From Shigella phage SP18, in the sequence record GQ981382: a stretch of 64,000 nucleotides of DNA, one strand, 5' to 3'. Made by a program: the position numbers and the translations under genes. Positions 1 to 64,000 of this stretch are shown here, in pieces (positions within the stretch are counted from its first letter, which is position 1; the number at the start of each line of letters is the position of its first letter). The notes beneath the pieces were generated by a model. It was not told the origin of the DNA. It saw only the letters and a list, made by a program, of their open reading frames with translations, and did not search any database.

Positions 1-1556
<1,556 letters not shown>

Positions 1557-1585
1557 AAGTAAAGCAAACTATTAGAGGACTCAAA

Positions 1586-3565
1586 ATGGCTTTATTATCC
1601 CCGGGCATTGAGCTCAAAGAAACAACGGTCCAAAGCACTGTTGTTCGTAACGCGACGGGTCGTGCGGCGCTGGTTGGTAAATTCCAGTGGGGCCCAGCTT
1701 TCCAGGTAACTCAGATTACAAACGAAGTAGAACTTGTTGATTTGTTTGGTGGCCCGAACAATATCACGGCTGACTACTTTATGAGTGGAATGAACTTCCT
1801 TCAATATGGTAATGACCTGCGTACTGTTCGTGTAGTTAACCGCGACCACGCTAAAAACGCATCCCCGGTAGCAGGGAACATTGAAAGTACAATCGCTACT
1901 GCTGGTTCTAACTATGCAGTCGGTGACGCTATCCAGGTTAAATACAACCAGACTGTTGTTGAAACTTCTGGCCGTATCACCAAGGTTGACGTTGACGGGA
2001 AAATCCTCGCGGTCTTCATTCCGTCTGACAAAATTATTTCCTTTGCAAAATCTGTAAACCAGTATCCCGCTTTAGGCTCGGCTTGGACTGCTGAAATCCT
2101 GACCACTTCTTCAGGTGTGTCTGGCACGATTACCCTCGGGAAAATTGTTACCGATTCTGGTATCCTGTTGACCGAAGCAGAAAATAGTGAAGAAGCTATT
2201 ACCTCTCTGGAATTCCAGGCTTCCCTGCAGAAATATGCAATGCCGGGTGTTGTTGCTCTTTATCCTGGTGAAATCGGTTCGACTCTCGAAGTTGAAATCG
2301 TTTCCAAAGCTGCTTATGATGCTGGCTCTTCAAAGATGCTTGACATCTATCCGAATGGCGGTTCCCGTGCTTCTGTAGCTCGTGCAGTGTTTAACTATGG
2401 CCCACAGTCTGACGACCAGTATGCAATCATCGTTCGCCGTGATGGTGATATCGTTGAAAACGTCGTTCTGTCAACTAAAGAAGGCGATAAAGACGTTTAC
2501 GGCAACAACATTTATCTGGATGACTACTTTGCAAAAGGTACTTCCAATTACATCTATGCAACTTCTCTGAACTGGCCAAAAGGTTTTGCAGGCATCATCA
2601 ATCTGATGGGCGGTATTTCTGCAAACGACCAGGTGACCGCTGGTGATTTGATGCAAGGTTGGGACCTGTTTGCTGACCGTGAAGCACTGCATATTAACCT
2701 GCTTATTGCTGGTGCTTGTGCTGGTGAAGGTGATGCGACTGCTTCCACTGTTCAGAAGCACGTAGTTTCTATCGCTGACGAACGTCAGGATTGCTTGGCA
2801 TTTATCTCTCCACCGAAAGGTCTGTTGGTTAACGTTCCCCTGACCCGCGCAGTGGATAACCTGATTGACTGGCGTACAGGTAGTGGTGCATTTGATACTG
2901 ATAACATGAATATCAGCACGACTTATGCAGCGATTGATGGCAACTATAAATATCAGTATGATAAATATAACGACGTTAACCGTTGGGTTCCTCTGGCAGC
3001 TGATATGGCTGGTCTGTGTGCTCGTACTGATGATGTTTCTCAGCCTTGGATGTCTCCGGCCGGCTATAACCGTGGTCAGATTCTGAACGTTCTGAAATTG
3101 GCAATCGAACCACGTCAGACTCAACGTGACCGCATGTATCAGGAAGCTATCAACCCGGTTGTTGGTTTCGCAGGTGGCGATGGTTTTGTTCTGTACGGTG
3201 ATAAGACTGCAACTAAAGTTCCATCTCCGATGGACCATATCAACGTTCGCCGTCTTACGAATATGCTGAAGAAAAATATCGGTGACGCATCCAAATATAA
3301 ACTGTTTGAGCTTAACGATAACTTCACTCGTGCATCATTCCGTATGGAAACTTCTCAATACTTGGATGGTATTCGTGCGCTCGGTGGCATTTATGAAGGT
3401 CGTGTAGTTTGTGATACTACTAACAACACCCCAGCGGTCATAGACCGCAATGAGTTCGTTGCTAGCATTTATTATAAGCCTGCGCGCAGCATCAACTATA
3501 TACAGCTTAATTTCGTAGCCACTAGCACTGGTGCTGATTTTGATGAGTTGATTGGGCCACAATAA
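1586..3565 (+). CDS. 18: Tail sheath protein gp18
   Basis: 659 aa, the same length as T4 gp18, with matching N-terminus (LLSPGIELKETTVQST); follows gene 17 as in T4; TATAAATA motif upstream. Confidence 0.93.
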   Translation: MALLSPGIELKETTVQSTVVRNATGRAALVGKFQWGPAFQVTQITNEVELVDLFGGPNNITADYFMSGMNFLQYGNDLRTVRVVNRDHAKNASPVAGNIESTIATAGSNYAVGDAIQVKYNQTVVETSGRITKVDVDGKILAVFIPSDKIISFAKSVNQYPALGSAWTAEILTTSSGVSGTITLGKIVTDSGILLTEAENSEEAITSLEFQASLQKYAMPGVVALYPGEIGSTLEVEIVSKAAYDAGSSKMLDIYPNGGSRASVARAVFNYGPQSDDQYAIIVRRDGDIVENVVLSTKEGDKDVYGNNIYLDDYFAKGTSNYIYATSLNWPKGFAGIINLMGGISANDQVTAGDLMQGWDLFADREALHINLLIAGACAGEGDATASTVQKHVVSIADERQDCLAFISPPKGLLVNVPLTRAVDNLIDWRTGSGAFDTDNMNISTTYAAIDGNYKYQYDKYNDVNRWVPLAADMAGLCARTDDVSQPWMSPAGYNRGQILNVLKLAIEPRQTQRDRMYQEAINPVVGFAGGDGFVLYGDKTATKVPSPMDHINVRRLTNMLKKNIGDASKYKLFELNDNFTRASFRMETSQYLDGIRALGGIYEGRVVCDTTNNTPAVIDRNEFVASIYYKPARSINYIQLNFVATSTGADFDELIGPQ

Positions 3566-3710
3566 TTATCATCGCTTAGAAAGAATTAATTAGCAGCAAA
3601 ACCGTAGAACCATTATACAGTGCTATAAATAAAAGCATAATCGGTTCTACGGGCTCCTGTGGTTGATTCTGGGAAGCCATTATCTTGAGATGATGAATCA
3701 TATTACCTAG

Positions 3711-3718
3711 TATAAATA
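3711..3718 (+). promoter_or_regulatory. Late promoter motif TATAAATA upstream of gene 19 (second copy at 3624-3631)
   Basis: Exact TATAAATA upstream of the gene 19 RBS. Confidence 0.7.
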
Positions 3719-3770
3719 CATGCATCAGGGACGCGTTCGCGCGACCTGTGTCTATAAAGAGGATTCCTTA

Positions 3771-4262
3771 ATGGAACTTACCGATATCACCAGAGCCTTC
3801 GAGTCAGGGGACTTTGCTCGCCCTAACTTGTTCGAAGTCGAAATCCCATTCCTGGGTAAAAACTTTGCTTTCCATTGTAAAGCAGCCCCGATGCCAGCTG
3901 GCATTGTAGAAAAAGTTCCGGTCGGTTACATGAACCGTAAAATCAACGTAGCGGGTGACCGTACATTTGATGACTGGACTATTACGATTTATAACGACGA
4001 TGCTCATAAAGTTCGTCAAGCAATTGTTGATTGGCAAAATCTGTGTCACGGTATGACTAACGAAATCACCGGTGCAGCTCCTGCTGATTATAAGAAAACT
4101 GCTACTGTCCGCCAGTTCCATCGTGACGGCAAGACCATTACGAAAGAAGTTGTTATTACCGGCATGTGGCCAACCAACGTTGGGGAAGTCCAGATGGATT
4201 GGGACAGTAATAATGAGATTGAGACGTTTGAAACGACGTTCGCAATTGACTGGTGGGAATAA
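3771..4262 (+). CDS. 19: Tail tube protein gp19
   Basis: 163 aa from the internal Met (MELTDITRAFESGDFARPNLFEVEI), co-linear with T4 gp19; GAGGA-type RBS and late promoter 3711-3718 upstream. The ORF-track start at 3720 lies inside the promoter. Confidence 0.9.
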   Translation: MELTDITRAFESGDFARPNLFEVEIPFLGKNFAFHCKAAPMPAGIVEKVPVGYMNRKINVAGDRTFDDWTITIYNDDAHKVRQAIVDWQNLCHGMTNEITGAAPADYKKTATVRQFHRDGKTITKEVVITGMWPTNVGEVQMDWDSNNEIETFETTFAIDWWE

Positions 4263-4263
4263 G

Positions 4264-4271
4264 TATAAATA
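4264..4271 (+). promoter_or_regulatory. Late promoter motif TATAAATA upstream of gene 20
   Basis: Exact TATAAATA in the 19-20 intergenic region, followed by a UUCG hairpin at 4280-4297. Confidence 0.7.
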
Positions 4272-4319
4272 AAGTTATTATGAGGCTTCGGCCTCATTTC
4301 CCAAACTTCGGAGACTCTA

Positions 4320-5894
4320 ATGGCAGGTTTTAACACAATACTAAATTTTCTTAAGCCTTGGGCTAAAGAAGATGAACAAGAATATAAGCAACAAGAAAAA
4401 AATAATTTAGAGTCAATGACCGGGCCGAAGTTTGATGATGGGGCTCGCGAAATTGAGTCACAAGAACAAAACGTCCCGTATAATGCATTGATGCAACAGA
4501 TGTTCGGGAGCAATGAACCTGAAGTAAAAAATACCAGGGAATTAATTGACACTTACCGCAACCTACTAAATAATTATGAAGTTGATAACGCGGTGCAAGA
4601 AATTGTGTCTGATGCTATCGTTTTTGAAGACGGTAAAGATGTTGTAGCTCTTAACCTTGATGCTACCGAATTTAGTCAGAAAATTAAAGACCGAATCCTT
4701 GAAGAATTCGCGGAAGTTAATAACCTCCTTAATTTCGAGCGTAAAGGTTCTGACCATTTTAAACGTTGGTACGTGGATTCTCGAATTTTCTTCCACAAAA
4801 TTATCAACCCATCAAAACTTAAAGATGGTGTCCAAGAACTTCGTCGTCTTGACCCAAGACAAATCCAGTTCATCCGTGAAATCGTTACACGCATGGAAAA
4901 TGGTACAAAAATTGTCGACGGTTACAGAGAATATTTTGTATACGATACGGGCCATGAAAGTTATTGTGCCGATGGTCGTATATATGAAGCAGGTACTAAA
5001 ATAAAAATTCCTCGTGCGGCAATTGTATATGCGCATTCTGGATTACTCGATTGTTGTGGCAAGAATATCATCGGATACTTGCAACGAGCAATTAAACCTG
5101 CAAACCAATTAAAACTATTAGAAGATGCTTTAGTCATTTATCGTATAACTCGTGCTCCAGACCGCCGAGTCTTTTATATCGATACCGGGAATATGCCGTC
5201 TCGTAAAGCAGCAGCACACATGCAACATATTATGAACACGATGAAAAACCGTGTCGTATATGATGCAACCACGGGTAAAATCAAAAACCAACAGCACAAC
5301 ATGTCAATGACAGAAGATTATTGGTTGCAACGTCGTGATGGTAAAGCAGTCACTGAAGTTGATACACTCCCGGGTGCGCAAGGCATGTCGGATATGGACG
5401 ATATTCGCTGGTTTAAGAACAACCTATATCAGGCTCTCCGAATTCCATTATCTCGTATTCCTAACGACCAGAACAGCGGCGTTATGTTTGATGCGGGTGC
5501 GACAATTACTCGCGATGAATTGAATTTCTCTAAATGGATTCGACAGCTACAGAATAAATTTGAAGAAGTTTTCCTCGACCCGCTTAAAACCAACCTTATC
5601 CTGAAAAAAATTATTTCAGAAGAGGAATGGGAAAAGGAACTAAATAATATTAAAGTTACGTTCAACCGTGATAGCTATTTCACCGAAATGAAAGATGCAG
5701 AAATCATGGAACGCAGAATCAATATGCTAACGATGGCTGAACCGTTTATCGGTAAATATATTTCGCATCAAACGGCTATGAAGGATTTCCTCCAGATGTC
5801 TGATGAAGAAATTAATCAAGAAGCTAAGCAAATTGAATTGGAGTCCAAAGAGGCTCGTTTCCAAAACCCTGAAGAAGAAGAAGAGGATTTCTAA
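4320..5894 (+). CDS. 20: Portal vertex protein gp20
   Basis: 524 aa, same length as T4 gp20, with conserved blocks ([47 protein letters not shown]). Confidence 0.93.
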
Positions 5895-6145
5895 TGGATG
5901 ATTTATTTGAAGCCATTAAATCAAACGACCTCGTAGCCGTTCGCAAATATTTTGCTGAAAACATTGGCCCAGTATGCGGTAGTTTGATTGAAGAACGTAA
6001 GATTGAAATTGCACGTTCCATCATGATTGAAGGCGAAGAGCCTAAAGAAGAAGATGAAGACGACGGTAAAGCAGAAAAGAAAGACAAAAAAGAATCTGAT
6101 GACGCTGACGAAGGCGACGACGATGAAGATGAGGACGATGAATAA
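5894..6145 (+). CDS. 67: Prohead core protein gp67
   Basis: 83 aa with acidic C-terminal tail, at the T4 gene 67 position between 20 and 68; start overlaps the gene 20 stop. Confidence 0.8.
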
Positions 6146-6573
6146 TGTTTATTATCCCTGATGATTACGAATTAACTCTTGAAAACATTGAAAGTGTTTC
6201 CGAAGAAGCTCAGGGACAATTTGATTCATTATCTGAAGCCTTAGAAAAAGACGATATAAATATTATTGTAGAAAACATGTTTGCAGCCGGTGAATACGAA
6301 AAAGCAACGGTTATCGGCGCTCTGAATGAAGGTGTTCAGCTTAACGAATTTATCGTTAAACATGTATCGTCTCGCGGTGAGTTAACCCGCACAAAAGACC
6401 GAGCTACTCGTAAGCGTAATGCTTTCCAAACAACTGGTCTTTCTAAAGCTAAACGTCGTCAAATTGCCCGTCTGGCTACTAAAACGAAAAGAGCAAACCC
6501 ATCTACGCAAATCAGAGCAGAGCGCAAGCGCAAAAAAGCTCGAGCTAAGCGTAAAGCATTCGGACTTGATTAA
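6145..6573 (+). CDS. 68: Prohead core protein gp68
   Basis: 142 aa with basic C-terminus, at the T4 gene 68 position and of similar size. Confidence 0.8.
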
Positions 6574-7211
6574 TGGAACAGAAACCAGAGTTACTAATCG
6601 AACACTGGGGTCAACCGGGCGAAATTAAAGATGGTGTACCGATGTTGGAATCTCATGATGGTTCCAGCAGCGGTTTAAAGCCAGGACTTTATATTGAAGG
6701 TATTTTCCTACAAGCTGAAGTTGTTAACCGTAATAAACGACTTTATCCTAAACATATTTTGGAAAAAGCCGTTGCGGACTATATCGCCGAACAGGTTGAA
6801 ACCAAGCAGTCTCTTGGAGAATTAAACCATCCACCTCGTGCAAACGTTGACCCTATGCAGGCGGCAATTATTATCGAGGACATGTGGTGGAAAGGGAATG
6901 ATGTATATGGCCGCGCGCGTATTATCGAAGGCGACCATGGCCCAGGTGATAAACTTGCTGCGAATATAAGAGCAGGTTGGATTCCTGGTGTATCTAGTCG
7001 TGGACTTGGTTCCTTGACTAAATCAGCAAAAGGTTATAGCATCGTTAATGAAGGTTTTAAATTGACGGTTGGAGTAGATGCAGTATGGGGGCCAAGTGCT
7101 CCGGACGCTTGGGTCAAACCAAAGCAGATTACAGAATCACAAACGGCAGTTGCCGATACCAGTGCCGATGACGCCTTTATGGCTCTCGCAGAGGCTTTAA
7201 AGACGTTATAA
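6573..7211 (+). CDS. 21: Prohead core protease gp21
   Basis: 212 aa, the T4 gp21 length; conserved blocks (LNHPPRANVDPMQAA, SSRGLGS); at the T4 position. Confidence 0.9.
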   Translation: MEQKPELLIEHWGQPGEIKDGVPMLESHDGSSSGLKPGLYIEGIFLQAEVVNRNKRLYPKHILEKAVADYIAEQVETKQSLGELNHPPRANVDPMQAAIIIEDMWWKGNDVYGRARIIEGDHGPGDKLAANIRAGWIPGVSSRGLGSLTKSAKGYSIVNEGFKLTVGVDAVWGPSAPDAWVKPKQITESQTAVADTSADDAFMALAEALKTL

Positions 7212-7214
7212 ATA
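7207..7214 (+). promoter_or_regulatory. Late promoter motif TATAAATA upstream of gene 22
   Basis: Exact TATAAATA about 30 nt upstream of the gene 22 start. Confidence 0.7.
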
Positions 7215-7243
7215 AATGTATATCTTAACAACAGGACTACAAA

Positions 7244-8062
7244 ATGCTTAAAGAACAACTCATTTCTGAAGCTCAGAATATCGATGCTTCCGTTGCTCTT
7301 GATAGTATTTTCGAATCAGTTAATTTGTCCCCGGAAGCGAAAGCTACCTTCGGCACTGTATTCGAAGCTACCGTCAAGCAACACGCCATCAAACTGGCAG
7401 AATCTCACATTCACGCCATCGCTGAAAAAGCTGAAGAAGAAGTCGAAAAGAATAAAGAAGAAGCCGACGAAAAAGCAGAGAAAAAACTGAAAGAATCTGC
7501 AGCTAAATTCCTGGACCACGTTGCTAAAGAATGGCTCGCTGAAAATAAACTGGCTGTCGACCGCGGCATTAAAGCTGACCTGTTCGAATCCATGTTCACC
7601 GGCATGAAAGAACTGTTCGTTGAGCACAACGTTGTTGTTCCAGAAGAATCTGTCGATGTTGTTGCAGAAATGCAGGAAGAACTGGCTGAACAGAAAGAAG
7701 AAACCGCTAATCTGTTCGAAGAAGTTGCTAAGCGTGATGCTTATATCAATTATGTCCAACGTGAAGTTGCGTTGACTGAAGCGACTAAAGACCTGACTGA
7801 ATCCCAAAAAGAAAAAGTTGGTTCTCTGGTAGAAGGCATGGAATACTCTGATGCATTCGGTACCAAAATTGGCGCTATCGTTGAAATGGTTAAAGGTCAG
7901 GTAGAACCCACCAACAAACCAATCACCGAAGCCGCTATAAATAAAAATGTAGACGATGCTGCGGCACTGAATTACATTTCAGAAGCAGTTGAAGAAAAAG
8001 GCGCCAAGCCTACCCTGTCCTTCGCGGACTTGTCTGCTCTCGCAGCATCACGAATTTCTTAA
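7244..8062 (+). CDS. 22: Prohead core scaffold protein gp22
   Basis: 272 aa, highly acidic and Glu/Lys-rich with coiled-coil character; T4 gp22 position and size; TATAAATA at 7207-7214. Confidence 0.88.
   Translation: MLKEQLISEAQNIDASVALDSIFESVNLSPEAKATFGTVFEATVKQHAIKLAESHIHAIAEKAEEEVEKNKEEADEKAEKKLKESAAKFLDHVAKEWLAENKLAVDRGIKADLFESMFTGMKELFVEHNVVVPEESVDVVAEMQEELAEQKEETANLFEEVAKRDAYINYVQREVALTEATKDLTESQKEKVGSLVEGMEYSDAFGTKIGAIVEMVKGQVEPTNKPITEAAINKNVDDAAALNYISEAVEEKGAKPTLSFADLSALAASRIS
7936..7943 (+). promoter_or_regulatory. Late promoter motif TATAAATA inside the gene 22 3' end (for gene 23)
   Basis: Exact TATAAATA about 140 nt upstream of gene 23. Confidence 0.55.
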
Positions 8063-8083
8063 TTTAATAAGGTTATACAACAC

Positions 8084-9643
8084 ATGAAAAAGAATGCATT
8101 AGTTCAAAAATGGTCCGCTCTGTTGGAAAACGAAGCTCTTCCGGAAATCGTTGGTGCTTCTAAACAAGCTATCATCGCTAAAATCTTTGAAAACCAGGAA
8201 CAAGATATTCTGACCGCTCCTGAATACCGTGACGAAAAAATCTCCGAAGCATTTGGTTCTTTCCTGACCGAAGCTGAAATCGGTGGTGACCATGGTTATG
8301 ATGCTACCAATATCGCTGCTGGCCAGACCTCTGGTGCAGTAACTCAGATTGGGCCGGCAGTTATGGGTATGGTTCGTCGTGCTATCCCGCATCTGATTGC
8401 GTTTGATATTTGTGGCGTACAGCCTCTGAACAACCCGACTGGCCAGGTATTTGCACTGCGTGCAGTATACGGTAAAGACCCTGTCGCTGCTGGTGCTAAA
8501 GAAGCTTTCCATCCGATGTATGCTCCGAACGCTATGTTCTCTGGTCAGGGCGCTGCTCAGACTTTTGAAGCACTGGCTGCAAGCAAAGTTCTGGAAGTTG
8601 GTAAAATTTATTCTCACTTCTTCGAAGCAACCGGTTCTGCACACTTCCAGGCCGTTGAAGCTGTAACCGTTGATGCCGCTGCTACTGATGCTGCTAAACT
8701 GGATGCCGCCGTAACCGCTCTGTTGGAAGCTGGTAAGCTGGCTGAACTGGCTGAAGGTATGGCTACCTCCATCGCCGAACTGCAAGAAGGTTTTAACGGT
8801 TCCCAGGATAACCCGTGGAACGAAATGGGCTTCCGTATCGACAAACAAGTTATCGAAGCTAAATCTCGTCAGCTGAAAGCAAGCTACTCCATCGAACTGG
8901 CACAGGACCTCCGCGCTGTTCACGGTATGGATGCTGATGCCGAATTGAGTGGTATTCTGGCTACCGAAATTATGCTAGAAATCAACCGCGAAGTTATCGA
9001 TTGGATTAACTACTCCGCACAGGTTGGTAAATCTGGTATGACCAACACCGTTGGCGCTAAAGCTGGTGTGTTTGACTTCCAGGACCCGATTGATATCCGT
9101 GGTGCTCGTTGGGCTGGTGAAAGCTTCAAAGCTTTACTGTTCCAGATTGATAAAGAAGCCGCTGAAATCGCTCGTCAGACCGGTCGTGGTGCAGGTAACT
9201 TCATCATCGCTTCCCGTAACGTAGTTAACGTGCTGGCTGCTGTTGATACTTCTGTTAGTTATGCTGCTCAGGGTCTGGGTAAAGGTTTCAACGTTGACAC
9301 CACTAAAGCTGTGTTCGCCGGTGTTCTGGGTGGCAAATACCGTGTCTATATCGACCAGTATGCTCGTGCAGACTATTTCACCATCGGTTACAAAGGCGCT
9401 AACGAAATGGATGCTGGTATCTACTACGCACCATATGTTGCACTGACCCCGCTGCGTGGCTCTGACCCGAAAAACTTCCAGCCGGTTATGGGCTTCAAAA
9501 CCCGTTACGGTATCGGTATCAACCCGTTTGCTGACCCTGCTGCTCAGGCTCCGACCAAGCGCATTCAGAACGGCATGCCGGACATCGTTAACAGCCTTGG
9601 CTTGAACGGTTACTTCCGCCGCGTATATGTTAAAGGAATTTAA
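8084..9643 (+). CDS. 23: Major capsid protein gp23
   Basis: 519 aa; gp23 blocks (AIPHLIAFDICGVQP, GINPFADPAAQAP); UUCG hairpin terminator immediately downstream. Confidence 0.95.
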   Translation: MKKNALVQKWSALLENEALPEIVGASKQAIIAKIFENQEQDILTAPEYRDEKISEAFGSFLTEAEIGGDHGYDATNIAAGQTSGAVTQIGPAVMGMVRRAIPHLIAFDICGVQPLNNPTGQVFALRAVYGKDPVAAGAKEAFHPMYAPNAMFSGQGAAQTFEALAASKVLEVGKIYSHFFEATGSAHFQAVEAVTVDAAATDAAKLDAAVTALLEAGKLAELAEGMATSIAELQEGFNGSQDNPWNEMGFRIDKQVIEAKSRQLKASYSIELAQDLRAVHGMDADAELSGILATEIMLEINREVIDWINYSAQVGKSGMTNTVGAKAGVFDFQDPIDIRGARWAGESFKALLFQIDKEAAEIARQTGRGAGNFIIASRNVVNVLAAVDTSVSYAAQGLGKGFNVDTTKAVFAGVLGGKYRVYIDQYARADYFTIGYKGANEMDAGIYYAPYVALTPLRGSDPKNFQPVMGFKTRYGIGINPFADPAAQAPTKRIQNGMPDIVNSLGLNGYFRRVYVKGI

Positions 9644-9661
9644 TCCTAGATTAAGTTAAAT

Positions 9662-9690
9662 AAAAAGGGACCCTTGAGGTCCCTTTCTTG
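9662..9690 (+). terminator. Intrinsic terminator hairpin after gene 23
   Basis: GGGACCC-TTGA-GGGTCCC stem-loop followed by TTTCTT. Confidence 0.7.
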
Positions 9691-9693
9691 TTT

Positions 9694-9975
9694 TCATACC
9701 ATACCATTTAAATGAACTTCTACTCGGCGCTTGATAAGGTCTCTGAAGTTAACATTGTTTTCTTGAAGTTTCAACCAGTTACCATTTTTATCTTTAGTGT
9801 GAGTAGAATAATTACCATTCCACCAGAAATCAGTGTCATATGCTAAGTTTTCATATTTTTTAACTAGTTTGTTCAGAGCATTACCATTAACACCATTTGG
9901 GTATTTGTTAACCAAGGCAATAACTTCAATTTCCAGATTTTTAAAGGTGTTCAGAAGGAAAGTTGCTTTGTTCAT
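9694..9975 (-). CDS. Hypothetical early protein, 93 aa, at the T4 segD locus
   Basis: ORF directly downstream of a PeSL-like early promoter cassette with GGAG RBS; no recognisable endonuclease motif. Confidence 0.5.
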   Translation of the reverse strand: MNKATFLLNTFKNLEIEVIALVNKYPNGVNGNALNKLVKKYENLAYDTDFWWNGNYSTHTKDKNGNWLKLQENNVNFRDLIKRRVEVHLNGMV

Positions 9976-10046
9976 TTTTAAACTCCAGGTTTTGTTTGTT
10001 AACTCAGTATGGAATCATTATGTCTTATCTTAATCTGGTTGTAAAC
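9976..10046 (-). promoter_or_regulatory. PeSL-like early promoter-leader cassette, copy A
   Basis: Minus strand GTTTACAA, 16 nt, CATAATGATTCCATACTGAGTTA, then GGAG and ATG; shared with copies B and C. Confidence 0.7.
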
Positions 10047-10052
10047 AACTTT

Positions 10053-10060
10053 TATAAATA
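10053..10060 (+). promoter_or_regulatory. Late promoter motif TATAAATA upstream of gene 24
   Basis: Exact TATAAATA about 26 nt upstream of the gene 24 start. Confidence 0.7.
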
Positions 10061-10085
10061 AAGTATATCACAAAAGGAAATAGCA

Positions 10086-11366
10086 ATGGCTAAAATTAAC
10101 GAACTCTTAAAAGAGTCGACCACGACCACAAGTTCTTCGATTGGTCGACCGAATCTAGTAGCTTTAACCAGAGCTACGACTAAACTGATTTACACCGATT
10201 TAGTAGCACAACAGCGCACATCCCAGCCACTGGCGGCATTATACGGTCTTAAATACCTGACTCAGCAAGATGAATTATCTTTCCAGACTGGTGCAACCTA
10301 TTCCGGTGCAGTATCAGTAAAAGACCGTGCGACCATTCCGGTTTTTGTTGCTGGCGCAGTTTATGCTAAAGACGATTTGTTCCAGTTTGAAAATGTAGTT
10401 TATAAAGCGCTGGTAGCAACTCCATTTGCTGGAGCAACGGGCGATGAGTATGACCAGCTTCAAGAAGCGATGGTTAAATTGACCATCCGTATTATGTCCG
10501 AAGCTGCAATCACCGAACGTTTTGAAGGACCACAGGAAGTCGAAATTGCCGAAGCTAAATTTTTGGTTAACAAATGGAATGCTCCGGTTAAATCTCGTAA
10601 GCTGAAAAGCACTGTTACAGTGGAACTGGCCCAGGACCTGGAAGCAAACGGTTTTGACGCTCCAAACTTCCTGGAAGACCTGTTAGCTACCGAAATGGCT
10701 GATGAAATTAACAAAGATATCCTGCAATCCCTGGTAACAGTTTCCAAGCGTTATAAAGTTGCTGGGCTATGTGATGATGGCCTGATTGACCTGTCTTATA
10801 CTAACTCTCCGGAAGCTTCACGCAAGTTGTACGAAATCATGTGTGAGATGGTCTCCCATATTCAGCGGGCAACTTCTTACACCGCAACATACGTTGTTGC
10901 TTCTACGCGTGTAGCTGCAGTTTTGGCTGGTTCCGGTTGGTTGAAGCATCGTCCACAAGATGAGAAATATCTCTCCGATAATGCGTATGGTTTCTTGGAT
11001 AATGGTCTACCGCTTTATTGCGATACGAACACTCCATTTGATTATGTGACTGTTGGTGTTAAAGAAGATTTCGGTGGGAAAGAGATGGTGGGTTCACTGT
11101 TTTATGCACCTTATACCGAAGGTCTTGACCTGGAAGACCCTGAACATGTTGGTTCGTTCAAAGTTGTCGTTGACCCAGAAAGTTTGCAGCCGTCTATTGC
11201 ATTAATGGTTCGTTATGCGTTAGCAGCTAACCCTTATACAGTGACTGCTGATGATAAACAAGCTCGTATTATTGATGCAACAAATATGGATTTGATGGCA
11301 GGACGTTCAGATATGTCTGTACTGCTTGGTGTGAAACTTCCTAAAGTTCTGACTGAAATAAATTAA
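10086..11366 (+). CDS. 24: Capsid vertex protein gp24
   Basis: 426 aa; gp23-like fold paralogue at the T4 gene 24 position; late promoter 10053-10060. Confidence 0.92.
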   Translation: MAKINELLKESTTTTSSSIGRPNLVALTRATTKLIYTDLVAQQRTSQPLAALYGLKYLTQQDELSFQTGATYSGAVSVKDRATIPVFVAGAVYAKDDLFQFENVVYKALVATPFAGATGDEYDQLQEAMVKLTIRIMSEAAITERFEGPQEVEIAEAKFLVNKWNAPVKSRKLKSTVTVELAQDLEANGFDAPNFLEDLLATEMADEINKDILQSLVTVSKRYKVAGLCDDGLIDLSYTNSPEASRKLYEIMCEMVSHIQRATSYTATYVVASTRVAAVLAGSGWLKHRPQDEKYLSDNAYGFLDNGLPLYCDTNTPFDYVTVGVKEDFGGKEMVGSLFYAPYTEGLDLEDPEHVGSFKVVVDPESLQPSIALMVRYALAANPYTVTADDKQARIIDATNMDLMAGRSDMSVLLGVKLPKVLTEIN

Positions 11367-11395
11367 AAAGGGACCTTCGGGTCCCTTTATTTTTA
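11366..11395. terminator. Bidirectional terminator hairpin between gene 24 and rnlB
   Basis: AAGGGACC-TTCG-GGTCCCTT with A-run upstream and T-run downstream. Confidence 0.7.
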
Positions 11396-12400
11396 TTCAC
11401 TAACTAATGCAATCCAAACATGTCTTAATGTTTCTCTTACATTTGCGATGAGTTGCTTTTTAACTTCAACAGGATTTTCCGTCAGAGACAATTCAAGACC
11501 TTCGCGCCCCGCTTCTTCCAGAATATCTTGGACTGTTAACCCCATTACCTTTCCAAAATCCTTCGGTGTTACTTCCCCAATTTTACTGATAACATTGTTG
11601 ATACGGTTAACAGTCACATAATCAGTGAAATTCCACAGTAAATCCATATCATTTTGGCTCAGAACCACTGCAGCCTTAATAGGCTTATCAGACTTTTTCT
11701 TTTCACTGAATTTAGAGTTCTTACATTTAATCGCCACACGCTCGCCGTTAGGTAACCAGGCAGGAACATCAGGTTTTAATACAAATCCTTCAGCAGTGAA
11801 TACTTTACCTTCCACCTTTGCATCAAAATCAGTGGTATTTGCTGTAGTCAATCCTGCGTTATCCACTGTAAAATTGTAATCAGGGACCACAGAATCCAGG
11901 TCATTAGGTAGCTTAATTAATTCTTCAAAACTACCTGTAGCCAGGCGCGGGGCAACTTTAAACTTATGAATAATACAAAAGGCTTCCATAAGTGTGTCAG
12001 TCAGGACGGATTCAGAGCCATCTTCCTTAGTAACGCGGATATCAAACACATAGAAATCTTTATCGCCGTAATTCACATTCTTCTGAATACCTGTACCAGC
12101 AAACTCACCATAAATCTGATATGCCTGGTAATTAATATCCTGCAAAAGTTTCTGCACAGATTTAATAGAATCTACGTAGTTCTTTAATACAATTTCATAA
12201 CCATAGAAATCTTCTGCAGGTAGGATAGGTCCAGTGCGTTTCGCGCATGTCACATTGTCTTGTTCAATAATTAATGAAAAATTGGTACCATGAATTTTCT
12301 CGCGGGCTACCCATTCACCGCTGGTGAAGCCTTGTAGGCGAATTTTTTCAATGAATTTGTTGTTATAGTGATTTTCAAGGCTGTTATATTTCTTAAACAT
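11393..12400 (-). CDS. rnlB: RNA ligase 2 (RnlB)
   Basis: 335 aa; near-identical in remembered blocks to T4 Rnl2 ([10 protein letters not shown] lysine-adenylyl motif, [22 protein letters not shown]). Confidence 0.92.
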
Positions 12401-12497
12401 ATTCTCTCACTTTTGATGTTATAAATATCATTATAAATTAGACCCACTATACTTTCTTTCTCTGAAAGGAATTAATAGTTGCAAAGGGTCTAGAACC

Positions 12498-12525
12498 ATT
12501 ATACCGCATTTTTATTTGAAGCAAA
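12498..12525 (-). promoter_or_regulatory. Middle-type promoter candidate upstream of rnlB
   Basis: Minus strand TTTGCTTC ... TATAAT upstream of the rnlB start. Confidence 0.45.
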
Positions 12526-12530
12526 AAGGG

Positions 12531-12794
12531 TCAGAATTTTACATACAGCATTGGCTTGGATTCTTGCCAATCATAATTCCAGGTAAAAGATGTAAATTTT
12601 TCTGCTCGCAGAAATTCAGATATCTTTGTGCGGTTTCCTTCTTCATACTCTTTTTCAGAAACTGCCATATTAACAGCATCTTTGCCATTTTCAGCGGCGG
12701 CAATAGCCACTTTGCGAAATATAGAAATAAAGTCATTTGCAACTTTATCTTGTGACTCTTTGGCTATTTGGCGTAGTTCTTCTGCGAATGTCAT
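12531..12794 (-). CDS. Hypothetical protein (24.2-like position)
   Basis: 87-aa ORF in the rnlB-hoc interval, co-oriented with flanking genes. Confidence 0.5.
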   Translation of the reverse strand: MTFAEELRQIAKESQDKVANDFISIFRKVAIAAAENGKDAVNMAVSEKEYEEGNRTKISEFLRAEKFTSFTWNYDWQESKPMLYVKF

Positions 12795-12994
12795 TTCTTC
12801 ACCTTTTTGTTATTCAAACGTTTACGATAAACAATCTTTTCTTTCGCTTTAAATTTAGCTTTAGCTTGCTCTACATCAACCCAGGCCTTTGCCATCTCTT
12901 TAGCAGTCCCGCCTAATACCTTGGCGATTTCAATAAATGTCATACCAGATTCATGCAGAAAATGTACTTTAACCTTATCCATAATGATTCTCAT
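12791..12994 (-). CDS. Hypothetical small basic protein (24.3-like position)
   Basis: 67-aa ORF whose stop overlaps the start of the downstream gene; Lys-rich C-terminus. Confidence 0.5.
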   Translation of the reverse strand: MRIIMDKVKVHFLHESGMTFIEIAKVLGGTAKEMAKAWVDVEQAKAKFKAKEKIVYRKRLNNKKVKK

Positions 12995-13084
12995 GTTGAG
13001 TTAGTGAAGCTATCTTAACATGGAATTTTTAACTTGTAAACAGGGTTTTTATGCCAGGCAACGCTTGCCCAGTACCATAAAAAA

Positions 13085-13111
13085 TAAAGGGACCTTCGGG
13101 TCCCTTTTTAA
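13085..13111 (-). terminator. Terminator hairpin downstream of hoc
   Basis: AAAGGGACC-TTCG-GGTCCCTTTT, same core as the 11366 hairpin. Confidence 0.65.
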
Positions 13112-13960
13112 TTAATAAACGTAATCGTATATAATACCAGCTTCTAAAGCGGTGCGATGAATAATTCGACCATTACGAGATTCTTGTACATCAACCTCTG
13201 GATAGTCGGTAATCATTTTTTGAAGGGTATATCGGTGCAAATAATATGGGCTATCTGGAGCATCAGTTTTCCAGTCTTGTCCAGCAAGAGTCATTTTCTG
13301 AATTTCGTCCATAACCCACCAACCACACCAGATATAAGCTGAATTACGAACTGGCAGCGGATGAACGTAAGGTAATTCGCCATCTGGAACTGGTGCGACT
13401 TTAGCCGTGACTGTTACATTACCAGTTTTTGTGACAGTCACCGGGTCATAATCAGTCGCCGAAACCACAACAGAAACTTCAATAACCTGTGAACCTTCAG
13501 CGCTTGTATCGATTACCAGAGTATCCGTGGTGCCAACTACAGGAGAACCGTCTTTCTTCCAAGAATAGGCAAAAGTAGCATCACCAGGTGCGCCAACTAC
13601 ATCCGCTTTAAAAGAAGCCGGAGTACCTTCCTGAACATTAATTGATTCTGGGGTTAATGTCACAGAAACATCAGACATAGTTTTATTCTGGATAGTTAAA
13701 GTCGTCTCAGCTTCAGCTGTTTCTGGTTCGCCGTCCGCTGGTGTAGTTGTTGCAACAACTTTAATAGTCTTGCTACCTGCTGGACCAACAGCAACATAAT
13801 CCATTGCAGCAGTCACAGAAGATTGAGGAACACCATCAACGGTCCAGACAAATGATTCGGTACCTTCAGCTGCAGCACCGGAACCGGTTGCAGTGAAATT
13901 GGTTGTTGCTCCAATAACGGCCGTAGCCGCCAAAGGAGCAATATCTACGGTATAAGCCAT
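13112..13960 (-). CDS. hoc: Hoc-like outer capsid protein with Ig-like repeats
   Basis: 282 aa with repeated Thr/Val-rich Ig-like segments and a conserved C-terminal capsid-binding-like region; T4 hoc position. Shorter than T4 Hoc (376 aa). Confidence 0.75.
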   Translation of the reverse strand: MAYTVDIAPLAATAVIGATTNFTATGSGAAAEGTESFVWTVDGVPQSSVTAAMDYVAVGPAGSKTIKVVATTTPADGEPETAEAETTLTIQNKTMSDVSVTLTPESINVQEGTPASFKADVVGAPGDATFAYSWKKDGSPVVGTTDTLVIDTSAEGSQVIEVSVVVSATDYDPVTVTKTGNVTVTAKVAPVPDGELPYVHPLPVRNSAYIWCGWWVMDEIQKMTLAGQDWKTDAPDSPYYLHRYTLQKMITDYPEVDVQESRNGRIIHRTALEAGIIYDYVY

Positions 13961-13969
13961 AATAAACCC

Positions 13970-14635
13970 TTATTTTAAAGTGACAAAAGATGAGTTACGA
14001 GTTTCTCGTACTAGAACAGACCCATTACGATTGATGTAATAAATCAAACTGAATAGAGTTTGGTGCGCGGTGGGATGTGGGAAAGCAGTTGGACGTTCTT
14101 TCCAATCTGGAGTCTCGGCAATCCACTGATAAATCCACCATGGAACAGTACAGAATCCAGGGTTCTTACCAATAAGCATTAAATTCGGGCTAAAGTTTTT
14201 TGGCAAATCAAATACAGGTTTTTCAGATTCGATAACCTTAGCAACAGCAGCTTCGAACTTTTCTTCGACAAAAGGAACGTCCTCTTCGACCAAAACAACT
14301 GGTTCTTCGATTTCAACAACTTCAACCTTTGCTTCGGTTGGAGCATCAAATAAGAGCTTAGCTTCTTCTTTAGCTGACTCATCGCCATCAAATTTAGCAC
14401 CTGACAATTCGTCATCGGCATCGATAAGGTCAGTGATGCTCAGTCCCTCATTATCATCAGGCATGGGCATGTCAGCAAATGCTTTAAGCCCTGCTTCCAG
14501 GTCAGCCAACATATTATCAAAGGTTTTTGTTTTCTTAACATCAACACCAAGTGATGCTGCATATTCGGCTAATTTTTCTTTGGCTTCTTTTTTCTCGAGG
14601 ACACGAATTTCCTCAATGTAGTTCTTGTCAATCAT
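13970..14635 (-). CDS. inh: Inh-like inhibitor of prohead protease
   Basis: 221 aa at the T4 inh position adjacent to hoc; acidic central region. Assignment is mostly by synteny. Confidence 0.55.
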   Translation of the reverse strand: MIDKNYIEEIRVLEKKEAKEKLAEYAASLGVDVKKTKTFDNMLADLEAGLKAFADMPMPDDNEGLSITDLIDADDELSGAKFDGDESAKEEAKLLFDAPTEAKVEVVEIEEPVVLVEEDVPFVEEKFEAAVAKVIESEKPVFDLPKNFSPNLMLIGKNPGFCTVPWWIYQWIAETPDWKERPTAFPHPTAHQTLFSLIYYINRNGSVLVRETRNSSFVTLK

Positions 14636-14653
14636 GATGAACCTCGGTTAGTG

Positions 14654-14661
14654 TATAAATA
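14654..14661 (+). promoter_or_regulatory. Late promoter motif TATAAATA upstream of uvsW
   Basis: Exact TATAAATA about 29 nt upstream of the uvsW ATG. Confidence 0.65.
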
Positions 14662-14689
14662 TAGATATATTTATTACCTTGGAATCATC

Positions 14690-16189
14690 ATGGATATTAA
14701 AATCAACTTTCTAAATTTTAGTCACGTGCATGTTGAATGTGAAGATGGAATCTTCTACGAACTCCGTGATTACTTCAGCTTCGAAGCTGAAAACTATCGC
14801 TTCAATCCAAAGTTCAAGCAGGGAGTTTGGGACGGACGAATCCGCCTCCTGGATTACAATCGTAAATTACCATACGGTTTGGTTAATCAAATTAAAAAGT
14901 TCGCTGACCAGTTTGGTTATTCATTCTGGATTGACCCGCAAATCACCGAGAAAGAAGAAATCTCTCGCGAAGAATTCGACAAATGGGTTGAGTCAAAAGA
15001 AATCTATTCAGGCAATACCAAGATAACGCCTCATTGGTATCAATCTGACGCCGTATATGACGGTCTGGTCAACAGAAGAAAGATTCTGAACTTACCTACG
15101 TCTGCAGGTAAAAGCCTCATCCAGGCGCTTCTGGCGCGATATTATCTCGAGAACTATGAAGGCAAGGTGCTTATCCTTGTTCCTACAACCGCGCTTGTTG
15201 ACCAGATGATTAATGACTTTGTTGATTATCGGCTTTTCCCTCGTGAAGCTTGTCTGGGTATTCGTTCCGGGACTAAACGCGATTCTGATGCGATGATTTA
15301 TGTATCGACTTATCAGACGGCTGTAAAACAACCTAAAGAATGGTTTGGCCAGTTTGGCCAGTTTATGAATGACGAATGCCACATGGCTACAGGTAAATCG
15401 ATTTCGACGGTTATCGAAGGCCTTACGAATTGCATGTTTAAATTTGGTCTGTCAGGTTCACTCCGTGATGGCAAAGCCAACCTTATGCAATATATGGGTC
15501 TGTTTGGTGATATCTTTAAACCAGTATCAACATCCAAATTGATGGAAGATGGCCAGGTTACTGACCTTAAAATAAATAGTATTTTCCTTCGTTACCCTGA
15601 TGAATTCACTGTTAAAATGAAAGGTAAAACTTATCAGGATGAAATTAAGGTAATTACAAAAGCTACACGCCGAAATAAATGGGTAACAAATCTTGCTCTC
15701 AAGCTTGCTAAAAAAGATGAAAACGTCTTTTTGATGTTTAAGAATATCGAGCACGGTAAATCGATGTTTGAAATGCTTAAGGAAGCTGGTCATGAGAAAG
15801 TGTATTATGTTTCCGGGGAAGTTGATACCGAAACCCGTAATGCTCTGAAGGTCATGGCAGAGAATGGAAAGGGAATTATTGTTGTAGCTTCATACGGTGT
15901 ATTCTCAACGGGGATTTCCGTTAAAAACCTCCATCATATTATTTTCGCTCACCCGGTCAAGTCAAAGGTAATTGTACTCCAGACAATTGGTCGTGTGCTT
16001 CGAAAACATGAATCCAAATCACAAGCAAACGTTTTTGATATCGTTGATGATATGGGTGTTAAACCTAAATCAGCAAATGCTAAAAAGAAATATGTTCATC
16101 TTAACTTTGCCCTAAAACATGGCCTTGAACGTATACAACGATATGCTGATGAACGTTTTAACTATGTAATTAAACAGGTGGAAATTTGA
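14690..16189 (+). CDS. uvsW: UvsW DNA helicase
   Basis: Matches T4 UvsW (NLPTSAGKS Walker A, MNDECH DEAH-like box, VASYGVFSTGISVKNLHH). Start taken at Met 14690 because the upstream in-frame GTG lies inside the TATAAATA motif. Confidence 0.93.
   Translation: MDIKINFLNFSHVHVECEDGIFYELRDYFSFEAENYRFNPKFKQGVWDGRIRLLDYNRKLPYGLVNQIKKFADQFGYSFWIDPQITEKEEISREEFDKWVESKEIYSGNTKITPHWYQSDAVYDGLVNRRKILNLPTSAGKSLIQALLARYYLENYEGKVLILVPTTALVDQMINDFVDYRLFPREACLGIRSGTKRDSDAMIYVSTYQTAVKQPKEWFGQFGQFMNDECHMATGKSISTVIEGLTNCMFKFGLSGSLRDGKANLMQYMGLFGDIFKPVSTSKLMEDGQVTDLKINSIFLRYPDEFTVKMKGKTYQDEIKVITKATRRNKWVTNLALKLAKKDENVFLMFKNIEHGKSMFEMLKEAGHEKVYYVSGEVDTETRNALKVMAENGKGIIVVASYGVFSTGISVKNLHHIIFAHPVKSKVIVLQTIGRVLRKHESKSQANVFDIVDDMGVKPKSANAKKKYVHLNFALKHGLERIQRYADERFNYVIKQVEI
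16167..16185 (+). repeat. 19-bp direct repeat, left copy (uvsW 3' end)
   Basis: TAATTAAACAGGTGGAAAT, identical to 16859-16877; the two copies bracket the HNH endonuclease gene. Confidence 0.85.
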
Positions 16190-16881
16190 ATTATCAAAAA
16201 ATATATGATGATTTAATTGGGAGTCGAAAGGCTTCCAAACCGATTGGATACACGGAATCTCACCATATCATTCCAGAATGTATGGGTGGACCTGATACAC
16301 AAGAAAACAGAGTCAACCTTACTCCGGAAGAACATTTCGTTGCGCATAAATTATTGGCCAAAATTCATCCTAATCATTACGGTCTTATAAAGGCCGTCAT
16401 TGCTATGGGTATGAGCTCTCGAACACATCAACGACAATTCAATAAATCGTATGGATGGGAGCGTAGACAAATGTCAGTTCTTCAAACTGGTGAAGGCAAT
16501 CCTTTTTATGGTAAACACCATACTGAAGAACATAAAGAATATATGAGCCAATTATTAAAGGGTCGCAAAATAACTTGGGCTGATAAAATATCCGCGACAA
16601 AGAAAGCGAATCCGTATAAATACTCTCAAGCACAATGTCAAGCTATATCTGAAAGAAATAAAGGTGAAGGTAATTGGATGTATGGTAAATCACATACACC
16701 AGAAGCATCAAAGAAAATTTCAGATAAAGCAAAAGAACGTTATAAGGACCCATCCAAAAATCCTGCCGCTAAGAAAGTGGTTTTAAACGGGATTGAATAT
16801 GGTTCGATGAAGCAAGCTTCTGTAGCAACGGGGCTTTCTTTATATAAAATCAGAAATTTAATTAAACAGGTGGAAATATAA
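16186..16881 (+). CDS. HNH homing endonuclease (mob-like), free-standing
   Basis: ESHHIIPECMGGPDTQENRVNLTPEEH HNH core followed by repeated NUMOD-like G-x-x-H-T/S-x-E units; TTG start overlapping the uvsW stop; 19-bp direct repeat at both junctions. Confidence 0.8.
   Translation: MNYQKIYDDLIGSRKASKPIGYTESHHIIPECMGGPDTQENRVNLTPEEHFVAHKLLAKIHPNHYGLIKAVIAMGMSSRTHQRQFNKSYGWERRQMSVLQTGEGNPFYGKHHTEEHKEYMSQLLKGRKITWADKISATKKANPYKYSQAQCQAISERNKGEGNWMYGKSHTPEASKKISDKAKERYKDPSKNPAAKKVVLNGIEYGSMKQASVATGLSLYKIRNLIKQVEI
16859..16877 (+). repeat. 19-bp direct repeat, right copy (HNH gene 3' end)
   Basis: TAATTAAACAGGTGGAAAT, identical to 16167-16185; both encode a C-terminal IKQVEI. Confidence 0.85.
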
Positions 16882-17108
16882 TGAAATCCTTCGAAGAAAT
16901 TATGTACGAAGCATCAATTGAAGGCTTTATGGCTAAGATTGGCTCCTGTCAGACCATGGACGGTCTGAAGGAGTTGGAAGGCTATTATAAGAAACGCAGC
17001 AAAGAAGCTGAACTGAAAGATTCCGATGATATCAGTGTTCGTGACGCTCTTGCCGGTAAACGCGCCGAGCTTGAGGATATGGACGACGACGAAGACGAAG
17101 ATTTCTAA
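16881..17108 (+). CDS. uvsW.1: UvsW.1-like small acidic protein
   Basis: 75 aa with acidic tail (MDDDEDEDF); sits where T4 uvsW.1 follows uvsW, here displaced by the endonuclease insertion. Confidence 0.75.
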   Translation: MKSFEEIMYEASIEGFMAKIGSCQTMDGLKELEGYYKKRSKEAELKDSDDISVRDALAGKRAELEDMDDDEDEDF

Positions 17109-17135
17109 ATAAAAAGGCCCCAACCAAAAGGAAGG
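17105..17135 (-). terminator. Candidate terminator hairpin between uvsW.1 and the uvsY-side genes
   Basis: GCCCC, 12-nt loop, GGGGC, with a T-run on the minus strand. Confidence 0.35.
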
Positions 17136-17166
17136 GGCAAAACCAAAAAATGGTTAACAACACTAG

Positions 17167-17334
17167 CTAAATTAAAAGTTGGGTCTCGTTCAGTTGCTCT
17201 TCTGTATTTTCCGTAACTGGCAAACTCTGAACATAATTATAACAGGCGCCCGGATGCACCGGACCTTGGTCTGTATCCACAACCAATGCAGAATCGATTG
17301 GAGTTTTACAGACAACACAAATCTTATCTGACAT
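17167..17334 (-). CDS. Small Cys-containing protein, 55 aa, not in the ORF track
   Basis: Hand translation MSDKICVVCKTPIDSALVVDTDQGPVHPGACYNYV...; CxxC plus a distal Cys; hairpin terminator downstream. Confidence 0.35.
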   Translation of the reverse strand: MSDKICVVCKTPIDSALVVDTDQGPVHPGACYNYVQSLPVTENTEEQLNETQLLI

Positions 17335-17473
17335 GATTGTCTCCTCAGTTAAACTTACATATCTATTTAGTGCTCTTCATAATAGCAGCACGAGCTTTCA
17401 TCTCATTAACAATTTCAGTTATTCGGTTTGCAGAGATAACCATCTCGTCAAGAATCTTACTAATATTTTTCAT

Positions 17474-17707
17474 TTAATTTTCCTTAAAGTATCTCATACC
17501 GGTATCTATCCCCATATTGTGAGAATAGAACGCATCATCGATGTATCCTGCAAATTTACCTTTAACATAGATAACATCTTCACCACAAGGGTGGTCAGCG
17601 CAGATACGAATATCCGCACGATTCAATTTCCATTCCTTCATCATATACTTAATTTCTTCTTCGAACTCTTCGTCTTGGTTAAACGCATCGTCGATAGAAT
17701 ATCGCAT
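17474..17707 (-). CDS. Hypothetical protein (uvsY.-2-like position)
   Basis: 77-aa ORF directly downstream of uvsY with abutting start/stop; contains a Cys/His cluster (CADHPCGED). Confidence 0.55.
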   Translation of the reverse strand: MRYSIDDAFNQDEEFEEEIKYMMKEWKLNRADIRICADHPCGEDVIYVKGKFAGYIDDAFYSHNMGIDTGMRYFKEN

Positions 17708-18141
17708 TACTTGCCTGCCTCGAATTGTCTTATTTCTAACATATGTTTAAGTGCGAAACTTCGTGACTTAACACCATCTAATGCAGCGCTACAGAAGTCC
17801 TGGAGTAGTGCCCAATACTGAATTGAAGTATCAATCTTCAGTATGTTTGAATCTGCGGCCATGACTGTTTTCAATTCTGACTTCTCGTATACATCCATGC
17901 ATACTTCTTCCCCTGGGTCACCCCTTCCTGTATAATGGTCTAGCCGTTTTTTCAGTGCAGTTTTCTTCTGAATCTCAAGACGCATTATTTCTTTCTTGCA
18001 GTTGGTATACAATCTCAACCATTTGCTATGCAACAAAACGTTGTTTTGTGTTTCATATTGAAGTTGCGTACCATCAATTTTTAAATCTGCATCCAACTCA
18101 TCCTGAAAGACTTCTAACTTATATTCAATCTCTGTTTTCAT
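17707..18141 (-). CDS. uvsY: UvsY recombination mediator
   Basis: Matches T4 UvsY (KWLRLYTNCKKEIMRLEIQKKTALKKRLDHYTGRGD, ALKHMLEIRQFEAGK). Start taken at the internal Met so the gene lies downstream of the middle promoter. Confidence 0.9.
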   Translation of the reverse strand: MKTEIEYKLEVFQDELDADLKIDGTQLQYETQNNVLLHSKWLRLYTNCKKEIMRLEIQKKTALKKRLDHYTGRGDPGEEVCMDVYEKSELKTVMAADSNILKIDTSIQYWALLQDFCSAALDGVKSRSFALKHMLEIRQFEAGK

Positions 18142-18169
18142 AATGTATCCAATGTAAGGGTCTAGAACC

Positions 18170-18200
18170 ATTATACAGCCATAAAATTAAAGCATTAACC
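18170..18200 (-). promoter_or_regulatory. Middle-type promoter (MotA-box-like TGCTTTA plus TATAAT) upstream of uvsY
   Basis: Minus strand reads aTGCTTTAattttatggctgTATAATgg, with 12-nt spacing between the MotA-box-like element and the -10. Confidence 0.6.
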
Positions 18201-18584
18201 GTTTTGACTTAACTGAATCCTGATTTGTTCGAGGGTGTCAGGGTCATCAACAATGCTAAACTGAACCGTTACGATAATGGAGTTATCATCATACATAGGG
18301 ACAACTGCAACCCGTAGATTGCTTATCCGTGGTTCGAAGTTCCGCACAGCGGAGACGATGTTGCGTTTAATGGTATCTGTGATTAATGGAGTGATATTCT
18401 CAAAAAGCTGATTACTTATATCACATCCAAATTCAGGCATAAAAGGCCTTGACCCTTTTCTTGTGGTGATTATTCCCAGAAGGCTGTTCTTAACAGACCT
18501 TGCGCCGGTTACTTTAGCAACGTCTTTATCCCAACTCATTGACAAGTCAGGAGACACATCGCTATACATTTTGTTTATATTCAT
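18195..18584 (-). CDS. 25: Baseplate wedge protein gp25
   Basis: 129 aa; matches T4 gp25 (LLGIITTRKGSRPF, EFGCDISNQLFENITPL). Confidence 0.92.
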   Translation of the reverse strand: MNINKMYSDVSPDLSMSWDKDVAKVTGARSVKNSLLGIITTRKGSRPFMPEFGCDISNQLFENITPLITDTIKRNIVSAVRNFEPRISNLRVAVVPMYDDNSIIVTVQFSIVDDPDTLEQIRIQLSQNG

Positions 18585-19208
18585 TTACATAAACTTAAAG
18601 AATTCTTTAAGCCCCTTAATTACATGGACAGAATGCGCTCCACACTCGCAAGAGATAGGAATAGCCATTTGGACCTGTGGCTTGAGAAGTTCTTCCGTTA
18701 GTGCATTTATATCATCGAGGGTAATTGCATTGTACAGGTCCTCGATTTCGGCTTCATTTAAGTCATCAACAACGATGCGCTCACCGCCTTCCGTGATAAT
18801 ATATTCGATACAACAAGCAATCATTTTTCCTTTATCGCCATCTTCAAACAGCCCAGGATAACGGAATTTAATTTTAAACGCCCCGAAATCACGAATAACT
18901 TCAGACTCATCCACGATGCTTGCGCGACTTATAGTCACAGGAATATCTTGTTCCTTTCCGCACTCACATATCCATGTATGCTCGACGTTAACAGCTCCGA
19001 GACTATTTGCCCAGAGATTAATAAGAAGCAGTTCAGCTTCCTGTTTGTTTAACCCTTTAGCATCAGTGCATTTATTAAGCAGTTCAATTATTGCAGGTTC
19101 CATACGCTTTTCTAATTTTGCTTGAAGCAAATCTTTGTATTCGCGCAAGGTAAAAGCCCTACAATTTATAGTTTTATTTTTAATTTGGACAATAAATTCA
19201 TAAGTCAT
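18585..19208 (-). CDS. 26: Baseplate hub protein gp26
   Basis: 207 aa from the internal Met, which has an AGGAG RBS; T4 gp26 position and size; minus-strand TATAAATA at 19226-19233. Confidence 0.8.
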   Translation of the reverse strand: MTYEFIVQIKNKTINCRAFTLREYKDLLQAKLEKRMEPAIIELLNKCTDAKGLNKQEAELLLINLWANSLGAVNVEHTWICECGKEQDIPVTISRASIVDESEVIRDFGAFKIKFRYPGLFEDGDKGKMIACCIEYIITEGGERIVVDDLNEAEIEDLYNAITLDDINALTEELLKPQVQMAIPISCECGAHSVHVIKGLKEFFKFM

Positions 19209-19225
19209 AATTTGCTCCTTTACTG

Positions 19226-19237
19226 TATTTATAAATA
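19226..19237. promoter_or_regulatory. Palindromic divergent late promoter pair TATTTATAAATA (genes 26 and 51)
   Basis: The 12-bp palindrome contains TATAAATA on both strands (plus 19230-19237 toward 51; minus 19226-19233 toward 26). Confidence 0.65.
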
Positions 19238-19261
19238 TCAATAAAGATAAAAGGGGATTCT

Positions 19262-20014
19262 ATGGCCAATATCGTAAGATGCGAAATGCCAGACGGAGTT
19301 CATCGTTTCAAACCGTTTACAGTCGCTGATTACCGTGATTTACTGCTTGTGCGAAACGACATGAACAACAAACCCGTCGAAGAACAAAAACAATTATTAG
19401 ACGAACTGTTGGAAGATTATTTTGGAGAGTATCCGAAAGCATGGAGGCCATACATATTCTTGAAGGTATTCACTTCCTCTATCGGTAAGACAAAAGTCCC
19501 GGTAGCGTTCGAATGTCAAAAATGTAAAAAGACAAAGCAGACTTTGTTTAATATGAGTCAAGGGCCATTGATAAATCCAACAATGGAAACTGCGGGGATA
19601 AAAATACAATTTAAGTTCCCCGAAGTGGAATATAAAGATAAGTCGGAGCTTGTTCTAAACACCATCCAGACTGTCGAAGACTCAGAACAAAAGTACAATT
19701 GGGAAGACCTTCCTGAAGAAACGAAGATGCAGGTTATTGATGCAATTGATATAGAGAGTCTCGAAGAGCTCCTTAAGAAAATGCATTCAGTTTATATTCC
19801 ATTTACATATGGTTGCTGCGAAAAACACAAAACCGAATATACAGACTTGATTGATGTCTTTAAGCTTATCCTTAACCCGGATGAAGTCTTTGTATTTTAT
19901 CAAATTAACCACTTGCTGGTAAAGAACCAATATACGCTCGATAGCATCATGCACATGATTCCCATCGAACGAGGTATTGCTTTATCGTTAGTTGAGAAGG
20001 ACTTGAAGAAATGA
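19262..20014 (+). CDS. 51: Baseplate hub assembly catalyst gp51
   Basis: 250 aa, T4 gp51 size and position; divergent from gene 26; late promoter 19230-19237. Confidence 0.85.
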
Positions 20015-21180
20015 CAGCTAAATCTATGCAGCGTGAAGGCTTTCCTAATATCAGCATACGCCTTTACGAAGATTATGATGCCTGGCTCGAACACCGTTTT
20101 GTAGAACTGGCTGCAACATTTACAACCATGACCATGCGCGATTCTCTTTACGGAAGAAACGAAGGCCTGTTGCAATTCTACGACACAAAGAACTTGCATA
20201 CAAAAATGAACGGTGAACAAATTATACAAGTCTCCGTTAAGAATGCCAACTCAGACCGAACCCAATCCAGGATATACGGAAGTAAGCACTTTGCTGTTTC
20301 CGTGGATTCAAAGGGTGATAACATAATTACAATTCAGCTGGCACCGATTCATGAAATTGAAGACCTGAAATTTAGTCGTATGTTTTATCCGAGTGTGCAA
20401 GAAACATTGGTCGAAATGACCGGGGTAATTTATCAGGATAGACCTTTGCTTGCTCCTCCGATAAACGGTATAAACGTTTATGCTCCTAATGTTCCGTGGT
20501 GTGATTCGATGAGCCAGTATATGGAATTCATCAGGGAAGTTGGTCTTGCAGTTGAATCTGATAAATTTGTATTTGTATGGCAAGATATTGACGGCATAAG
20601 TATCCAGGATTATGAATGGTTAATCGCGCAAGAGCCGATTAATTTCGTGGTGGGGGAACCCCGATTGGTTGGTCAGTTTGTACAAAACCTCGAGACCCCT
20701 TTGGCCTTCGATTTCGAATGGTTAACAAAGGCGAACCAACATACAAGAAAACCATACGAAAACGCAACCGTGTATGCGCATTCATTCCTTGATAAGAACG
20801 CAACCAGAATAACTTTTGGGGAAGGACAAAACAGCATTCTGGTATCTCGTTCTGGCGGCTATTCGGATTATACATATCGAAATGGTTTCGAGGAAGCACA
20901 ACGATTAATAACCATGTCACAATATGACGGTTACGCGCATTGCAAAACATACGGGAACTTTGAATTAACTCCGGGCGATAAGATAAATTTCTATGACCCG
21001 AAGAACCAATTCAAATATGATTTTTACGTAGACGAAGTTATTCATGAAGTGAGTAACAATACATCAATTACAAACCTCTATATGTTTACCAATGGTAAGC
21101 CTATCGAAGTTGAAGAACCACCGAAGGTTAAAAATGAACTTAAAACTGATTCTGCCGACGAAGAAAATACAGCTGGGTGA
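20011..21180 (+). CDS. 27: Baseplate hub protein gp27
   Basis: 389 aa, T4 gp27 size and position; start overlaps the gene 51 stop. Confidence 0.88.
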
Positions 21181-21652
21181 TAAAGAGATTCACGTTCCCA
21201 AGCTTGGACTCAAGCATCACAATCTGATTAAAAACGAACCTAATCCTTATGTTGCATTAAGAAAGATTATGCAATCGATATTCCCTAATCTTACAGCAGC
21301 CGAATCCGACTTTGTATCTTTACATCTTCTGGAATTCAATGGTAAGCTAAAAGACAAACGCGAGATTAATGGATTTACATATAAGCTGGATGATGTTTAT
21401 ATCTGTCAGCGCCTTGAATTCTCTTATCAAGGAAAGACATTTAAATTCCGCTCCAATAAACCGTATGAAGAATTCGGACCAGTTGACAATCTCCTGGAGA
21501 CCCTTTATCTCGGGGAAGATGTTCCAGACTTTCTGGATATGCCTGCTTTTGTTGCTAAGTGGGCAGACGATATCACAAGCACATTAGCAATCCCGGGCCC
21601 GAATGGTCCTGTTAAGGGGTTACTGAAAATAATGGAACTCCTAAATGAATAA
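21134..21652 (+). CDS. 28: Baseplate hub distal subunit gp28
   Basis: 172 aa from the ATG at 21134 ([11 protein letters not shown]); overlaps the gene 27 3' end; T4 gp28 size and position. Confidence 0.8.
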
Positions 21653-23390
21653 GAACTCCGAACAAACGAGCTTCAGACGCGGTGGACCTAATAAAAAGCT
21701 TATCGAAGAATTAGCACCACAAAGGAGGGCGGAAGCCCTCTCTGCTGAACAGAATGATGAATTATCGAATCTGAATACAACTCTTACAAATACTCAGGCT
21801 GCAACCGAACTTGTATCGGAAGCTATTGAGGATAAGGGTAATCAGATTATAGAGAATATCCAAACCAATAATGGAGTCCTCCAGGATATCAGTGCTGGGG
21901 TCGAACTGACGGCCGAAGCCACCGAGAAGACTCAACAAGGGATTAAAAACCTCACGGATATTCTCTCGGATAAGCTCGACAAACTCAGCGCAATGATAAG
22001 TGGTAAACTAGGCGTCACGTCTCCTGTGGCTGGTTCTGAAAGCCTTAAACCTGTGGAGGATGCACTACCAGAGCCTGAAGAGAATAAGCCCACGGCGAGC
22101 GTTCCAACGCTCATACCGCCTGAAGAACAAAAGCCCGACGCTGACTTCATTCCGGAACCAGAACAGCCAAAAACCGATGCAGAAGGCAAAGAGACTAATA
22201 CCTGGTCACTTGGTGATAAGCTTGATACCCTTTCGAAGATAACCGAAAAAGGATTTAAGGCATCGATTTCTGTAGCCGACCGAATCTCCGGAATGTTGTT
22301 CAAATATACAATTACAGCTGCAGCCGAAGCAGCCAAGCTTATTGGTGGATTATTGTTGTTGGTATTCGGTATCGATGCAATACGAGTTTACTTCCAATAT
22401 TTCATGAAGCAATTCGAAAAAGGATGGGCCGAATTTAATGATAAGTTCAAAGAATGGGGCCCACTGCTTGAAGGACTAATGACTTGGGCTAAGAACGCGC
22501 AAGCGATGTTTAGTGAAAAGAATTGGTTGGGATTAGCTGAAGCTATTATCCGTGGGATGGTCAACTTAACGAAGAACATGGCTCAACTTCTTATGCTTGG
22601 TATTTCGAAACTGATTTCAGCTATCTTAAGCAAAATCCCTGGGATGGGCGATTTAGCAGATAATGTGGAAGCCTCAGCTTTGATGTCTTATCAGCAAAAT
22701 ACAGGGGCAACTCTGGATGATGAAGACCAAACCAAGATAGCAAAATATCATGACAAACGTTCGGCTGAAGCAATGGAAGCTACAGAGAAGATGAATAAGA
22801 AGTATAAGGATAAACCTGAACTAATTAATCAAGCCGAAAAATATGGTAACCTTACCAAGGAACAAGCCGACCAGCTTCGCGCGGGTGGTATTGACACAAG
22901 CTTCAGAGACCTTCCGGAAGAAGAACGTCTGGACTATTTCAAGAAGCGTGACAAAGCACAGGCTGATATTATTCGTTTGACCCAAACTGCTGACAACCTA
23001 ATGAAGCCAGACGCAACCGATAAAAAGAATGCGATGGAAATGAGAGCTAACATTGAAAAACAATTAGCTGACCCATCTATGGCAAAAGGTGGAGCTCCGA
23101 AAGACCTGAATATGCGCGCCCTGTTGGAAAAACTTGATAAGTCTCTCGAGAAGTTCAAAGACGAACCGAAAGTTAAACCGCCGGATGTTAAGACTTCTCC
23201 GGATGCACAACAAGCTGCGAAGGTTGACGAAGGCATGAAGGCCAAAGAAAATAAATACAAGGATGCACCAGCTCAGGCACAAATTAACACAGTCAATAAT
23301 ATTCAGAAGACTTCCAGGACGCAATACAATATGCCTCCTCAAAGTTCAACCCCTGCCCCTGGCATGAGACAGGCCACGAGAATTAACTAA
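21645..23390 (+). CDS. 29: Baseplate hub / tail length determinator gp29
   Basis: 581 aa, extended and charge-rich, at the T4 gene 29 position and of similar size. Confidence 0.85.
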   Translation: MNKNSEQTSFRRGGPNKKLIEELAPQRRAEALSAEQNDELSNLNTTLTNTQAATELVSEAIEDKGNQIIENIQTNNGVLQDISAGVELTAEATEKTQQGIKNLTDILSDKLDKLSAMISGKLGVTSPVAGSESLKPVEDALPEPEENKPTASVPTLIPPEEQKPDADFIPEPEQPKTDAEGKETNTWSLGDKLDTLSKITEKGFKASISVADRISGMLFKYTITAAAEAAKLIGGLLLLVFGIDAIRVYFQYFMKQFEKGWAEFNDKFKEWGPLLEGLMTWAKNAQAMFSEKNWLGLAEAIIRGMVNLTKNMAQLLMLGISKLISAILSKIPGMGDLADNVEASALMSYQQNTGATLDDEDQTKIAKYHDKRSAEAMEATEKMNKKYKDKPELINQAEKYGNLTKEQADQLRAGGIDTSFRDLPEEERLDYFKKRDKAQADIIRLTQTADNLMKPDATDKKNAMEMRANIEKQLADPSMAKGGAPKDLNMRALLEKLDKSLEKFKDEPKVKPPDVKTSPDAQQAAKVDEGMKAKENKYKDAPAQAQINTVNNIQKTSRTQYNMPPQSSTPAPGMRQATRIN

Positions 23391-23398
23391 GGAATAAC

Positions 23399-24487
23399 AT
23401 GAAAGTAAAAGAACTCGATATTGCGGGTTTATTTAACGGAGGTTCTAAGACCTCCGCTGGGCAGTCAAAAGCTGCCCAGACTCAAGCTACTATTGTGGCG
23501 CAATATCCAGCAGAACGAGCTTCCGGTAATGATTCTTCAGATGATATGCGAGTTAATGACCTTTATAAAAATGGTCTGTTATTCACGGCATACAATTTCA
23601 GTTCAAGAACATCTCCGGAATTACGCTCAGACAGGTCAAGCCAATTGACTTCATTAAAGAAAGTTTCCAATGGCGCTTCATTTAACCCGGTTAAAAGTTT
23701 AACATCTTTTGCTAAATCGAAATTAACCGGCGCTGGCTCAACAGGTAAAAGTTTTGATTCAAACGCTGTTGCAAATATCCTGTTGCCTCGTTCGAAGTCT
23801 GATGTAGAATCCGTATCGCACCGATTCAACGATGTTGGTGAATCTCTTATTACGAAAGGGGGCGGCTCAGCTACAGGTATTCTTAGTAACATCGCATCGA
23901 CTGCAGTTTTCGGCGCACTCGAATCAGTTACAAATGGTGTAATGGCCGACCATGGTGAACAGATTTACACAACCGCGCGAAGCATGTATGCTGGTCCTGA
24001 TAACAGGACAAAAGTTTACACATGGGAAATGACTCCACGTTCGGCCCAGGACTTAATCCAGATAGTGAAGATATACGAGATTTTTAACTATTATTCCTAT
24101 GGAGAAACCGGCAAAAGTTCGTTTGCTTCCGAGCTGAAAGAAAAAATCGATACATGGTATAAATCCACCTTCAAAAAAGAAGCAATCGATAACTTTGACG
24201 GCAAGTTGCTCGGTGAAGAGATAACAAGCTTCCTAACGAACGTTCTGGTGGTCTCTAACCCTACTATCTGGTATATCCGCAACTTCGGCGATACAAGCTC
24301 GTACGATGGTCGTGGGGAGCTATTTGGGCCGTGTCAGATTCAGAGCATACGATTTGACAAATCACCGGATGGTCATTTCGGTGGATTAGCTATTGCTCCT
24401 AACCTACCATCGACTTTTGTGCTTGAAATCACTTTCCGTGAAATCATTACGCTTAACCGTGGCTCGTTATATGCGGAGGGTTTCTAA
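23399..24487 (+). CDS. 48: Baseplate tail tube cap gp48
   Basis: 362 aa; T4 gp48 size and position between 29 and 54. Confidence 0.85.
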   Translation: MKVKELDIAGLFNGGSKTSAGQSKAAQTQATIVAQYPAERASGNDSSDDMRVNDLYKNGLLFTAYNFSSRTSPELRSDRSSQLTSLKKVSNGASFNPVKSLTSFAKSKLTGAGSTGKSFDSNAVANILLPRSKSDVESVSHRFNDVGESLITKGGGSATGILSNIASTAVFGALESVTNGVMADHGEQIYTTARSMYAGPDNRTKVYTWEMTPRSAQDLIQIVKIYEIFNYYSYGETGKSSFASELKEKIDTWYKSTFKKEAIDNFDGKLLGEEITSFLTNVLVVSNPTIWYIRNFGDTSSYDGRGELFGPCQIQSIRFDKSPDGHFGGLAIAPNLPSTFVLEITFREIITLNRGSLYAEGF

Positions 24488-25431
24488 TGTTTACTTTACA
24501 AGAATTCCAAACGCAGGCGATTAATATCGACTTACAAAGGAATAACCTTTTTAGTGTGGTCTTCGCGACCGCACCTTCCTCTAAATCTCAGAATCTTCTG
24601 GACCAGTTTGGTGGCGCATTATTCAGCAACCTTCCTGTTAACTCAGATTGGTTCGGATTAACACAAGGTGACTTAACTCAAGGGATAACAACTCTTGTTA
24701 CTGCCGGAACACAAAAGCTTATTCGCAAATCAGGGATAAGCAAATATCTTATTGGGGCAATGAGTAACCGTGTTGTGCAATCATTATTAGGGGAATTTGA
24801 GGTTGGTACTTACCTGCTTGATTTCTTTAATATGGCTTATCCAACGGCTGGTCTATTAGTTCACTCTGTTAAGCTTCCGGATAACACATTGAACTACGAA
24901 ATGGACCTTAACCATAATGCGCCAAATATCAAGATAACAGGGAGAGAATATTCTCCGTTGGTATTGAGCTTTAGAATGGATTCAGAGGCGGGGAACTTCA
25001 GAGCATTTAACGATTGGGTTAACTCTGTACAGGACCCAGTTACCCAGCTAAGGGCTTTGCCTGAAGACGTTGAAGCTGATATTCAGGTTAACCTTCATTC
25101 GCGTAATGGGTTACCACATACGGTTGTTATGTTAACCGGTTGTGTTCCTGTAAGTGTATCAGCGCCTGAATTGAGCTATGAAGGGGATAATCAGATAGCT
25201 ACATTTGATGTAACTTTTGCTTATCGCGTTATGTCAACTGGTGCGGTGGGAAGAGCTGCAGCATTGGAATGGTTGGAAGATAAGGTTATTAAAGGTGTAT
25301 CTGGTATTAGTTCAGATAACAACTTGAACGCAGAAGTTGCCAAATTGAGTCGCTTGTCTGGTGCTCAATCTGGATTAACAAGTCTATACAATACGTTTAC
25401 TGGTTCTGGCGGAAGTCAACGTATATTATAA
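24487..25431 (+). CDS. 54: Baseplate tail tube initiator gp54
   Basis: 314 aa; T4 gp54 size and position; bidirectional UUCG hairpin terminator downstream. Confidence 0.85.
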   Translation: MFTLQEFQTQAINIDLQRNNLFSVVFATAPSSKSQNLLDQFGGALFSNLPVNSDWFGLTQGDLTQGITTLVTAGTQKLIRKSGISKYLIGAMSNRVVQSLLGEFEVGTYLLDFFNMAYPTAGLLVHSVKLPDNTLNYEMDLNHNAPNIKITGREYSPLVLSFRMDSEAGNFRAFNDWVNSVQDPVTQLRALPEDVEADIQVNLHSRNGLPHTVVMLTGCVPVSVSAPELSYEGDNQIATFDVTFAYRVMSTGAVGRAAALEWLEDKVIKGVSGISSDNNLNAEVAKLSRLSGAQSGLTSLYNTFTGSGGSQRIL

Positions 25432-25433
25432 AA

Positions 25434-25460
25434 AGAAAGGGACCGAAGGTCCCTTTTTAT
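25434..25460. terminator. Bidirectional terminator hairpin between gene 54 and the alt-side genes
   Basis: AAAGGGACC-GAAG-GTCCCTTTTT. Confidence 0.7.
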
Positions 25461-25747
25461 TTGCGGAATGAAATGAAACCTGCTGCAGTCATTACAACTT
25501 CTTTCTTAGCAAAGACTGTAATTGCAATTGGTGCTTCAGATTCAAGTTGCCCAGTTACTACACCATTAAAAATATTTTCTGTTTGTTCAGAATTTACAAA
25601 GTTTTCAACAGGGCGAAGGTCAAACTTCTTATCTTCGCCAAACACGCGCCGCAGTTCATTACCCACCGCGCTGTCAAACTCTTCTGAAGCCGGGATAACA
25701 TTCTCAACTACCAGTTCCTGGCCATTAAAGCGAAAAGATGATTTCAT
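25457..25747 (-). CDS. Hypothetical protein downstream of alt (alt.-1-like position)
   Basis: 96 aa from the internal Met (MKSSFRFNGQ), which has a GAGGA RBS; the longer ORF-track version would overlap the alt 3' end. Confidence 0.55.
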   Translation of the reverse strand: MKSSFRFNGQELVVENVIPASEEFDSAVGNELRRVFGEDKKFDLRPVENFVNSEQTENIFNGVVTGQLESEAPIAITVFAKKEVVMTAAGFISFRK

Positions 25748-25811
25748 TTTGTTTTCCTCATGTGCAATTGATATGAACATTGTATCGCACTTCCTTGTGC
25801 TTGTAAACCCC

Positions 25812-27872
25812 CTACGAAAGGAATTTAGGAGGAATAGCTTCCAAATTAATACAACTAGCAAGAATACCAAGACCTTGATTGACTTTCTTCGTTACCCCAG
25901 AGGATGCAAACGATGCAAAGTCAACAGATTCTACTGGCTCTTCTGTTTCCTCGCCCTGATAAACGACAAGCTCACCAGTTTCCATCAACACATCACCATC
26001 ATAGATAACTGCATTTTCATCCAGTTGGTCAGTGGTCTGGATATCAGCTTCCAGCATTTTGACGTTCGCGTTTCCTTTATACGAAGCATCCGTAATTTTG
26101 GTAATCTTAACTACAGTTCCACGTGGAAGAATAACTTCCTGCTCGGATGGGTTGCCTGACAATTCCCCAGGAACAATTACGTTAATTAAGTCTGCCCCAG
26201 AAATTTTCCAACCGACATGAATCATTGCGTTGTCCGGGTTTGCACCTGGGATATTTGGTAAAACAATTTCGTCATCAGCCTGGAAAGATGTCCCGTCGCG
26301 ATAGTCCTGATGAACTGCGGCCATAGCAACGTTCGCCACCCAGCCACCAAAGATAATTGGTTTAAATGATGTTGATACATAGTTCCTAAAATAGAATAAT
26401 TTCGACTGTTTAATTTTATTAAATGTAGGAACGTTTAAATATTGACCACGCCAAAGAGTTGTATTAGGTGGCAACTTATGTCCAATTTCAAAGGCCGAAT
26501 CCAATTCCTTAATTGTTTCGACAACTCTGTCTAGATTTAGGAATTCGGTGTCTTCTTCATAATAATTACCCATCAAATAATTATTAATATCGACATAGTT
26601 GGCTCCACAATAATCTGCAATTGCTTCACGCTGGCCATAATGGAAACGGTTGTCAGTATACCCTGCTGTGAAATTAAGAGTATTTTCTGATGCTTCTTCT
26701 GCAAAGTCTTTAACTGCAACACGAATGGCGCTTGTGTATTCTTCTTCCCAGAGCGTGGCTGCATAAGTGGCTGCATCCAGGTTAGGAGGAGCATCATTCA
26801 TTTTTCTTTCGATAAATGCGGCTTTGCGAAGGTTAAGAATCTCTGCACATGATTCGGCAAAAATCTGCATCTGCTTCATACTACCAACTGGAGCACGTTT
26901 AAGTTCGCGATGCATACGGTTAAAAATTGGGTCAGAGTCTTCAACACGAATTTCTTCTTTCCAAACACCATTTGCACGCATAGCCGTATCTGCTGCGCGC
27001 ATACGAGCCATAGTATTCGTTTCGGAAGGTCGAACAAAAATTTCCAGTTCTTCGTAATCATCGATAAGTTCTGCCGTAGCCGGTCGACTAAACTTAGCAG
27101 CTTCTGCATCAATTTCGTCCCAACCTTCTGGCACGGAATCACTTGGAGCGTACTGGGCTTGTGCAATAGCTCGGCGACTGATTTTAGTTTTCTGGGCAAC
27201 AGCAGCATCGGTCTTTTTGTTTGCTGCATCAATCAGAACTTCGGCTGCGATTTCTTGTTTGGAGACTTGTGCGCCTGTATCTTTATTAGTGAATACATCG
27301 CCGACTTTAGTTTCAACTTTTTGATATTTCTCAGGGACCGGTGGCATACCATCAACCGAAAGCAGGTCAACACCCTTTTTGTACATAATTACATAAGCGT
27401 TCTTTTTACCGAGGCCGGAAGCATTCGGAAGAACATGATAACGCCCGCTGGTTTTCATTTGAATCAGTCGATTCATAATACGAATAACAGCTTGGTCTTG
27501 CCCTTTCATCTTTTTGGATGGGAAACGGAACAAGACTACATCAGGTTTGCCTAGTTTAATGCTTTCCCAGACTGTAACAAAAATCAGGTTAATCGCATCA
27601 AGAGGTTTTTCACCTAGACCACCCTTCAGAGGAACAGCATGGCCATGTGAAGTCCCGGATAACAGGAATACCTCGGCAATTGCATCGCCACGTTTATATT
27701 GTTTAACTGTTTCTTTGCCCGTGAATTGCATCAAACGGGCCATAAGAGAATTGGTCCCAGGAACACCGAATTGCCAAACCTGCGGGACCTTGTATTTTGG
27801 ATTCATATTAATGACAGGATAACCGAAGGCTTCGATATATTTGTCAAAGAGTTCATTTAATTGTTCAGACAT
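25812..27872 (-). CDS. alt: Alt ADP-ribosyltransferase (packaged, modifies host RNA polymerase)
   Basis: 686 aa; N-terminus co-linear with T4 Alt; C-terminal ART motifs (YVDINNYL, FRNYVSTSF, EQEVILPRG = R-S-ExE signature). Confidence 0.9.
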   Translation of the reverse strand: MSEQLNELFDKYIEAFGYPVINMNPKYKVPQVWQFGVPGTNSLMARLMQFTGKETVKQYKRGDAIAEVFLLSGTSHGHAVPLKGGLGEKPLDAINLIFVTVWESIKLGKPDVVLFRFPSKKMKGQDQAVIRIMNRLIQMKTSGRYHVLPNASGLGKKNAYVIMYKKGVDLLSVDGMPPVPEKYQKVETKVGDVFTNKDTGAQVSKQEIAAEVLIDAANKKTDAAVAQKTKISRRAIAQAQYAPSDSVPEGWDEIDAEAAKFSRPATAELIDDYEELEIFVRPSETNTMARMRAADTAMRANGVWKEEIRVEDSDPIFNRMHRELKRAPVGSMKQMQIFAESCAEILNLRKAAFIERKMNDAPPNLDAATYAATLWEEEYTSAIRVAVKDFAEEASENTLNFTAGYTDNRFHYGQREAIADYCGANYVDINNYLMGNYYEEDTEFLNLDRVVETIKELDSAFEIGHKLPPNTTLWRGQYLNVPTFNKIKQSKLFYFRNYVSTSFKPIIFGGWVANVAMAAVHQDYRDGTSFQADDEIVLPNIPGANPDNAMIHVGWKISGADLINVIVPGELSGNPSEQEVILPRGTVVKITKITDASYKGNANVKMLEADIQTTDQLDENAVIYDGDVLMETGELVVYQGEETEEPVESVDFASFASSGVTKKVNQGLGILASCINLEAIPPKFLS

Positions 27873-27881
27873 TTTTAACCC

Positions 27882-29756
27882 TTAATTGAGAAGGTGTACA
27901 AGTTTTTCCATAGACAAATCATAAGAGATTCTGTCATATTTTTTCAAAAGCGAATTTGATTCGTCTATCTGGTCATTTTCTAAGATAGAGCATTCAACGA
28001 GAATGTATTTACCCATCGAACCCATCATGCCAGCTGTAGCACCATAGACTTTATCAATCTTAAGCATTGTTCCACGTGGAAGAATAACTTCGGTTTCAAC
28101 GGACCAGTTTGCCAGGTCACCAGGAATAACTACCTTGATATTTTCTGCACCTTTGATAATCATACCAATCTTGATTGTAGGTTTCGCCGAACCAGTTGCA
28201 CTTTTAATAGTTGCATCGATTGCCCCATCATCGATATCACTCGATAATGCATTTGGGTCAAGGTTCGCAGCGGTGTGGCCCATACGACCGAAAATATTTG
28301 GCGCCAGAGATGTACTCGCAAACATAGGAAGATACATCGTTTTATTTTTTATGGAATTAATTGCCATATCGGTTGGCATGACTTGAGCACGGTAGATGAT
28401 AGTTCCTTTTGGAAGCTTAACACCGTTTTCAAATACTTTATCCATATCGGAAATCATTTTGATTTCGCTTTCTTTTGCGTCAGCTTTCCCTAGCAGGAAA
28501 TTATTGATTGCAGTATATTTTCCGCGAGTATACGCCTTAATTGCTTCGGCCTGGTCTTCAGTTATTTCAGGGTTGTCGGAGATATGAAATAATGGTTGGA
28601 TGGCCTTGGTGTAAATTTCATCTGCGATAATACGAATAGCTTCTTTAGTCTTATCTTCGCGCGCCCAGGTCCCCACAATGGAGTCGTCAAGCAACATATC
28701 AGCAACTCTACGCAATGTATCAACAGGATTCTTTGAGGCCCGCAGGACGTTCGAAAACTCACTTATTTTGTGTTCCATGTCAACTTCTTTAAGAGCATTA
28801 AACACATCCATGGCTACACGAGTTTTTGTCTTATCTTCACCAACACCACCTTGTGCAACTAAATCAAAATAGTCTGCATACTCATCACCCGCACGGTCGA
28901 TTACTTTTATTGAAGCTTTAGCTATCTGACTTTCTCTGGCATCATCTGCTGAATGCACTGCGCTACTGGTCGAGAGTTTTGTATAAATCTCTTTGTGCTC
29001 TGGTGAGAATTTAGCAAGGCCAGTTGGTTCGTTCCCCGAATACAATGCGTTAATAGCTGCGCGTTTAGAAAACTTGGTTTTAACAACAACTGCCTGGTCT
29101 GTACGTTTTTCTTCAACCTTTGCAATAGAGGCCGCAATAGCTTCATTCTTGGTAACAGTTTCGCCGGTGGCTTTGTCTACATAAACATCACCGACTTTCG
29201 ATTCCACTTTTGTGTACAATTCGGTATTGATGCCAGGAATTCCGGCGATAGATTCAATTGGTTTGGATTTACGATAAATCAATACGTAAGTATGTTTACC
29301 CGTGTACTGATACATATCATCCAGAACTTTGAACTGACCGCCGGCACGGGCCATAATAAGCCGAGCAAGAACACGCTGAATAGTTCGTTCTTGTCCCTTC
29401 ATTTTGCGGGTCGGGAAGCGGAACATAATTGCATCCATTTTCATCAGTTTTACTTGTTCGTAAACTACATCAAAAATGGATTTAATTGCTCCAATCGGGT
29501 TATCACCAAGACCACCTTTAAGAATAGCTGGAGTACCGTTTGAATTTAATGACATCAAAATAACGTGTGCATACTTATCGCCAGTTTTGACCTGTTTAAT
29601 AGCATCGCCTTCGGATGCGTAAGACACCATACGAGCAATAAGATTATCATTCCCCGGGACCTGGATATTCCAAATCTGTGGAACTTTTGACTTTGAAAGG
29701 TTAATGGCCGGGATATTAGATTCCCCTTCAAAAACCTCTGACAATAATTCGGTCAT
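27882..29756 (-). CDS. Alt-like ADP-ribosyltransferase, second paralogue
   Basis: 624 aa; same architecture with independent ART motifs (YTAINNFL, MFASTSLAP, ETEVILPRG) and shared central block (TELYTKVESKVGDVYVDKATG). Confidence 0.88.
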   Translation of the reverse strand: MTELLSEVFEGESNIPAINLSKSKVPQIWNIQVPGNDNLIARMVSYASEGDAIKQVKTGDKYAHVILMSLNSNGTPAILKGGLGDNPIGAIKSIFDVVYEQVKLMKMDAIMFRFPTRKMKGQERTIQRVLARLIMARAGGQFKVLDDMYQYTGKHTYVLIYRKSKPIESIAGIPGINTELYTKVESKVGDVYVDKATGETVTKNEAIAASIAKVEEKRTDQAVVVKTKFSKRAAINALYSGNEPTGLAKFSPEHKEIYTKLSTSSAVHSADDARESQIAKASIKVIDRAGDEYADYFDLVAQGGVGEDKTKTRVAMDVFNALKEVDMEHKISEFSNVLRASKNPVDTLRRVADMLLDDSIVGTWAREDKTKEAIRIIADEIYTKAIQPLFHISDNPEITEDQAEAIKAYTRGKYTAINNFLLGKADAKESEIKMISDMDKVFENGVKLPKGTIIYRAQVMPTDMAINSIKNKTMYLPMFASTSLAPNIFGRMGHTAANLDPNALSSDIDDGAIDATIKSATGSAKPTIKIGMIIKGAENIKVVIPGDLANWSVETEVILPRGTMLKIDKVYGATAGMMGSMGKYILVECSILENDQIDESNSLLKKYDRISYDLSMEKLVHLLN

Positions 29757-29792
29757 ATTGTTTTCCTTATAAAATATGATGTATTTATACGA

Positions 29793-29815
29793 AAAAGGGC
29801 CGAAGCCCTTTTGTT
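29793..29815 (-). terminator. Terminator hairpin downstream of DNA ligase
   Basis: AAGGGC-CGAA-GCCCTT flanked by A/T runs. Confidence 0.6.
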
Positions 29816-31355
29816 ATTTTAATCCAGTCTTTGACCAGTCGCCAAATACATCTTCGAATGTGTCTGCATGGTCTTTATCGAAACGGAACCCTTTGATAAT
29901 CGGCAGGAACAATGCAACCGTATTATCTTTACGAGTCTCGGAAGTCACCCAACCATTACATTCACAGTCAGCAATCATTCCAACCAATTCACCTTTACGA
30001 GCTTTAACCATCAAGGCTTCACGGTCCAGTTCGTGACGTTCATCAATCGGAATAGAAACCCATTTTTTGGTTTTCTTATCTTTCACTTGAGTTGTGTCTT
30101 TAAAACCAGACCCACAGTTATTTGTAATCTTGCCACAAGAAGAACGAAGCACAACACCGCCAATTTTATCTGGGTCTTTATCGTGCTCGTAATATCCAAT
30201 GATTTCCATTGCAATGTCAATTACTTCTTTGAACTTATACAAGTTCTTTGAGCGCTTGTTTTCCCAAATCGATGCCATATTCTTAAGGATAATACCTTCA
30301 AGACCTTCATCAACATATTTCTTATAGATAACTTTCGCTTCATCGAGATTGTTAACAACATGGTTTTCAATCAGAATCATGCGGTCGAAACCATGCAGCA
30401 CCACATTATCTGCAATCATCTTTTCCAGAACAGCAAAACGCACATCGTATTTCAACGGATTGAGAATCTTAACATCAGAATAGACTTCAATCAGCGGAAC
30501 ATAATCCCAAACCTGGAATTTCATGCAAGAAGCTTCTGCTGCAGAAATAGTTCCTTTCAATGATTTGTTTGCCAGACCATTTGAAAAGGTTCTTGATTCC
30601 GCGAATTCTGTGAATTCTTTTGCCTTACTAAGCTCAGGCATATCGTCAAAAAGGAAGCTCAAACCATCATTCTGGGGAGCTATTTTCTGTTCATGATATA
30701 CTAACTCGCCGTCAATCAAAACGCCCTCAGGATGTCTCTCACGCGCTTCACGGGTAGCTTCAATCAATTCCTTTTTAAGGAGGTCAAGCTTGAGGTATTC
30801 GTTGCCAGCTCGGGATAACAATCGAACATCATCCAACTCATCGCCACGAACTTCTGCAAAACACCGAGCGCCGTCGGCTTTCAATTGCGCAAAGGCCGGG
30901 AACTTAATGTTCTTGGCAATACCGGCTTCATCATAGGAAGAAGCGAGCATCTGCGGTTGTTCAGGAATTAAACCTTTCCAAACCTTATTTGCAATTGATA
31001 CGGATGCCCCGCATTCCAGGTCACGCATCATAACACGCCGCAGGACTTCAACATCTGCTTTTTTACCATCAGCAATATAGCCAGATAATTCCTCGATTGC
31101 AGCATTACCTGTTAATTTACGAGAGGCTAATGTGAATTCAATAAAGTCAAGCATATCATCGATATTCAGCATACCAAAGCTTTGAGTCGTTGTCCCAGGT
31201 TTTGGCCATTTCTTAATATAGAACTGGATGCCTTTGGAATATGTCAAACGATACACACGTTTGAGGGTTTCATTGTCAGAATACGATTCCAGAATAGCTT
31301 GTTTCTCTTTAGTAGAATCGGTTGCAGCAATTTCATTTAAAATATCTAAAATCAT
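29814..31355 (-). CDS. 30: ATP-dependent DNA ligase gp30
   Basis: KADGAR adenylation motif and T4 ligase-like blocks (LEGIILKN, KFQVWDYVPL); start at the ATG with AAGAGGTG RBS. Confidence 0.93.
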   Translation of the reverse strand: MILDILNEIAATDSTKEKQAILESYSDNETLKRVYRLTYSKGIQFYIKKWPKPGTTTQSFGMLNIDDMLDFIEFTLASRKLTGNAAIEELSGYIADGKKADVEVLRRVMMRDLECGASVSIANKVWKGLIPEQPQMLASSYDEAGIAKNIKFPAFAQLKADGARCFAEVRGDELDDVRLLSRAGNEYLKLDLLKKELIEATREARERHPEGVLIDGELVYHEQKIAPQNDGLSFLFDDMPELSKAKEFTEFAESRTFSNGLANKSLKGTISAAEASCMKFQVWDYVPLIEVYSDVKILNPLKYDVRFAVLEKMIADNVVLHGFDRMILIENHVVNNLDEAKVIYKKYVDEGLEGIILKNMASIWENKRSKNLYKFKEVIDIAMEIIGYYEHDKDPDKIGGVVLRSSCGKITNNCGSGFKDTTQVKDKKTKKWVSIPIDERHELDREALMVKARKGELVGMIADCECNGWVTSETRKDNTVALFLPIIKGFRFDKDHADTFEDVFGDWSKTGLK

Positions 31356-31364
31356 AATCACCTC

Positions 31365-31646
31365 TTAGTCGTTGGCTCTATTATATGCCACATCTTCCAA
31401 AAGCAAATCCAGACGCTTATGATAAGAGAACACAAATCTCATTCGCCCATCTGGTTTAAACTTAGACATAAAGTGAACATAGATAAACCCTTGCTCAACA
31501 CATTCACGCCAAACCGGATGGTCTTTGGCTGGGTTAATATCAAACGAGTAATCATGATTCACATGACGAATAAACTGATTAACATGACCATAATCCATGG
31601 TAGTAGTAGGACCATAATCAGAAATAGTATGAACGACAAACATCAA
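31365..31646 (-). CDS. Hypothetical protein (30.1-like position)
   Basis: 93-aa ORF between ligase and the HAD-like gene, with abutting start/stop. Confidence 0.55.
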   Translation of the reverse strand: MMFVVHTISDYGPTTTMDYGHVNQFIRHVNHDYSFDINPAKDHPVWRECVEQGFIYVHFMSKFKPDGRMRFVFSYHKRLDLLLEDVAYNRAND

Positions 31647-32467
31647 TTACCCCCTTGGCCGCCGGTCGGTTGATTGTACCAATATTCAATGCCAGTACCT
31701 ACGCATGGGCCATATTGATATGGATATGCTGGATTATAACCAGGAGTCCATGGTTGACCTGGCTGCCAGCCTTGTTGCATTTGTTGTTGAAGACGGCGAG
31801 TTTCACGAAACAGTTCGTCCAGTTTACGGAGTTCATCAGGGGTGAATTCTGGTTTGACCGGTTCATCTTTGTGTTTCAGTTTAAGCTGTCCAGCAACATC
31901 GTCCCAATTAAAAACTTTGGAAGCTGTTTTAGGAATAGCATCACGTTCGCCACGGGCCATCCAATAAACCGGGACTTCAAGGATTTCACTCGCATGGTCG
32001 CAATGGTGTGCAAGGTCATCAATATAACAAACGACATTATATTTGGTCTTCGCTTTCTGGAATAACTCTTCTTTAGAGGCTGTATGGCCACACATCATCA
32101 CTTCTTTAAATGCACCAGGGAACAAAGCATTCAGGTTGAATTGACGATTCAGACGGGCATCAATGGAATCACCCAGAGCTGTAACGGCCACAAAATCATA
32201 TTGCTCTTTGAGGTTATTAATAACCCTTAACGCATCCGCATAAGGAGACAAATAGCGAATAAAATCTGAACAGTTATATTTCTCAATCAACTGTGCTCCC
32301 AACTCTTCATCACAATTGAACAGTTTACCAGGGGTCACAAATTTTTCATCCTGAATCATCTTAAGGATATGTTCCAGGGGTAAATTATATTTTTGGGCGA
32401 AATAAGGCAAGCCAGACTGCCATGACAAACATACGCCATCAATATCGGTTAAAATAACGGGTTTCAT
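31643..32467 (-). CDS. HAD-superfamily hydrolase-like protein (30.2-like position), Gln/Pro/Tyr-rich C-terminus
   Basis: N-terminal MKPVILTDIDGV (DxDGx motif I) and later YIDD (motif IV); low-complexity tail QQMQQGWQPGQPWTPGYNPAYPYQYG. Confidence 0.65.
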   Translation of the reverse strand: MKPVILTDIDGVCLSWQSGLPYFAQKYNLPLEHILKMIQDEKFVTPGKLFNCDEELGAQLIEKYNCSDFIRYLSPYADALRVINNLKEQYDFVAVTALGDSIDARLNRQFNLNALFPGAFKEVMMCGHTASKEELFQKAKTKYNVVCYIDDLAHHCDHASEILEVPVYWMARGERDAIPKTASKVFNWDDVAGQLKLKHKDEPVKPEFTPDELRKLDELFRETRRLQQQMQQGWQPGQPWTPGYNPAYPYQYGPCVGTGIEYWYNQPTGGQGGN

Positions 32468-32931
32468 AATGCATCTCTCAATTGGTTAAGTATGTCAATA
32501 AATTCTTGTTCAGTCAATATTGTATCATGAACAGTAAGGTGGCTCGCCATCGAATGCTTTAAAACTTTGCCCTTTGTAGCTTGTAATGCGTCGCGGAATC
32601 CTTTGTTTTGGAGCGCTGCTTCAAAATATGCATTTGTATACAACTCTTTCCATGATGTAGAGTATCTTGAAAAGGGAATTCCAAGCCAGAAAAGCGTCCC
32701 ACGGTCCGCAGCTCTTGCATAAGCTCTTCCAGTTTGCTGGGCGGTCAATCCGGACATCCCAAATATACGTTTTTGTTGTTCACAATTTCTCACCTTACAC
32801 CCCTGTAGGAAGCCTTCAAGACCTCCAAACTGGATGCCATCCATAACAAAAGGCCATTTAGCAAAGTTACTTAATGCACATGACGGCCATGGGAAATTGC
32901 TTCTGATTTCTAACTCAGACATCTTTGACAC
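32464..32931 (-). CDS. NADAR / YbiA-like (DUF1768) protein (30.3-like position)
   Basis: LSNFAKWPFVMDGIQFGGLEGFLQGCK matches the YbiA core (FSNFAAWP..DG......EHYFQAQK); later ALQATKGKVLKH matches the YbiA C-terminal helix. Recognised by eye, not by search. Confidence 0.6.
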   Translation of the reverse strand: MSKMSELEIRSNFPWPSCALSNFAKWPFVMDGIQFGGLEGFLQGCKVRNCEQQKRIFGMSGLTAQQTGRAYARAADRGTLFWLGIPFSRYSTSWKELYTNAYFEAALQNKGFRDALQATKGKVLKHSMASHLTVHDTILTEQEFIDILNQLRDAL

Positions 32932-33127
32932 TGATAATATCTACATCAGCCCAATGACCATAACCAGGTAGACGGTCTTCAATAGATAAGCTGTTATGCT
33001 TTTTAAGGATAATCTTTTTAATAACTTTTTCTTTGTTATCTTGAAGATAAGGACTATGGTCAATAACTGAATAAGTAACTTCAACCATTTCTGTTCCCAA
33101 AATTTTCTGAATCAGTTTCTTAAACAT
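32915..33127 (-). CDS. Hypothetical protein
   Basis: 70-aa ORF, co-oriented and tightly packed in the early-gene cluster. Confidence 0.45.
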   Translation of the reverse strand: MFKKLIQKILGTEMVEVTYSVIDHSPYLQDNKEKVIKKIILKKHNSLSIEDRLPGYGHWADVDIISVKDV

Positions 33128-33128
33128 A

Positions 33129-33323
33129 TTATCCTCGCCTTAAACATTTGATTACAGACAGTTCACCGCTCATGCGAACATCTTCAGTTCCATCAACCCA
33201 CAAGACTAAATACGCTTCTTTAATTACAATACCACCGAATTTAAAAGCAGGCAGGACCTTTGAAATCATTCCAGGAATACCCACACCTTTTAACTGAACA
33301 GTTTGTGATAAGAATAGTTGCAT
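33129..33323 (-). CDS. Hypothetical protein
   Basis: 64-aa ORF with abutting stop/start to both neighbours. Confidence 0.45.
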   Translation of the reverse strand: MQLFLSQTVQLKGVGIPGMISKVLPAFKFGGIVIKEAYLVLWVDGTEDVRMSGELSVIKCLRRG

Positions 33324-33610
33324 TAGAACCTCATCTGGAAACCGTGTGATTTAACATTACCGCCATTAATATCAGACGAATTAATTTCACGTGCTGCAAT
33401 TGGGTCAATATCAATGTCGCGGCTAAGCTTGGTGATTGCCAGTGTATCACGTCCATTAACAGCCCTGAATTCAACTGGGCAAACTATATCCACATAGTTT
33501 TTAATGGATTCTTTAGTTGGTTGCTTATCAGCAGGTACACCTGGACCAGCTTTAGAGAAAACAACTTCACAGAAATTTTTACGTGTATCAAAGTAAGTAG
33601 TCATAAACAT
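33323..33610 (-). CDS. Hypothetical protein
   Basis: 95 aa from the Met with a GAGG RBS (MFMTTYFDTRKNF); a hairpin from the upstream gene overlaps the longer ORF-track version. Confidence 0.5.
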   Translation of the reverse strand: MFMTTYFDTRKNFCEVVFSKAGPGVPADKQPTKESIKNYVDIVCPVEFRAVNGRDTLAITKLSRDIDIDPIAAREINSSDINGGNVKSHGFQMRF

Positions 33611-33646
33611 AGTATTTGCCTCAAGGGGCTTTCGCCCCATTTAAGA

Positions 33647-34012
33647 TTAGATATCAAATTCATTAAGAACTACATCAAAAATTGCTTCCAGGTGTTCAGG
33701 TTTTGCTTTGTTACCCAGGATATGACGAATCCAAGTTTTAACCAACAGCTTGCGATTAACACCATTCCAGCAAGGATGAGTCCCTAAATCACGTTCACGG
33801 AAATCATCATCTAAAGCAATTTTAAAGGTTGAACCAGTCATAGTGATTGAAAGAGTGATACCATTTTCAAATCGCATATAAACGTAGTTAGGAGTCATAT
33901 ACTGTTCAATTTCGCACACTGAACCATTTTTATGTTTCCACAGGCAAATAACTTCAGAAGAACCTGGGATGCAGTTAGAAACATATTTGCGTTCAAAGTT
34001 GATGTAGTTCAT
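33647..34012 (-). CDS. Hypothetical protein
   Basis: 121-aa ORF with a GGAGAATAAAATG-type start context. Confidence 0.5.
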   Translation of the reverse strand: MNYINFERKYVSNCIPGSSEVICLWKHKNGSVCEIEQYMTPNYVYMRFENGITLSITMTGSTFKIALDDDFRERDLGTHPCWNGVNRKLLVKTWIRHILGNKAKPEHLEAIFDVVLNEFDI

Positions 34013-34083
34013 TTTATTCTCCAGTTGTTTTCATTTGTTGGTACAGGTTTATAATATCATAACCTGTACCAAAGTAAACTGTT

Positions 34084-34452
34084 TTATGCGACTTTAATCC
34101 AATTATCTAAATTTAATTCACCCTTAGCTTTCATTTTTTCAATCAAATCATCAGCAGTGGTGCGACCATTTTGATACCATGTAACATCTTCAGAATAACC
34201 AGTTTCTTCATCTTCATAGGTCTTACAGCGAATCTTACCAAGAATCAAAGTTTTCAGTTCGTAGGTATCACCAGTAAAAAAGTTTGTTACCATAATTTTC
34301 CAGGAGAAGTCATCAGAAGGACCTTCTGGAGTCATGCAAGAAACGAATTCAAATTGTTCTTTATACAAGTGCCATTGCATTTCTTTAGTTTCAATGGCTT
34401 TGTAGCCGTCGTGGTCTTTACCTTTGATGTATGAGTTAAGATTGATTTTCAT
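34084..34452 (-). CDS. Hypothetical early protein downstream of a PeSL-like cassette
   Basis: 122 aa; conserved cassette (-35, -10, leader, GGAGAATAAAATG) immediately upstream. Confidence 0.6.
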   Translation of the reverse strand: MKINLNSYIKGKDHDGYKAIETKEMQWHLYKEQFEFVSCMTPEGPSDDFSWKIMVTNFFTGDTYELKTLILGKIRCKTYEDEETGYSEDVTWYQNGRTTADDLIEKMKAKGELNLDNWIKVA

Positions 34453-34523
34453 TTTATTCTCCAGTGCTTTATTGTGTAACTCAGTATGGAATCATTATGC
34501 ACTGGCCCAACCCTGTTGTACAC
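34453..34523 (-). promoter_or_regulatory. PeSL-like early promoter-leader cassette, copy B
   Basis: Minus strand GTGTACAA, 16 nt, CATAATGATTCCATACTGAGTTA, then GGAGAATAAAATG. Confidence 0.7.
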
Positions 34524-34537
34524 CCTTTATGAAAAAA

Positions 34538-34558
34538 AAAGACTCCCGAAGGAGTCAT
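34538..34558 (-). terminator. Terminator hairpin overlapping the stop of the 34555-34905 gene
   Basis: GACTCC-CGAA-GGAGTC followed on the minus strand by a nine-T run. Confidence 0.65.
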
Positions 34559-34905
34559 TTGATAATTGTTTTATAGGTCACTTCAGCTGTGTAGAAGTTT
34601 TTGGCTTTCATTACAATAGCTTCACCCTTTGGATTCGCCTCAATCCATTCTCTGGCACGTTTATGTGCTTCCAGTTCAGTAAGCAAACCAGAGCGTTGAC
34701 AGCCACGGTCTTGTGTACCAGCTTCACTTAAGAAAGCGACTAGATAAATTGCGTCGTCATACGGTTTAGCAGGTGGGATGTACACCGGAGGACTCGGTGG
34801 GACATACGCAGCAGGATGATGACCCGGAATTTCATTGTATGGACCAGGCGCGGCATAAGATGCTCCACGTGGTGTAGTAAACGTGTGATTGTATCTATCG
34901 TTCAT
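34555..34905 (-). CDS. Hypothetical protein with Pro/Tyr-rich N-terminus
   Basis: 116-aa ORF; hairpin plus T-run terminator overlaps its stop on the minus strand. Confidence 0.5.
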   Translation of the reverse strand: MNDRYNHTFTTPRGASYAAPGPYNEIPGHHPAAYVPPSPPVYIPPAKPYDDAIYLVAFLSEAGTQDRGCQRSGLLTELEAHKRAREWIEANPKGEAIVMKAKNFYTAEVTYKTIIK

Positions 34906-34914
34906 AATATTTTC

Positions 34915-34947
34915 CTAGAAAAAAGGGACTCCGAAGAGTCCCTGAAC
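34915..34947 (-). terminator. Terminator hairpin downstream of the 53-aa basic ORF
   Basis: GGGACT-CCGAAG-AGTCCC followed on the minus strand by TTTTTT. Confidence 0.6.
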
Positions 34948-35109
34948 TTATGCTTTCGGCTTACCAAAGCAAGCTGCATCGGCACGCAATACCGCACGAG
35001 CACGAGCCTGAAGTTTATCAGTTACCTGATTGATTCGCTTGTTGGACGCACGCTTGTAACCAGCGCGTTTGGAGGAGCCATCAACAACTTTAACTTCTTT
35101 CTTAGCCAT
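34948..35109 (-). CDS. Small basic protein, 53 aa, not in the ORF track
   Basis: Hand translation MAKKEVKVVDGSSKRAGYKRASNKRINQVTDKLQARARAVLRADAACFGKPKA; AAAGAG RBS-like element; terminator hairpin directly downstream. Confidence 0.45.
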   Translation of the reverse strand: MAKKEVKVVDGSSKRAGYKRASNKRINQVTDKLQARARAVLRADAACFGKPKA

Positions 35110-35506
35110 ATTAAATTCTCTTTAAAATAGAATGCAGGACTTATTGGCATTGCCTGCGCAAGCCCTCGAAGGGAACATTAGGTTTCGGATATTTAACGAC
35201 AGGATAACCATAAACCTCGTCATCATACCTTATAGCTCTTATCTGTTGCACACCGTTAGCTTAAAGGTTCCGGGTTCGATTTCTCGAGGATAAGATATAT
35301 ACTGATGGATATATAGGCCTTGAGGCGTACTCCCGATTGGCCATCACCTCGGGGTAGCATGCACTTGCCGCTATAAGAATAACATTCAAGAGGTACACCA
35401 TAAAATTGCCGAGGTCTTAAAACTATAATGATTCGCAAATCATTAATCAGACAATTCGACGGCTCCTCGATTTTAGCTCACACTAAGGCAGTGAATCTCC
35501 AATAAA

Positions 35507-35761
35507 TTACTTCAGAGTTACGACAAAATGGCGAACAGCTTTACGGGCAGCAGATGCCAGCGGCTTAGCAAATTTCAGTTCATCTTTTGCTTCGAGCACT
35601 GCACGAAGGTCGGTTTGAATCGGGTTAAGATGTTTGAAATACTGCAGAATTTCCAGTGCTTCGGCTTCAACATCAATAGATGCGCCGTAGTTTTCGTGAC
35701 CGTTATTCCATGCAGTGCGTTGCAGTTCAAGAGCGTGTTGTAATTGTTTGTTTAAAGACAT
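35507..35761 (-). CDS. rIII: rIII-like lysis inhibition accessory protein
   Basis: 84 aa from the internal Met (MSLNKQLQHALELQRTAWNNGHENYGASIDVEAEALEILQYFKHLNP), matching T4 rIII by recall; GAGG RBS; adjacent to gene 31 as in T4. Confidence 0.8.
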   Translation of the reverse strand: MSLNKQLQHALELQRTAWNNGHENYGASIDVEAEALEILQYFKHLNPIQTDLRAVLEAKDELKFAKPLASAARKAVRHFVVTLK

Positions 35762-35901
35762 TTTAGAAGCCTCAATATGAGGTGAATATTTGGTGGACAC
35801 GTTCTTCTGAATTTCACTTCCTTTCGGCAAGTCTCTCAGTTGTAGTCCACCGTTTAGGATTCTCCGGTTAACTAACTGGTCCGGCAGCCAATCCATATTA
35901 T

Positions 35902-35909
35902 TATTTATA
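35902..35909 (-). promoter_or_regulatory. Late promoter motif TATAAATA (minus strand) upstream of rIII
   Basis: Reverse complement of plus-strand TATTTATA; lies in the 31-rIII interval. Confidence 0.5.
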
Positions 35910-35918
35910 ACGCTAATT

Positions 35919-36266
35919 TTACTTATAAAGACAAGGAACAGCTTTATAATGACAGGTCACAAATTTCTGCTTAACTTCTTTAGCCTGCTTAAGTCCCAGA
36001 GCAACCAGAGGATGTGGAACGTTTGCAATCTTGCCAACCGGAAGAGGAGTCAAATCACCCACTTCACAGAAACCTTCGGGAACATCCGGACCAACCGAAA
36101 ATACTTCGCACATCTCTGGGATTTCACCCTGATGGAGTTTTCCGATAACGATACCTGATGCCGTAGTTTCTTCATCACCAGCTTGCTTTGGCTCAGAAAC
36201 CAAAATAATATATTCACCTACTGCTTTAATTGGTAATTCCATATTTAATCCATGTTGTTTGGTCAT
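35919..36266 (-). CDS. 31: Co-chaperonin gp31 (GroES-like)
   Basis: Matches T4 gp31 ([52 protein letters not shown]). Start could be the internal Met at 36242. Confidence 0.92.
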
Positions 36267-36297
36267 GTATTAATAATAACACGCACCGTTTGAAGCA

Positions 36298-36597
36298 TTA
36301 AAGGACAAGCAGAGTCTCGGTCTGCAGACCATTCACGGAAATCAATTTATTGAAACAGAATGAACGCCATTCATTAAGCTTGGTATCAAATACCCGGATA
36401 TAGCTAACTGGTTCTTTATTGGCTTCTGGTCCAGGGGTCTGGATTTCTTTATGCGGCAGCAGGTCCAGGTCACGAGTACAAGTCATACGGCGGATGCTAC
36501 CATCTGCTTTTTCAAACAGAACTTCGTGAAAACCAACAGACAAAATAGTCTTGACTTTTTCACGGAGACGAATTGTTTCTTGTTCAGTTAAAATCAT
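36298..36597 (-). CDS. Hypothetical protein (31.1-like position)
   Basis: 99-aa ORF downstream of gene 31. Confidence 0.55.
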   Translation of the reverse strand: MILTEQETIRLREKVKTILSVGFHEVLFEKADGSIRRMTCTRDLDLLPHKEIQTPGPEANKEPVSYIRVFDTKLNEWRSFCFNKLISVNGLQTETLLVL

Positions 36598-36599
36598 AA

Positions 36600-36833
36600 T
36601 TATTCCAAAACAGTTTTAATGGTTGTTGCATTACGCTCTTTTAGAGCTCTTAATAGGCTATGGCAATTTTCAAGAATAGGCACCGTTTTATAGTTCATTT
36701 CGGGGCGAACCCACTCGGATTTATAGTACGATTTCCAACGAGAGAAAAAGTACTTTTTATATTCTACTGAATAGGCTACCAGGTTTTCACCTTTTGAGTT
36801 CAGACCTGAAAACTTAACTAGACGAAATTTCAT
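36600..36833 (-). CDS. Hypothetical protein (31.2-like position)
   Basis: 77-aa ORF with abutting start/stop. Confidence 0.5.
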   Translation of the reverse strand: MKFRLVKFSGLNSKGENLVAYSVEYKKYFFSRWKSYYKSEWVRPEMNYKTVPILENCHSLLRALKERNATTIKTVLE

Positions 36834-37414
36834 TATTCACCACAAAATTCGTTAATGTTTTCCCAGTTCAATTTGTCTAGACTACGCTTAGGCACATTGA
36901 ACACCTCAATTCCCGCGTTCTTCAGGATATCATCCCAACCAGGAATATTCTTATCATACGTTTCACAGTAAACCAATTTCTTGATTCCTGATTGAGAAAT
37001 TGCCTTTGCACAATCAGGGCAAGGAGAAAGCGTCACATACATAGTAGCGCCTTCAATTGACGAACCCATTCTGGCTGCGAACAGAATCGCATTAAGCTCG
37101 GCATGAATTTCGTTGTTCTTTGACCAGGCCGAATGAGCTTCGCGATGAGCTTTCGCCAATACAAAACGGTCAACCTGACTGAATCTCACGCATTCTGACT
37201 TATGACCAGGGATGAGAACTGGTTTAGGTTTATTCAGTAACCAACCTTGCTCTTCCGCATGCTCGCAACAGTTAACCCCACCCGCAGGGGAACCATTATA
37301 CCCTGTAGAAATAATGCGACCATTCTTTTCAATAACAGCTCCCACTTTCCAGGAGCAACATTTGGATTCTTGAGATACAAGGTATGCGATTTGCAGAACA
37401 GTAGTTGGTTTCAT
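36833..37414 (-). CDS. cd: dCMP deaminase
   Basis: 193 aa, the T4 Cd length; zinc-binding deaminase motifs (CCEHAEEQ, HAELNAILFAA, PCPDCAKAI). Confidence 0.93.
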   Translation of the reverse strand: MKPTTVLQIAYLVSQESKCCSWKVGAVIEKNGRIISTGYNGSPAGGVNCCEHAEEQGWLLNKPKPVLIPGHKSECVRFSQVDRFVLAKAHREAHSAWSKNNEIHAELNAILFAARMGSSIEGATMYVTLSPCPDCAKAISQSGIKKLVYCETYDKNIPGWDDILKNAGIEVFNVPKRSLDKLNWENINEFCGE

Positions 37415-37750
37415 TTACATCACCACGAGATAATTGGTTTTAATAGTTTCAACACGATATAATTCATGTCGCAATTTAGTAATGCTCTTAACATGTGTTG
37501 TAATTATACTATCACCATCGCTGAAGCGTTTTTTCTTATCGTCAAAAATCACCCCAAACATTCGCTCACCAATTTCTACAGGAGCTTCTGTGATAACAAC
37601 CGCATCATAATTACTTGGGTGAATACTTTTAAACAGAGCATCATTCGCAAGCGTTACTTTGATAAATGCAGCTGTCTCCGGGTCCAACTTACGATGGTCA
37701 CCCAAATCATTTTTAAGTGCTTCCTGAAAAATATCCATTAAATTCATCAT
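37415..37750 (-). CDS. Hypothetical protein (cd.x-like)
   Basis: 111-aa ORF; stop abuts the cd start. Confidence 0.5.
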   Translation of the reverse strand: MMNLMDIFQEALKNDLGDHRKLDPETAAFIKVTLANDALFKSIHPSNYDAVVITEAPVEIGERMFGVIFDDKKKRFSDGDSIITTHVKSITKLRHELYRVETIKTNYLVVM

Positions 37751-37992
37751 TGAATATACACTCGCTGCGCTTCAACCAGACCGTCAGAACCCAATTTCAG
37801 TTGGGTCAACTGATCACCACCTTTTAGAGTAATTTTCGGATTAATGACAATCATAAAACTGCGTGCAGATTCCTGAATAACTTGCAAAGTCGCAGCAGGG
37901 AATCGCTCTGATACGTGATTAATCATCGCTTGAGCAAATGCCTTCACTTTTTCGTGGAACTCTTCAACAGTAATTGGGGTTTCGCTAAGCAT
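37747..37992 (-). CDS. Hypothetical protein (cd.x-like)
   Basis: 81-aa ORF with 4-nt overlaps to both neighbours. Confidence 0.5.
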   Translation of the reverse strand: MLSETPITVEEFHEKVKAFAQAMINHVSERFPAATLQVIQESARSFMIVINPKITLKGGDQLTQLKLGSDGLVEAQRVYIQ

Positions 37993-38534
37993 CAGATTGT
38001 CTCCTGTTTTACTTGTTTAATGATAGAAGCTTTTGTGATATCGCCTTTGATAATATAGCAATCTTCTGCAGTACCACGGTTTAACAGACGCTCTGCTTCG
38101 CCTTCCGCTCGCTCTTTTGACACATGACGAGAGTTAATCTCAATCTTGCCATTTTTAACCACAAGCAATTTCCAAACTGATGCAAGTTTCACTGGCACAG
38201 GTTCAACTTCTGGCTTAACACCAACTTCTGCCCGGATGAAATAATCAAATTCATCAGACAATGGACCAGCAGAAACAAACATTGCTCCATGATGCCTGTT
38301 TTCTGCGCCAGATATTTTTGCCAAATCCACAAAATCATTTTCATCAATCAAACGTATCTCACAAACTTTTCTTCCACCGCTCGCGGTATCAGGTACAATT
38401 TTCACTTCAAACGGAGTCATACCGATGTATTTGGCAATTTGGTAATTAGCTGCCCAGCCGCCGGCAATAAACTGTTTTTTGGCATTTTCAGATACGAATT
38501 TGTAAAACTTGCCTTCTTCAAAGAAATTACTCAT
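37992..38534 (-). CDS. Hypothetical protein sharing an N-terminal motif with the 50652-51020 gene
   Basis: 180 aa; N-terminal GKFYKFVSENAKKQFIAGG resembles GKFYVLDPAAKKQFIAGS in the 122-aa protein at 50652-51020. Confidence 0.55.
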   Translation of the reverse strand: MSNFFEEGKFYKFVSENAKKQFIAGGWAANYQIAKYIGMTPFEVKIVPDTASGGRKVCEIRLIDENDFVDLAKISGAENRHHGAMFVSAGPLSDEFDYFIRAEVGVKPEVEPVPVKLASVWKLLVVKNGKIEINSRHVSKERAEGEAERLLNRGTAEDCYIIKGDITKASIIKQVKQETI

Positions 38535-38594
38535 TTTGTTTTCCTCATGTGTTGATGAAATTCATTATACACCATCCGTGGTGAAAGTAAACAC

Positions 38595-38873
38595 TTAAAT
38601 TGCTTCGACAACTACCGTTTGTTTCTGGAAGTCCATCTTGCATGAAATAGCCAAAATGTGGTTATCAATTTTAAATGGAACAATTGCAAATGCTGCACCA
38701 GGCGTGAGTTGAACAGTGATTGCATCAACTGCATCCGGGAACATGATTTCCAGAATAGCAGACAAACGGCCATGCACTTTTAGTTCAGTCGACACGTCGA
38801 CGCTTTCGTATAGATAATCAGATACAATCTGACTAAAAACTACTTTAACAATTTCAGAATATGTAGGAAACAT
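38595..38873 (-). CDS. Hypothetical protein
   Basis: 92-aa ORF downstream of a middle-promoter-like element. Confidence 0.5.
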   Translation of the reverse strand: MFPTYSEIVKVVFSQIVSDYLYESVDVSTELKVHGRLSAILEIMFPDAVDAITVQLTPGAAFAIVPFKIDNHILAISCKMDFQKQTVVVEAI

Positions 38874-38919
38874 TTCTTTTCTCGCTTAGTTATTAGGGTA
38901 TCCAAAGGACCTAGACCCC

Positions 38920-38945
38920 ATTATAACATAAAATTTTTAAAGCGT
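38920..38945 (-). promoter_or_regulatory. Middle-type promoter candidate upstream of the 38595-38873 gene
   Basis: Minus strand CGCTTTAAaaatttTATGTTATAATgg. Confidence 0.4.
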
Positions 38946-39160
38946 TAATGGACGGTATGCACCTTGACATTAACGATAAATCGGTCAATGACTTCAGTCA
39001 GCGGAACGAATTCAACATAATATTCGCCCTTGTATCGTTCGTTGATATCATTGCGCAGTGCAGCCAGGTTGTTGATAAGAGCAGGAGACATATTCTGCCC
39101 TACCAGTTTCTGAAGCTCTTTATAAGCTTCTTCTTCAACTTCATGGTGTTTGTTATACAT
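38945..39160 (-). CDS. Hypothetical protein
   Basis: 71 aa from the internal Met (MYNKHHEVEE); start chosen to give an 8-nt overlap with the upstream gene. Confidence 0.45.
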   Translation of the reverse strand: MYNKHHEVEEEAYKELQKLVGQNMSPALINNLAALRNDINERYKGEYYVEFVPLTEVIDRFIVNVKVHTVH

Positions 39161-39362
39161 AATGTTCTTCCAAGAAGGCCAAGAGTTCTGGAGCGGATTT
39201 AAAGATACCGCCATCGACCTTGTCTTCATCTTTATAGTCCATTACATCCAGACCAATACGTCCATCTGTTAAAGGCCATACGCCGAAGAAAAAGCATTTA
39301 CGTTTTTCAATTTCTTCGATTGTACGAAAAATCTTTTCGATATTATTCATAGGGTTCCACAT
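39153..39362 (-). CDS. Hypothetical protein
   Basis: About 69 aa; start ambiguous between two nearby Met codons. Confidence 0.4.
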   Translation of the reverse strand: MWNPMNNIEKIFRTIEEIEKRKCFFFGVWPLTDGRIGLDVMDYKDEDKVDGGIFKSAPELLAFLEEHYV

Positions 39363-39376
39363 CTCCACTACTTGAG

Positions 39377-39384
39377 TATAAATA
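39377..39384 (+). promoter_or_regulatory. Late promoter motif TATAAATA upstream of the second HNH endonuclease gene
   Basis: Exact TATAAATA 27 nt upstream of the ATG at 39411, with an AGAGGA RBS between. Confidence 0.65.
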
Positions 39385-39410
39385 TAGTATATCACCAAAG
39401 AGGACATACA

Positions 39411-41272
<1,862 letters not shown>

Positions 41273-41439
41273 AATAATTTCCTCAAATTTTATAATCCGT
41301 GGGAGCATTATACTCTGCTCCCATAAGTTTGTACACTACTTTCCAAAAATACCATTTATACACATGCTAAGCACGATTCCAAAACAAAAGCATGTAAAGC
41401 CAAACAGAATGACATCCGACCCATCGATACAAGACTCAA

Positions 41440-41730
41440 TCATTTGCACTTCTCCTCTTTTAGTTCAGAACGATAATAACATAACATGCCTTTTTGGTCA
41501 TGTACATACCTTTTTACATCATTCATCCAAATCCTGAATTCTTGCGATGCTTCAAAAGGCATACCAACCCAGGCTTGACCCTCAATTACCTTCACTTCCC
41601 ATTGCTGTTTGTAATCAGCCAATGCAACAGGCCAATTAGGATGAACTTGGATTGTGGGCTCCACAACGGGCTTCTGGGCGCATGAAACGAGTCCAATAGC
41701 CAAACATACTGCCAGGATAGATTTCATCAT
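41440..41730 (-). CDS. o-spanin (outer-membrane lipoprotein spanin subunit)
   Basis: Signal peptide with lipobox (LAIGLVSC); 96 aa; 4-nt overlap with the upstream i-spanin gene; matches the T4 pseT.2/pseT.3 spanin arrangement. Confidence 0.75.
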   Translation of the reverse strand: MMKSILAVCLAIGLVSCAQKPVVEPTIQVHPNWPVALADYKQQWEVKVIEGQAWVGMPFEASQEFRIWMNDVKRYVHDQKGMLCYYRSELKEEKCK

Positions 41731-42080
41731 TTGGTGAGCTCCTGGAAGTCCTGGGCGAACTTATCAAATGACTGATTAATCTGTTTTTCGACTAATTTAG
41801 GCTTCGCTGCCACAACCTTAGTACGTTTTGCATCTGCGCGAAGTTTATCATTTTCCTTCTGCAGGTGTTCAACATATTCCTGTCGCTGTTGGTCAAGGAG
41901 ATTAATTTGATTAACCTGGTCTTTTACTGATTGCAGATTTTTCGCATTATCTTCTGCGACTTTGGTGACTTCCGCCACCGCCGTCTTGAGATTATCCACT
42001 TTTGCTTTTAGATAGAAACCACTACCAGCAGTTACTACCAGGGCGAGCATAAGCCCTGTGGTGAGATTACTTATTTGCAT
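41727..42080 (-). CDS. i-spanin (inner-membrane spanin subunit)
   Basis: N-terminal transmembrane segment (LMLALVVTAGSGFYL) followed by a long coiled-coil-like periplasmic region; immediately upstream of the lipoprotein gene. Confidence 0.75.
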   Translation of the reverse strand: MQISNLTTGLMLALVVTAGSGFYLKAKVDNLKTAVAEVTKVAEDNAKNLQSVKDQVNQINLLDQQRQEYVEHLQKENDKLRADAKRTKVVAAKPKLVEKQINQSFDKFAQDFQELTK

Positions 42081-42574
42081 AACTTGATGATTACCTCAAC
42101 AATATCATCCTGGGATAAACCATTCAGGAGGATGTGATTTGTACTGTCAGATGCTGAAATGCGGAACTGATTACCAACTTCATCCGCCATATCATCCTGG
42201 GTTAACACTGGGTGTTTAATTCCCAGGCGGTGTTGAAGTGTCAGGGGTTCAACCACAACATAACAAACACATCCATTGATATGCACATTAGGTTGGGTCT
42301 GATTGATGAACACTTCTGCATCATATTTAACCAAATGGTTCTTTAAGAAGTCAACCATTTCGGGAACAGATTCATGAAGGGCTTCTTTCCGCTCTTCTGA
42401 TTTCTTATCACGATATTCTTTTTGTTTCGCCTTCAACTTATTATCAGACGCCAGTTTCTTTCTTAAGTCAGTAAGGAACCCAACATTTTTGGAACCTTTA
42501 TAAACATAGATTCCGTCATGGCGGTCACCATATACATCAACAATCATATCATTTGAAATCAGTTGCATATTCAT
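42071..42574 (-). CDS. alc: Alc-like protein (host transcription shut-off)
   Basis: 167 aa from the internal Met with a GAGGA RBS, matching T4 Alc size and position between pseT and rnlA. Identity is by synteny and size. Confidence 0.6.
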   Translation of the reverse strand: MNMQLISNDMIVDVYGDRHDGIYVYKGSKNVGFLTDLRKKLASDNKLKAKQKEYRDKKSEERKEALHESVPEMVDFLKNHLVKYDAEVFINQTQPNVHINGCVCYVVVEPLTLQHRLGIKHPVLTQDDMADEVGNQFRISASDSTNHILLNGLSQDDIVEVIIKLCK

Positions 42575-42587
42575 AATATTTTCCTCA

Positions 42588-42821
42588 TTAGTAGCGGTTG
42601 TAACCTCTAGGACCAAAAGAGTTGGCACCCAGGCGTTCATCTTTCTTTTTGGCTCTTGCTCTAAACCCAGAATCACCTGTTTGAGCTTTCAGTTCTTTTA
42701 ACAATTTGGCCTTCAGGTCAGTAATGAAACCAATCCGGCGGTCTCCCTTGTAGACATAGATTCCGTCATTACTGTCACCATATGCCTGTGTAACTCTTTC
42801 ATTTGTAATTAAGTTTAACAT
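42588..42821 (-). CDS. Hypothetical protein, partial paralogue of the alc N-terminus
   Basis: 77 aa; AYGDSNDGIYVYKGDRRIGFITDLKAKL versus alc DVYGDRHDGIYVYKGSKNVGFLTDLRKKL; PeSL-like cassette upstream. Confidence 0.55.
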   Translation of the reverse strand: MLNLITNERVTQAYGDSNDGIYVYKGDRRIGFITDLKAKLLKELKAQTGDSGFRARAKKKDERLGANSFGPRGYNRY

Positions 42822-42880
42822 GTTTTAGTCCTCATCAGTAGTTGATGGAACCATTATGTATAGAAAGAAGGGGCTTGTAC
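42822..42880 (-). promoter_or_regulatory. PeSL-like early promoter-leader cassette, copy E (variant leader)
   Basis: Minus strand GTGTACAA, 16 nt, CATAATGGTTCCATCAACTACTGATGAGGA, then ATG. Confidence 0.65.
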
Positions 42881-42891
42881 ACCCCTTTTTA

Positions 42892-44028
42892 TTATTCAGG
42901 AAGGATTACTTCCGCTTGGTAGTCCGACGGAATGTAAAGTTTATGATTTTTAAGGAAAACTTTATTGATTTGAGCAATCGTTTGTTCAGTTTCCTGCGGG
43001 CGTTGATAGGTGTTCATTAATACGGAGAACAATCCCGGGTACGGTTTACACAACTCTTGACCTTTAATCGCAAACTCGCGACGGTCTTTTCCTGCCAGTT
43101 GTTTCTGGGCATCAAGCAGCAATCCAAGAGTGTTGGACAGATAATCCAGATGTACAATGGTAAAGGCATTAACTTTTTCGCGAGCATAATCATCACCAGT
43201 AAACATGGCAATAACATCATCTGCGCCGCCGGCAACAACAACTTCAAACAGACGCTCATTATTATTAATGGAGTCTTTAGTATGGTGCAGAGCACAATAC
43301 CATTCTGTTTTCAGCTTGAACTTCTGACCACTTGCCAGCTCGTAGACGAAGCCTTCAATCTCTTTCATACCACGAACATTCTCAATGCTCACCAGGTCAT
43401 ATGCTTCAACCAGGAAAGGACGGAGTGCAGCATCTTTGAACAGCTCAGGATAAGGAATATATTCGCCAGTTTCATTATGACGAACGTTCAGTAAAATCAG
43501 GTCACGTTCCTGGTAAGGCAAAACAATGCGGTTGGTTGGTGCAACATATTCCATATTGCATGTATAACCAGCTTCAGTGATTTCAGTCACACGAGCCCTG
43601 AACGCTTCACGGTGCGGTTGTTTAAACACCTGCAGAGATTCAGCAGCTTGGGAACTTTTAATCGACCCTTTGGATTTAAAAGCAATATTAGTCTGGTCCA
43701 TATAAGTAGAAACCAAGCTACCATCAGCTTTTGCAGTAACCAGGACAACTTCATCAAGGTTAAGGTCCATGGTCATTGGGTTCTCACCCAGATTAAAGAA
43801 TTTTTCCATAGGACGGGCAGCAATGCGAACTGGACCATTGTCATCCATTTCAAACATAATGCCGCGGCACTCCAGCGCATCATCAAGAAGCCAATCACTA
43901 TAGGAAGCATAGTTATAGCTAAAGATGCGGAACTTAGTTTCAAATGGAGAAACAAAATCCGTATAGAAAAACTTACCTTTATCGGATTCGGCGCAAAGCT
44001 TCATTAAGTTATCATATAATTCAATCAT
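42892..44028 (-). CDS. rnlA: RNA ligase 1 (RnlA)
   Basis: 378 aa; matches T4 Rnl1 (FFYTDFVSPFETKFRIFSYNYASYSDWLLDDALECRGIMFEMD, KADGSLVSTY ligase motif). Confidence 0.93.
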   Translation of the reverse strand: MIELYDNLMKLCAESDKGKFFYTDFVSPFETKFRIFSYNYASYSDWLLDDALECRGIMFEMDDNGPVRIAARPMEKFFNLGENPMTMDLNLDEVVLVTAKADGSLVSTYMDQTNIAFKSKGSIKSSQAAESLQVFKQPHREAFRARVTEITEAGYTCNMEYVAPTNRIVLPYQERDLILLNVRHNETGEYIPYPELFKDAALRPFLVEAYDLVSIENVRGMKEIEGFVYELASGQKFKLKTEWYCALHHTKDSINNNERLFEVVVAGGADDVIAMFTGDDYAREKVNAFTIVHLDYLSNTLGLLLDAQKQLAGKDRREFAIKGQELCKPYPGLFSVLMNTYQRPQETEQTIAQINKVFLKNHKLYIPSDYQAEVILPE

Positions 44029-44441
44029 TTCTTCACCTTATGTTGGTAATTCCACGGGGGATTAAAAAGCTTGATGAACATCGGCTCTTCTAGAGACATC
44101 GTTTCGACTGACATTGTGCCAAGTTCATTGGTCATTGACAGATTGAAACATTGTCGTGCATAGAATACCACCTTTTTACCTTCTTGTAAAGCTTCATGTA
44201 TCATCCGGGATTTGTTTGAATCACTTGTCTGGTCGATTCGGTTAATCGCAGTCCGGTAATAGTTGATACGCTTCTTAAGGTTGTTCGTCTTACCAATATA
44301 CACTAGTTCATCATCAACTGAAATAGCATAGATAACATTTTTCTTGTTTGCGAGAGTAAGAATAGGGATTTTACCATCGACTAACTCCAACTCCGCGTAT
44401 TTTATAAAACTGTATTCATCAGCGATTTGTTTCATGGGCAA
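44025..44441 (-). CDS. denA: Endonuclease II (DenA)
   Basis: 138 aa, T4 DenA size and position between rnlA and nrdB; GIY-YIG-like core (VIYAISVDDELVYIGKT). Confidence 0.8.
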   Translation of the reverse strand: MPMKQIADEYSFIKYAELELVDGKIPILTLANKKNVIYAISVDDELVYIGKTNNLKKRINYYRTAINRIDQTSDSNKSRMIHEALQEGKKVVFYARQCFNLSMTNELGTMSVETMSLEEPMFIKLFNPPWNYQHKVKK

Positions 44442-44460
44442 AAAGGGCCGAAGCCCTTTC
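44438..44460 (-). terminator. Terminator hairpin downstream of nrdB
   Basis: AGGGC-CGAA-GCCCT with a T-run on the minus strand. Confidence 0.6.
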
Positions 44461-44461
44461 C

Positions 44462-45640
44462 TTATAGATATTTACGGAAACCAGCAAGAACATTCTCATC
44501 GACGTCATTGTCAATCTGGGCTACCAGGTAAGCAGACAACTCAACTTCTTGTGGGGCAGATTGCACATTATCAGAGTTAAGATATTCGCGAATCCATGGA
44601 ATCGGGTGCTTAGTAGATTCTAACACGATTTCACAAGGGAGACCGCATTGCTTCATACGAGAAACTGTCAGGTAATCGATAAAACGGTTAAGAATCTCGA
44701 CGCTCAACCCAGGGAGTCCACCATCTTTAAACAGATGCACGGCCCATTCTTTTTCCTGGCGATTAACTTCCATGAAAATGGCTGCGGCTTCTGCTTCACA
44801 TTCGTGTGCGATTTTAACCCATTCGTCACCGTCAACACCAGTTTGCAGCTGACGAAGAATATATTGGGTCCCCTTAAGGTGGAGCTGTTCATCACGGGCG
44901 ATGAACTTCATTATCTTCGCATTACCTTCCATGATTTCCATGTTCTTATGGAAGTTGAAAGTACAAGCAAAAGATACATAAAAACGAATAGCTTCCAGGG
45001 CGTTAATAACGTGCAGGCAGAGATAAAGAGACTTCATCAATGCTCGTTTGGCGATAGATTCTTGTTTGATAGCTCGTTCCAAACGTTCGTCCGCTTCGGG
45101 AGTTTCTTTGGCCAGTTCAACAAAAGCAATCTGGTTTTGCCATTGACGAGTTTTATTCAGAACATCATCATAGTAATGACCAATGGATTCTGCACGCTTC
45201 ATGATTGCATCATCTAACAGGATTTCGTCGAATACTTTCGCCGGGTCCGTGTAGAGATTTCGCATGATGTGCGTATAAGAACGAGAGTGAATTGTCTCGC
45301 TGAATGTCCAGGTCTGAATCCATGTATCAAGACTCGGGTCAGAAACTAATGCGGCTAATGCTGCAGCTGGAGCACGACCCTGAATACTATCCAGAAGTGA
45401 TTGGTATTTCAGGTTGTTGGTAAAAATATTTTGTTGATGTTCAGGAAGCTTATTAAATTGGGCTCCATCCATCATCAGGTTTACTTCCTCTGGACGCCAG
45501 AAGAATGATAATTGCTTTTCTGTTAATTCTTCGAAAACTTTATGGCGCTGGATATCATAACGGGCGATGCCCAATCCTGAACCGAAGAACATCGGCTCGG
45601 TTAAAACATCCACTGGAGTGGTATTAAAAACTGTACTCAT
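44462..45640 (-). CDS. nrdB: Ribonucleotide reductase small subunit NrdB, uninterrupted
   Basis: 392 aa continuous ORF with diiron/tyrosyl-radical family blocks; no intron-like interruption. Confidence 0.93.
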   Translation of the reverse strand: MSTVFNTTPVDVLTEPMFFGSGLGIARYDIQRHKVFEELTEKQLSFFWRPEEVNLMMDGAQFNKLPEHQQNIFTNNLKYQSLLDSIQGRAPAAALAALVSDPSLDTWIQTWTFSETIHSRSYTHIMRNLYTDPAKVFDEILLDDAIMKRAESIGHYYDDVLNKTRQWQNQIAFVELAKETPEADERLERAIKQESIAKRALMKSLYLCLHVINALEAIRFYVSFACTFNFHKNMEIMEGNAKIMKFIARDEQLHLKGTQYILRQLQTGVDGDEWVKIAHECEAEAAAIFMEVNRQEKEWAVHLFKDGGLPGLSVEILNRFIDYLTVSRMKQCGLPCEIVLESTKHPIPWIREYLNSDNVQSAPQEVELSAYLVAQIDNDVDENVLAGFRKYL

Positions 45641-45678
45641 TTTATTTCCTCAATAGCTCATCCATGAGCATAATTATA

Positions 45679-47934
45679 TCAAAGTTTACAGGCGGAGCAG
45701 TCTTCTGCTTTAGGAGCTTCGATTTCGTAATCGTCTGTTCCGGAACCATCTCTAGTGTTATGATAATAAAGGTTTTTTCCGCCAAAATACCAGAAGTACA
45801 TCAGGTCGTCAAGCATAACAGACATCGGAACTTTTCCTTTCGGATAATTCTGTGGGTCATAATATGTATTGGCTGATGCTGACTGACAAATCCATTTCAA
45901 CATAATCGCGACTTGTGTCAGATAAGGTTTGTTACCCTGCTTAGCTAGCACCCATGCGTAATCGTACAATCCTTTATTGTGCTCAATATTGGGCACGACT
46001 TGATTAAAGGAACCCTCTTTTGACTCTTTAATAGAGACTGGTCCACGCGGAGGTTCGATACCGTTTGTACTGTTAGAAACTTGGGAAGATGACTCACAAG
46101 GCATAAGTGCTGATAATGTGCTATTACGGATGCCATGTTCAACCAGGTCTTCCCGCAACTGCGCCCAGTCACAAACGTAGTTTGGAGCTGCGATTTGGTC
46201 AATCTTTTTATTGTACCAGTCGATAGGTAATTCGCCTCGAGCCCAACGAGTGTCTGAATAATATTCGCAAGGTCCTTTTTCTTTGGCGAGCTTGATTGAT
46301 GCTCGGATAAGGCCATATTGTAATCTCTCGAACAGTTCATGTGTTAAATCATTTGCATCAGCGTAGGAAGCGAAATTGCTTGCCAGCCATGCAGCATAGT
46401 TAGTAACCCCAACACCCAGGTTGCGGCGTTTTTTGGCTTTCAGAGCTTCTTTAACCGGATAACCCTGATAGTCCAACAGGTTATCAAGAGCACGAACTTG
46501 AACTTCAGCCAGCTCGTTAATCTTATCTTGGTCCTGCCAGTCAAAACTATCCAGAACAAATGCAGACAATGTGCACAATCCGATTTCAGCGTCTTCGCTG
46601 TTCACATCAGTAGTCGGGATTGCAATTTCGCAGCAAAGGTTTGATTGACGAATCGGAGCCTTATCACGGATGAACGGAGTGTAGTCATTCACGTTATCGA
46701 CGAACTGCGGATAAACCCTGGCTGTACCGGAACGTTCAGTCATGAATAATTCGAATACATCTTTTGCTTTGATACGCTTCTTACGAACTGTCGGGTCTTT
46801 TTCCAAGGCTTCATATAACTCGCGGAATTTATCCGGGTTATCAAAATATGAATAATACAATTCACCGCCAGCTTCGTGCGGACTAAACAGAGTGATGTAA
46901 TCATTCTTAGCCAGACGTTCCATCATCAGGTTATTCAGCTGGACACCATAGTCCATATGTCTGATGCGGTTTTCTTCAACGCCCTTGTTGTTCTTCAGAA
47001 CGAGTAAATTTTCAACTTCCAAATGCCAAATAGGATAATAAGCAGTAGCAGCGCCGCCACGGATTCCACCTTGTGAACATGATTTAACAGCCGTTTGGAA
47101 ATGTTTCCAGAACGGAATAACACCAGTATGCTTAACTTCGCCCATACCGATTTTCGAACCTTCGGCACGAATCATGCCAACGTTGATACCGATACCTGCA
47201 CGCTTACTGATATATTCGATGATTGAATTAGCAGTCTTATTAATTGACTTCAGGGAGTCAGCCGCTTCGATAACCACGCAGGAACTGAACTGTCTGGTAG
47301 GTGTTCTGGCGCCGGCCATGATAGGCGTGGGCAACGAAACCTGTCGAGTGGATACTGCATCATAAAAACGGCAAACGTGCTTCAGACGGTCCGTTGGTTC
47401 ATCCTGGTGCAGTGCCATGCCGATAGCCATGATTGCGAATTGCGGAGTCTCGTAGATTTTCCCAGTGGTTTTATCTTTAACCAGGTATTTTTCTTTAAGC
47501 TGCATCGCGCCTGCATAAGTCAAGTCAAAATCACGTTCGTGTTTGATACGAGATTCCAGATAAGTAATCTCTTCGGCCGAGTAGCTTGACAACAGTTCCG
47601 GGTCGTATTTGCCTTCATTGACACAATAAGAAATCTGGTCAATAAAAGAACGCGGTTCGAACTGGCCATAAACATCTTTACGCAGAGCAAACATCGTAGC
47701 CTTCGCTGCAACGTATTGGTAATCTGGTTCTTCAACCGAGATAAGCCCAGCAGACACTTTGATGATAACCGTCTGAATATCGCGAGTAGTCATACCATCG
47801 CGCAGGTGTGGTTTGATTGTTTCGTATAATTCATACGGGTCGATATTGGTTCCTTCACATGACCAGGAAAGAACTTTAATAATTTTCTGGCCATCAAAAT
47901 CTTGAGATACGCCACTACTTTTTTGTACTTGCAT
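45679..47934 (-). CDS. nrdA: Ribonucleotide reductase large subunit NrdA
   Basis: 751 aa; class Ia RNR blocks (NLCCEIAIP, CESSSQ) and C-terminal CSACKL. Confidence 0.95.
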   Translation of the reverse strand: MQVQKSSGVSQDFDGQKIIKVLSWSCEGTNIDPYELYETIKPHLRDGMTTRDIQTVIIKVSAGLISVEEPDYQYVAAKATMFALRKDVYGQFEPRSFIDQISYCVNEGKYDPELLSSYSAEEITYLESRIKHERDFDLTYAGAMQLKEKYLVKDKTTGKIYETPQFAIMAIGMALHQDEPTDRLKHVCRFYDAVSTRQVSLPTPIMAGARTPTRQFSSCVVIEAADSLKSINKTANSIIEYISKRAGIGINVGMIRAEGSKIGMGEVKHTGVIPFWKHFQTAVKSCSQGGIRGGAATAYYPIWHLEVENLLVLKNNKGVEENRIRHMDYGVQLNNLMMERLAKNDYITLFSPHEAGGELYYSYFDNPDKFRELYEALEKDPTVRKKRIKAKDVFELFMTERSGTARVYPQFVDNVNDYTPFIRDKAPIRQSNLCCEIAIPTTDVNSEDAEIGLCTLSAFVLDSFDWQDQDKINELAEVQVRALDNLLDYQGYPVKEALKAKKRRNLGVGVTNYAAWLASNFASYADANDLTHELFERLQYGLIRASIKLAKEKGPCEYYSDTRWARGELPIDWYNKKIDQIAAPNYVCDWAQLREDLVEHGIRNSTLSALMPCESSSQVSNSTNGIEPPRGPVSIKESKEGSFNQVVPNIEHNKGLYDYAWVLAKQGNKPYLTQVAIMLKWICQSASANTYYDPQNYPKGKVPMSVMLDDLMYFWYFGGKNLYYHNTRDGSGTDDYEIEAPKAEDCSACKL

Positions 47935-47985
47935 GTTTTCCTCTGTTATAAAATGGGGTCATGCTTATAATAACACATGACCCTG

Positions 47986-47993
47986 AAGCGGAA
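47986..47993 (-). promoter_or_regulatory. TATAAATA-like motif (minus strand) plus leader hairpin upstream of nrdA
   Basis: Minus-strand TATAAATA followed by an 8-bp inverted repeat (GGGTCATG...CATGACCC, 47953-47980) before the nrdA start. Confidence 0.4.
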
Positions 47994-48064
47994 TCGTATT
48001 TATAGAAGGAAGTTAAGCCCAACCATTACGACCAAAAATAAAATGCCAGCAATTTGAATATTCA

Positions 48065-49726
<1,662 letters not shown>

Positions 49727-49730
<4 letters not shown>

Positions 49731-50068
49731 TTTAATTCCTTAACTGTCTTTTTAATGGCAGTAAAATCTTTACGAATATCGAGAACCAATTTGTAAAGAT
49801 GTTTAATTGTATCTGTATCAAAATATGATACAGCGCAACGTGATTGGCGAATATCTTCTAATGAATATTTGCTTTCACTTGTACCATATCCAATAATACC
49901 ACTAATGCACTTGTCATTAAGCGTATATTTCTGTGGACCATCAATATTATTTTTAGGATAGATGTAAAGGCTCCAATCAAATTTTTGTTCAAGCGTATTA
50001 ACCTTAACTTCAAGAATCAGTTCAGGATGTGCATCATCTTTAGCAAAACAAGTGTATTCAGTAAGCAT
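49727..50068 (-). CDS. Hypothetical protein
   Basis: 113 aa from the internal Met (MLTEYTCFAK), which has a GAGGA RBS; the longer ORF-track form overlaps the upstream gene in another frame. Confidence 0.5.
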
Positions 50069-50078
50069 TATATTTTCC

Positions 50079-50318
50079 TCACGCTTTCTTAGCAACTTTC
50101 CAGTCAGCTTTAAATTGGTCAACGTCAGAGTGATGAATCCAGAAACCAGATGAGCTACCATCTTCATAAAGAGGACAACCATCACACTCATCTTTCCAAC
50201 CCATCGCGCATAAAGTTTCTTCAGCTTTTTCCAGAGCTTCTGGATTGTTACCCTGGATTGTGAAGTACCATTTGCCTTTAACTTCTGAATCTTTGATGCT
50301 CTCACGTTGTAATTTCAT
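50079..50318 (-). CDS. Hypothetical early protein downstream of a PeSL-like cassette
   Basis: 79 aa; GGAGAATAAAATG start context; conserved cassette upstream. Confidence 0.6.
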   Translation of the reverse strand: MKLQRESIKDSEVKGKWYFTIQGNNPEALEKAEETLCAMGWKDECDGCPLYEDGSSSGFWIHHSDVDQFKADWKVAKKA

Positions 50319-50390
50319 TTTATTCTCCAGGGTTTTAGTTGTTAACTCAGTATGGGACCATTATGTCATAGCCCCATTTGGTTGTACACT
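50319..50390 (-). promoter_or_regulatory. PeSL-like early promoter-leader cassette, copy C
   Basis: Minus strand GTGTACAA, 16 nt, CATAATGGTCCCATACTGAGTTA, then GGAGAATAAAATG. Confidence 0.7.
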
Positions 50391-50395
50391 ACTTT

Positions 50396-50662
50396 TTAAA
50401 TTTTATCAAGCCATTTGCCAAGTTTAATCATTTCCTTGGTGGCTTTTTCCATACTTCTGAACTTAACTAATAAAGGATGAGTATCAACACCCATAACAAG
50501 ATTGGTTGCAAGACTGTGCTCACCCACAAGCCACAATGAGTATGTTTGAACATCGAGACCATAATTTCTGTCTTTATGTAAACGTACACCCATTACTTCA
50601 AATTGTTCGCTTGCTTTTTCTACTGCATCCAGGAAATCATCTTTAGTCATGTTAGACCTCAA
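50396..50662 (-). CDS. Hypothetical protein
   Basis: 88-aa ORF overlapping the start region of its upstream neighbour. Confidence 0.5.
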   Translation of the reverse strand: MRSNMTKDDFLDAVEKASEQFEVMGVRLHKDRNYGLDVQTYSLWLVGEHSLATNLVMGVDTHPLLVKFRSMEKATKEMIKLGKWLDKI

Positions 50663-51020
50663 AAGTTGCTTTAATCAAGGCAATAACTTCCGCGGCATTT
50701 TTATAATTTACCTGCACATGAATGGTTTGGGTATCAACATCAGGAGCATCACCATCAACTTCCAGGAAGTGACAGAATTCCCATTCAGCGAGTTCAAAGT
50801 ACTCATCAACATCACCCATACTATTCAGGATGGTGCCATCTTTCATTTCAACTTTTTCAACAAAATAATCACCTTCAATATAACACATATCCAGGACTTT
50901 GAAGGAATTGCCATGCTGTTCCATTAACTTGACCATGCACGAATTATCATCAGGACTACCAGCGATGAATTGTTTTTTAGCAGCAGGGTCTAATACGTAA
51001 AATTTACCAGTTTCCATCAT
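50652..51020 (-). CDS. Hypothetical acidic protein, paralogue of 51083-51445
   Basis: 122 aa; GDVDEYFELAEWEFCHF and AEVIALIKATFEV align with the neighbouring paralogue; cassette-like promoter upstream. Confidence 0.6.
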   Translation of the reverse strand: MMETGKFYVLDPAAKKQFIAGSPDDNSCMVKLMEQHGNSFKVLDMCYIEGDYFVEKVEMKDGTILNSMGDVDEYFELAEWEFCHFLEVDGDAPDVDTQTIHVQVNYKNAAEVIALIKATFEV

Positions 51021-51080
51021 TTTATTTTCCTCATGTAGTTGATAGGTCTATAATAACATAATCATAGACCCGTTGTAAAC
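51021..51080 (-). promoter_or_regulatory. PeSL-like early promoter-leader cassette, copy G (degenerate -10)
   Basis: Minus strand GTTTACAA, 16 nt, TTATTAT, then CCTATCAACTACATGAGGAAAATAAAATG; contains a 7-bp inverted repeat. Confidence 0.5.
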
Positions 51081-51082
51081 TG

Positions 51083-51445
51083 CTATTTGAAAGCTTTTTG
51101 TAGAAGTTCAATGATTTGGTCGACGTTATTAGCATCCACAACACAATTAATAGAAACCGCCCCCGAAGGTGTTTTTGTATAATTGGAGTATTCACGGAAG
51201 CAATAAAACTCTTCTTCACTAAGTTCAAAATAATCATCACCCATGCCATCATCATTATAGATTGCACCATTAGCACAAATGATTTCGGTTACATAATCAT
51301 AGCCGTCTGCACTTGATATTGATTTAACTTCAAACCAATCACCATTTTCTTGGATGATGTCGACCATACTAGCATTCGATGAACTAATATCAATGAAAGA
51401 TTTAATACGATGTGGATTGAACTCATATTTTTTGCCGATTTCCAT
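51083..51445 (-). CDS. Hypothetical acidic protein, paralogue of 50652-51020
   Basis: 120 aa; GDDYFELSEEEFYCF and DQIIELLQKAFK; PeSL-like cassette upstream. Confidence 0.6.
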   Translation of the reverse strand: MEIGKKYEFNPHRIKSFIDISSSNASMVDIIQENGDWFEVKSISSADGYDYVTEIICANGAIYNDDGMGDDYFELSEEEFYCFREYSNYTKTPSGAVSINCVVDANNVDQIIELLQKAFK

Positions 51446-51516
51446 TTTTTATTTCCTCAGTTGTTATCAGTAGTTGATGGAATCATTATGCCTTAGCTCA
51501 AAGGACTTGTACACTA
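51446..51516 (-). promoter_or_regulatory. PeSL-like early promoter-leader cassette, copy D (variant leader)
   Basis: Minus strand GTGTACAA, 16 nt, CATAATGATTCCATCAACTACTGATAACAACTGAGGAAATAAAAAATG. Confidence 0.65.
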
Positions 51517-51524
51517 CTTTTTGA

Positions 51525-51552
51525 AAATAAAAAAGGGACCCGAAGGTCCCCC
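51525..51552 (-). terminator. Terminator hairpin downstream of gene 32
   Basis: GGGACC-CGAA-GGTCCC with a T-run on the minus strand. Confidence 0.7.
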
Positions 51553-51557
51553 TTATA

Positions 51558-52469
51558 TTAAAGGCCAGCCAGAAGGTCGTCAAGACCATCATCAGAAGGC
51601 TCTGGAGTGCTTGGAGCAGTCGCAGTGCGTTCAGACTTAGCAGGTTTGCTGGAAGTGAAGTCTTCCATATCTTTATCGAAATCGTCCAGGTCAGCGCCCA
51701 GTTTATCAGCTTGTGCAGCGGCTTTAGAAGCAGCCCCGCCAAGAGCAGCCGTACCCATTACTTTAGAGAATTTCTTCTGATTCTCTTCAAGGGATTTAAA
51801 TACCAGCAATTCATTCAGGTCAGACATTTCGTCCCAAAGTTTTTTCTGGAATGCTTCATCATTGATACCAGCGATTTCAGACTGGTTCATGAATTTGGAA
51901 TCATCGTAGTTTTTATAACCGGAAACCAGTTTGGATTTCAGTACAAAGTTTGCACCTTCAAAAGGACAAGTTACATCAATAGCTGTTTCGCCCATGTCAA
52001 CATCGACTTCAACCATCTGGTTAATTTTGTCCATGATTTTCTTGCCGAAGCGATATTTGAATACTTGACCTTCGTTAGACGGAACAGCAGGGTCTTTAAT
52101 GACCAGGATGTTAGCCCAGTAAGAAGTATTACGCTTCAGTTTACGATATTCGGATTCGTTTGTGTTGTACAGGTCATTCTTGTTCATGTACGCACACACA
52201 GGGCAGTTTTCATAATCGCCGTGGGTAGAAGTACAGTTTTCAATATACCATTGACCGCCATTTTTAAAGCCGTGGTTAACGAGCTTGATGAACGGAGATG
52301 GATTTTCTTCATTCTTGGAAGGCAGGAAACGAATAACCGCAGAACCGACGCCATCAGTATCTTTCAGTTTCCATTCTTTTTTATCGTCAGAAGAGAAACC
52401 AGAACCACCTTTCAGAGCGTTAAGGGAAGCAGCCAGGTCAGCAGGGTTTTTACGTTTAAACATAGACAT
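51558..52469 (-). CDS. 32: Single-stranded DNA-binding protein gp32
   Basis: 303 aa; matches T4 gp32 (GKWYIENCSSTHGDY-like zinc region, GANFVLK, acidic C-terminal tail). Confidence 0.95.
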
Positions 52470-52512
52470 ATGATTTTCCTTAGATTATTTGATTTTTAGC
52501 AGTTGTTTTGAT

Positions 52513-52537
52513 TACGTATTAATTATACTTCAAAGTG
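52513..52537 (-). promoter_or_regulatory. Middle-type promoter candidate upstream of gene 32
   Basis: Minus strand cGCTTCAatcactttgaagTATAAT, with 12-nt spacing. Confidence 0.5.
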
Positions 52538-53157
52538 ATTGAAGCGATAAACTTTTGAAATTCAGAATCAAGATGGGGATTCCATCCTAATTTGAATTTA
52601 TTTATAATGGAAATACCGGTCGTGTGTGTACACGGTAAACCAGTTTCTCTTGCCATAATAACTGGACCAAGTCTGGAAGTTCTATGCGGTCCTATATACC
52701 AGTCATAATATATTCCAGCATTTAACCAAACTAAATGAGCACCTTTAGCTATTGTATTAGGATGTTCCCAAGGCAATAAACCTTTAAGGTGAGAATTTAA
52801 TTTCATATTTATTTTATGTGATTCTGATTTTGGTTTACCTTTTAATGAAGACTTAAAGGTTCCACGAGCACTCGCCTTATTGAAAAACAATGGCGATTTA
52901 ACCACATTATAGTGTTGATGGTAAAACTCTTCTTCTGACAACACATCGTCACACACATGCAGAATTTTAACGGTTGGTTTTTCAGACAATGCCTCAATAA
53001 AACGAGATTGTTTGCATGAAGACCAGTATTCTTTATTATGTGAATCAATTATAACACCATTTTCAAAAGCACAATTATGCTTTGACCCAATGTAAAAATA
53101 AGGAGGCGTTTTATTTTTCAGACGAGTTTCAAATGTAAACCAATATACAACATTCAA
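52519..53157 (-). CDS. Hypothetical protein at the segG-like locus, possibly a degenerate GIY-YIG endonuclease
   Basis: 212 aa between genes 32 and 59; N-terminal VYWFTF...YFYIGSK loosely resembles a GIY...YIG motif. Confidence 0.35.
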   Translation of the reverse strand: MNVVYWFTFETRLKNKTPPYFYIGSKHNCAFENGVIIDSHNKEYWSSCKQSRFIEALSEKPTVKILHVCDDVLSEEEFYHQHYNVVKSPLFFNKASARGTFKSSLKGKPKSESHKINMKLNSHLKGLLPWEHPNTIAKGAHLVWLNAGIYYDWYIGPHRTSRLGPVIMARETGLPCTHTTGISIINKFKLGWNPHLDSEFQKFIASITLKYN

Positions 53158-53807
53158 AACTTACACCCTTTAACAGTCTCGATGAACAATTTACGGGCTT
53201 CAAGAGAATCGATATTTAAGATTTTCTTATAAGCATTTAGTTTAGTTGAATACTTTTCCCAAACCAAGTCGTTAGTCTGTTCATCATGTTGGTCTATTAT
53301 ACCTAAAAATGAATCAAGCAAACAAAACGTTTCAAATGAAATAACATTCGATTGGAGAAGTTTGAAAATATAACTTGTATTCACTTTAGTATTATACTCG
53401 AAAATCTCTTGAAGCGATTTGACTTCGACTTTCTTACTGAAGTAATAGATATTCTTTATATCATCTTCGTATACTTGTTTAATTCTTTTAAGTCTGCCAA
53501 TGTATTCACGATAAAATATCAGAGCATCAGCATCACTTATATCGCCTATCCATGCATCCTGGTTTGCAACCAGGTTTGACATGAATATTAACGTTAATTC
53601 TTTAAGAGTGTACTTATCGCTAAGCTTTTCGAAAAAATACTTATCGCGACGTTTTTGATAAGCACTATCGGAGATTCGCATGGTCCAGTTATATTTGATA
53701 ATATCATAACGACCCGAAAAATGCTGTTTGATGGATAAGTACAGTTGGTATACTGATTTACCATTTATGTATCGGTTGTTATTTGGAGGCATGCGAATCG
53801 TAATCAT
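53154..53807 (-). CDS. 59: Helicase loader gp59
   Basis: 217 aa, the T4 gp59 length; matches (KYFFEKLSDKYTLKELTLIFMSNLVANQDAWIGDISDADALIFYREYIGRLK). Confidence 0.95.
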   Translation of the reverse strand: MITIRMPPNNNRYINGKSVYQLYLSIKQHFSGRYDIIKYNWTMRISDSAYQKRRDKYFFEKLSDKYTLKELTLIFMSNLVANQDAWIGDISDADALIFYREYIGRLKRIKQVYEDDIKNIYYFSKKVEVKSLQEIFEYNTKVNTSYIFKLLQSNVISFETFCLLDSFLGIIDQHDEQTNDLVWEKYSTKLNAYKKILNIDSLEARKLFIETVKGCKF

Positions 53808-54097
53808 AACAAAAAGTCCAGCGTATTAGTTTTCTGTGTACGAGACATACTCGGACGAAGCAGGTTATCATCATATGCTTCATTCATAATCTTATCGACG
53901 ATTCCCGCAGGGATATATCGCGCAAAATTACCTTCAGGAATTCCACGTTCTTCCAACCAGGCAGTTGTAGCTTCCAGATAAGACATTTCGGTTGACTCAA
54001 CCATGGCTTCAATATCAAGCCCGTTTTGCTGCTTACTAATCGCCCCGGAAGGCGATTCAGTTTTCTGTGTATCAAAATTAACTAAAGAGGACATCAT
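53804..54097 (-). CDS. 33: Late transcription co-activator gp33
   Basis: C-terminal match to T4 gp33 (MSYLEATTAWLEERGIPEGNFARYIPAGIVDKIMNEAYDDNLLRPS...TNTLDFLL); start placed at the Met with a GGAG RBS; 5' end overlaps dsbA. Confidence 0.8.
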   Translation of the reverse strand: MMSSLVNFDTQKTESPSGAISKQQNGLDIEAMVESTEMSYLEATTAWLEERGIPEGNFARYIPAGIVDKIMNEAYDDNLLRPSMSRTQKTNTLDFLL

Positions 54098-54332
54098 AGA
54101 GCTCCACAGCTTCGGTTTTTTCATCTTCAAAACGCTCACGGGTGCCTTTATGATACAGACCGAGCTGTGTATTGAACATCTTACCGTCAACGCCTAATTC
54201 GGTTTTTGCCTTGTCTTTAAGGTCTTTAATTTCGTCTGCATATGCTTCCATTTTTAATTTGGTATCGGAAGCAGCTTTAATCAGCTTGGCCAGTTCAGCA
54301 CCATGAGTATCAGGACAAAATTCAACTTTCAC
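54078..54332 (-). CDS. dsbA: DsbA-like late-gene dsDNA-binding protein
   Basis: 84 aa, T4 dsbA position between rnh and 33; apparent GTG start; overlaps gene 33 in a different frame. Confidence 0.65.
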   Translation of the reverse strand: MKVEFCPDTHGAELAKLIKAASDTKLKMEAYADEIKDLKDKAKTELGVDGKMFNTQLGLYHKGTRERFEDEKTEAVELYDVLFS

Positions 54333-54356
54333 TTTTTTCTTCTTTCATAATATACC

Positions 54357-55301
54357 TTAATAAAATTCAGCAATGTTTGCAGTTAGTTTAGACAGACCAG
54401 ACTTAACAAAGTAAGGATAAACTTTACTTTTGGCCGGGATGACGTAGTTATTATATCGTTCTAAAATTGAAGCGGATATTTCCGTTGGGATAAAGTCCAT
54501 ATCAATCAACAATTGGTTTTCACAGAATCTATTATATTGCTCTTCTGTTAAAAGCGTTTTCAGCACGTCATGGTCGTAATAGTTGAGCGCAATTTGTTCA
54601 AGCTCGGCTGCACGTGTCGGTGGAGTGCGTTCACCCTCTTCGTGAGTGTAATAAAAATCACCACGAACCTTGATGCTCGACACGTTATCTTTTTTGTCAC
54701 CTTTAACAACCTTTGTCACGCAATCCATAAGGGCATCGCCTGATTTAGTTTTGACATATTTTTTCTGCATCGGGGACCATTGTTTCACCCCAGGGAATTT
54801 ATGCAACTGTGTAAAGTCACCATCCGAAGAAACAATCATAACCGGATGTCCGAGACCAGTGAGCAACTTCGTTAATACTGCAATATGGTCATCAGCCTCG
54901 ACTTTATCCATATTCATCACGATGTAAGGCATGTGTTTTTCCATTTCATCGATAATGATGTGCATGGCAGCATGTAGGCCTTCCCAATCGAATTGAGACT
55001 CTTCACGAGCTTTCGCACGGTTTTTCTTATAATAATAAGATTTTGTGCGGCGCCAATAGCCATTCTTCGAGTTATCAACACAAATAATTGGAATCGTATA
55101 ACCGAGCTTCTTGAACTGCACAATATTTTTTCTGATGGAGTTCAGAACCAGGTGTCTGGTCATTGCAGTTGTTACCTTCGGAAAGCCTGCGTCTTTGCCG
55201 AATTCCTGGAAGGCTGCAGCCATGATGAGCTGACTAAAATCGAGTAACTGAAAACCATCTTTTTGACGGTCTTCTTCAGGGAGTAAAAAATCTAAATTCA
55301 T
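54357..55301 (-). CDS. rnh: RNase H (5'-3' exonuclease / flap endonuclease)
   Basis: 314 aa; matches T4 RNase H (GYWRRTKSYYYKKNRAKAREES, EADDHIAVL, SSDGDFTQLHK). Confidence 0.95.
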   Translation of the reverse strand: MNLDFLLPEEDRQKDGFQLLDFSQLIMAAAFQEFGKDAGFPKVTTAMTRHLVLNSIRKNIVQFKKLGYTIPIICVDNSKNGYWRRTKSYYYKKNRAKAREESQFDWEGLHAAMHIIIDEMEKHMPYIVMNMDKVEADDHIAVLTKLLTGLGHPVMIVSSDGDFTQLHKFPGVKQWSPMQKKYVKTKSGDALMDCVTKVVKGDKKDNVSSIKVRGDFYYTHEEGERTPPTRAAELEQIALNYYDHDVLKTLLTEEQYNRFCENQLLIDMDFIPTEISASILERYNNYVIPAKSKVYPYFVKSGLSKLTANIAEFY

Positions 55302-55329
55302 ATGAACCTCTGTTCAATTAGTTGACTCG

Positions 55330-55358
55330 ATTATATTAGCATAAAATTTTTAAAGCAA
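55330..55358 (-). promoter_or_regulatory. Middle-type promoter candidate upstream of rnh
   Basis: Minus strand tTGCTTTAaaaattttatgctaaTATAAT; spacing longer than the usual 11-13 nt. Confidence 0.35.
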
Positions 55359-55366
55359 TATAAATA
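55359..55366 (+). promoter_or_regulatory. Late promoter motif TATAAATA upstream of gene 34
   Basis: Exact TATAAATA about 30 nt upstream of the gene 34 ATG. Confidence 0.7.
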
Positions 55367-55396
55367 CACGTATACCAATCAATAAGGATAAAGCAC

Positions 55397-58300
55397 ATGG
55401 CCGATATTTTAAAACCAGCATTCAGAGCAACATCCGGTCTCGATGCTGCTGGTGAGAAAGTCATTAATGTCGCAAAAGCTGATTACTCAGTTTTATCAGA
55501 CGGCGTTAACGTAGATTTCTTTATAGAAGAAAACACAGTTCAACAATATGATGCGACACGAGGATACAAAAAGAACTTTGCCGTTATTAACGATAACCGT
55601 ATTTGGGTTGCTCAACGTGATATCGCGGCTCCGGCAGGGACATTTACCCCTCAGTATTGGTTAGCAACCCGTACTGACCCGAAATGGGAAACTGTTGCAT
55701 CTCCAACTCGTCAGCTTAGCTCGGGTGAATTTATCGCGGTCGACTCAGCTGCAAGCTTTACCACATTTACATTGCCTCCAAACCCGACTGATGGTGATAC
55801 CATCGTTATTAAAGATATCGGTGGCAATACCGGTTATAATGAAATCAAAGTTCAATCGAGCAATGTACCTGGTCAAGGTAACCAAAAGATTGTTCGTTTC
55901 GGTAACCAATTTACTGAAATATTAATCAGTAAGCCGTTCTCTTACAACATGCTTATTTTCTCCAACCGCTTATGGCAGTTCTGGGAAGCAGGTAACGAAG
56001 AACGCGGAATAAGAATTGAACCAAGCTCTGGCAAATATCGTGCACAGGCAGCAGACTTTATTATGCGCCATTACACGACCGCAGAGAAAATTACATTTGT
56101 TCTTCCTAAGTATGCTAACCAAGGCGATATTGTCAAATCAGTAGATATAGATGGATTAGGGCCATTATACCACCTGGATGTTGAAACGTTTGACGAGTCA
56201 AGTTCTCTGGGTAAACAAGGCCAACACAGTATGGAATTCCGTACTACTGGTGATGGTTTCTTCGTTTATAATGCCACCGAAAAATTGTGGGTGACCTGGG
56301 ACGGTGATAATAAAACTCGTTTGCGTGTAATTCGTGACAATGTAAAATTGTTACCAAACGAAAGTATTATCGTGTTCGGTAATGATAACAACACCTCACA
56401 GACAATTAACATCGACCTTCCGACGGGTGTTCGTCCTGGTGATGTTGTTAAGATTGCTCTGAACTATCTCCGCAAGGCACAGACTGTTAATATTAAAGCT
56501 TCGGCTACTGATAAAATTGCATCTTCTGTTCAGCTGCTTCAGTTCCCGAAACGTTCGGAATATCCACCTGACACTGAATGGGTATTTGTTGACTCTTTGA
56601 CTTTCAATGGTAATATAAGTTATACTCCGGTTATTGAATTAAGTTACATGGAAGATACGGTTAATAACGTTAACTACTGGGTTGTTGCTCAGAACGTTCC
56701 GACTATTGAGCGTGTTGACTCGAAGGATGATTTGACCCGTGCTCGTCTGGGTGTTATTGCATTGGCTAACCAGGCTCAGGCTAACGTTGACCATGAAAAT
56801 AACCCTGAAAAAGAATTAGCAATTACCCCGCAGACTTTAGCTAACCGTGTGGCTACTGAATCACGTCGTGGTATTGCACGAATTGCTAACACTGCACAGG
56901 TGAACCAGGATACGACTTTTGCTTTCCAGGATGACATCATCATCTCTCCGAAAAAGTTAAACGAACGTACAGCTACAGAAACAAGACGTGGGCTCGCAGA
57001 AATTGCCACACAGCAAGAAACTGATGCAGGCACTGATGATACTACCATCATCACTCCGCGCAAGCTACAAGCTCGTCAGGGCTCCGAAAGCTTATCTGGT
57101 ATCGTTAAGTATGTTCCTACTACCGGGACTACTCCAGCAGCAAGCCGTATAACGGTTGGGACAAACGTTTATAATAAAAATACAACCACTCTGGTAATTT
57201 CTCCGAAAGCTTTGGACCAATATAAAGCTGACCAGAATAACCAAGGTGCTGTATATCTGGCTACTCAGTCAGAAGTTAACGCGGGTGCAACAAATACAGG
57301 ATTCAGTAACTCGGTCGTGACTCCGGAAACATTAGGCGCACGCAGAGCAACAGATTCAAACCATGGTTTAATCGAGATTGCAACTCAGGTTGAAACTAAT
57401 GCAGGAACCGATTATACCAGAGCTGTGACTCCTAAAACGTTAAATGACCGTAAAGCAACAGAATCATTATCCGGCATAGCCGAGATTGCTACGCAATCAG
57501 AATTTGATACTGGCACTGATGATACTCGTATCGCAACGCCATTAAAAATTAAAACTAGACTTAATAATACTGCTCGTACTTCTGTTATTGCAGCAAGTGG
57601 TTTAGTAGAAACAGGGACGCTCTGGGACCATTATACGCTGAATATTCTTGAAGCAAATGAGACTCAACGTGGCACCGCACGACTGGCAACTCAACTTGAA
57701 GTTAATACCGGCACCGACGACAAAACAATCGTTACTCCGCTTAAGTTGATGTCGAAAAAAGCCACAGAAGGCACCGAAGGTATAGTTCGCATCGCTACTC
57801 GCGCAGAAACTATCGCAGGAACAAGTTCGATTCTGGCTGTTTCTCCTGTTAGTCTGAAATGGATTGCACAGTCCGAACCAACATGGGCGGCAACCACGAC
57901 GACCCGCGGCTTTGCTAAGATGTCTGAAGGCGCAATTACTTTTGTCGGTAATGCAACTGCAGGTTCGACCCAGGCTCTTGACCTGTACGAGAAAAATAGC
58001 TATGCTATCTCTCCGTATGAGTTAAACAAAACCCTTGGTAACTTCCTGCCGCGTCTGGCTAAAGCAGCAGACTCGGATAAACTGGATAACCTGGATAGTA
58101 CACAGTTCGTCAGGAGAGATATTGACCAGACAGTTGAAGGAACATTAACCCTTCGTAAAAACATCAGAATCGATGGCCAGTTAACTACAGGTGGTACAGG
58201 TGAGTTTGGTGGTTCTTTAGCTGCTAATTCTACATTTACTATTCGTAATACAGGTGCTTCAACTCGTTTGATATTTGAAAAAGGACCACAAACTGGAAAT

Positions 58301-59296
58301 AACCCGTTTCAAACCATGAATATCCGAGTATGGGGTAACCAATTCGCTGGTGGTTCTGATACAAGTCGTTCTACGATATTTGAAGTTGGCGATGAAACAT
58401 CCAACCATTTTTATTCTCAACGGAATAATCTTGGTAATATTACTTTTAGTATCAACGGCACAGTTCAACCGATTAACGTTAATGCATCCGGAACATTGAA
58501 TGCTAATGGGGTGGCAACATTTGGACGTTCAGTGACCGCACAGGGTGAATTTATAACCTATAGTGCAAACGCATTTAGAGCTATTAATGGACAGTATGGG
58601 TTCTTTATTCGTAATGATAACTCGAACATCTATTTCATGCTTACAAATGCAAATGACCAGACTGGTGGCTTTAACGGATTAAGACCATTAGCTATTAGTA
58701 ATACATCTGGCCAAGTAACGATTGGTGAAAGCTTAATCATTGCCAAAGGTGCTACTATAAATTTGGGTGGTTTAACGGTTAATTCAAGAATTCGTTCACA
58801 AGGTACTAAACCTGCTGACCTTTATTCGAGAAAACCTAATGCCGATAATACAGGCTTCTGGTCCGTTGAAGTTAATGATTCAGCTACATATAATCAGTTC
58901 CCGGGTTATTTCAAAATGGTCGAAAAGACTAACGAAGTAACTGGTCTGCCTTATTTGGAGCGTGGTGAAGAAGTTAAATCACCTGGCACATTGACTCAGT
59001 TTGGTAACACGCTGAATTCACTCTATCAAGACTGGATTACTTATCCGAATACTGCTAATGCAAGCACCACTCGTTGGACTCGTACATGGCAGCAGAACAA
59101 AAACGCATGGTCTGGTTTTGTTCAGGTCTTTGATGGTGGCAACCCACCTCAGCCGTCGGATATTGGTGCATTGCCTGCTGATAATGCTTCGATGAGTAAC
59201 CTGACTATCAGGGATTGGTTAAGAATCGGTAACGTACGCATTGTTCCAGACCCAGTAACCAAATCCGTTAAATTTGAATGGATTGATACACCATAA
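55397..59296 (+). CDS. 34: Long tail fibre proximal subunit gp34
   Basis: 1299 aa with repeated T-E/D-x-x-G-x-A-x-I-A-T-Q fibre motifs; T4 gp34 size and position; late promoter 55359-55366. Confidence 0.93.
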   Translation: MADILKPAFRATSGLDAAGEKVINVAKADYSVLSDGVNVDFFIEENTVQQYDATRGYKKNFAVINDNRIWVAQRDIAAPAGTFTPQYWLATRTDPKWETVASPTRQLSSGEFIAVDSAASFTTFTLPPNPTDGDTIVIKDIGGNTGYNEIKVQSSNVPGQGNQKIVRFGNQFTEILISKPFSYNMLIFSNRLWQFWEAGNEERGIRIEPSSGKYRAQAADFIMRHYTTAEKITFVLPKYANQGDIVKSVDIDGLGPLYHLDVETFDESSSLGKQGQHSMEFRTTGDGFFVYNATEKLWVTWDGDNKTRLRVIRDNVKLLPNESIIVFGNDNNTSQTINIDLPTGVRPGDVVKIALNYLRKAQTVNIKASATDKIASSVQLLQFPKRSEYPPDTEWVFVDSLTFNGNISYTPVIELSYMEDTVNNVNYWVVAQNVPTIERVDSKDDLTRARLGVIALANQAQANVDHENNPEKELAITPQTLANRVATESRRGIARIANTAQVNQDTTFAFQDDIIISPKKLNERTATETRRGLAEIATQQETDAGTDDTTIITPRKLQARQGSESLSGIVKYVPTTGTTPAASRITVGTNVYNKNTTTLVISPKALDQYKADQNNQGAVYLATQSEVNAGATNTGFSNSVVTPETLGARRATDSNHGLIEIATQVETNAGTDYTRAVTPKTLNDRKATESLSGIAEIATQSEFDTGTDDTRIATPLKIKTRLNNTARTSVIAASGLVETGTLWDHYTLNILEANETQRGTARLATQLEVNTGTDDKTIVTPLKLMSKKATEGTEGIVRIATRAETIAGTSSILAVSPVSLKWIAQSEPTWAATTTTRGFAKMSEGAITFVGNATAGSTQALDLYEKNSYAISPYELNKTLGNFLPRLAKAADSDKLDNLDSTQFVRRDIDQTVEGTLTLRKNIRIDGQLTTGGTGEFGGSLAANSTFTIRNTGASTRLIFEKGPQTGNNPFQTMNIRVWGNQFAGGSDTSRSTIFEVGDETSNHFYSQRNNLGNITFSINGTVQPINVNASGTLNANGVATFGRSVTAQGEFITYSANAFRAINGQYGFFIRNDNSNIYFMLTNANDQTGGFNGLRPLAISNTSGQVTIGESLIIAKGATINLGGLTVNSRIRSQGTKPADLYSRKPNADNTGFWSVEVNDSATYNQFPGYFKMVEKTNEVTGLPYLERGEEVKSPGTLTQFGNTLNSLYQDWITYPNTANASTTRWTRTWQQNKNAWSGFVQVFDGGNPPQPSDIGALPADNASMSNLTIRDWLRIGNVRIVPDPVTKSVKFEWIDTP

Positions 59297-59304
59297 GAGG
59301 TATT

Positions 59305-60441
59305 ATGGAAAGATTTATGGCTGAATTTGGACAGGGATACGTCCAAGTTCCCGTGCTTTCTGAAAATAACGCAGTAAGATATAAATTGTCGATTGCTGGG
59401 ACTTGTACCAAATCGCCAAACTATCCCTACGTTAAGTTTCAAGATGAGGCCTTCGGGCCTCAGGACTTCCAGAATGGATTAAACCTTATTGAGATTGACC
59501 CAGTAACAAATACAATTACCGCCACCAAAAACTATGGCTTCACGAAAGACTATGACGTCATTTCACAGGCCTTTGTGACTTATATTAATTCCATCCCGGC
59601 TGGTAGGATTGTTTGTTTGATATCACAGGGGAAATTGAATGCTTCCCAAACTTTAATTGATTGGTTCAGAACACATGGCTCGACTGCATTTCCGGATAAG
59701 TGGTTGATTGACCAAGTTGATACTTCGTATTCGGCTTTTTATATCTCTGGTCGAAATGCAATCGTTAAAGAGCATGTGTTGTATAATGACGGGGTAACTG
59801 TTGAGGATGTATTGACTCCATTGGAAATGGTGTATGACGACTTTGCTGATGTAGGCGGCACAGGGTTCCCTCTGCGCATCGTGGAAGACGAAAACACATA
59901 TTACAGTAATAGTACACAAGAAATAAAACGTTTCCCCACAGACTCTCCTATCACTCCTGCGGTCGATTATAATATGGCACCTGGAGATACTTTTTACCTG
60001 AAGTTTCAGCTGACATATGACCAGGCACTTAAAGACCTTGGAACAACTCAGATGTCTGTTCGATTCTTTAATGGACAGACGATGATTCAGTCAAACGATT
60101 ATGATATCCCATCTACAGGACAAGCAAGCCCACCGGCTGGTGCATGGATGACGTTTGAACGTTATGTAGTTGTTCCACCGAATGCTGATGGATTTACACT
60201 GTACGCAAGGAAGACCGCTGCTGCAGGGCAAGGTGGAGTAAGGAATATTTTCTTTACAGAAATCGCCCGACAAGAAACACAAGCTAAATCTGCAGAAATC
60301 GGTGTCAACGGCATAAGAATGGTTGTAGCTGGAGAACCAGGAAATCTTGGTAATGTCATTGCACAATTGAATGATAAAAATGCGACAAGGTCCAGTCAAT
60401 CTGGATTTGTATTTGCAGCGGAATTCCGTGAAAAAGAATAA
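59305..60441 (+). CDS. 35: Long tail fibre hinge protein gp35
   Basis: 378 aa; T4 gene 35 position and size; AGAGG RBS; UUCG terminator hairpin downstream. Confidence 0.85.
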   Translation: MERFMAEFGQGYVQVPVLSENNAVRYKLSIAGTCTKSPNYPYVKFQDEAFGPQDFQNGLNLIEIDPVTNTITATKNYGFTKDYDVISQAFVTYINSIPAGRIVCLISQGKLNASQTLIDWFRTHGSTAFPDKWLIDQVDTSYSAFYISGRNAIVKEHVLYNDGVTVEDVLTPLEMVYDDFADVGGTGFPLRIVEDENTYYSNSTQEIKRFPTDSPITPAVDYNMAPGDTFYLKFQLTYDQALKDLGTTQMSVRFFNGQTMIQSNDYDIPSTGQASPPAGAWMTFERYVVVPPNADGFTLYARKTAAAGQGGVRNIFFTEIARQETQAKSAEIGVNGIRMVVAGEPGNLGNVIAQLNDKNATRSSQSGFVFAAEFREKE

Positions 60442-60462
60442 GGACCTTCGGGTCCTTTTTCA
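60439..60462 (+). terminator. Terminator hairpin after gene 35
   Basis: GGACC-TTCG-GGTCC followed by TTTTT. Confidence 0.7.
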
Positions 60463-60470
60463 TTATAAAT
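60463..60470 (+). promoter_or_regulatory. Late promoter motif TATAAATA upstream of gene 36
   Basis: Exact TATAAATA between the gene 35 terminator and the gene 36 RBS. Confidence 0.7.
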
Positions 60471-60496
60471 ACTCTTATCTAATAAAGGGGAATAAT

Positions 60497-61156
60497 ATGG
60501 CCGATTTAAGAGTAGGCTCAACGACTGGTGGGTCAGTTATCTGGCACCAGGGTAACTTTCCGTTGACGCCCGTAAGCAATGATTTATTTTACAAAACATA
60601 TAAAGTATATACAGAATTCAATAAACCGCAAGCAGCAGATAACGACTTTGTTTCTAAAGCAGCAGGTGGGACATATTTAAACACTGTAGGGTTTGATAAA
60701 GATTTACAGTTTAAAGACACTGATGGGTATTGGGTTAAATTAGGACGTAAAGTAAACAACTCCCCGATGTCTGCTACATATTCTTTCTCATTTAGAATGA
60801 GCAAAGGTATGGGTCTTGAGACATCGGATGGTACACCGTTTGTAATTTTCGACCCGACTACTGTTATAGGTGCAAACCGTCTTACTGTAATGGGTGATAT
60901 CCTTGGTCGTCAAATTAAAGACGAATCAGGTCGAGTGTTTTCTCCAGGGAATACTCCGTCAAAAGCACAAGTTGGATTAAGTGATGTGGATAACGCAAAA
61001 CAGGTCCAAATAAATAATAGTAACATACAATCTATGGCTGGCGTTCTTTCAGCCCCGAATTTCATATCTAGGAACCCAGGAACATTGAACGAACACGTTC
61101 CTCGTATTGACCAGGTTGTTCTTAGAGGCACATCTGAAGATTTTGGATATTATTAA
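60497..61156 (+). CDS. 36: Long tail fibre distal subunit gp36
   Basis: 219 aa from the Met ([23 protein letters not shown]), co-linear with T4 gp36; AAGGGG RBS and late promoter 60463-60470. Confidence 0.92.
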
Positions 61157-61164
61157 GAGGCATT

Positions 61165-64000
61165 ATGGCTACTTTAAAATCGATACAATTTAAAAGAAGT
61201 AAAACACCAGGAGCCAAGCCTACTGCAGCTCAGTTAGATGAAGGCGAACTGGCTATTAACTTGCGTGACCGCACTATTTTTACTAAATCCGACCAGGGAC
61301 AGATTATTGATTTGGGCTTTGCAAAAGGCGGAACTATTGATGGAGATGTTCTTCAAAACGGGACATTTAACCTTAACGGTAACCAATTTGTTTATGCCGG
61401 TAAATATATTGAATTTTTACCTAAGACCACCGGTAATGGCGCATGGGCAAACCAGCATCTGAATAAAGCACCTATCTTTACGGATTTGAGTTCAACTACC
61501 TCAGTATCAGAATACCACCCTTTGATTAAGCAACGTTATAAAGATGGTACTTTTTCAGTAGGTACATTAGTAAGCGAAGGCTCATTTAGAGTTCATTATA
61601 TTGATTCTACAGCTCCAGACAATTCTAAACACTGGGTCTTTAACCGTAACGGTAATTTTATTGTAGATTCTGGCAATATTGAGGTCCGCACAGGTAATAT
61701 TTCTGCGTCAGGCAATATTAACTCCGCTAATGGTATAGTTTCTGCTCCACAAGTTATTACTAAAAATATTATTCTTGATTCGAAAAATTTCGGACAATAC
61801 GACAGTCAATCTTTAGTTAACTACGTATACCCAGGCACAGGCGAAACGAATGGTGTAAACTATCTTCGTAAAGTTCGCGCCAAATCCGGCGGCACTATGT
61901 GGCATGAGCTTTGCACTGCCCAGACAGGTCAAGCTGATGAATTGTCTTGGTGGACAGGTAATACTCCAACATCTAAACAATATGGCATTCGTAATGATGG
62001 ACGAATGGCAGGCCGTAATAGCCTTGCATTAGGTACATTCACTACAGATTTCCCGTCTAGTGATTATGGCAACTTCGGTATAATGGGCGATAAGTATCTT
62101 GTTCTCGGTGACACTGTAACTGGTCTGAAATATATTAAACAAGGTGTTTATGATTTAGTTGGTGGAGGTTATTCAGTTGCTTCCATTACTCCTGATAGTT
62201 TCCGTAGTACTCGTAAAGGTTTATTTGGTCGTTCAGAAGACCAAGGCGAAACATGGATTATGCCTGGAACCAACAAGGCGCTTTTATCGGTTCAAACACA
62301 AGCTGATAATAACGCTGCTGGCGACGGCCAGACACATATTGGCTATAACTCAGGCGGAAAAATGAACCACTATTTCCGTGGTAAAGGCAAAACTAATATT
62401 AATACTCAAAAAGGCATGGAAGTTAATCCGGGTATTTTGAAATTGGTAACTGGCTCTGATAATCTACAATTTTATGCTAACGGAACTATTTCTTCTATTC
62501 AACCTATTAAATTGGATAATGAGATATTTTTAACTACCTCTAATAATACTGCAGGCCTTAAATTTGGCGCCCCTAGCGGAGTTAATGAAACAAGAGCTAT
62601 CCAGTGGAACGGTGGTACTCGTGAAGGACAGAATAAAAACTATGTGATTGTTAAAGCATGGGGTAACTCATTTAATGCCGCCGGTGATAAATCTCGCGAA
62701 ACGGTTTTCCAAGTATCAGATGGTCAAGGATATTATTTTTATGCCCATCGTAAAGCTCCAACCGGCGACGAAACTATTGGACGCATTGAAGCTCAGTTTG
62801 CTGGAGCTCTTAATGCTAAAAGTATTAATGCCATCGAAAATTTTAAAGTTAATGGATTAAGCACTTTAGTCGGCGGAGTTACAATGAGCAATGGACTTAA
62901 TTTAACTGGCGGTGCTAATATCAGCGGGCCAGTTAAAATCGGCGGCGTCACCAATGCATTAAGAATTTGGGACTCTCGCTATGGCGCCATTTTCCGTCGC
63001 TCAGAAACATCATTACATATTATCCCAACTAATGAAAATGAAGGGGAAAACGGTGCAATAAGCAACCTTCGTCCGTTTAGTATTGAGTTAGGCACCGGTA
63101 CGGTTATAATGGGGGATAAATCTACGGGCGGACCGCTTTTCACGGTCGACAACGTAAGTAAATTCGTCCAGACGGACTGTAGATTCCGTGTTAACATGGA
63201 TTCTGATGGTATTGTTGTTAACGCCTCATCTCAAGCGGCATCTAACTTTATTCAAGGTCGTAAGGCTGATGTGACTAAATGGTATTTGGGTATTGGCGAT
63301 GGCGGCAACGTCGTTCGTATGCACAACTACACATATTCTCACGGTATTGCGTTAAACTCTGATACTGTCGATATTACTAAGCCTCTTAAAGTTGGAAATG
63401 CCCAACTAGGAACTGACGGTAATATTACAGGTGGTAGTGGTAATTTCGGTAATTTAAATACTACCATCGAGAATATGAAAGCCGATATTGTTACCAGTTA
63501 CCCAGTCGGTGCCCCAATTCCATGGCCAAGTGATTCAGTTCCTGACGGATTTGCTTTAATGGAAGGCCAGACTTTTGACACAGGTGCTTATCCTAAGCTC
63601 GCTATCGCATATCCTACCGGTACTATTCCTGATATGCGTGGACAAACTATCAAGGGTACACCTAGTGGACGGGCCGTGTTAAGCGCAGAAGCAGATGGTG
63701 TTAAGTCTCATAACCACTCCGCATCGGCATCAACTACTGCTTTGACAGGCACAACCAATGGTACGGACTTGGGTACAAAAACTGTCAGCACTGTTGATAT
63801 AGGGCGTAAGTATACTAATAACGCAGGAGCGCATACTCACACGTTCTCAGGAACAACTAGTACGAACGGCGACCATAACCACCCAGCTTCACTTGGTAAC
63901 AACGCCAACGTTCAATCAGGTCGTTTTGCAGCATCTAACTCAGGTCAGTCTGCTATAGCATATACCAACAACGCTGGTAACCACAGTCACACGTTCTCAG
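61165..64000 (+). CDS. 37: Long tail fibre distal subunit gp37 (receptor-binding), 3' partial
   Basis: ORF open to the window end; N-terminus [37 protein letters not shown] matches T4 gp37; C-terminal HxH boxes; AAGAGG RBS. Confidence 0.92.

What the first reader, a model, noticed from the sequence alone, without database searches (positions are those of the whole stretch)
50319..51516. Six copies of a ~65-70 bp promoter-plus-leader cassette (PeSL-like), each fused to a different small minus-strand ORF
The same module recurs at 9976-10046, 34453-34523, 42822-42880, 50319-50390, 51021-51080 and 51446-51516. It consists of a -35-like GT(G/T)TACAA, a 16-nt spacer, CATAATG, a conserved leader (CCATACTGAGTTA or CCATCAACTACTGA) and a GGAG/GAGGA RBS, each ending at the ATG of an unrelated or only partly related small ORF. 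This resembles the promoter-early-stem-loop cassettes proposed to drive modular gene shuffling in T4-type phages. Two leader subfamilies are visible, and three copies sit within 1.2 kb, two of them before paralogous genes (50652-51020 and 51083-45), which looks like a recent module duplication.
Basis: partly seen in the sequence, partly recalled or inferred. Interest (0 to 1): 0.65.

Follow-up and report, generated by a model that had tools for sequence, protein, structure and literature searches.

The report
T4-type early promoter cassettes (PeSLs)
The repeated ~70-bp module is real: it is the early-gene promoter, stem-loop and leader cassette ("PeSL") already described in T4-like phages, here in a VR7/VR20-group coliphage, and close relatives show genes gained, lost or reordered with breakpoints inside these cassettes.

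Summary
Observation confirmed. All six modules sit at the stated minus-strand coordinates, each ends at an ORF's ATG, and they far exceed chance. The window holds at least ten. The window is a Gaprivervirus (VR7/VR20-group T4-like coliphage), and the finding lies in the gene 32–frd hyperplastic region.

Each cassette has an A-rich UP tract, a GTKTAC −35, a 16–18 nt spacer, a −10, a leader locked to the predicted +1 and an SD-ATG. Three carry GGAGAATAAAA, the RegB cleavage consensus. Five of the six have a stem-loop: an upstream terminator, or one over the −35 or −10. That meets the published PeSL definition (Arbiol 2010; Comeau 2014). T4 shows the same architecture.

Comparing eight genomes gives five gene orders between gene 32 and frd, with crossovers inside cassettes. 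The window's 51080 cassette is fused to frd.2, and to frd.3 in VR20.

Corrections:
- The frd.2 paralogs are only 31% identical, so the duplication is not recent.
- The similarity lies in conserved blocks, not a uniform 70-mer.
- Many copies are orthologous promoters of conserved T4 genes.
- Only 2 of about 9 indels against the nearest relative touch a cassette.

Verdict: a new member of a known kind, of modest interest.

The parts
50319..50389 (-). Cassette with leader A in front of frd.1. −35 GTGTAC at 50389–50384, −10 CATAAT at 50365–50360, predicted +1 at 50353, GGAGAATAAAA (RegB consensus) at 50328–50318. Stem-loop ATGGGGCT…GGTCCCAT at 50377–50352 encloses the −10.
   Evidence: fold z −2.2; PWM 55.8
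51021..51080 (-). Cassette with leader B in front of frd.2. −35 GTTTAC, 18-nt spacer, −10 TATTAT at 51055–51050, predicted +1 at 51043. Stem-loop GGGTCTAT…ATAGACC at 51071–51045 overlaps the −10. The same cassette precedes frd.3 in VR20 and P479.
   Evidence: (z −2.6)
51446..51554 (-). Gene 32 terminator hairpin (51554–51529, GGGGACC-TTCG-GGTCCC plus a T run), directly followed by a cassette with leader B (−35 at 51514, −10 at 51490–51485, predicted +1 at 51478). It precedes the 120-aa FRD2 paralog.
   Evidence: z −3.2; PWM 53.2
42822..42887 (-). Cassette with leader B. Stem-loop AAGGGG-TGTACAA-GCCCCTT (42887–42868) has the −35 in its loop. −10 CATAAT at 42858–42853. Cargo is a 77-aa ORF resembling the Alc N-terminus.
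   Evidence: (z −2.5)
34453..34556 (-). Terminator hairpin (34556–34532, GACTCC-TTCG-GGAGTC plus T9), then a cassette with leader A (−35 at 34523, −10 at 34499–34494, RegB-consensus SD at 34462–34452). It precedes gp30.8.
9976..10046 (-). Cassette with leader A and no detectable stem-loop. It drives a 93-aa minus-strand ORF lying between late genes 23 and 24.
   Evidence: z +0.8; PWM 49.6
34013..34079 (-). It is the ortholog of the T4 promoter in front of gene 30.7. A 10–12 bp stem-loop (34072–34038) encloses the −10. RegB-consensus SD at 34022–34012.
   Evidence: (z −3.7)
38535..38592 (-). Additional cassette with a B-like leader and a 5-bp stem in the spacer (38583–38570). Cargo is a 180-aa ORF.
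41273..41336 (-). Additional cassette of leader type C. Stem-loop TGGGAGC-AGAGTATAAT-GCTCCCA (41323–41300) encloses the −10. P896 has an extra 474-nt gene inserted exactly at its SD/ATG.
25748..25808 (-). Additional weaker cassette found by the PWM scan, with a B-like leader (ATATCAATTGCACATGAGGAAAACAAAATG) and a GCAC…GTGC stem in the spacer.
   Evidence: (PWM 17.1 against a shuffle maximum of 9.8)
50079..50318 (-). Cargo ORF frd.1 (DUF5417, 79 aa)
50652..51020 (-). Cargo ORF frd.2 (Pfam FRD2, 122 aa)
51083..51445 (-). Cargo ORF, an FRD2 paralog (120 aa, 31% identical to frd.2)

Best explanation
These are T4-type early-promoter cassettes of the kind published as PeSLs (promoter-early stem-loops).

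Proposed mechanism, with each step marked as shown or inferred:
1. Host sigma-70 RNA polymerase starts transcription immediately after infection. It uses an A-rich UP tract, the T4-type −35 (GTKTAC) and a −10, and starts about 7 nt after the −10 hexamer. The sequence features are shown here; promoter activity and the start site are inferred.
2. A stem-loop attenuates transcription arriving from upstream, so each small gene is an insulated unit. It is either a terminator just upstream or a hairpin whose loop holds the −35 or −10. The structures are shown here; terminator activity was measured only in RB49/phi1.
3. The short 23–35 nt leader supplies the ribosome-binding site. In the GGAGAATAAAA copies it also supplies a consensus site for the phage RegB RNase, which inactivates early mRNAs. 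The consensus match is shown; cleavage is inferred.
4. The same blocks recur at dispersed sites: 14 copies of leader A and 14 of the leader B core per genome. They therefore serve as patches of homology for the phage's recombination system. Small genes are gained, lost, swapped or reordered as ready-to-express modules. Comparative breakpoints are shown here; the recombination pathway is inferred.
For: - Identity: the window is a Gaprivervirus, 96–99% identical to CJ20, VR20 and P896.
- Strand and position: 10 of 10 strict matches in the window and 30 of 32 in the P896 genome lie on the early-gene strand, each followed by an SD and ATG.
- Consensus aAAAAgtaGTgTACAa…tATAAT|GATcCCAT matches the published T4-type early promoter features: an A-rich −40 to −44, GTTTAC at −36 to −31, and C at −3 to −1.
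- The 20 nt after the −10 hexamer carry 6.9 bits in P896 and 6.6 bits in T4, against about 7.7 bits for the hexamer.
- Leader starts are position-locked. All 14 leader A copies and most leader B copies begin 6 nt after the hexamer, and leader B sits at the same offset in T4.
- Stem-loops: the excess of complementarity between spacer and leader is beyond all shuffles and permutations in both P896 and T4. The register is fixed. Fold z-scores are −2.2 to −3.7 for five window cassettes. These positions match the PeSL subclasses of Arbiol 2010.
- RegB: GGAGAATAAAA equals GG*AGRAYARAA. The only 3 matches in the 64 kb are all inside cassettes.
- Shuffling: there are five gene orders between gene 32 and frd among eight genomes. 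An identical cassette is fused to frd.2 in the window and to frd.3 in VR20 and P479. Leaders A and B are swapped on the same promoter, and VR7 carries a chimeric cassette.
- Two further cassette-bounded indels separate the window from P896.
- In P896, leader A precedes 14 different ORFs.
Against: - No transcript or activity data exist for this phage. The start sites, termination and RegB cleavage are all predictions.
- One of the six cassettes (9976–10046) has no stem-loop.
- The role in shuffling is not exclusive. Only 2 of about 9 clean indels between the window and P896 touch a cassette. That is not clearly above the roughly 1 expected from my rough estimate that cassettes plus 120-nt margins cover about 5% of the window.
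- The segG and gp250 indels are independent of cassettes.
- Many cassettes precede conserved T4 orthologs at syntenic positions. Vertical inheritance explains much of their distribution.
- Shared exact blocks are only 12–23 nt. That is short for efficient homologous recombination.
- The TH57 record is marked UNVERIFIED.
Confidence: 0.85

Rival explanations
1. Regulation only. The cassettes are strong early promoters with optimised leaders, kept alike by selection on function and by vertical descent. They play no special part in gene shuffling, and the breakpoints seen in them are incidental.
For: Every conserved block maps to a known functional element. Many cassettes precede conserved T4 genes at syntenic sites, and the 30.7 promoter is orthologous in T4, stem-loop included. 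Only 2 of about 9 indels against P896 touch a cassette.
Against: An identical cassette is fused to different genes in different genomes. Chimeric cassettes and leader swaps have junctions inside the cassette. The frd.3 module occupies three positions, always bounded by cassettes. Pairs of cassettes 64 kb apart are nearly identical over about 75 nt while their ORFs are unrelated.
Confidence: 0.12
2. The three copies within 1.2 kb reflect a recent tandem duplication of a promoter-plus-gene module.
For: The two adjacent genes are paralogs, both Pfam FRD2. Both are preceded by leader B cassettes.
Against: The proteins are only 31% identical. Both paralogs are present across the genus and sit in different relative order in TH57. 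The window's 51080 cassette belongs to frd.3 in other genomes, so its position in front of frd.2 comes from a deletion or exchange, not from co-duplication.
Confidence: 0.03
3. The conserved leader is a cis-acting structured RNA element, such as a riboswitch, attenuator or small RNA, rather than a plain 5' UTR.
For: The leader starts are position-locked at the predicted +1 and conserved in many copies. Leader B is shared between T4 and this genus.
Against: There are no Rfam matches anywhere in the window. The leaders are only 23–35 nt and A-rich. The significant structures lie in the promoter region, not in the leader. G·T and A·C mismatches show no asymmetry, so nothing points to RNA-specific pairing.
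Confidence: 0.05
4. An autonomous or non-autonomous transposable element (MITE-like repeat).
For: It is multi-copy and dispersed, and it is found next to variable genes.
Against: All copies share one orientation, that of early transcription. Each abuts an ATG. None has terminal inverted repeats or target-site duplications, and no associated transposase was seen. The internal inverted repeats differ from copy to copy.
Confidence: 0.01

Closest known systems
PeSLs (promoter-early stem-loops) of coliphages RB49 and phi1 (Arbiol, Comeau, Krisch et al. 2010, PMC2839356)
   Same: AT-rich tract, sigma-70-type early promoter, stem-loop at variable positions including over the −10 or −35, SD and ATG at the 3' end. 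Tens of copies per genome, upstream of small ORFs in hyperplastic regions, and at indel or replacement junctions between close relatives.
   Different: RB49 PeSLs have a near-perfect TTGACA −35 and G-run/C-run stems. Here the −35 is the T4-type GTKTAC, the stems are copy-specific, and a long transcript-start block (leader A or B) is conserved. Promoter strength, terminator activity and mini-circles were shown experimentally there and are untested here.
PeSLs of Yersinia phage PST / T4 and of nt-1 / KVP40 (Comeau, Arbiol, Krisch 2014, PMC4122927)
   Same: The consensus TTTACW-N17-TAYWAT fits these cassettes. Degraded or single-sided PeSLs next to indels are described there, as seen here at 41272 and 34556.
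   Different: That paper places the PST stem-loops just upstream of the promoter. Here most enclose the −10, and only two of the six are upstream terminators. Leader A is specific to Gaprivervirus: it is absent from T4 and found only in VR20, VR25 and VR26 in IMG/VR.
T4 early promoters (reviewed by Hinton 2010, PMC2988021; logos in Nolan et al. 2006, PMC1524935)
   Same: UP element, GTTTAC −35, extended −10, C-rich −3 to −1, and consensus beyond the sigma-70 elements. T4 itself has multi-copy leaders (ACAACTATCAACTACTGATACGGATTTGGAGAATAAAATG, at least 7 copies) and the same inverted repeats around the −10.
   Different: This genus prefers GTGTAC and CATAAT, and has the discriminator GATTCC where T4 has ACAACT or TACCCT.
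RegB/S1 cleavage sites of T4 early mRNAs (Uzan and Miller 2010, PMC3014915)
   Same: The 3' block GGAGAATAAAA equals the strong-site consensus GG*AGRAYARAA and lies in the SD of early genes.
   Different: Only three of the ten window cassettes carry it. Leader B copies use GAGGAAA, which lacks GGAG. Cleavage was not tested.

Membership tests
PeSL (promoter-early stem-loop cassette) | Sigma-70-type early promoter: −35 and −10 boxes about 17 nt apart, on the early-transcribed strand | tested here: met
   All six claimed and four further copies meet it. Sigma-70 spacers are 16–18 nt. There are 10 matches on the minus strand against 0 on the plus strand. PWM scores are 17–56 against a shuffle maximum of 9.8.
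PeSL (promoter-early stem-loop cassette) | AT-rich tract upstream of the −35, often containing the upstream gene's stop codon | tested here: met
   The consensus is aAAAAgta immediately before GTKTAC. The stop codons of gp254 and the FRD2 paralog lie within 15 nt of the −35.
PeSL (promoter-early stem-loop cassette) | Stem-loop in one of the published positions: upstream, over the −35, between the boxes, over the −10, or just downstream | tested here: met
   Five of the six claimed copies have one. 34523 and 51514 have upstream terminators, 42882 has one over the −35, and 50389 and 51080 have one over the −10. 10046 has none. Genome-wide the excess exceeds all shuffles and permutations.
PeSL (promoter-early stem-loop cassette) | Shine-Dalgarno sequence and the start codon of the downstream gene at the 3' end | tested here: met
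   GGAG or GAGG lies 7–9 nt before the ATG in all ten. The ORFs are 77–180 aa in the nine cassettes checked; the ORF behind the 25808 cassette was not measured.
PeSL (promoter-early stem-loop cassette) | Many dispersed copies per genome, mostly upstream of small ORFs in hyperplastic regions | tested here: met
   P896 has 30 strict promoter matches, 14 copies of leader A and 14 of the leader B core, all on the early strand, including four leader A copies within about 1.5 kb. Several copies precede conserved T4 genes rather than novel ORFs.
PeSL (promoter-early stem-loop cassette) | Association with insertions, deletions and replacements between close relatives, with crossovers inside the element | tested here: met
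   At the gene 32–frd locus there are five gene orders with junctions at the SD/ATG, within GATTCCAT and at the −35. There are also two junctions against P896. Caveat: only 2 of about 9 indels in the unbiased pairwise list.
PeSL (promoter-early stem-loop cassette) | Measured promoter and terminator activity, and formation of PeSL mini-circles during infection | not testable with these tools
   These need reporter fusions and inverse PCR on infected cells, as done for RB49 and phi1.
T4-type early promoter | GTTTAC at −36 to −31, A-rich at −40 to −44, a −10 with A at −11 and T at −7, and a C preference at −3 to −1 | tested here: met
   Consensus and information profile. Published features.
T4-type early promoter | Active immediately after infection without phage protein synthesis | not testable with these tools
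   No expression data are available for this phage.
RegB/S1 target site | GGAGRAYARAA in the translation initiation region of an early gene | tested here: met
   Exact matches lie at 50328–50318, 34462–34452 and 34022–34012, the only three in the window. A regB gene is annotated in the relative P896, outside the part matching this window. Cleavage is untested.

The most novel reading that the evidence does not exclude
The block that begins exactly at the predicted transcription start may be a functional element of its own, not just shared ancestry. It is AUACUGAGUUA in 14 copies and AUCAACUACUGA in 10 (14 for the AUCAACUAC core), and the second form is kept at the same offset in T4. One candidate role is as the cis-target of the still-unexplained rapid shut-off of T4-type early promoters. 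Another is as a 5'-terminal mRNA signal for early-transcript stability or translation. The PeSL and promoter papers I could read describe the promoter, stem-loop and SD, but not this start-locked block.
Probability: 0.15. Interest if true: 0.55.

Novelty: new member of a known kind. Interest (0 to 1): 0.3.

Why it matters
It extends the PeSL picture to another T4-like genus, Gaprivervirus, with an unusually clean natural example: the frd.3 module sits at three different cassette-bounded positions, and the crossovers are visible at single-base resolution. That supports the view that T4-like phages trade small early genes as pre-wired expression units.

It also gives practical annotation rules for this genus: predicted early start sites, RegB sites and module boundaries. 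It adds no new principle. The unbiased indel list shows that cassettes are only one of several routes to gene turnover.

Tried and rejected
- I first took the inverted repeat around the −10 to be a new feature. It is statistically solid. [quoted passage not shown]
- I tested whether the pairing is RNA-specific by comparing G·T and A·C mismatches on the sense strand. In one subset the count was 11 against 4, but stem lengths showed no difference. This is inconclusive and I dropped it.
- The Rfam scan of the whole window found nothing.
- Global pairwise identity of whole cassettes against ORF starts was uninformative, because the baseline is about 0.55–0.6 for AT-rich DNA. I used shared exact blocks and information content instead.
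- My first PWM was trained on the minority spacer class (n=6) and missed most sites. I redid it.
- The IMG/VR scan for leader A only re-found the VR20, VR25 and VR26 isolates.
- The T4 genome review (PMC150520) is not held, so I could not check whether the leader conservation was noted there or in Liebig and Rüger 1989.
- Pfam found nothing for the ORF at 52519–53157. A direct comparison identified it as SegG-like.
- The strict-pattern hit at 52633 lies inside that ORF with no SD or ATG, and I treat it as chance.

Full report
**What the window is.** The 3 kb around the finding is 96–99% identical to Escherichia phages CJ20, VR20 and P896 (genus Gaprivervirus, Tevenvirinae). The annotation there reads gene 32 (ssDNA-binding protein), several small ORFs similar to T4 frd.1, frd.2 and frd.3, then frd and td. 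In the PeSL literature this kind of stretch is called a hyperplastic region.

**Check of the observation.**
- All six modules are present on the minus strand at the stated coordinates. Each ends exactly at the ATG of an ORF of 77–122 aa.
- The strict pattern G[TG][TG]TAC-N15-20-[TCG]AT[AT]AT occurs 10 times on the minus strand and never on the plus strand. Shuffles give a mean of 1.9 for both strands together.
- The 14-mer CATAATGRTYCCAT occurs five times against 0.00 expected, and leader A (CCATACTGAGTTA) three times against 0.01.
- The six-way alignment keeps 23 invariant columns, so the similarity does not collapse to the two hexamers.
- A corrected PWM scan and the pattern search add four more cassettes, at 25808, 34079, 38592 and 41336.
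- The similarity is a set of conserved blocks, not a uniform 70-mer. The blocks are UP/−35, −10 plus transcript start, and the SD block. The spacer and mid-leader between them vary, and the longest shared exact blocks are 12–23 nt.

**Anatomy.**
- In the complete genome of the nearest relative P896, 30 strict matches lie on the early-gene strand and 2 on the other.
- The consensus is aAAAAgtaGTgTACAa…tATAAT|GATcCCAT.
- The 20 nt after the −10 hexamer carry 6.9 bits, nearly as much as the hexamer at about 7.7 bits.
- Leaders fall into families. Leader A is CCATACTGAGTTA, with 14 copies in P896. Leader B is ATCAACTAC(TGA), also with 14 copies. A smaller type C also exists. All 14 leader A copies and most leader B copies begin exactly 6 nt after the hexamer, which is the predicted +1.
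- Three window cassettes end in GGAGAATAAAATG. This block equals the strong RegB/S1 cleavage consensus GG*AGRAYARAA. They are the only three matches in the 64 kb.

**The stem-loop.**
- Two of the six cassettes (34523 and 51514) sit directly behind clear hairpin-plus-T-run terminators.
- In many others the promoter spacer is the reverse complement of the first bases after the −10, so the extended −10 sits in a loop of about 10 nt. Examples are ATGGGGCT‑ATGACATAAT‑GGTCCCAT at 50377–50352 and GGTACAGGTT…AACCTGTACC at 34072–34038.
- Across P896 promoters the mean longest stem is 5.3, against 3.8±0.16 for shuffled spacers and 4.1±0.22 when spacers are swapped between promoters. The register is fixed.
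- Fold z-scores are −2.2 to −3.7 for 34079, 42882, 50389, 51080 and 51514. The 10046 cassette has no stem-loop.
- I first took this as new. Arbiol et al. [quoted passage not shown] It is the published SL of PeSLs.

**T4 as outgroup.** The T4 genome shows the same architecture.
- It has a multi-copy leader, TACTAT|ACAACTATCAACTACTGATACGGATTTGGAGAATAAAATG, in at least 7 copies.
- The first 20 nt after the hexamer carry 6.6 bits.
- It shows the same excess of inverted repeats around the −10, for example a 12/12 stem at T4 65799.
- Leader B is shared with T4 at the same offset. Leader A is absent from T4. In IMG/VR it occurs only in the VR20, VR25 and VR26 genomes.
- BLAST finds cassette A at 8–12 places per genome and cassette B at 3–7, almost only in Gaprivervirus.

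**Test of the shuffling claim.** I compared the gene 32–frd interval in eight genomes. In the direction of transcription the gene orders are:

| Genomes | Order |
|---|---|
| window, P896 | 32, orf120, frd2–gp254, frd1 |
| CJ20, P479, VR20 | 32, orf120, frd3, frd2–gp254, frd1 |
| TH57 | 32, frd2–gp254, orf120, frd3, frd1 |
| VR26, VR7 | 32, frd2–gp254, frd3, frd1 |
| T4 | 32, frd.3, frd.2, frd.1 |

The junctions lie inside cassettes:
- The window's 51080 cassette, in front of frd.2, is identical up to the ATG to the cassette in front of frd.3 in VR20, and differs at one base in P479. The crossover lies in ATGAGGAAAaTAAAATG.
- The promoter behind the gene 32 terminator carries leader B in the window, CJ20, VR20, P479 and VR7, but leader A in TH57 and VR26. 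The junction lies in GATTCCAT.
- VR7's frd.3 cassette joins the upstream half of the window's frd.1 cassette to the downstream half of the frd.3 cassette, at the −35.
- frd.1 has two alternative cassettes among these genomes.
- Orthologous frd.1 leaders in CJ20 and P479 are closest to paralogous cassettes elsewhere in the genome. This is suggestive of ectopic exchange only.

**An unbiased control.** I listed all breaks between the window and P896. There are about 9 clean indels, and 2 touch a cassette:
- A window-only 362-nt ORF is flanked by twin terminators, with its boundary at 34556.
- A P896-only 474-nt gene is inserted exactly at the SD/ATG of the 41336 cassette.

The rest do not touch a cassette. 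They include a segG-like homing endonuclease gene and the gp250 indel at overlapping start/stop codons. Cassettes are therefore one route to gene turnover, not the only one. Comeau 2014 also concedes this.

- The two neighbouring genes are both Pfam FRD2 but only 31% identical (E = 3e‑15). Both occur across the genus. This is an old duplication, not a recent one.
- Several cargo genes are conserved T4 genes at syntenic sites: 30.7, 30.8, frd.1 and frd.2. Much of the cassette distribution is therefore vertical.

**Verdict.** These are T4-type early promoter cassettes that meet every sequence-level criterion of PeSLs, in a genus for which I found no published description of them. Promoter activity, start sites, attenuation, RegB cleavage and the recombination pathway are inferred, not shown. 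The one element not covered by the papers I could read is the start-locked leader block, and I rate a separate function for it as unlikely but open.

Noticed in passing
window 52519-53157 (-): A 212-aa ORF between gene 32 and gene 59 is 40% identical (E = 1e-45) to the T4 SegG homing endonuclease. P896, VR20, CJ20, P479 and VR26 lack it at this position, where the window has 622 extra nt. VR7 and T4 have a seg gene there. Pfam gave no hit.
   Followed up: partly
window 42588-42821 (-): The 77-aa ORF behind the 42882 cassette matches the N-terminal third of the Pfam ALC family (positions 3–62 of 177, E = 7e-11). By synteny with P896, it lies just upstream of the full-length alc gene. It looks like a partial duplicate of alc with its own promoter cassette.
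   Followed up: partly
window 9694-10046 (-): An early-promoter cassette plus a 93-aa ORF of unknown family sits on the opposite strand between late genes 23 and 24. T4 carries the homing endonuclease gene segD at that position. The module is present in 27 phage records. All other T4-like phages match only the gene 23 end.
   Followed up: partly
window 37992-38534 (-): The N-terminus of the 180-aa ORF behind the 38592 cassette resembles the frd.2 N-terminus (47% over 32 aa, E = 0.002). Its leader resembles the 51080 leader (ATCAAC-ACATGAGGAAAA-AAAATG). Homology may extend from the cassette into the first codons.
   Followed up: no
window 34557-34918 (-): A window-only ORF of 362 nt, absent from P896, is flanked by two similar terminator hairpins (GGGACTC-TTCG-GAGTCCC-T6 and GACTCC-TTCG-GGAGTC-T9). 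This suggests gain or loss by recombination between terminators.
   Followed up: partly
window 41272 / P896 50843-51318: P896 has an extra 474-nt gene inserted between the 41336-type cassette and the 106-aa ORF. One junction lies at the cassette's SD/ATG. The other lies at a translationally coupled GTATGA start.
   Followed up: partly
window 49503-49725 (-): The 76-aa gp250-like ORF is absent from P896 and P479. Its boundaries are overlapping stop/start codons with no promoter cassette. This is a counter-example to cassette-mediated turnover.
   Followed up: partly
window 58100-63700: The tail-fibre gene region is mosaic against P896. Some segments are 94–97% identical, some only 78–80%, and some have no megablast match. 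This is typical host-range module exchange.
   Followed up: no
L001 (VR20) 3368-3631: In VR20 the FRD2 paralog reading frame from the conserved ATG stops after 38 aa, and the record annotates an 87-aa product instead. This is probably a frameshifted or decaying copy.
   Followed up: no
P896 151137-152551 (L005): Four leader A cassettes lie within about 1.5 kb, each in front of a different ORF of 98–147 aa, near the tRNA genes. This is a dense tandem array of promoter-plus-ORF modules.
   Followed up: no

Follow-up and report, generated by a model that had tools for sequence, protein, structure and literature searches.

The overlap between dsbA and gene 33, and the probable coupling of the two genes, are already known, having been described in bacteriophage T4 decades ago. 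A 2010 review refers to dsbA as "translationally coupled" to gene 33, with an overlap that is conserved among T4-related phages, and the coupling in T4 is credited to Williams et al. 1989 (as cited by Geiduschek and Kassavetis 2010, PMC2988020). According to the same source, normal late transcription requires gp33, T4 can do without dsbA, and the role of DsbA is a question that is still open (PMC2988020). The gp33 protein of T4 has been structurally characterised and binds the RNA polymerase beta-flap (3TBI, 7D7D). The dsbA/gene 33 pair is not mentioned in the T4 post-transcriptional review.

Here we describe the corresponding junction in a 64,000-nt stretch of the genome of Shigella phage SP18 (GQ981382), hereafter referred to as the window. 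To what has been reported for T4, the analysis adds a broader count of junction conservation, a gene 33 start assignment for this genome, and a frameshifting insertion in the third codon of dsbA, the one unusual point of an otherwise ordinary arrangement. As in T4, the gene order is rnh-dsbA-33-59, genes 33 and 59 share an ATGA overlap, the gp33 ATG is found in the Tyr-Asp codons of DsbA (T-ATG-AC in T4, T-ATG-AT here), and dsbA and gene 33 overlap in different frames, by 23 nt in T4 and by 20 nt here. The two junctions differ in that T4 gp33 is 112 aa long, with a longer and divergent N-terminal third (97 aa in the window); that the nearest Shine-Dalgarno-like sequence of T4, GAGG, lies 12 nt upstream, whereas a GGAG is present here 4-7 nt upstream together with a second, adjacent ATG; and that dsbA is intact in T4. 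Considerably closer are vB_EcoM_VR7 and other members of Gaprivervirus (NC_014792, MW269952, etc.), which display 95-99% nucleotide identity over dsbA and gene 33, an identical junction sequence, and annotated products of 89 aa (DsbA) and 96 or 97 aa (gp33). All of these relatives have ATGAAAGAGAAAAAAGTG at the dsbA start, whereas the window has ATGAAAGAAGAAAAAAGTG, which leaves the dsbA ATG out of frame. Termination-reinitiation after early frameshifts or short ORFs, as in T4 rIIB and in the scanning model of prokaryotic reinitiation, is the other described system to which the locus can be compared.

Gene content and surroundings of the rnh-dsbA-33-59 block

In the ORF list of the window, rnh, dsbA, gene 33, and gene 59 form a tightly packed block on the minus strand (Table 1). 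An 801-nt query across the site matched 32 phage genomes at 95-99% identity (best match 98.6%), every one of which annotates RNase H, DsbA, the gp33 late-promoter transcription accessory protein, and the gp59 helicase loader; by sequence, the source lineage is identified as a VR7-like T4-type phage belonging to Gaprivervirus.

Table 1. Coordinates of the features of the rnh-dsbA-33-59 block (positions in the window).
Feature	Coordinates	Strand	Remarks
rnh (RNase H)	54357..55301	-	314 aa; 100% identical to annotated RNase H of relatives
rnh stop TAA	54359..54357	-	overlaps dsbA AAGG Shine-Dalgarno (54358..54355)
rnh/dsbA spacer			8 nt
Canonical dsbA ATG (54348..54346), now opening a mini-ORF	54322..54348	-	8 codons, MKEEKSES; stop TGA 54324..54322
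Extra A in dsbA codon 3	54340..54341	-	GAAG here, GAG in relatives; frameshifting; from alignments
dsbA body	54078..54332	-	84 codons, GTG 54332 to TAA 54080..54078; ORF list, tblastn, Pfam
GGAG Shine-Dalgarno of gene 33	54102..54105	-	formed by DsbA codons Val-Glu (GTG GAG)
Gene 33 (late-transcription coactivator gp33), assigned start	53804..54097	-	97 aa from ATG 54097; stop TGA 53806..53804
Gene 33, alternative start	ATG 54094	-	96 aa; adjacent second ATG
dsbA/gene 33 overlap, from assigned start	54078..54097	-	20 nt; 17 nt from ATG 54094
Gene 33/gene 59 stop/start overlap (ATGA)	53804..53807	-	4 nt; equally annotated in VR7, JS10, and T4
Gene 59 (helicase loader)	53154..53807	-	217 aa; Pfam PF08993 and PF08994

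The first-pass annotation had named the two genes gp33 and DsbA, and Pfam, structure matches, and annotated relatives all agree with these identities. The gene 33 product matches PF16805 (Trans_coact) over residues 20-94 with 91.7 bits (cut-off 25), is homologous to the T4 gp33 structures 3TBI_A and 7D7D_K (E 5e-28, query residues 17-97), and is encoded between dsbA and gene 59, an order that is identical in 13 annotated relatives. Its C-terminus reads QKTNTLDFLL, the last seven residues (NTLDFLL) being those of T4 (...KTNTLDFLL), and an alignment of 11 sequences shows no variation at L93 and D94. The C-terminal tail of T4 gp33 binds the gp45 sliding clamp, and on sequence grounds gp33 of the window has a tail like it. 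The full PF11126 model (1-67) aligns to residues 18-84 of the GTG-started dsbA ORF at 77.8 bits (cut-off 25), which assigns the predicted product to this phage double-stranded DNA-binding family; a search of the PDB returned no solved structure for any DsbA relative.

Consensus scans of the minus strand between 54098 and 54356 revealed no TATAAATA late promoter, MotA-type motif, or terminator-like site. Given this and the tight spacing of the genes, the four are most probably translated from one message. Upstream of the block, the intergenic region from which rnh and gene 34 diverge (55302..55396, minus strand) contains ATTGCTTTA, which resembles a MotA box and is followed by TAATAT/TATAAT; the motif is a possible candidate middle promoter for the rnh-dsbA-33-59 block, with a spacing slightly longer than the usual 11-13 nt. 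A late promoter for gene 34, TATAAATA, is found on the opposite strand at 55359..55366.

Downstream of the block, an ORF of 212 aa (52519..53157, minus strand) lies between gene 59 and gene 32 and overlaps the gene 59 stop by 4 nt. This ORF has a match in PHROG 7504 'homing endonuclease' (E 2.9e-91) and none in Pfam, is present in two metagenome-derived contigs (L016 and L073), and is absent from phages 212 and P479, in which gp59 is 222 aa and gene 32 is directly adjacent. T4 has the homing endonuclease segG in the same slot, between genes 59 and 32, and the ORF therefore resembles a mobile insertion into a site that is used recurrently. In the GenBank record of Escherichia phage 212 (PQ765507.1, 9311..12444), product names appear shifted by one gene, such that a dsbA-sized CDS of 270 nt is labelled 'RNaseH ribonuclease' and a gp59-sized CDS 'late promoter transcription accessory protein'; the shift is a mistake in the annotation of a public record, with no biological meaning.

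Start of gene 33 and conservation of the junction

The mechanical ORF list gives gene 33 as 128 aa from a TTG (53804..54190, minus strand) and dsbA as 84 aa from a GTG (54078..54332, minus strand), in different frames and with 113 nt in common. The first-pass annotation took these starts as its basis, described an extensive overlap of two genes with non-ATG starts, and singled out 54078..54124, an interval that spans the DsbA stop to the first ATG of the gene 33 ORF (54124). TTG and GTG are indeed the starts in the ORF track, but gene 33 has an ATG with a GGAG, and dsbA begins with ATG in every relative. Position 54190 was called by a 'first start after a stop' rule, and dsbA was listed with a GTG because a private 1-nt insertion separates ATG 54348 from the body of the gene; both are by-products of mechanical ORF calling and not real starts. 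The out-of-frame overlap itself persists from the conserved start, at 20 nt (or 17 nt) rather than 47 or 113 nt. The remark that the annotation depends on start choice also holds, in that the first ATG (54097) is the annotated gp33 start in VR7 and JS10, whereas P479 and automated gene callers use the second (54094).

Comparative evidence places the start of gene 33 at ATG 54097 or at the adjacent ATG 54094. In the window the gp33 ATG is embedded in the C-terminal Tyr-Asp codons of DsbA, and the pentamer TATGA is invariant in an alignment across 7 genera, with the embedded ATG in the context T-ATG-AY. The GGAG is separated from ATG 54097 by 4 nt and from ATG 54094 by 7 nt, and its anti-Shine-Dalgarno pairing (-5.6 kcal/mol) compares with -2.6, -2.4, and -1.8 kcal/mol at ATG 54124, TTG 54190, and GTG 54332, respectively. 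Substitutions were analysed in 18 distinct Gaprivervirus sequences. In the dsbA-only part (54098..54332), 18 of the 20 sites that vary fall on the third position of a DsbA codon, which is the second position in the gp33 frame, and downstream of the dsbA stop, in the part specific to gene 33, gp33 third positions account for 26 of 31. The 20-nt overlap has no variable sites among the 18 sequences, which is not significant alone given that approximately two would be expected.

It is very improbable that gene 33 instead begins upstream, at ATG 54124 (MKKPKLWSS-MMSS...) or TTG 54190, with an overlap of 47 or 113 nt. Such a start would fit a Gaprivervirus frame that is open up to 54190 and an MKKPKLWSS extension that is invariant within the genus, but DsbA coding accounts for the invariance of 54098..54124, and seven of the eight variable sites in 54125..54190 are DsbA third and gp33-frame second positions, silent in DsbA and amino-acid-changing in the putative gp33 extension. 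The TTG-54190 extension is thus not under coding selection. There are no variable sites within the genus in 54098..54124, and the exclusion of ATG 54124 thus rests on cross-genus comparison and Shine-Dalgarno strength. Other genera have GAC or GCT at the position of ATG 54124, and the gp33 frame is interrupted by a TAG 3-4 codons ahead of the conserved ATG in JS10, T4, Marfavirus, and the Jiaodavirus-like M198; Shine-Dalgarno pairing is weak at both upstream candidates, and all annotators and gene callers picked 54097 or 54094. Taken together, the substitution pattern, the stop codons of other genera, and the strength of the Shine-Dalgarno pairing led to the rejection of starts at 54124 and 54190, and the start at 54097 or 54094 is retained below.

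The junction is conserved well beyond Gaprivervirus. Annotated overlaps are 20 nt in JS10 (Dhakavirus), Marfavirus, and Klebsiella phage M198, 23 nt in T4 and Karamvirus PG7, and 26 nt in Bragavirus, while Krischvirus has 8 nt as annotated and 26 nt from the embedded ATG, and Biquartavirus has an annotated overlap of 1 nt (TAATG). In Acinetobacter phage Melin the annotation leaves a gap of 4 nt, although an in-frame ATGATG is present at the Tyr-Asp position. Phage phi1_146002 has a 1-nt spacer and is missing the embedded ATG because its Tyr codon is TAC. Among 46 IMG/VR loci encoding gp33, dsbA is immediately upstream in all 46, the junction with the gp33 start measuring between -3 and +26 nt. 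An in-frame ATG is present at the DsbA Tyr-Asp codons in 37 of these (overlaps of 20-26 nt), eight have a 1-3-nt spacer following the dsbA stop, and the remaining one (L058) has an identical junction sequence with gene 33 frameshifted downstream. Eleven further annotated genomes agree with the conserved junction.

In the L058 record (IMGVR_UViG_2706796116_000001, about 651..1000), gene 33 is frameshifted after codon 18 in an A-run that counts six As, compared to seven in the sister locus L057, which leaves the conserved body without an in-frame ATG; this is probably a homopolymer sequencing error in a public record. Across the sequences compared, gp33 opens with six or seven residues (MTQSLND, MTQFSLN, MMSSLVN, etc.) that correspond to the conserved DsbA C-terminus (YDxxF...) read in the other frame. 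This dual-frame reading may be why the extreme N-terminus of gp33 seems conserved and the next 10-30 residues are highly variable.

An extra base in dsbA codon 3

In relatives, the canonical ATG opens an 89-aa DsbA beginning ATG AAA GAG AAA AAA GTG (MKEKKV...), whereas the window reads ATG AAA GAA GAA AAA AGT GAA AGT TGA from ATG 54348. The frame of the dsbA body is open from 54344, directly after a TGA at 54347..54345 (tblastn query residues 2-89 correspond to 54344..54081 of the window), has no ATG before codon 28 of the listed ORF, and reaches GTG 54332 at what is Val codon 6 of DsbA in relatives. An intact dsbA with the family ATG in frame was thus not found in the window.

The insertion was seen in this sequence only. 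In alignments with the 801-nt query, each of the 32 close phage records is one base shorter (800 nt), and the extra base is missing from all of approximately 47 close relatives, made up of these 32 records, 3 contigs from IMG/VR, and 12 further public ones. Exact searches with the insertion version gave no matches in IMG/VR or in JGI metagenomes, the normal version being found in IMG/VR; the dsbA frame is intact in all 12 public contigs whose RNase H or gp59 is identical to that of the window; and an exact-protein look-up of the 84-aa GTG-started product retrieved no second sequence with the insertion.

Whether the extra A is a sequencing error or a genuine mutation is a matter of about equal odds. 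The chances are even that it arose in sequencing or assembly and that the real phage has an 89-aa DsbA from ATG 54348, as would be consistent with its absence from every relative and database searched and with the occurrence of frameshift errors in public T4-like genomes, such as that in gene 33 of L058. There is, however, no long homopolymer at the site (GAG to GAAG), and each of 64 further coding sequences that the window has in common with phage 212 aligns in one frame over nearly its whole length, none of them being broken by the other single-base indels that distinguish the two, which indicates that the window sequence is not generally error-prone. Dispensability of dsbA in T4 (PMC2988020) further implies that a real mutation would be tolerated. 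With a likelihood just short of even, the insertion is real, and either it is a null allele of dsbA, a dispensable gene, so that DsbA is lost, or rescue still yields DsbA, at a reduced level. The reading frames permit two routes for the latter. Ribosomes could initiate or reinitiate at GTG 54332 after translating the mini-ORF, the stop of which lies 8 nt downstream of the GTG, or tRNA-Lys could slip at a low level into the +1 frame on the A6 run (GAA AAA AGU read as AAA|GUG), yielding MKEEKVKVEF.... The Pfam domain begins at residue 18 of the 84-aa ORF, leaving the N-terminal 17 residues outside it, so that a product minus the first five residues could still fold and be functional. On the other side, the Shine-Dalgarno pairing of GTG 54332 is weak, six As are too few for efficient slippage, and no other sequence carries the insertion among those searched.

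In T4 rIIB, ribosomes reportedly reinitiate near early stops. If the insertion is real, the position of the mini-ORF stop just past an in-frame GTG would reproduce a geometry known to permit restarts; the window differs from such systems in the poor Shine-Dalgarno of its GTG. The tRNA-Lys is prone to shifting on A-runs. A -1 frameshift on A AAA AAG was also considered and rejected, given that, counted from the ATG, the frame of the dsbA body is +1 and not -1. For annotators, the practical consequence is that the insertion should be checked against reads before dsbA is called a pseudogene or given a GTG start.

Probable translational coupling of dsbA and gene 33

The first-pass annotation had raised translational coupling of dsbA and gene 33 as a possibility, and for T4 the literature already calls the pair coupled (PMC2988020). 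We consider it probable (roughly 80%) that the locus is a standard rnh-dsbA-33-59 block in which the ATG of gene 33 lies inside the end of dsbA and the two genes are coupled through termination near the gene 33 start. The two genes are adjacent on the same strand, the start of gene 33 lies just upstream of the dsbA stop, and the junction is conserved across divergent relatives, as expected of a coupled pair. Ribosomes finishing dsbA would terminate 17-20 nt downstream of the gene 33 start, from where they could either restart at gene 33 or open the site for new ribosomes. Prokaryotic ribosomes can restart over such distances after termination.

Folding of the start regions bears on which type of coupling would be at work. 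The gene 33 start region of the window has a moderate z-score of -2.28 in its own fold, with a stem that is not conserved, and a 7-genus consensus fold over the gene 33 start has no predicted pairs; a conserved RNA structure at this position was accordingly rejected. The dsbA start region is less structured than shuffled sequence (z +1.77). An 'unmasking' type of coupling is without support, and in the lack of a conserved masking structure coupling, if it operates, is more likely to proceed by termination-reinitiation than by unmasking.

The main alternative is that the overlap reflects genome compaction only, with gene 33 initiating de novo at its own GGAG, independently of dsbA translation. 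In Gaprivervirus the GTG GAG codons make a good GGAG, a Shine-Dalgarno that most other genera are without, and this makes independent initiation a serious, though not exclusive, alternative; with so strong a site, optimally spaced from ATG 54094, gene 33 may be able to dispense with translation of dsbA altogether. The absence of a conserved structure concealing the gene 33 start is in keeping with this, as is the fact that the dsbA ATG is out of frame here in a phage that is presumably viable and requires gp33 (PMC2988020). That compaction is the whole explanation nevertheless seems unlikely to us. Most other genera lack a good Shine-Dalgarno (GTGGTAGAACTGT-ATG in JS10, and only the distant GAGG in T4), and the tight junction is kept in all 46 loci regardless; coupling is moreover reported for T4 (PMC2988020). 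Under the preferred reading of a coupled pair, the GGAG should also permit independent initiation of gene 33 in this lineage.

It is on this point that the insertion in dsbA may be informative. We tentatively propose, at odds that fall below even, that the extra A is real in a viable phage and constitutes a natural uncoupling experiment, in which either gp33 is made without dsbA translation or DsbA is rescued through GTG 54332 or +1 slippage. In the former case, adequate gp33 would be made via the lineage-specific GGAG, and the conserved coupling would be dispensable; in the latter, a restart at GTG 54332 or +1 slippage on the A6 run would sustain both DsbA translation and the coupling. If the insertion is real, this phage would be a natural tool for examining the dependence of gp33 on dsbA translation, and the function of DsbA.
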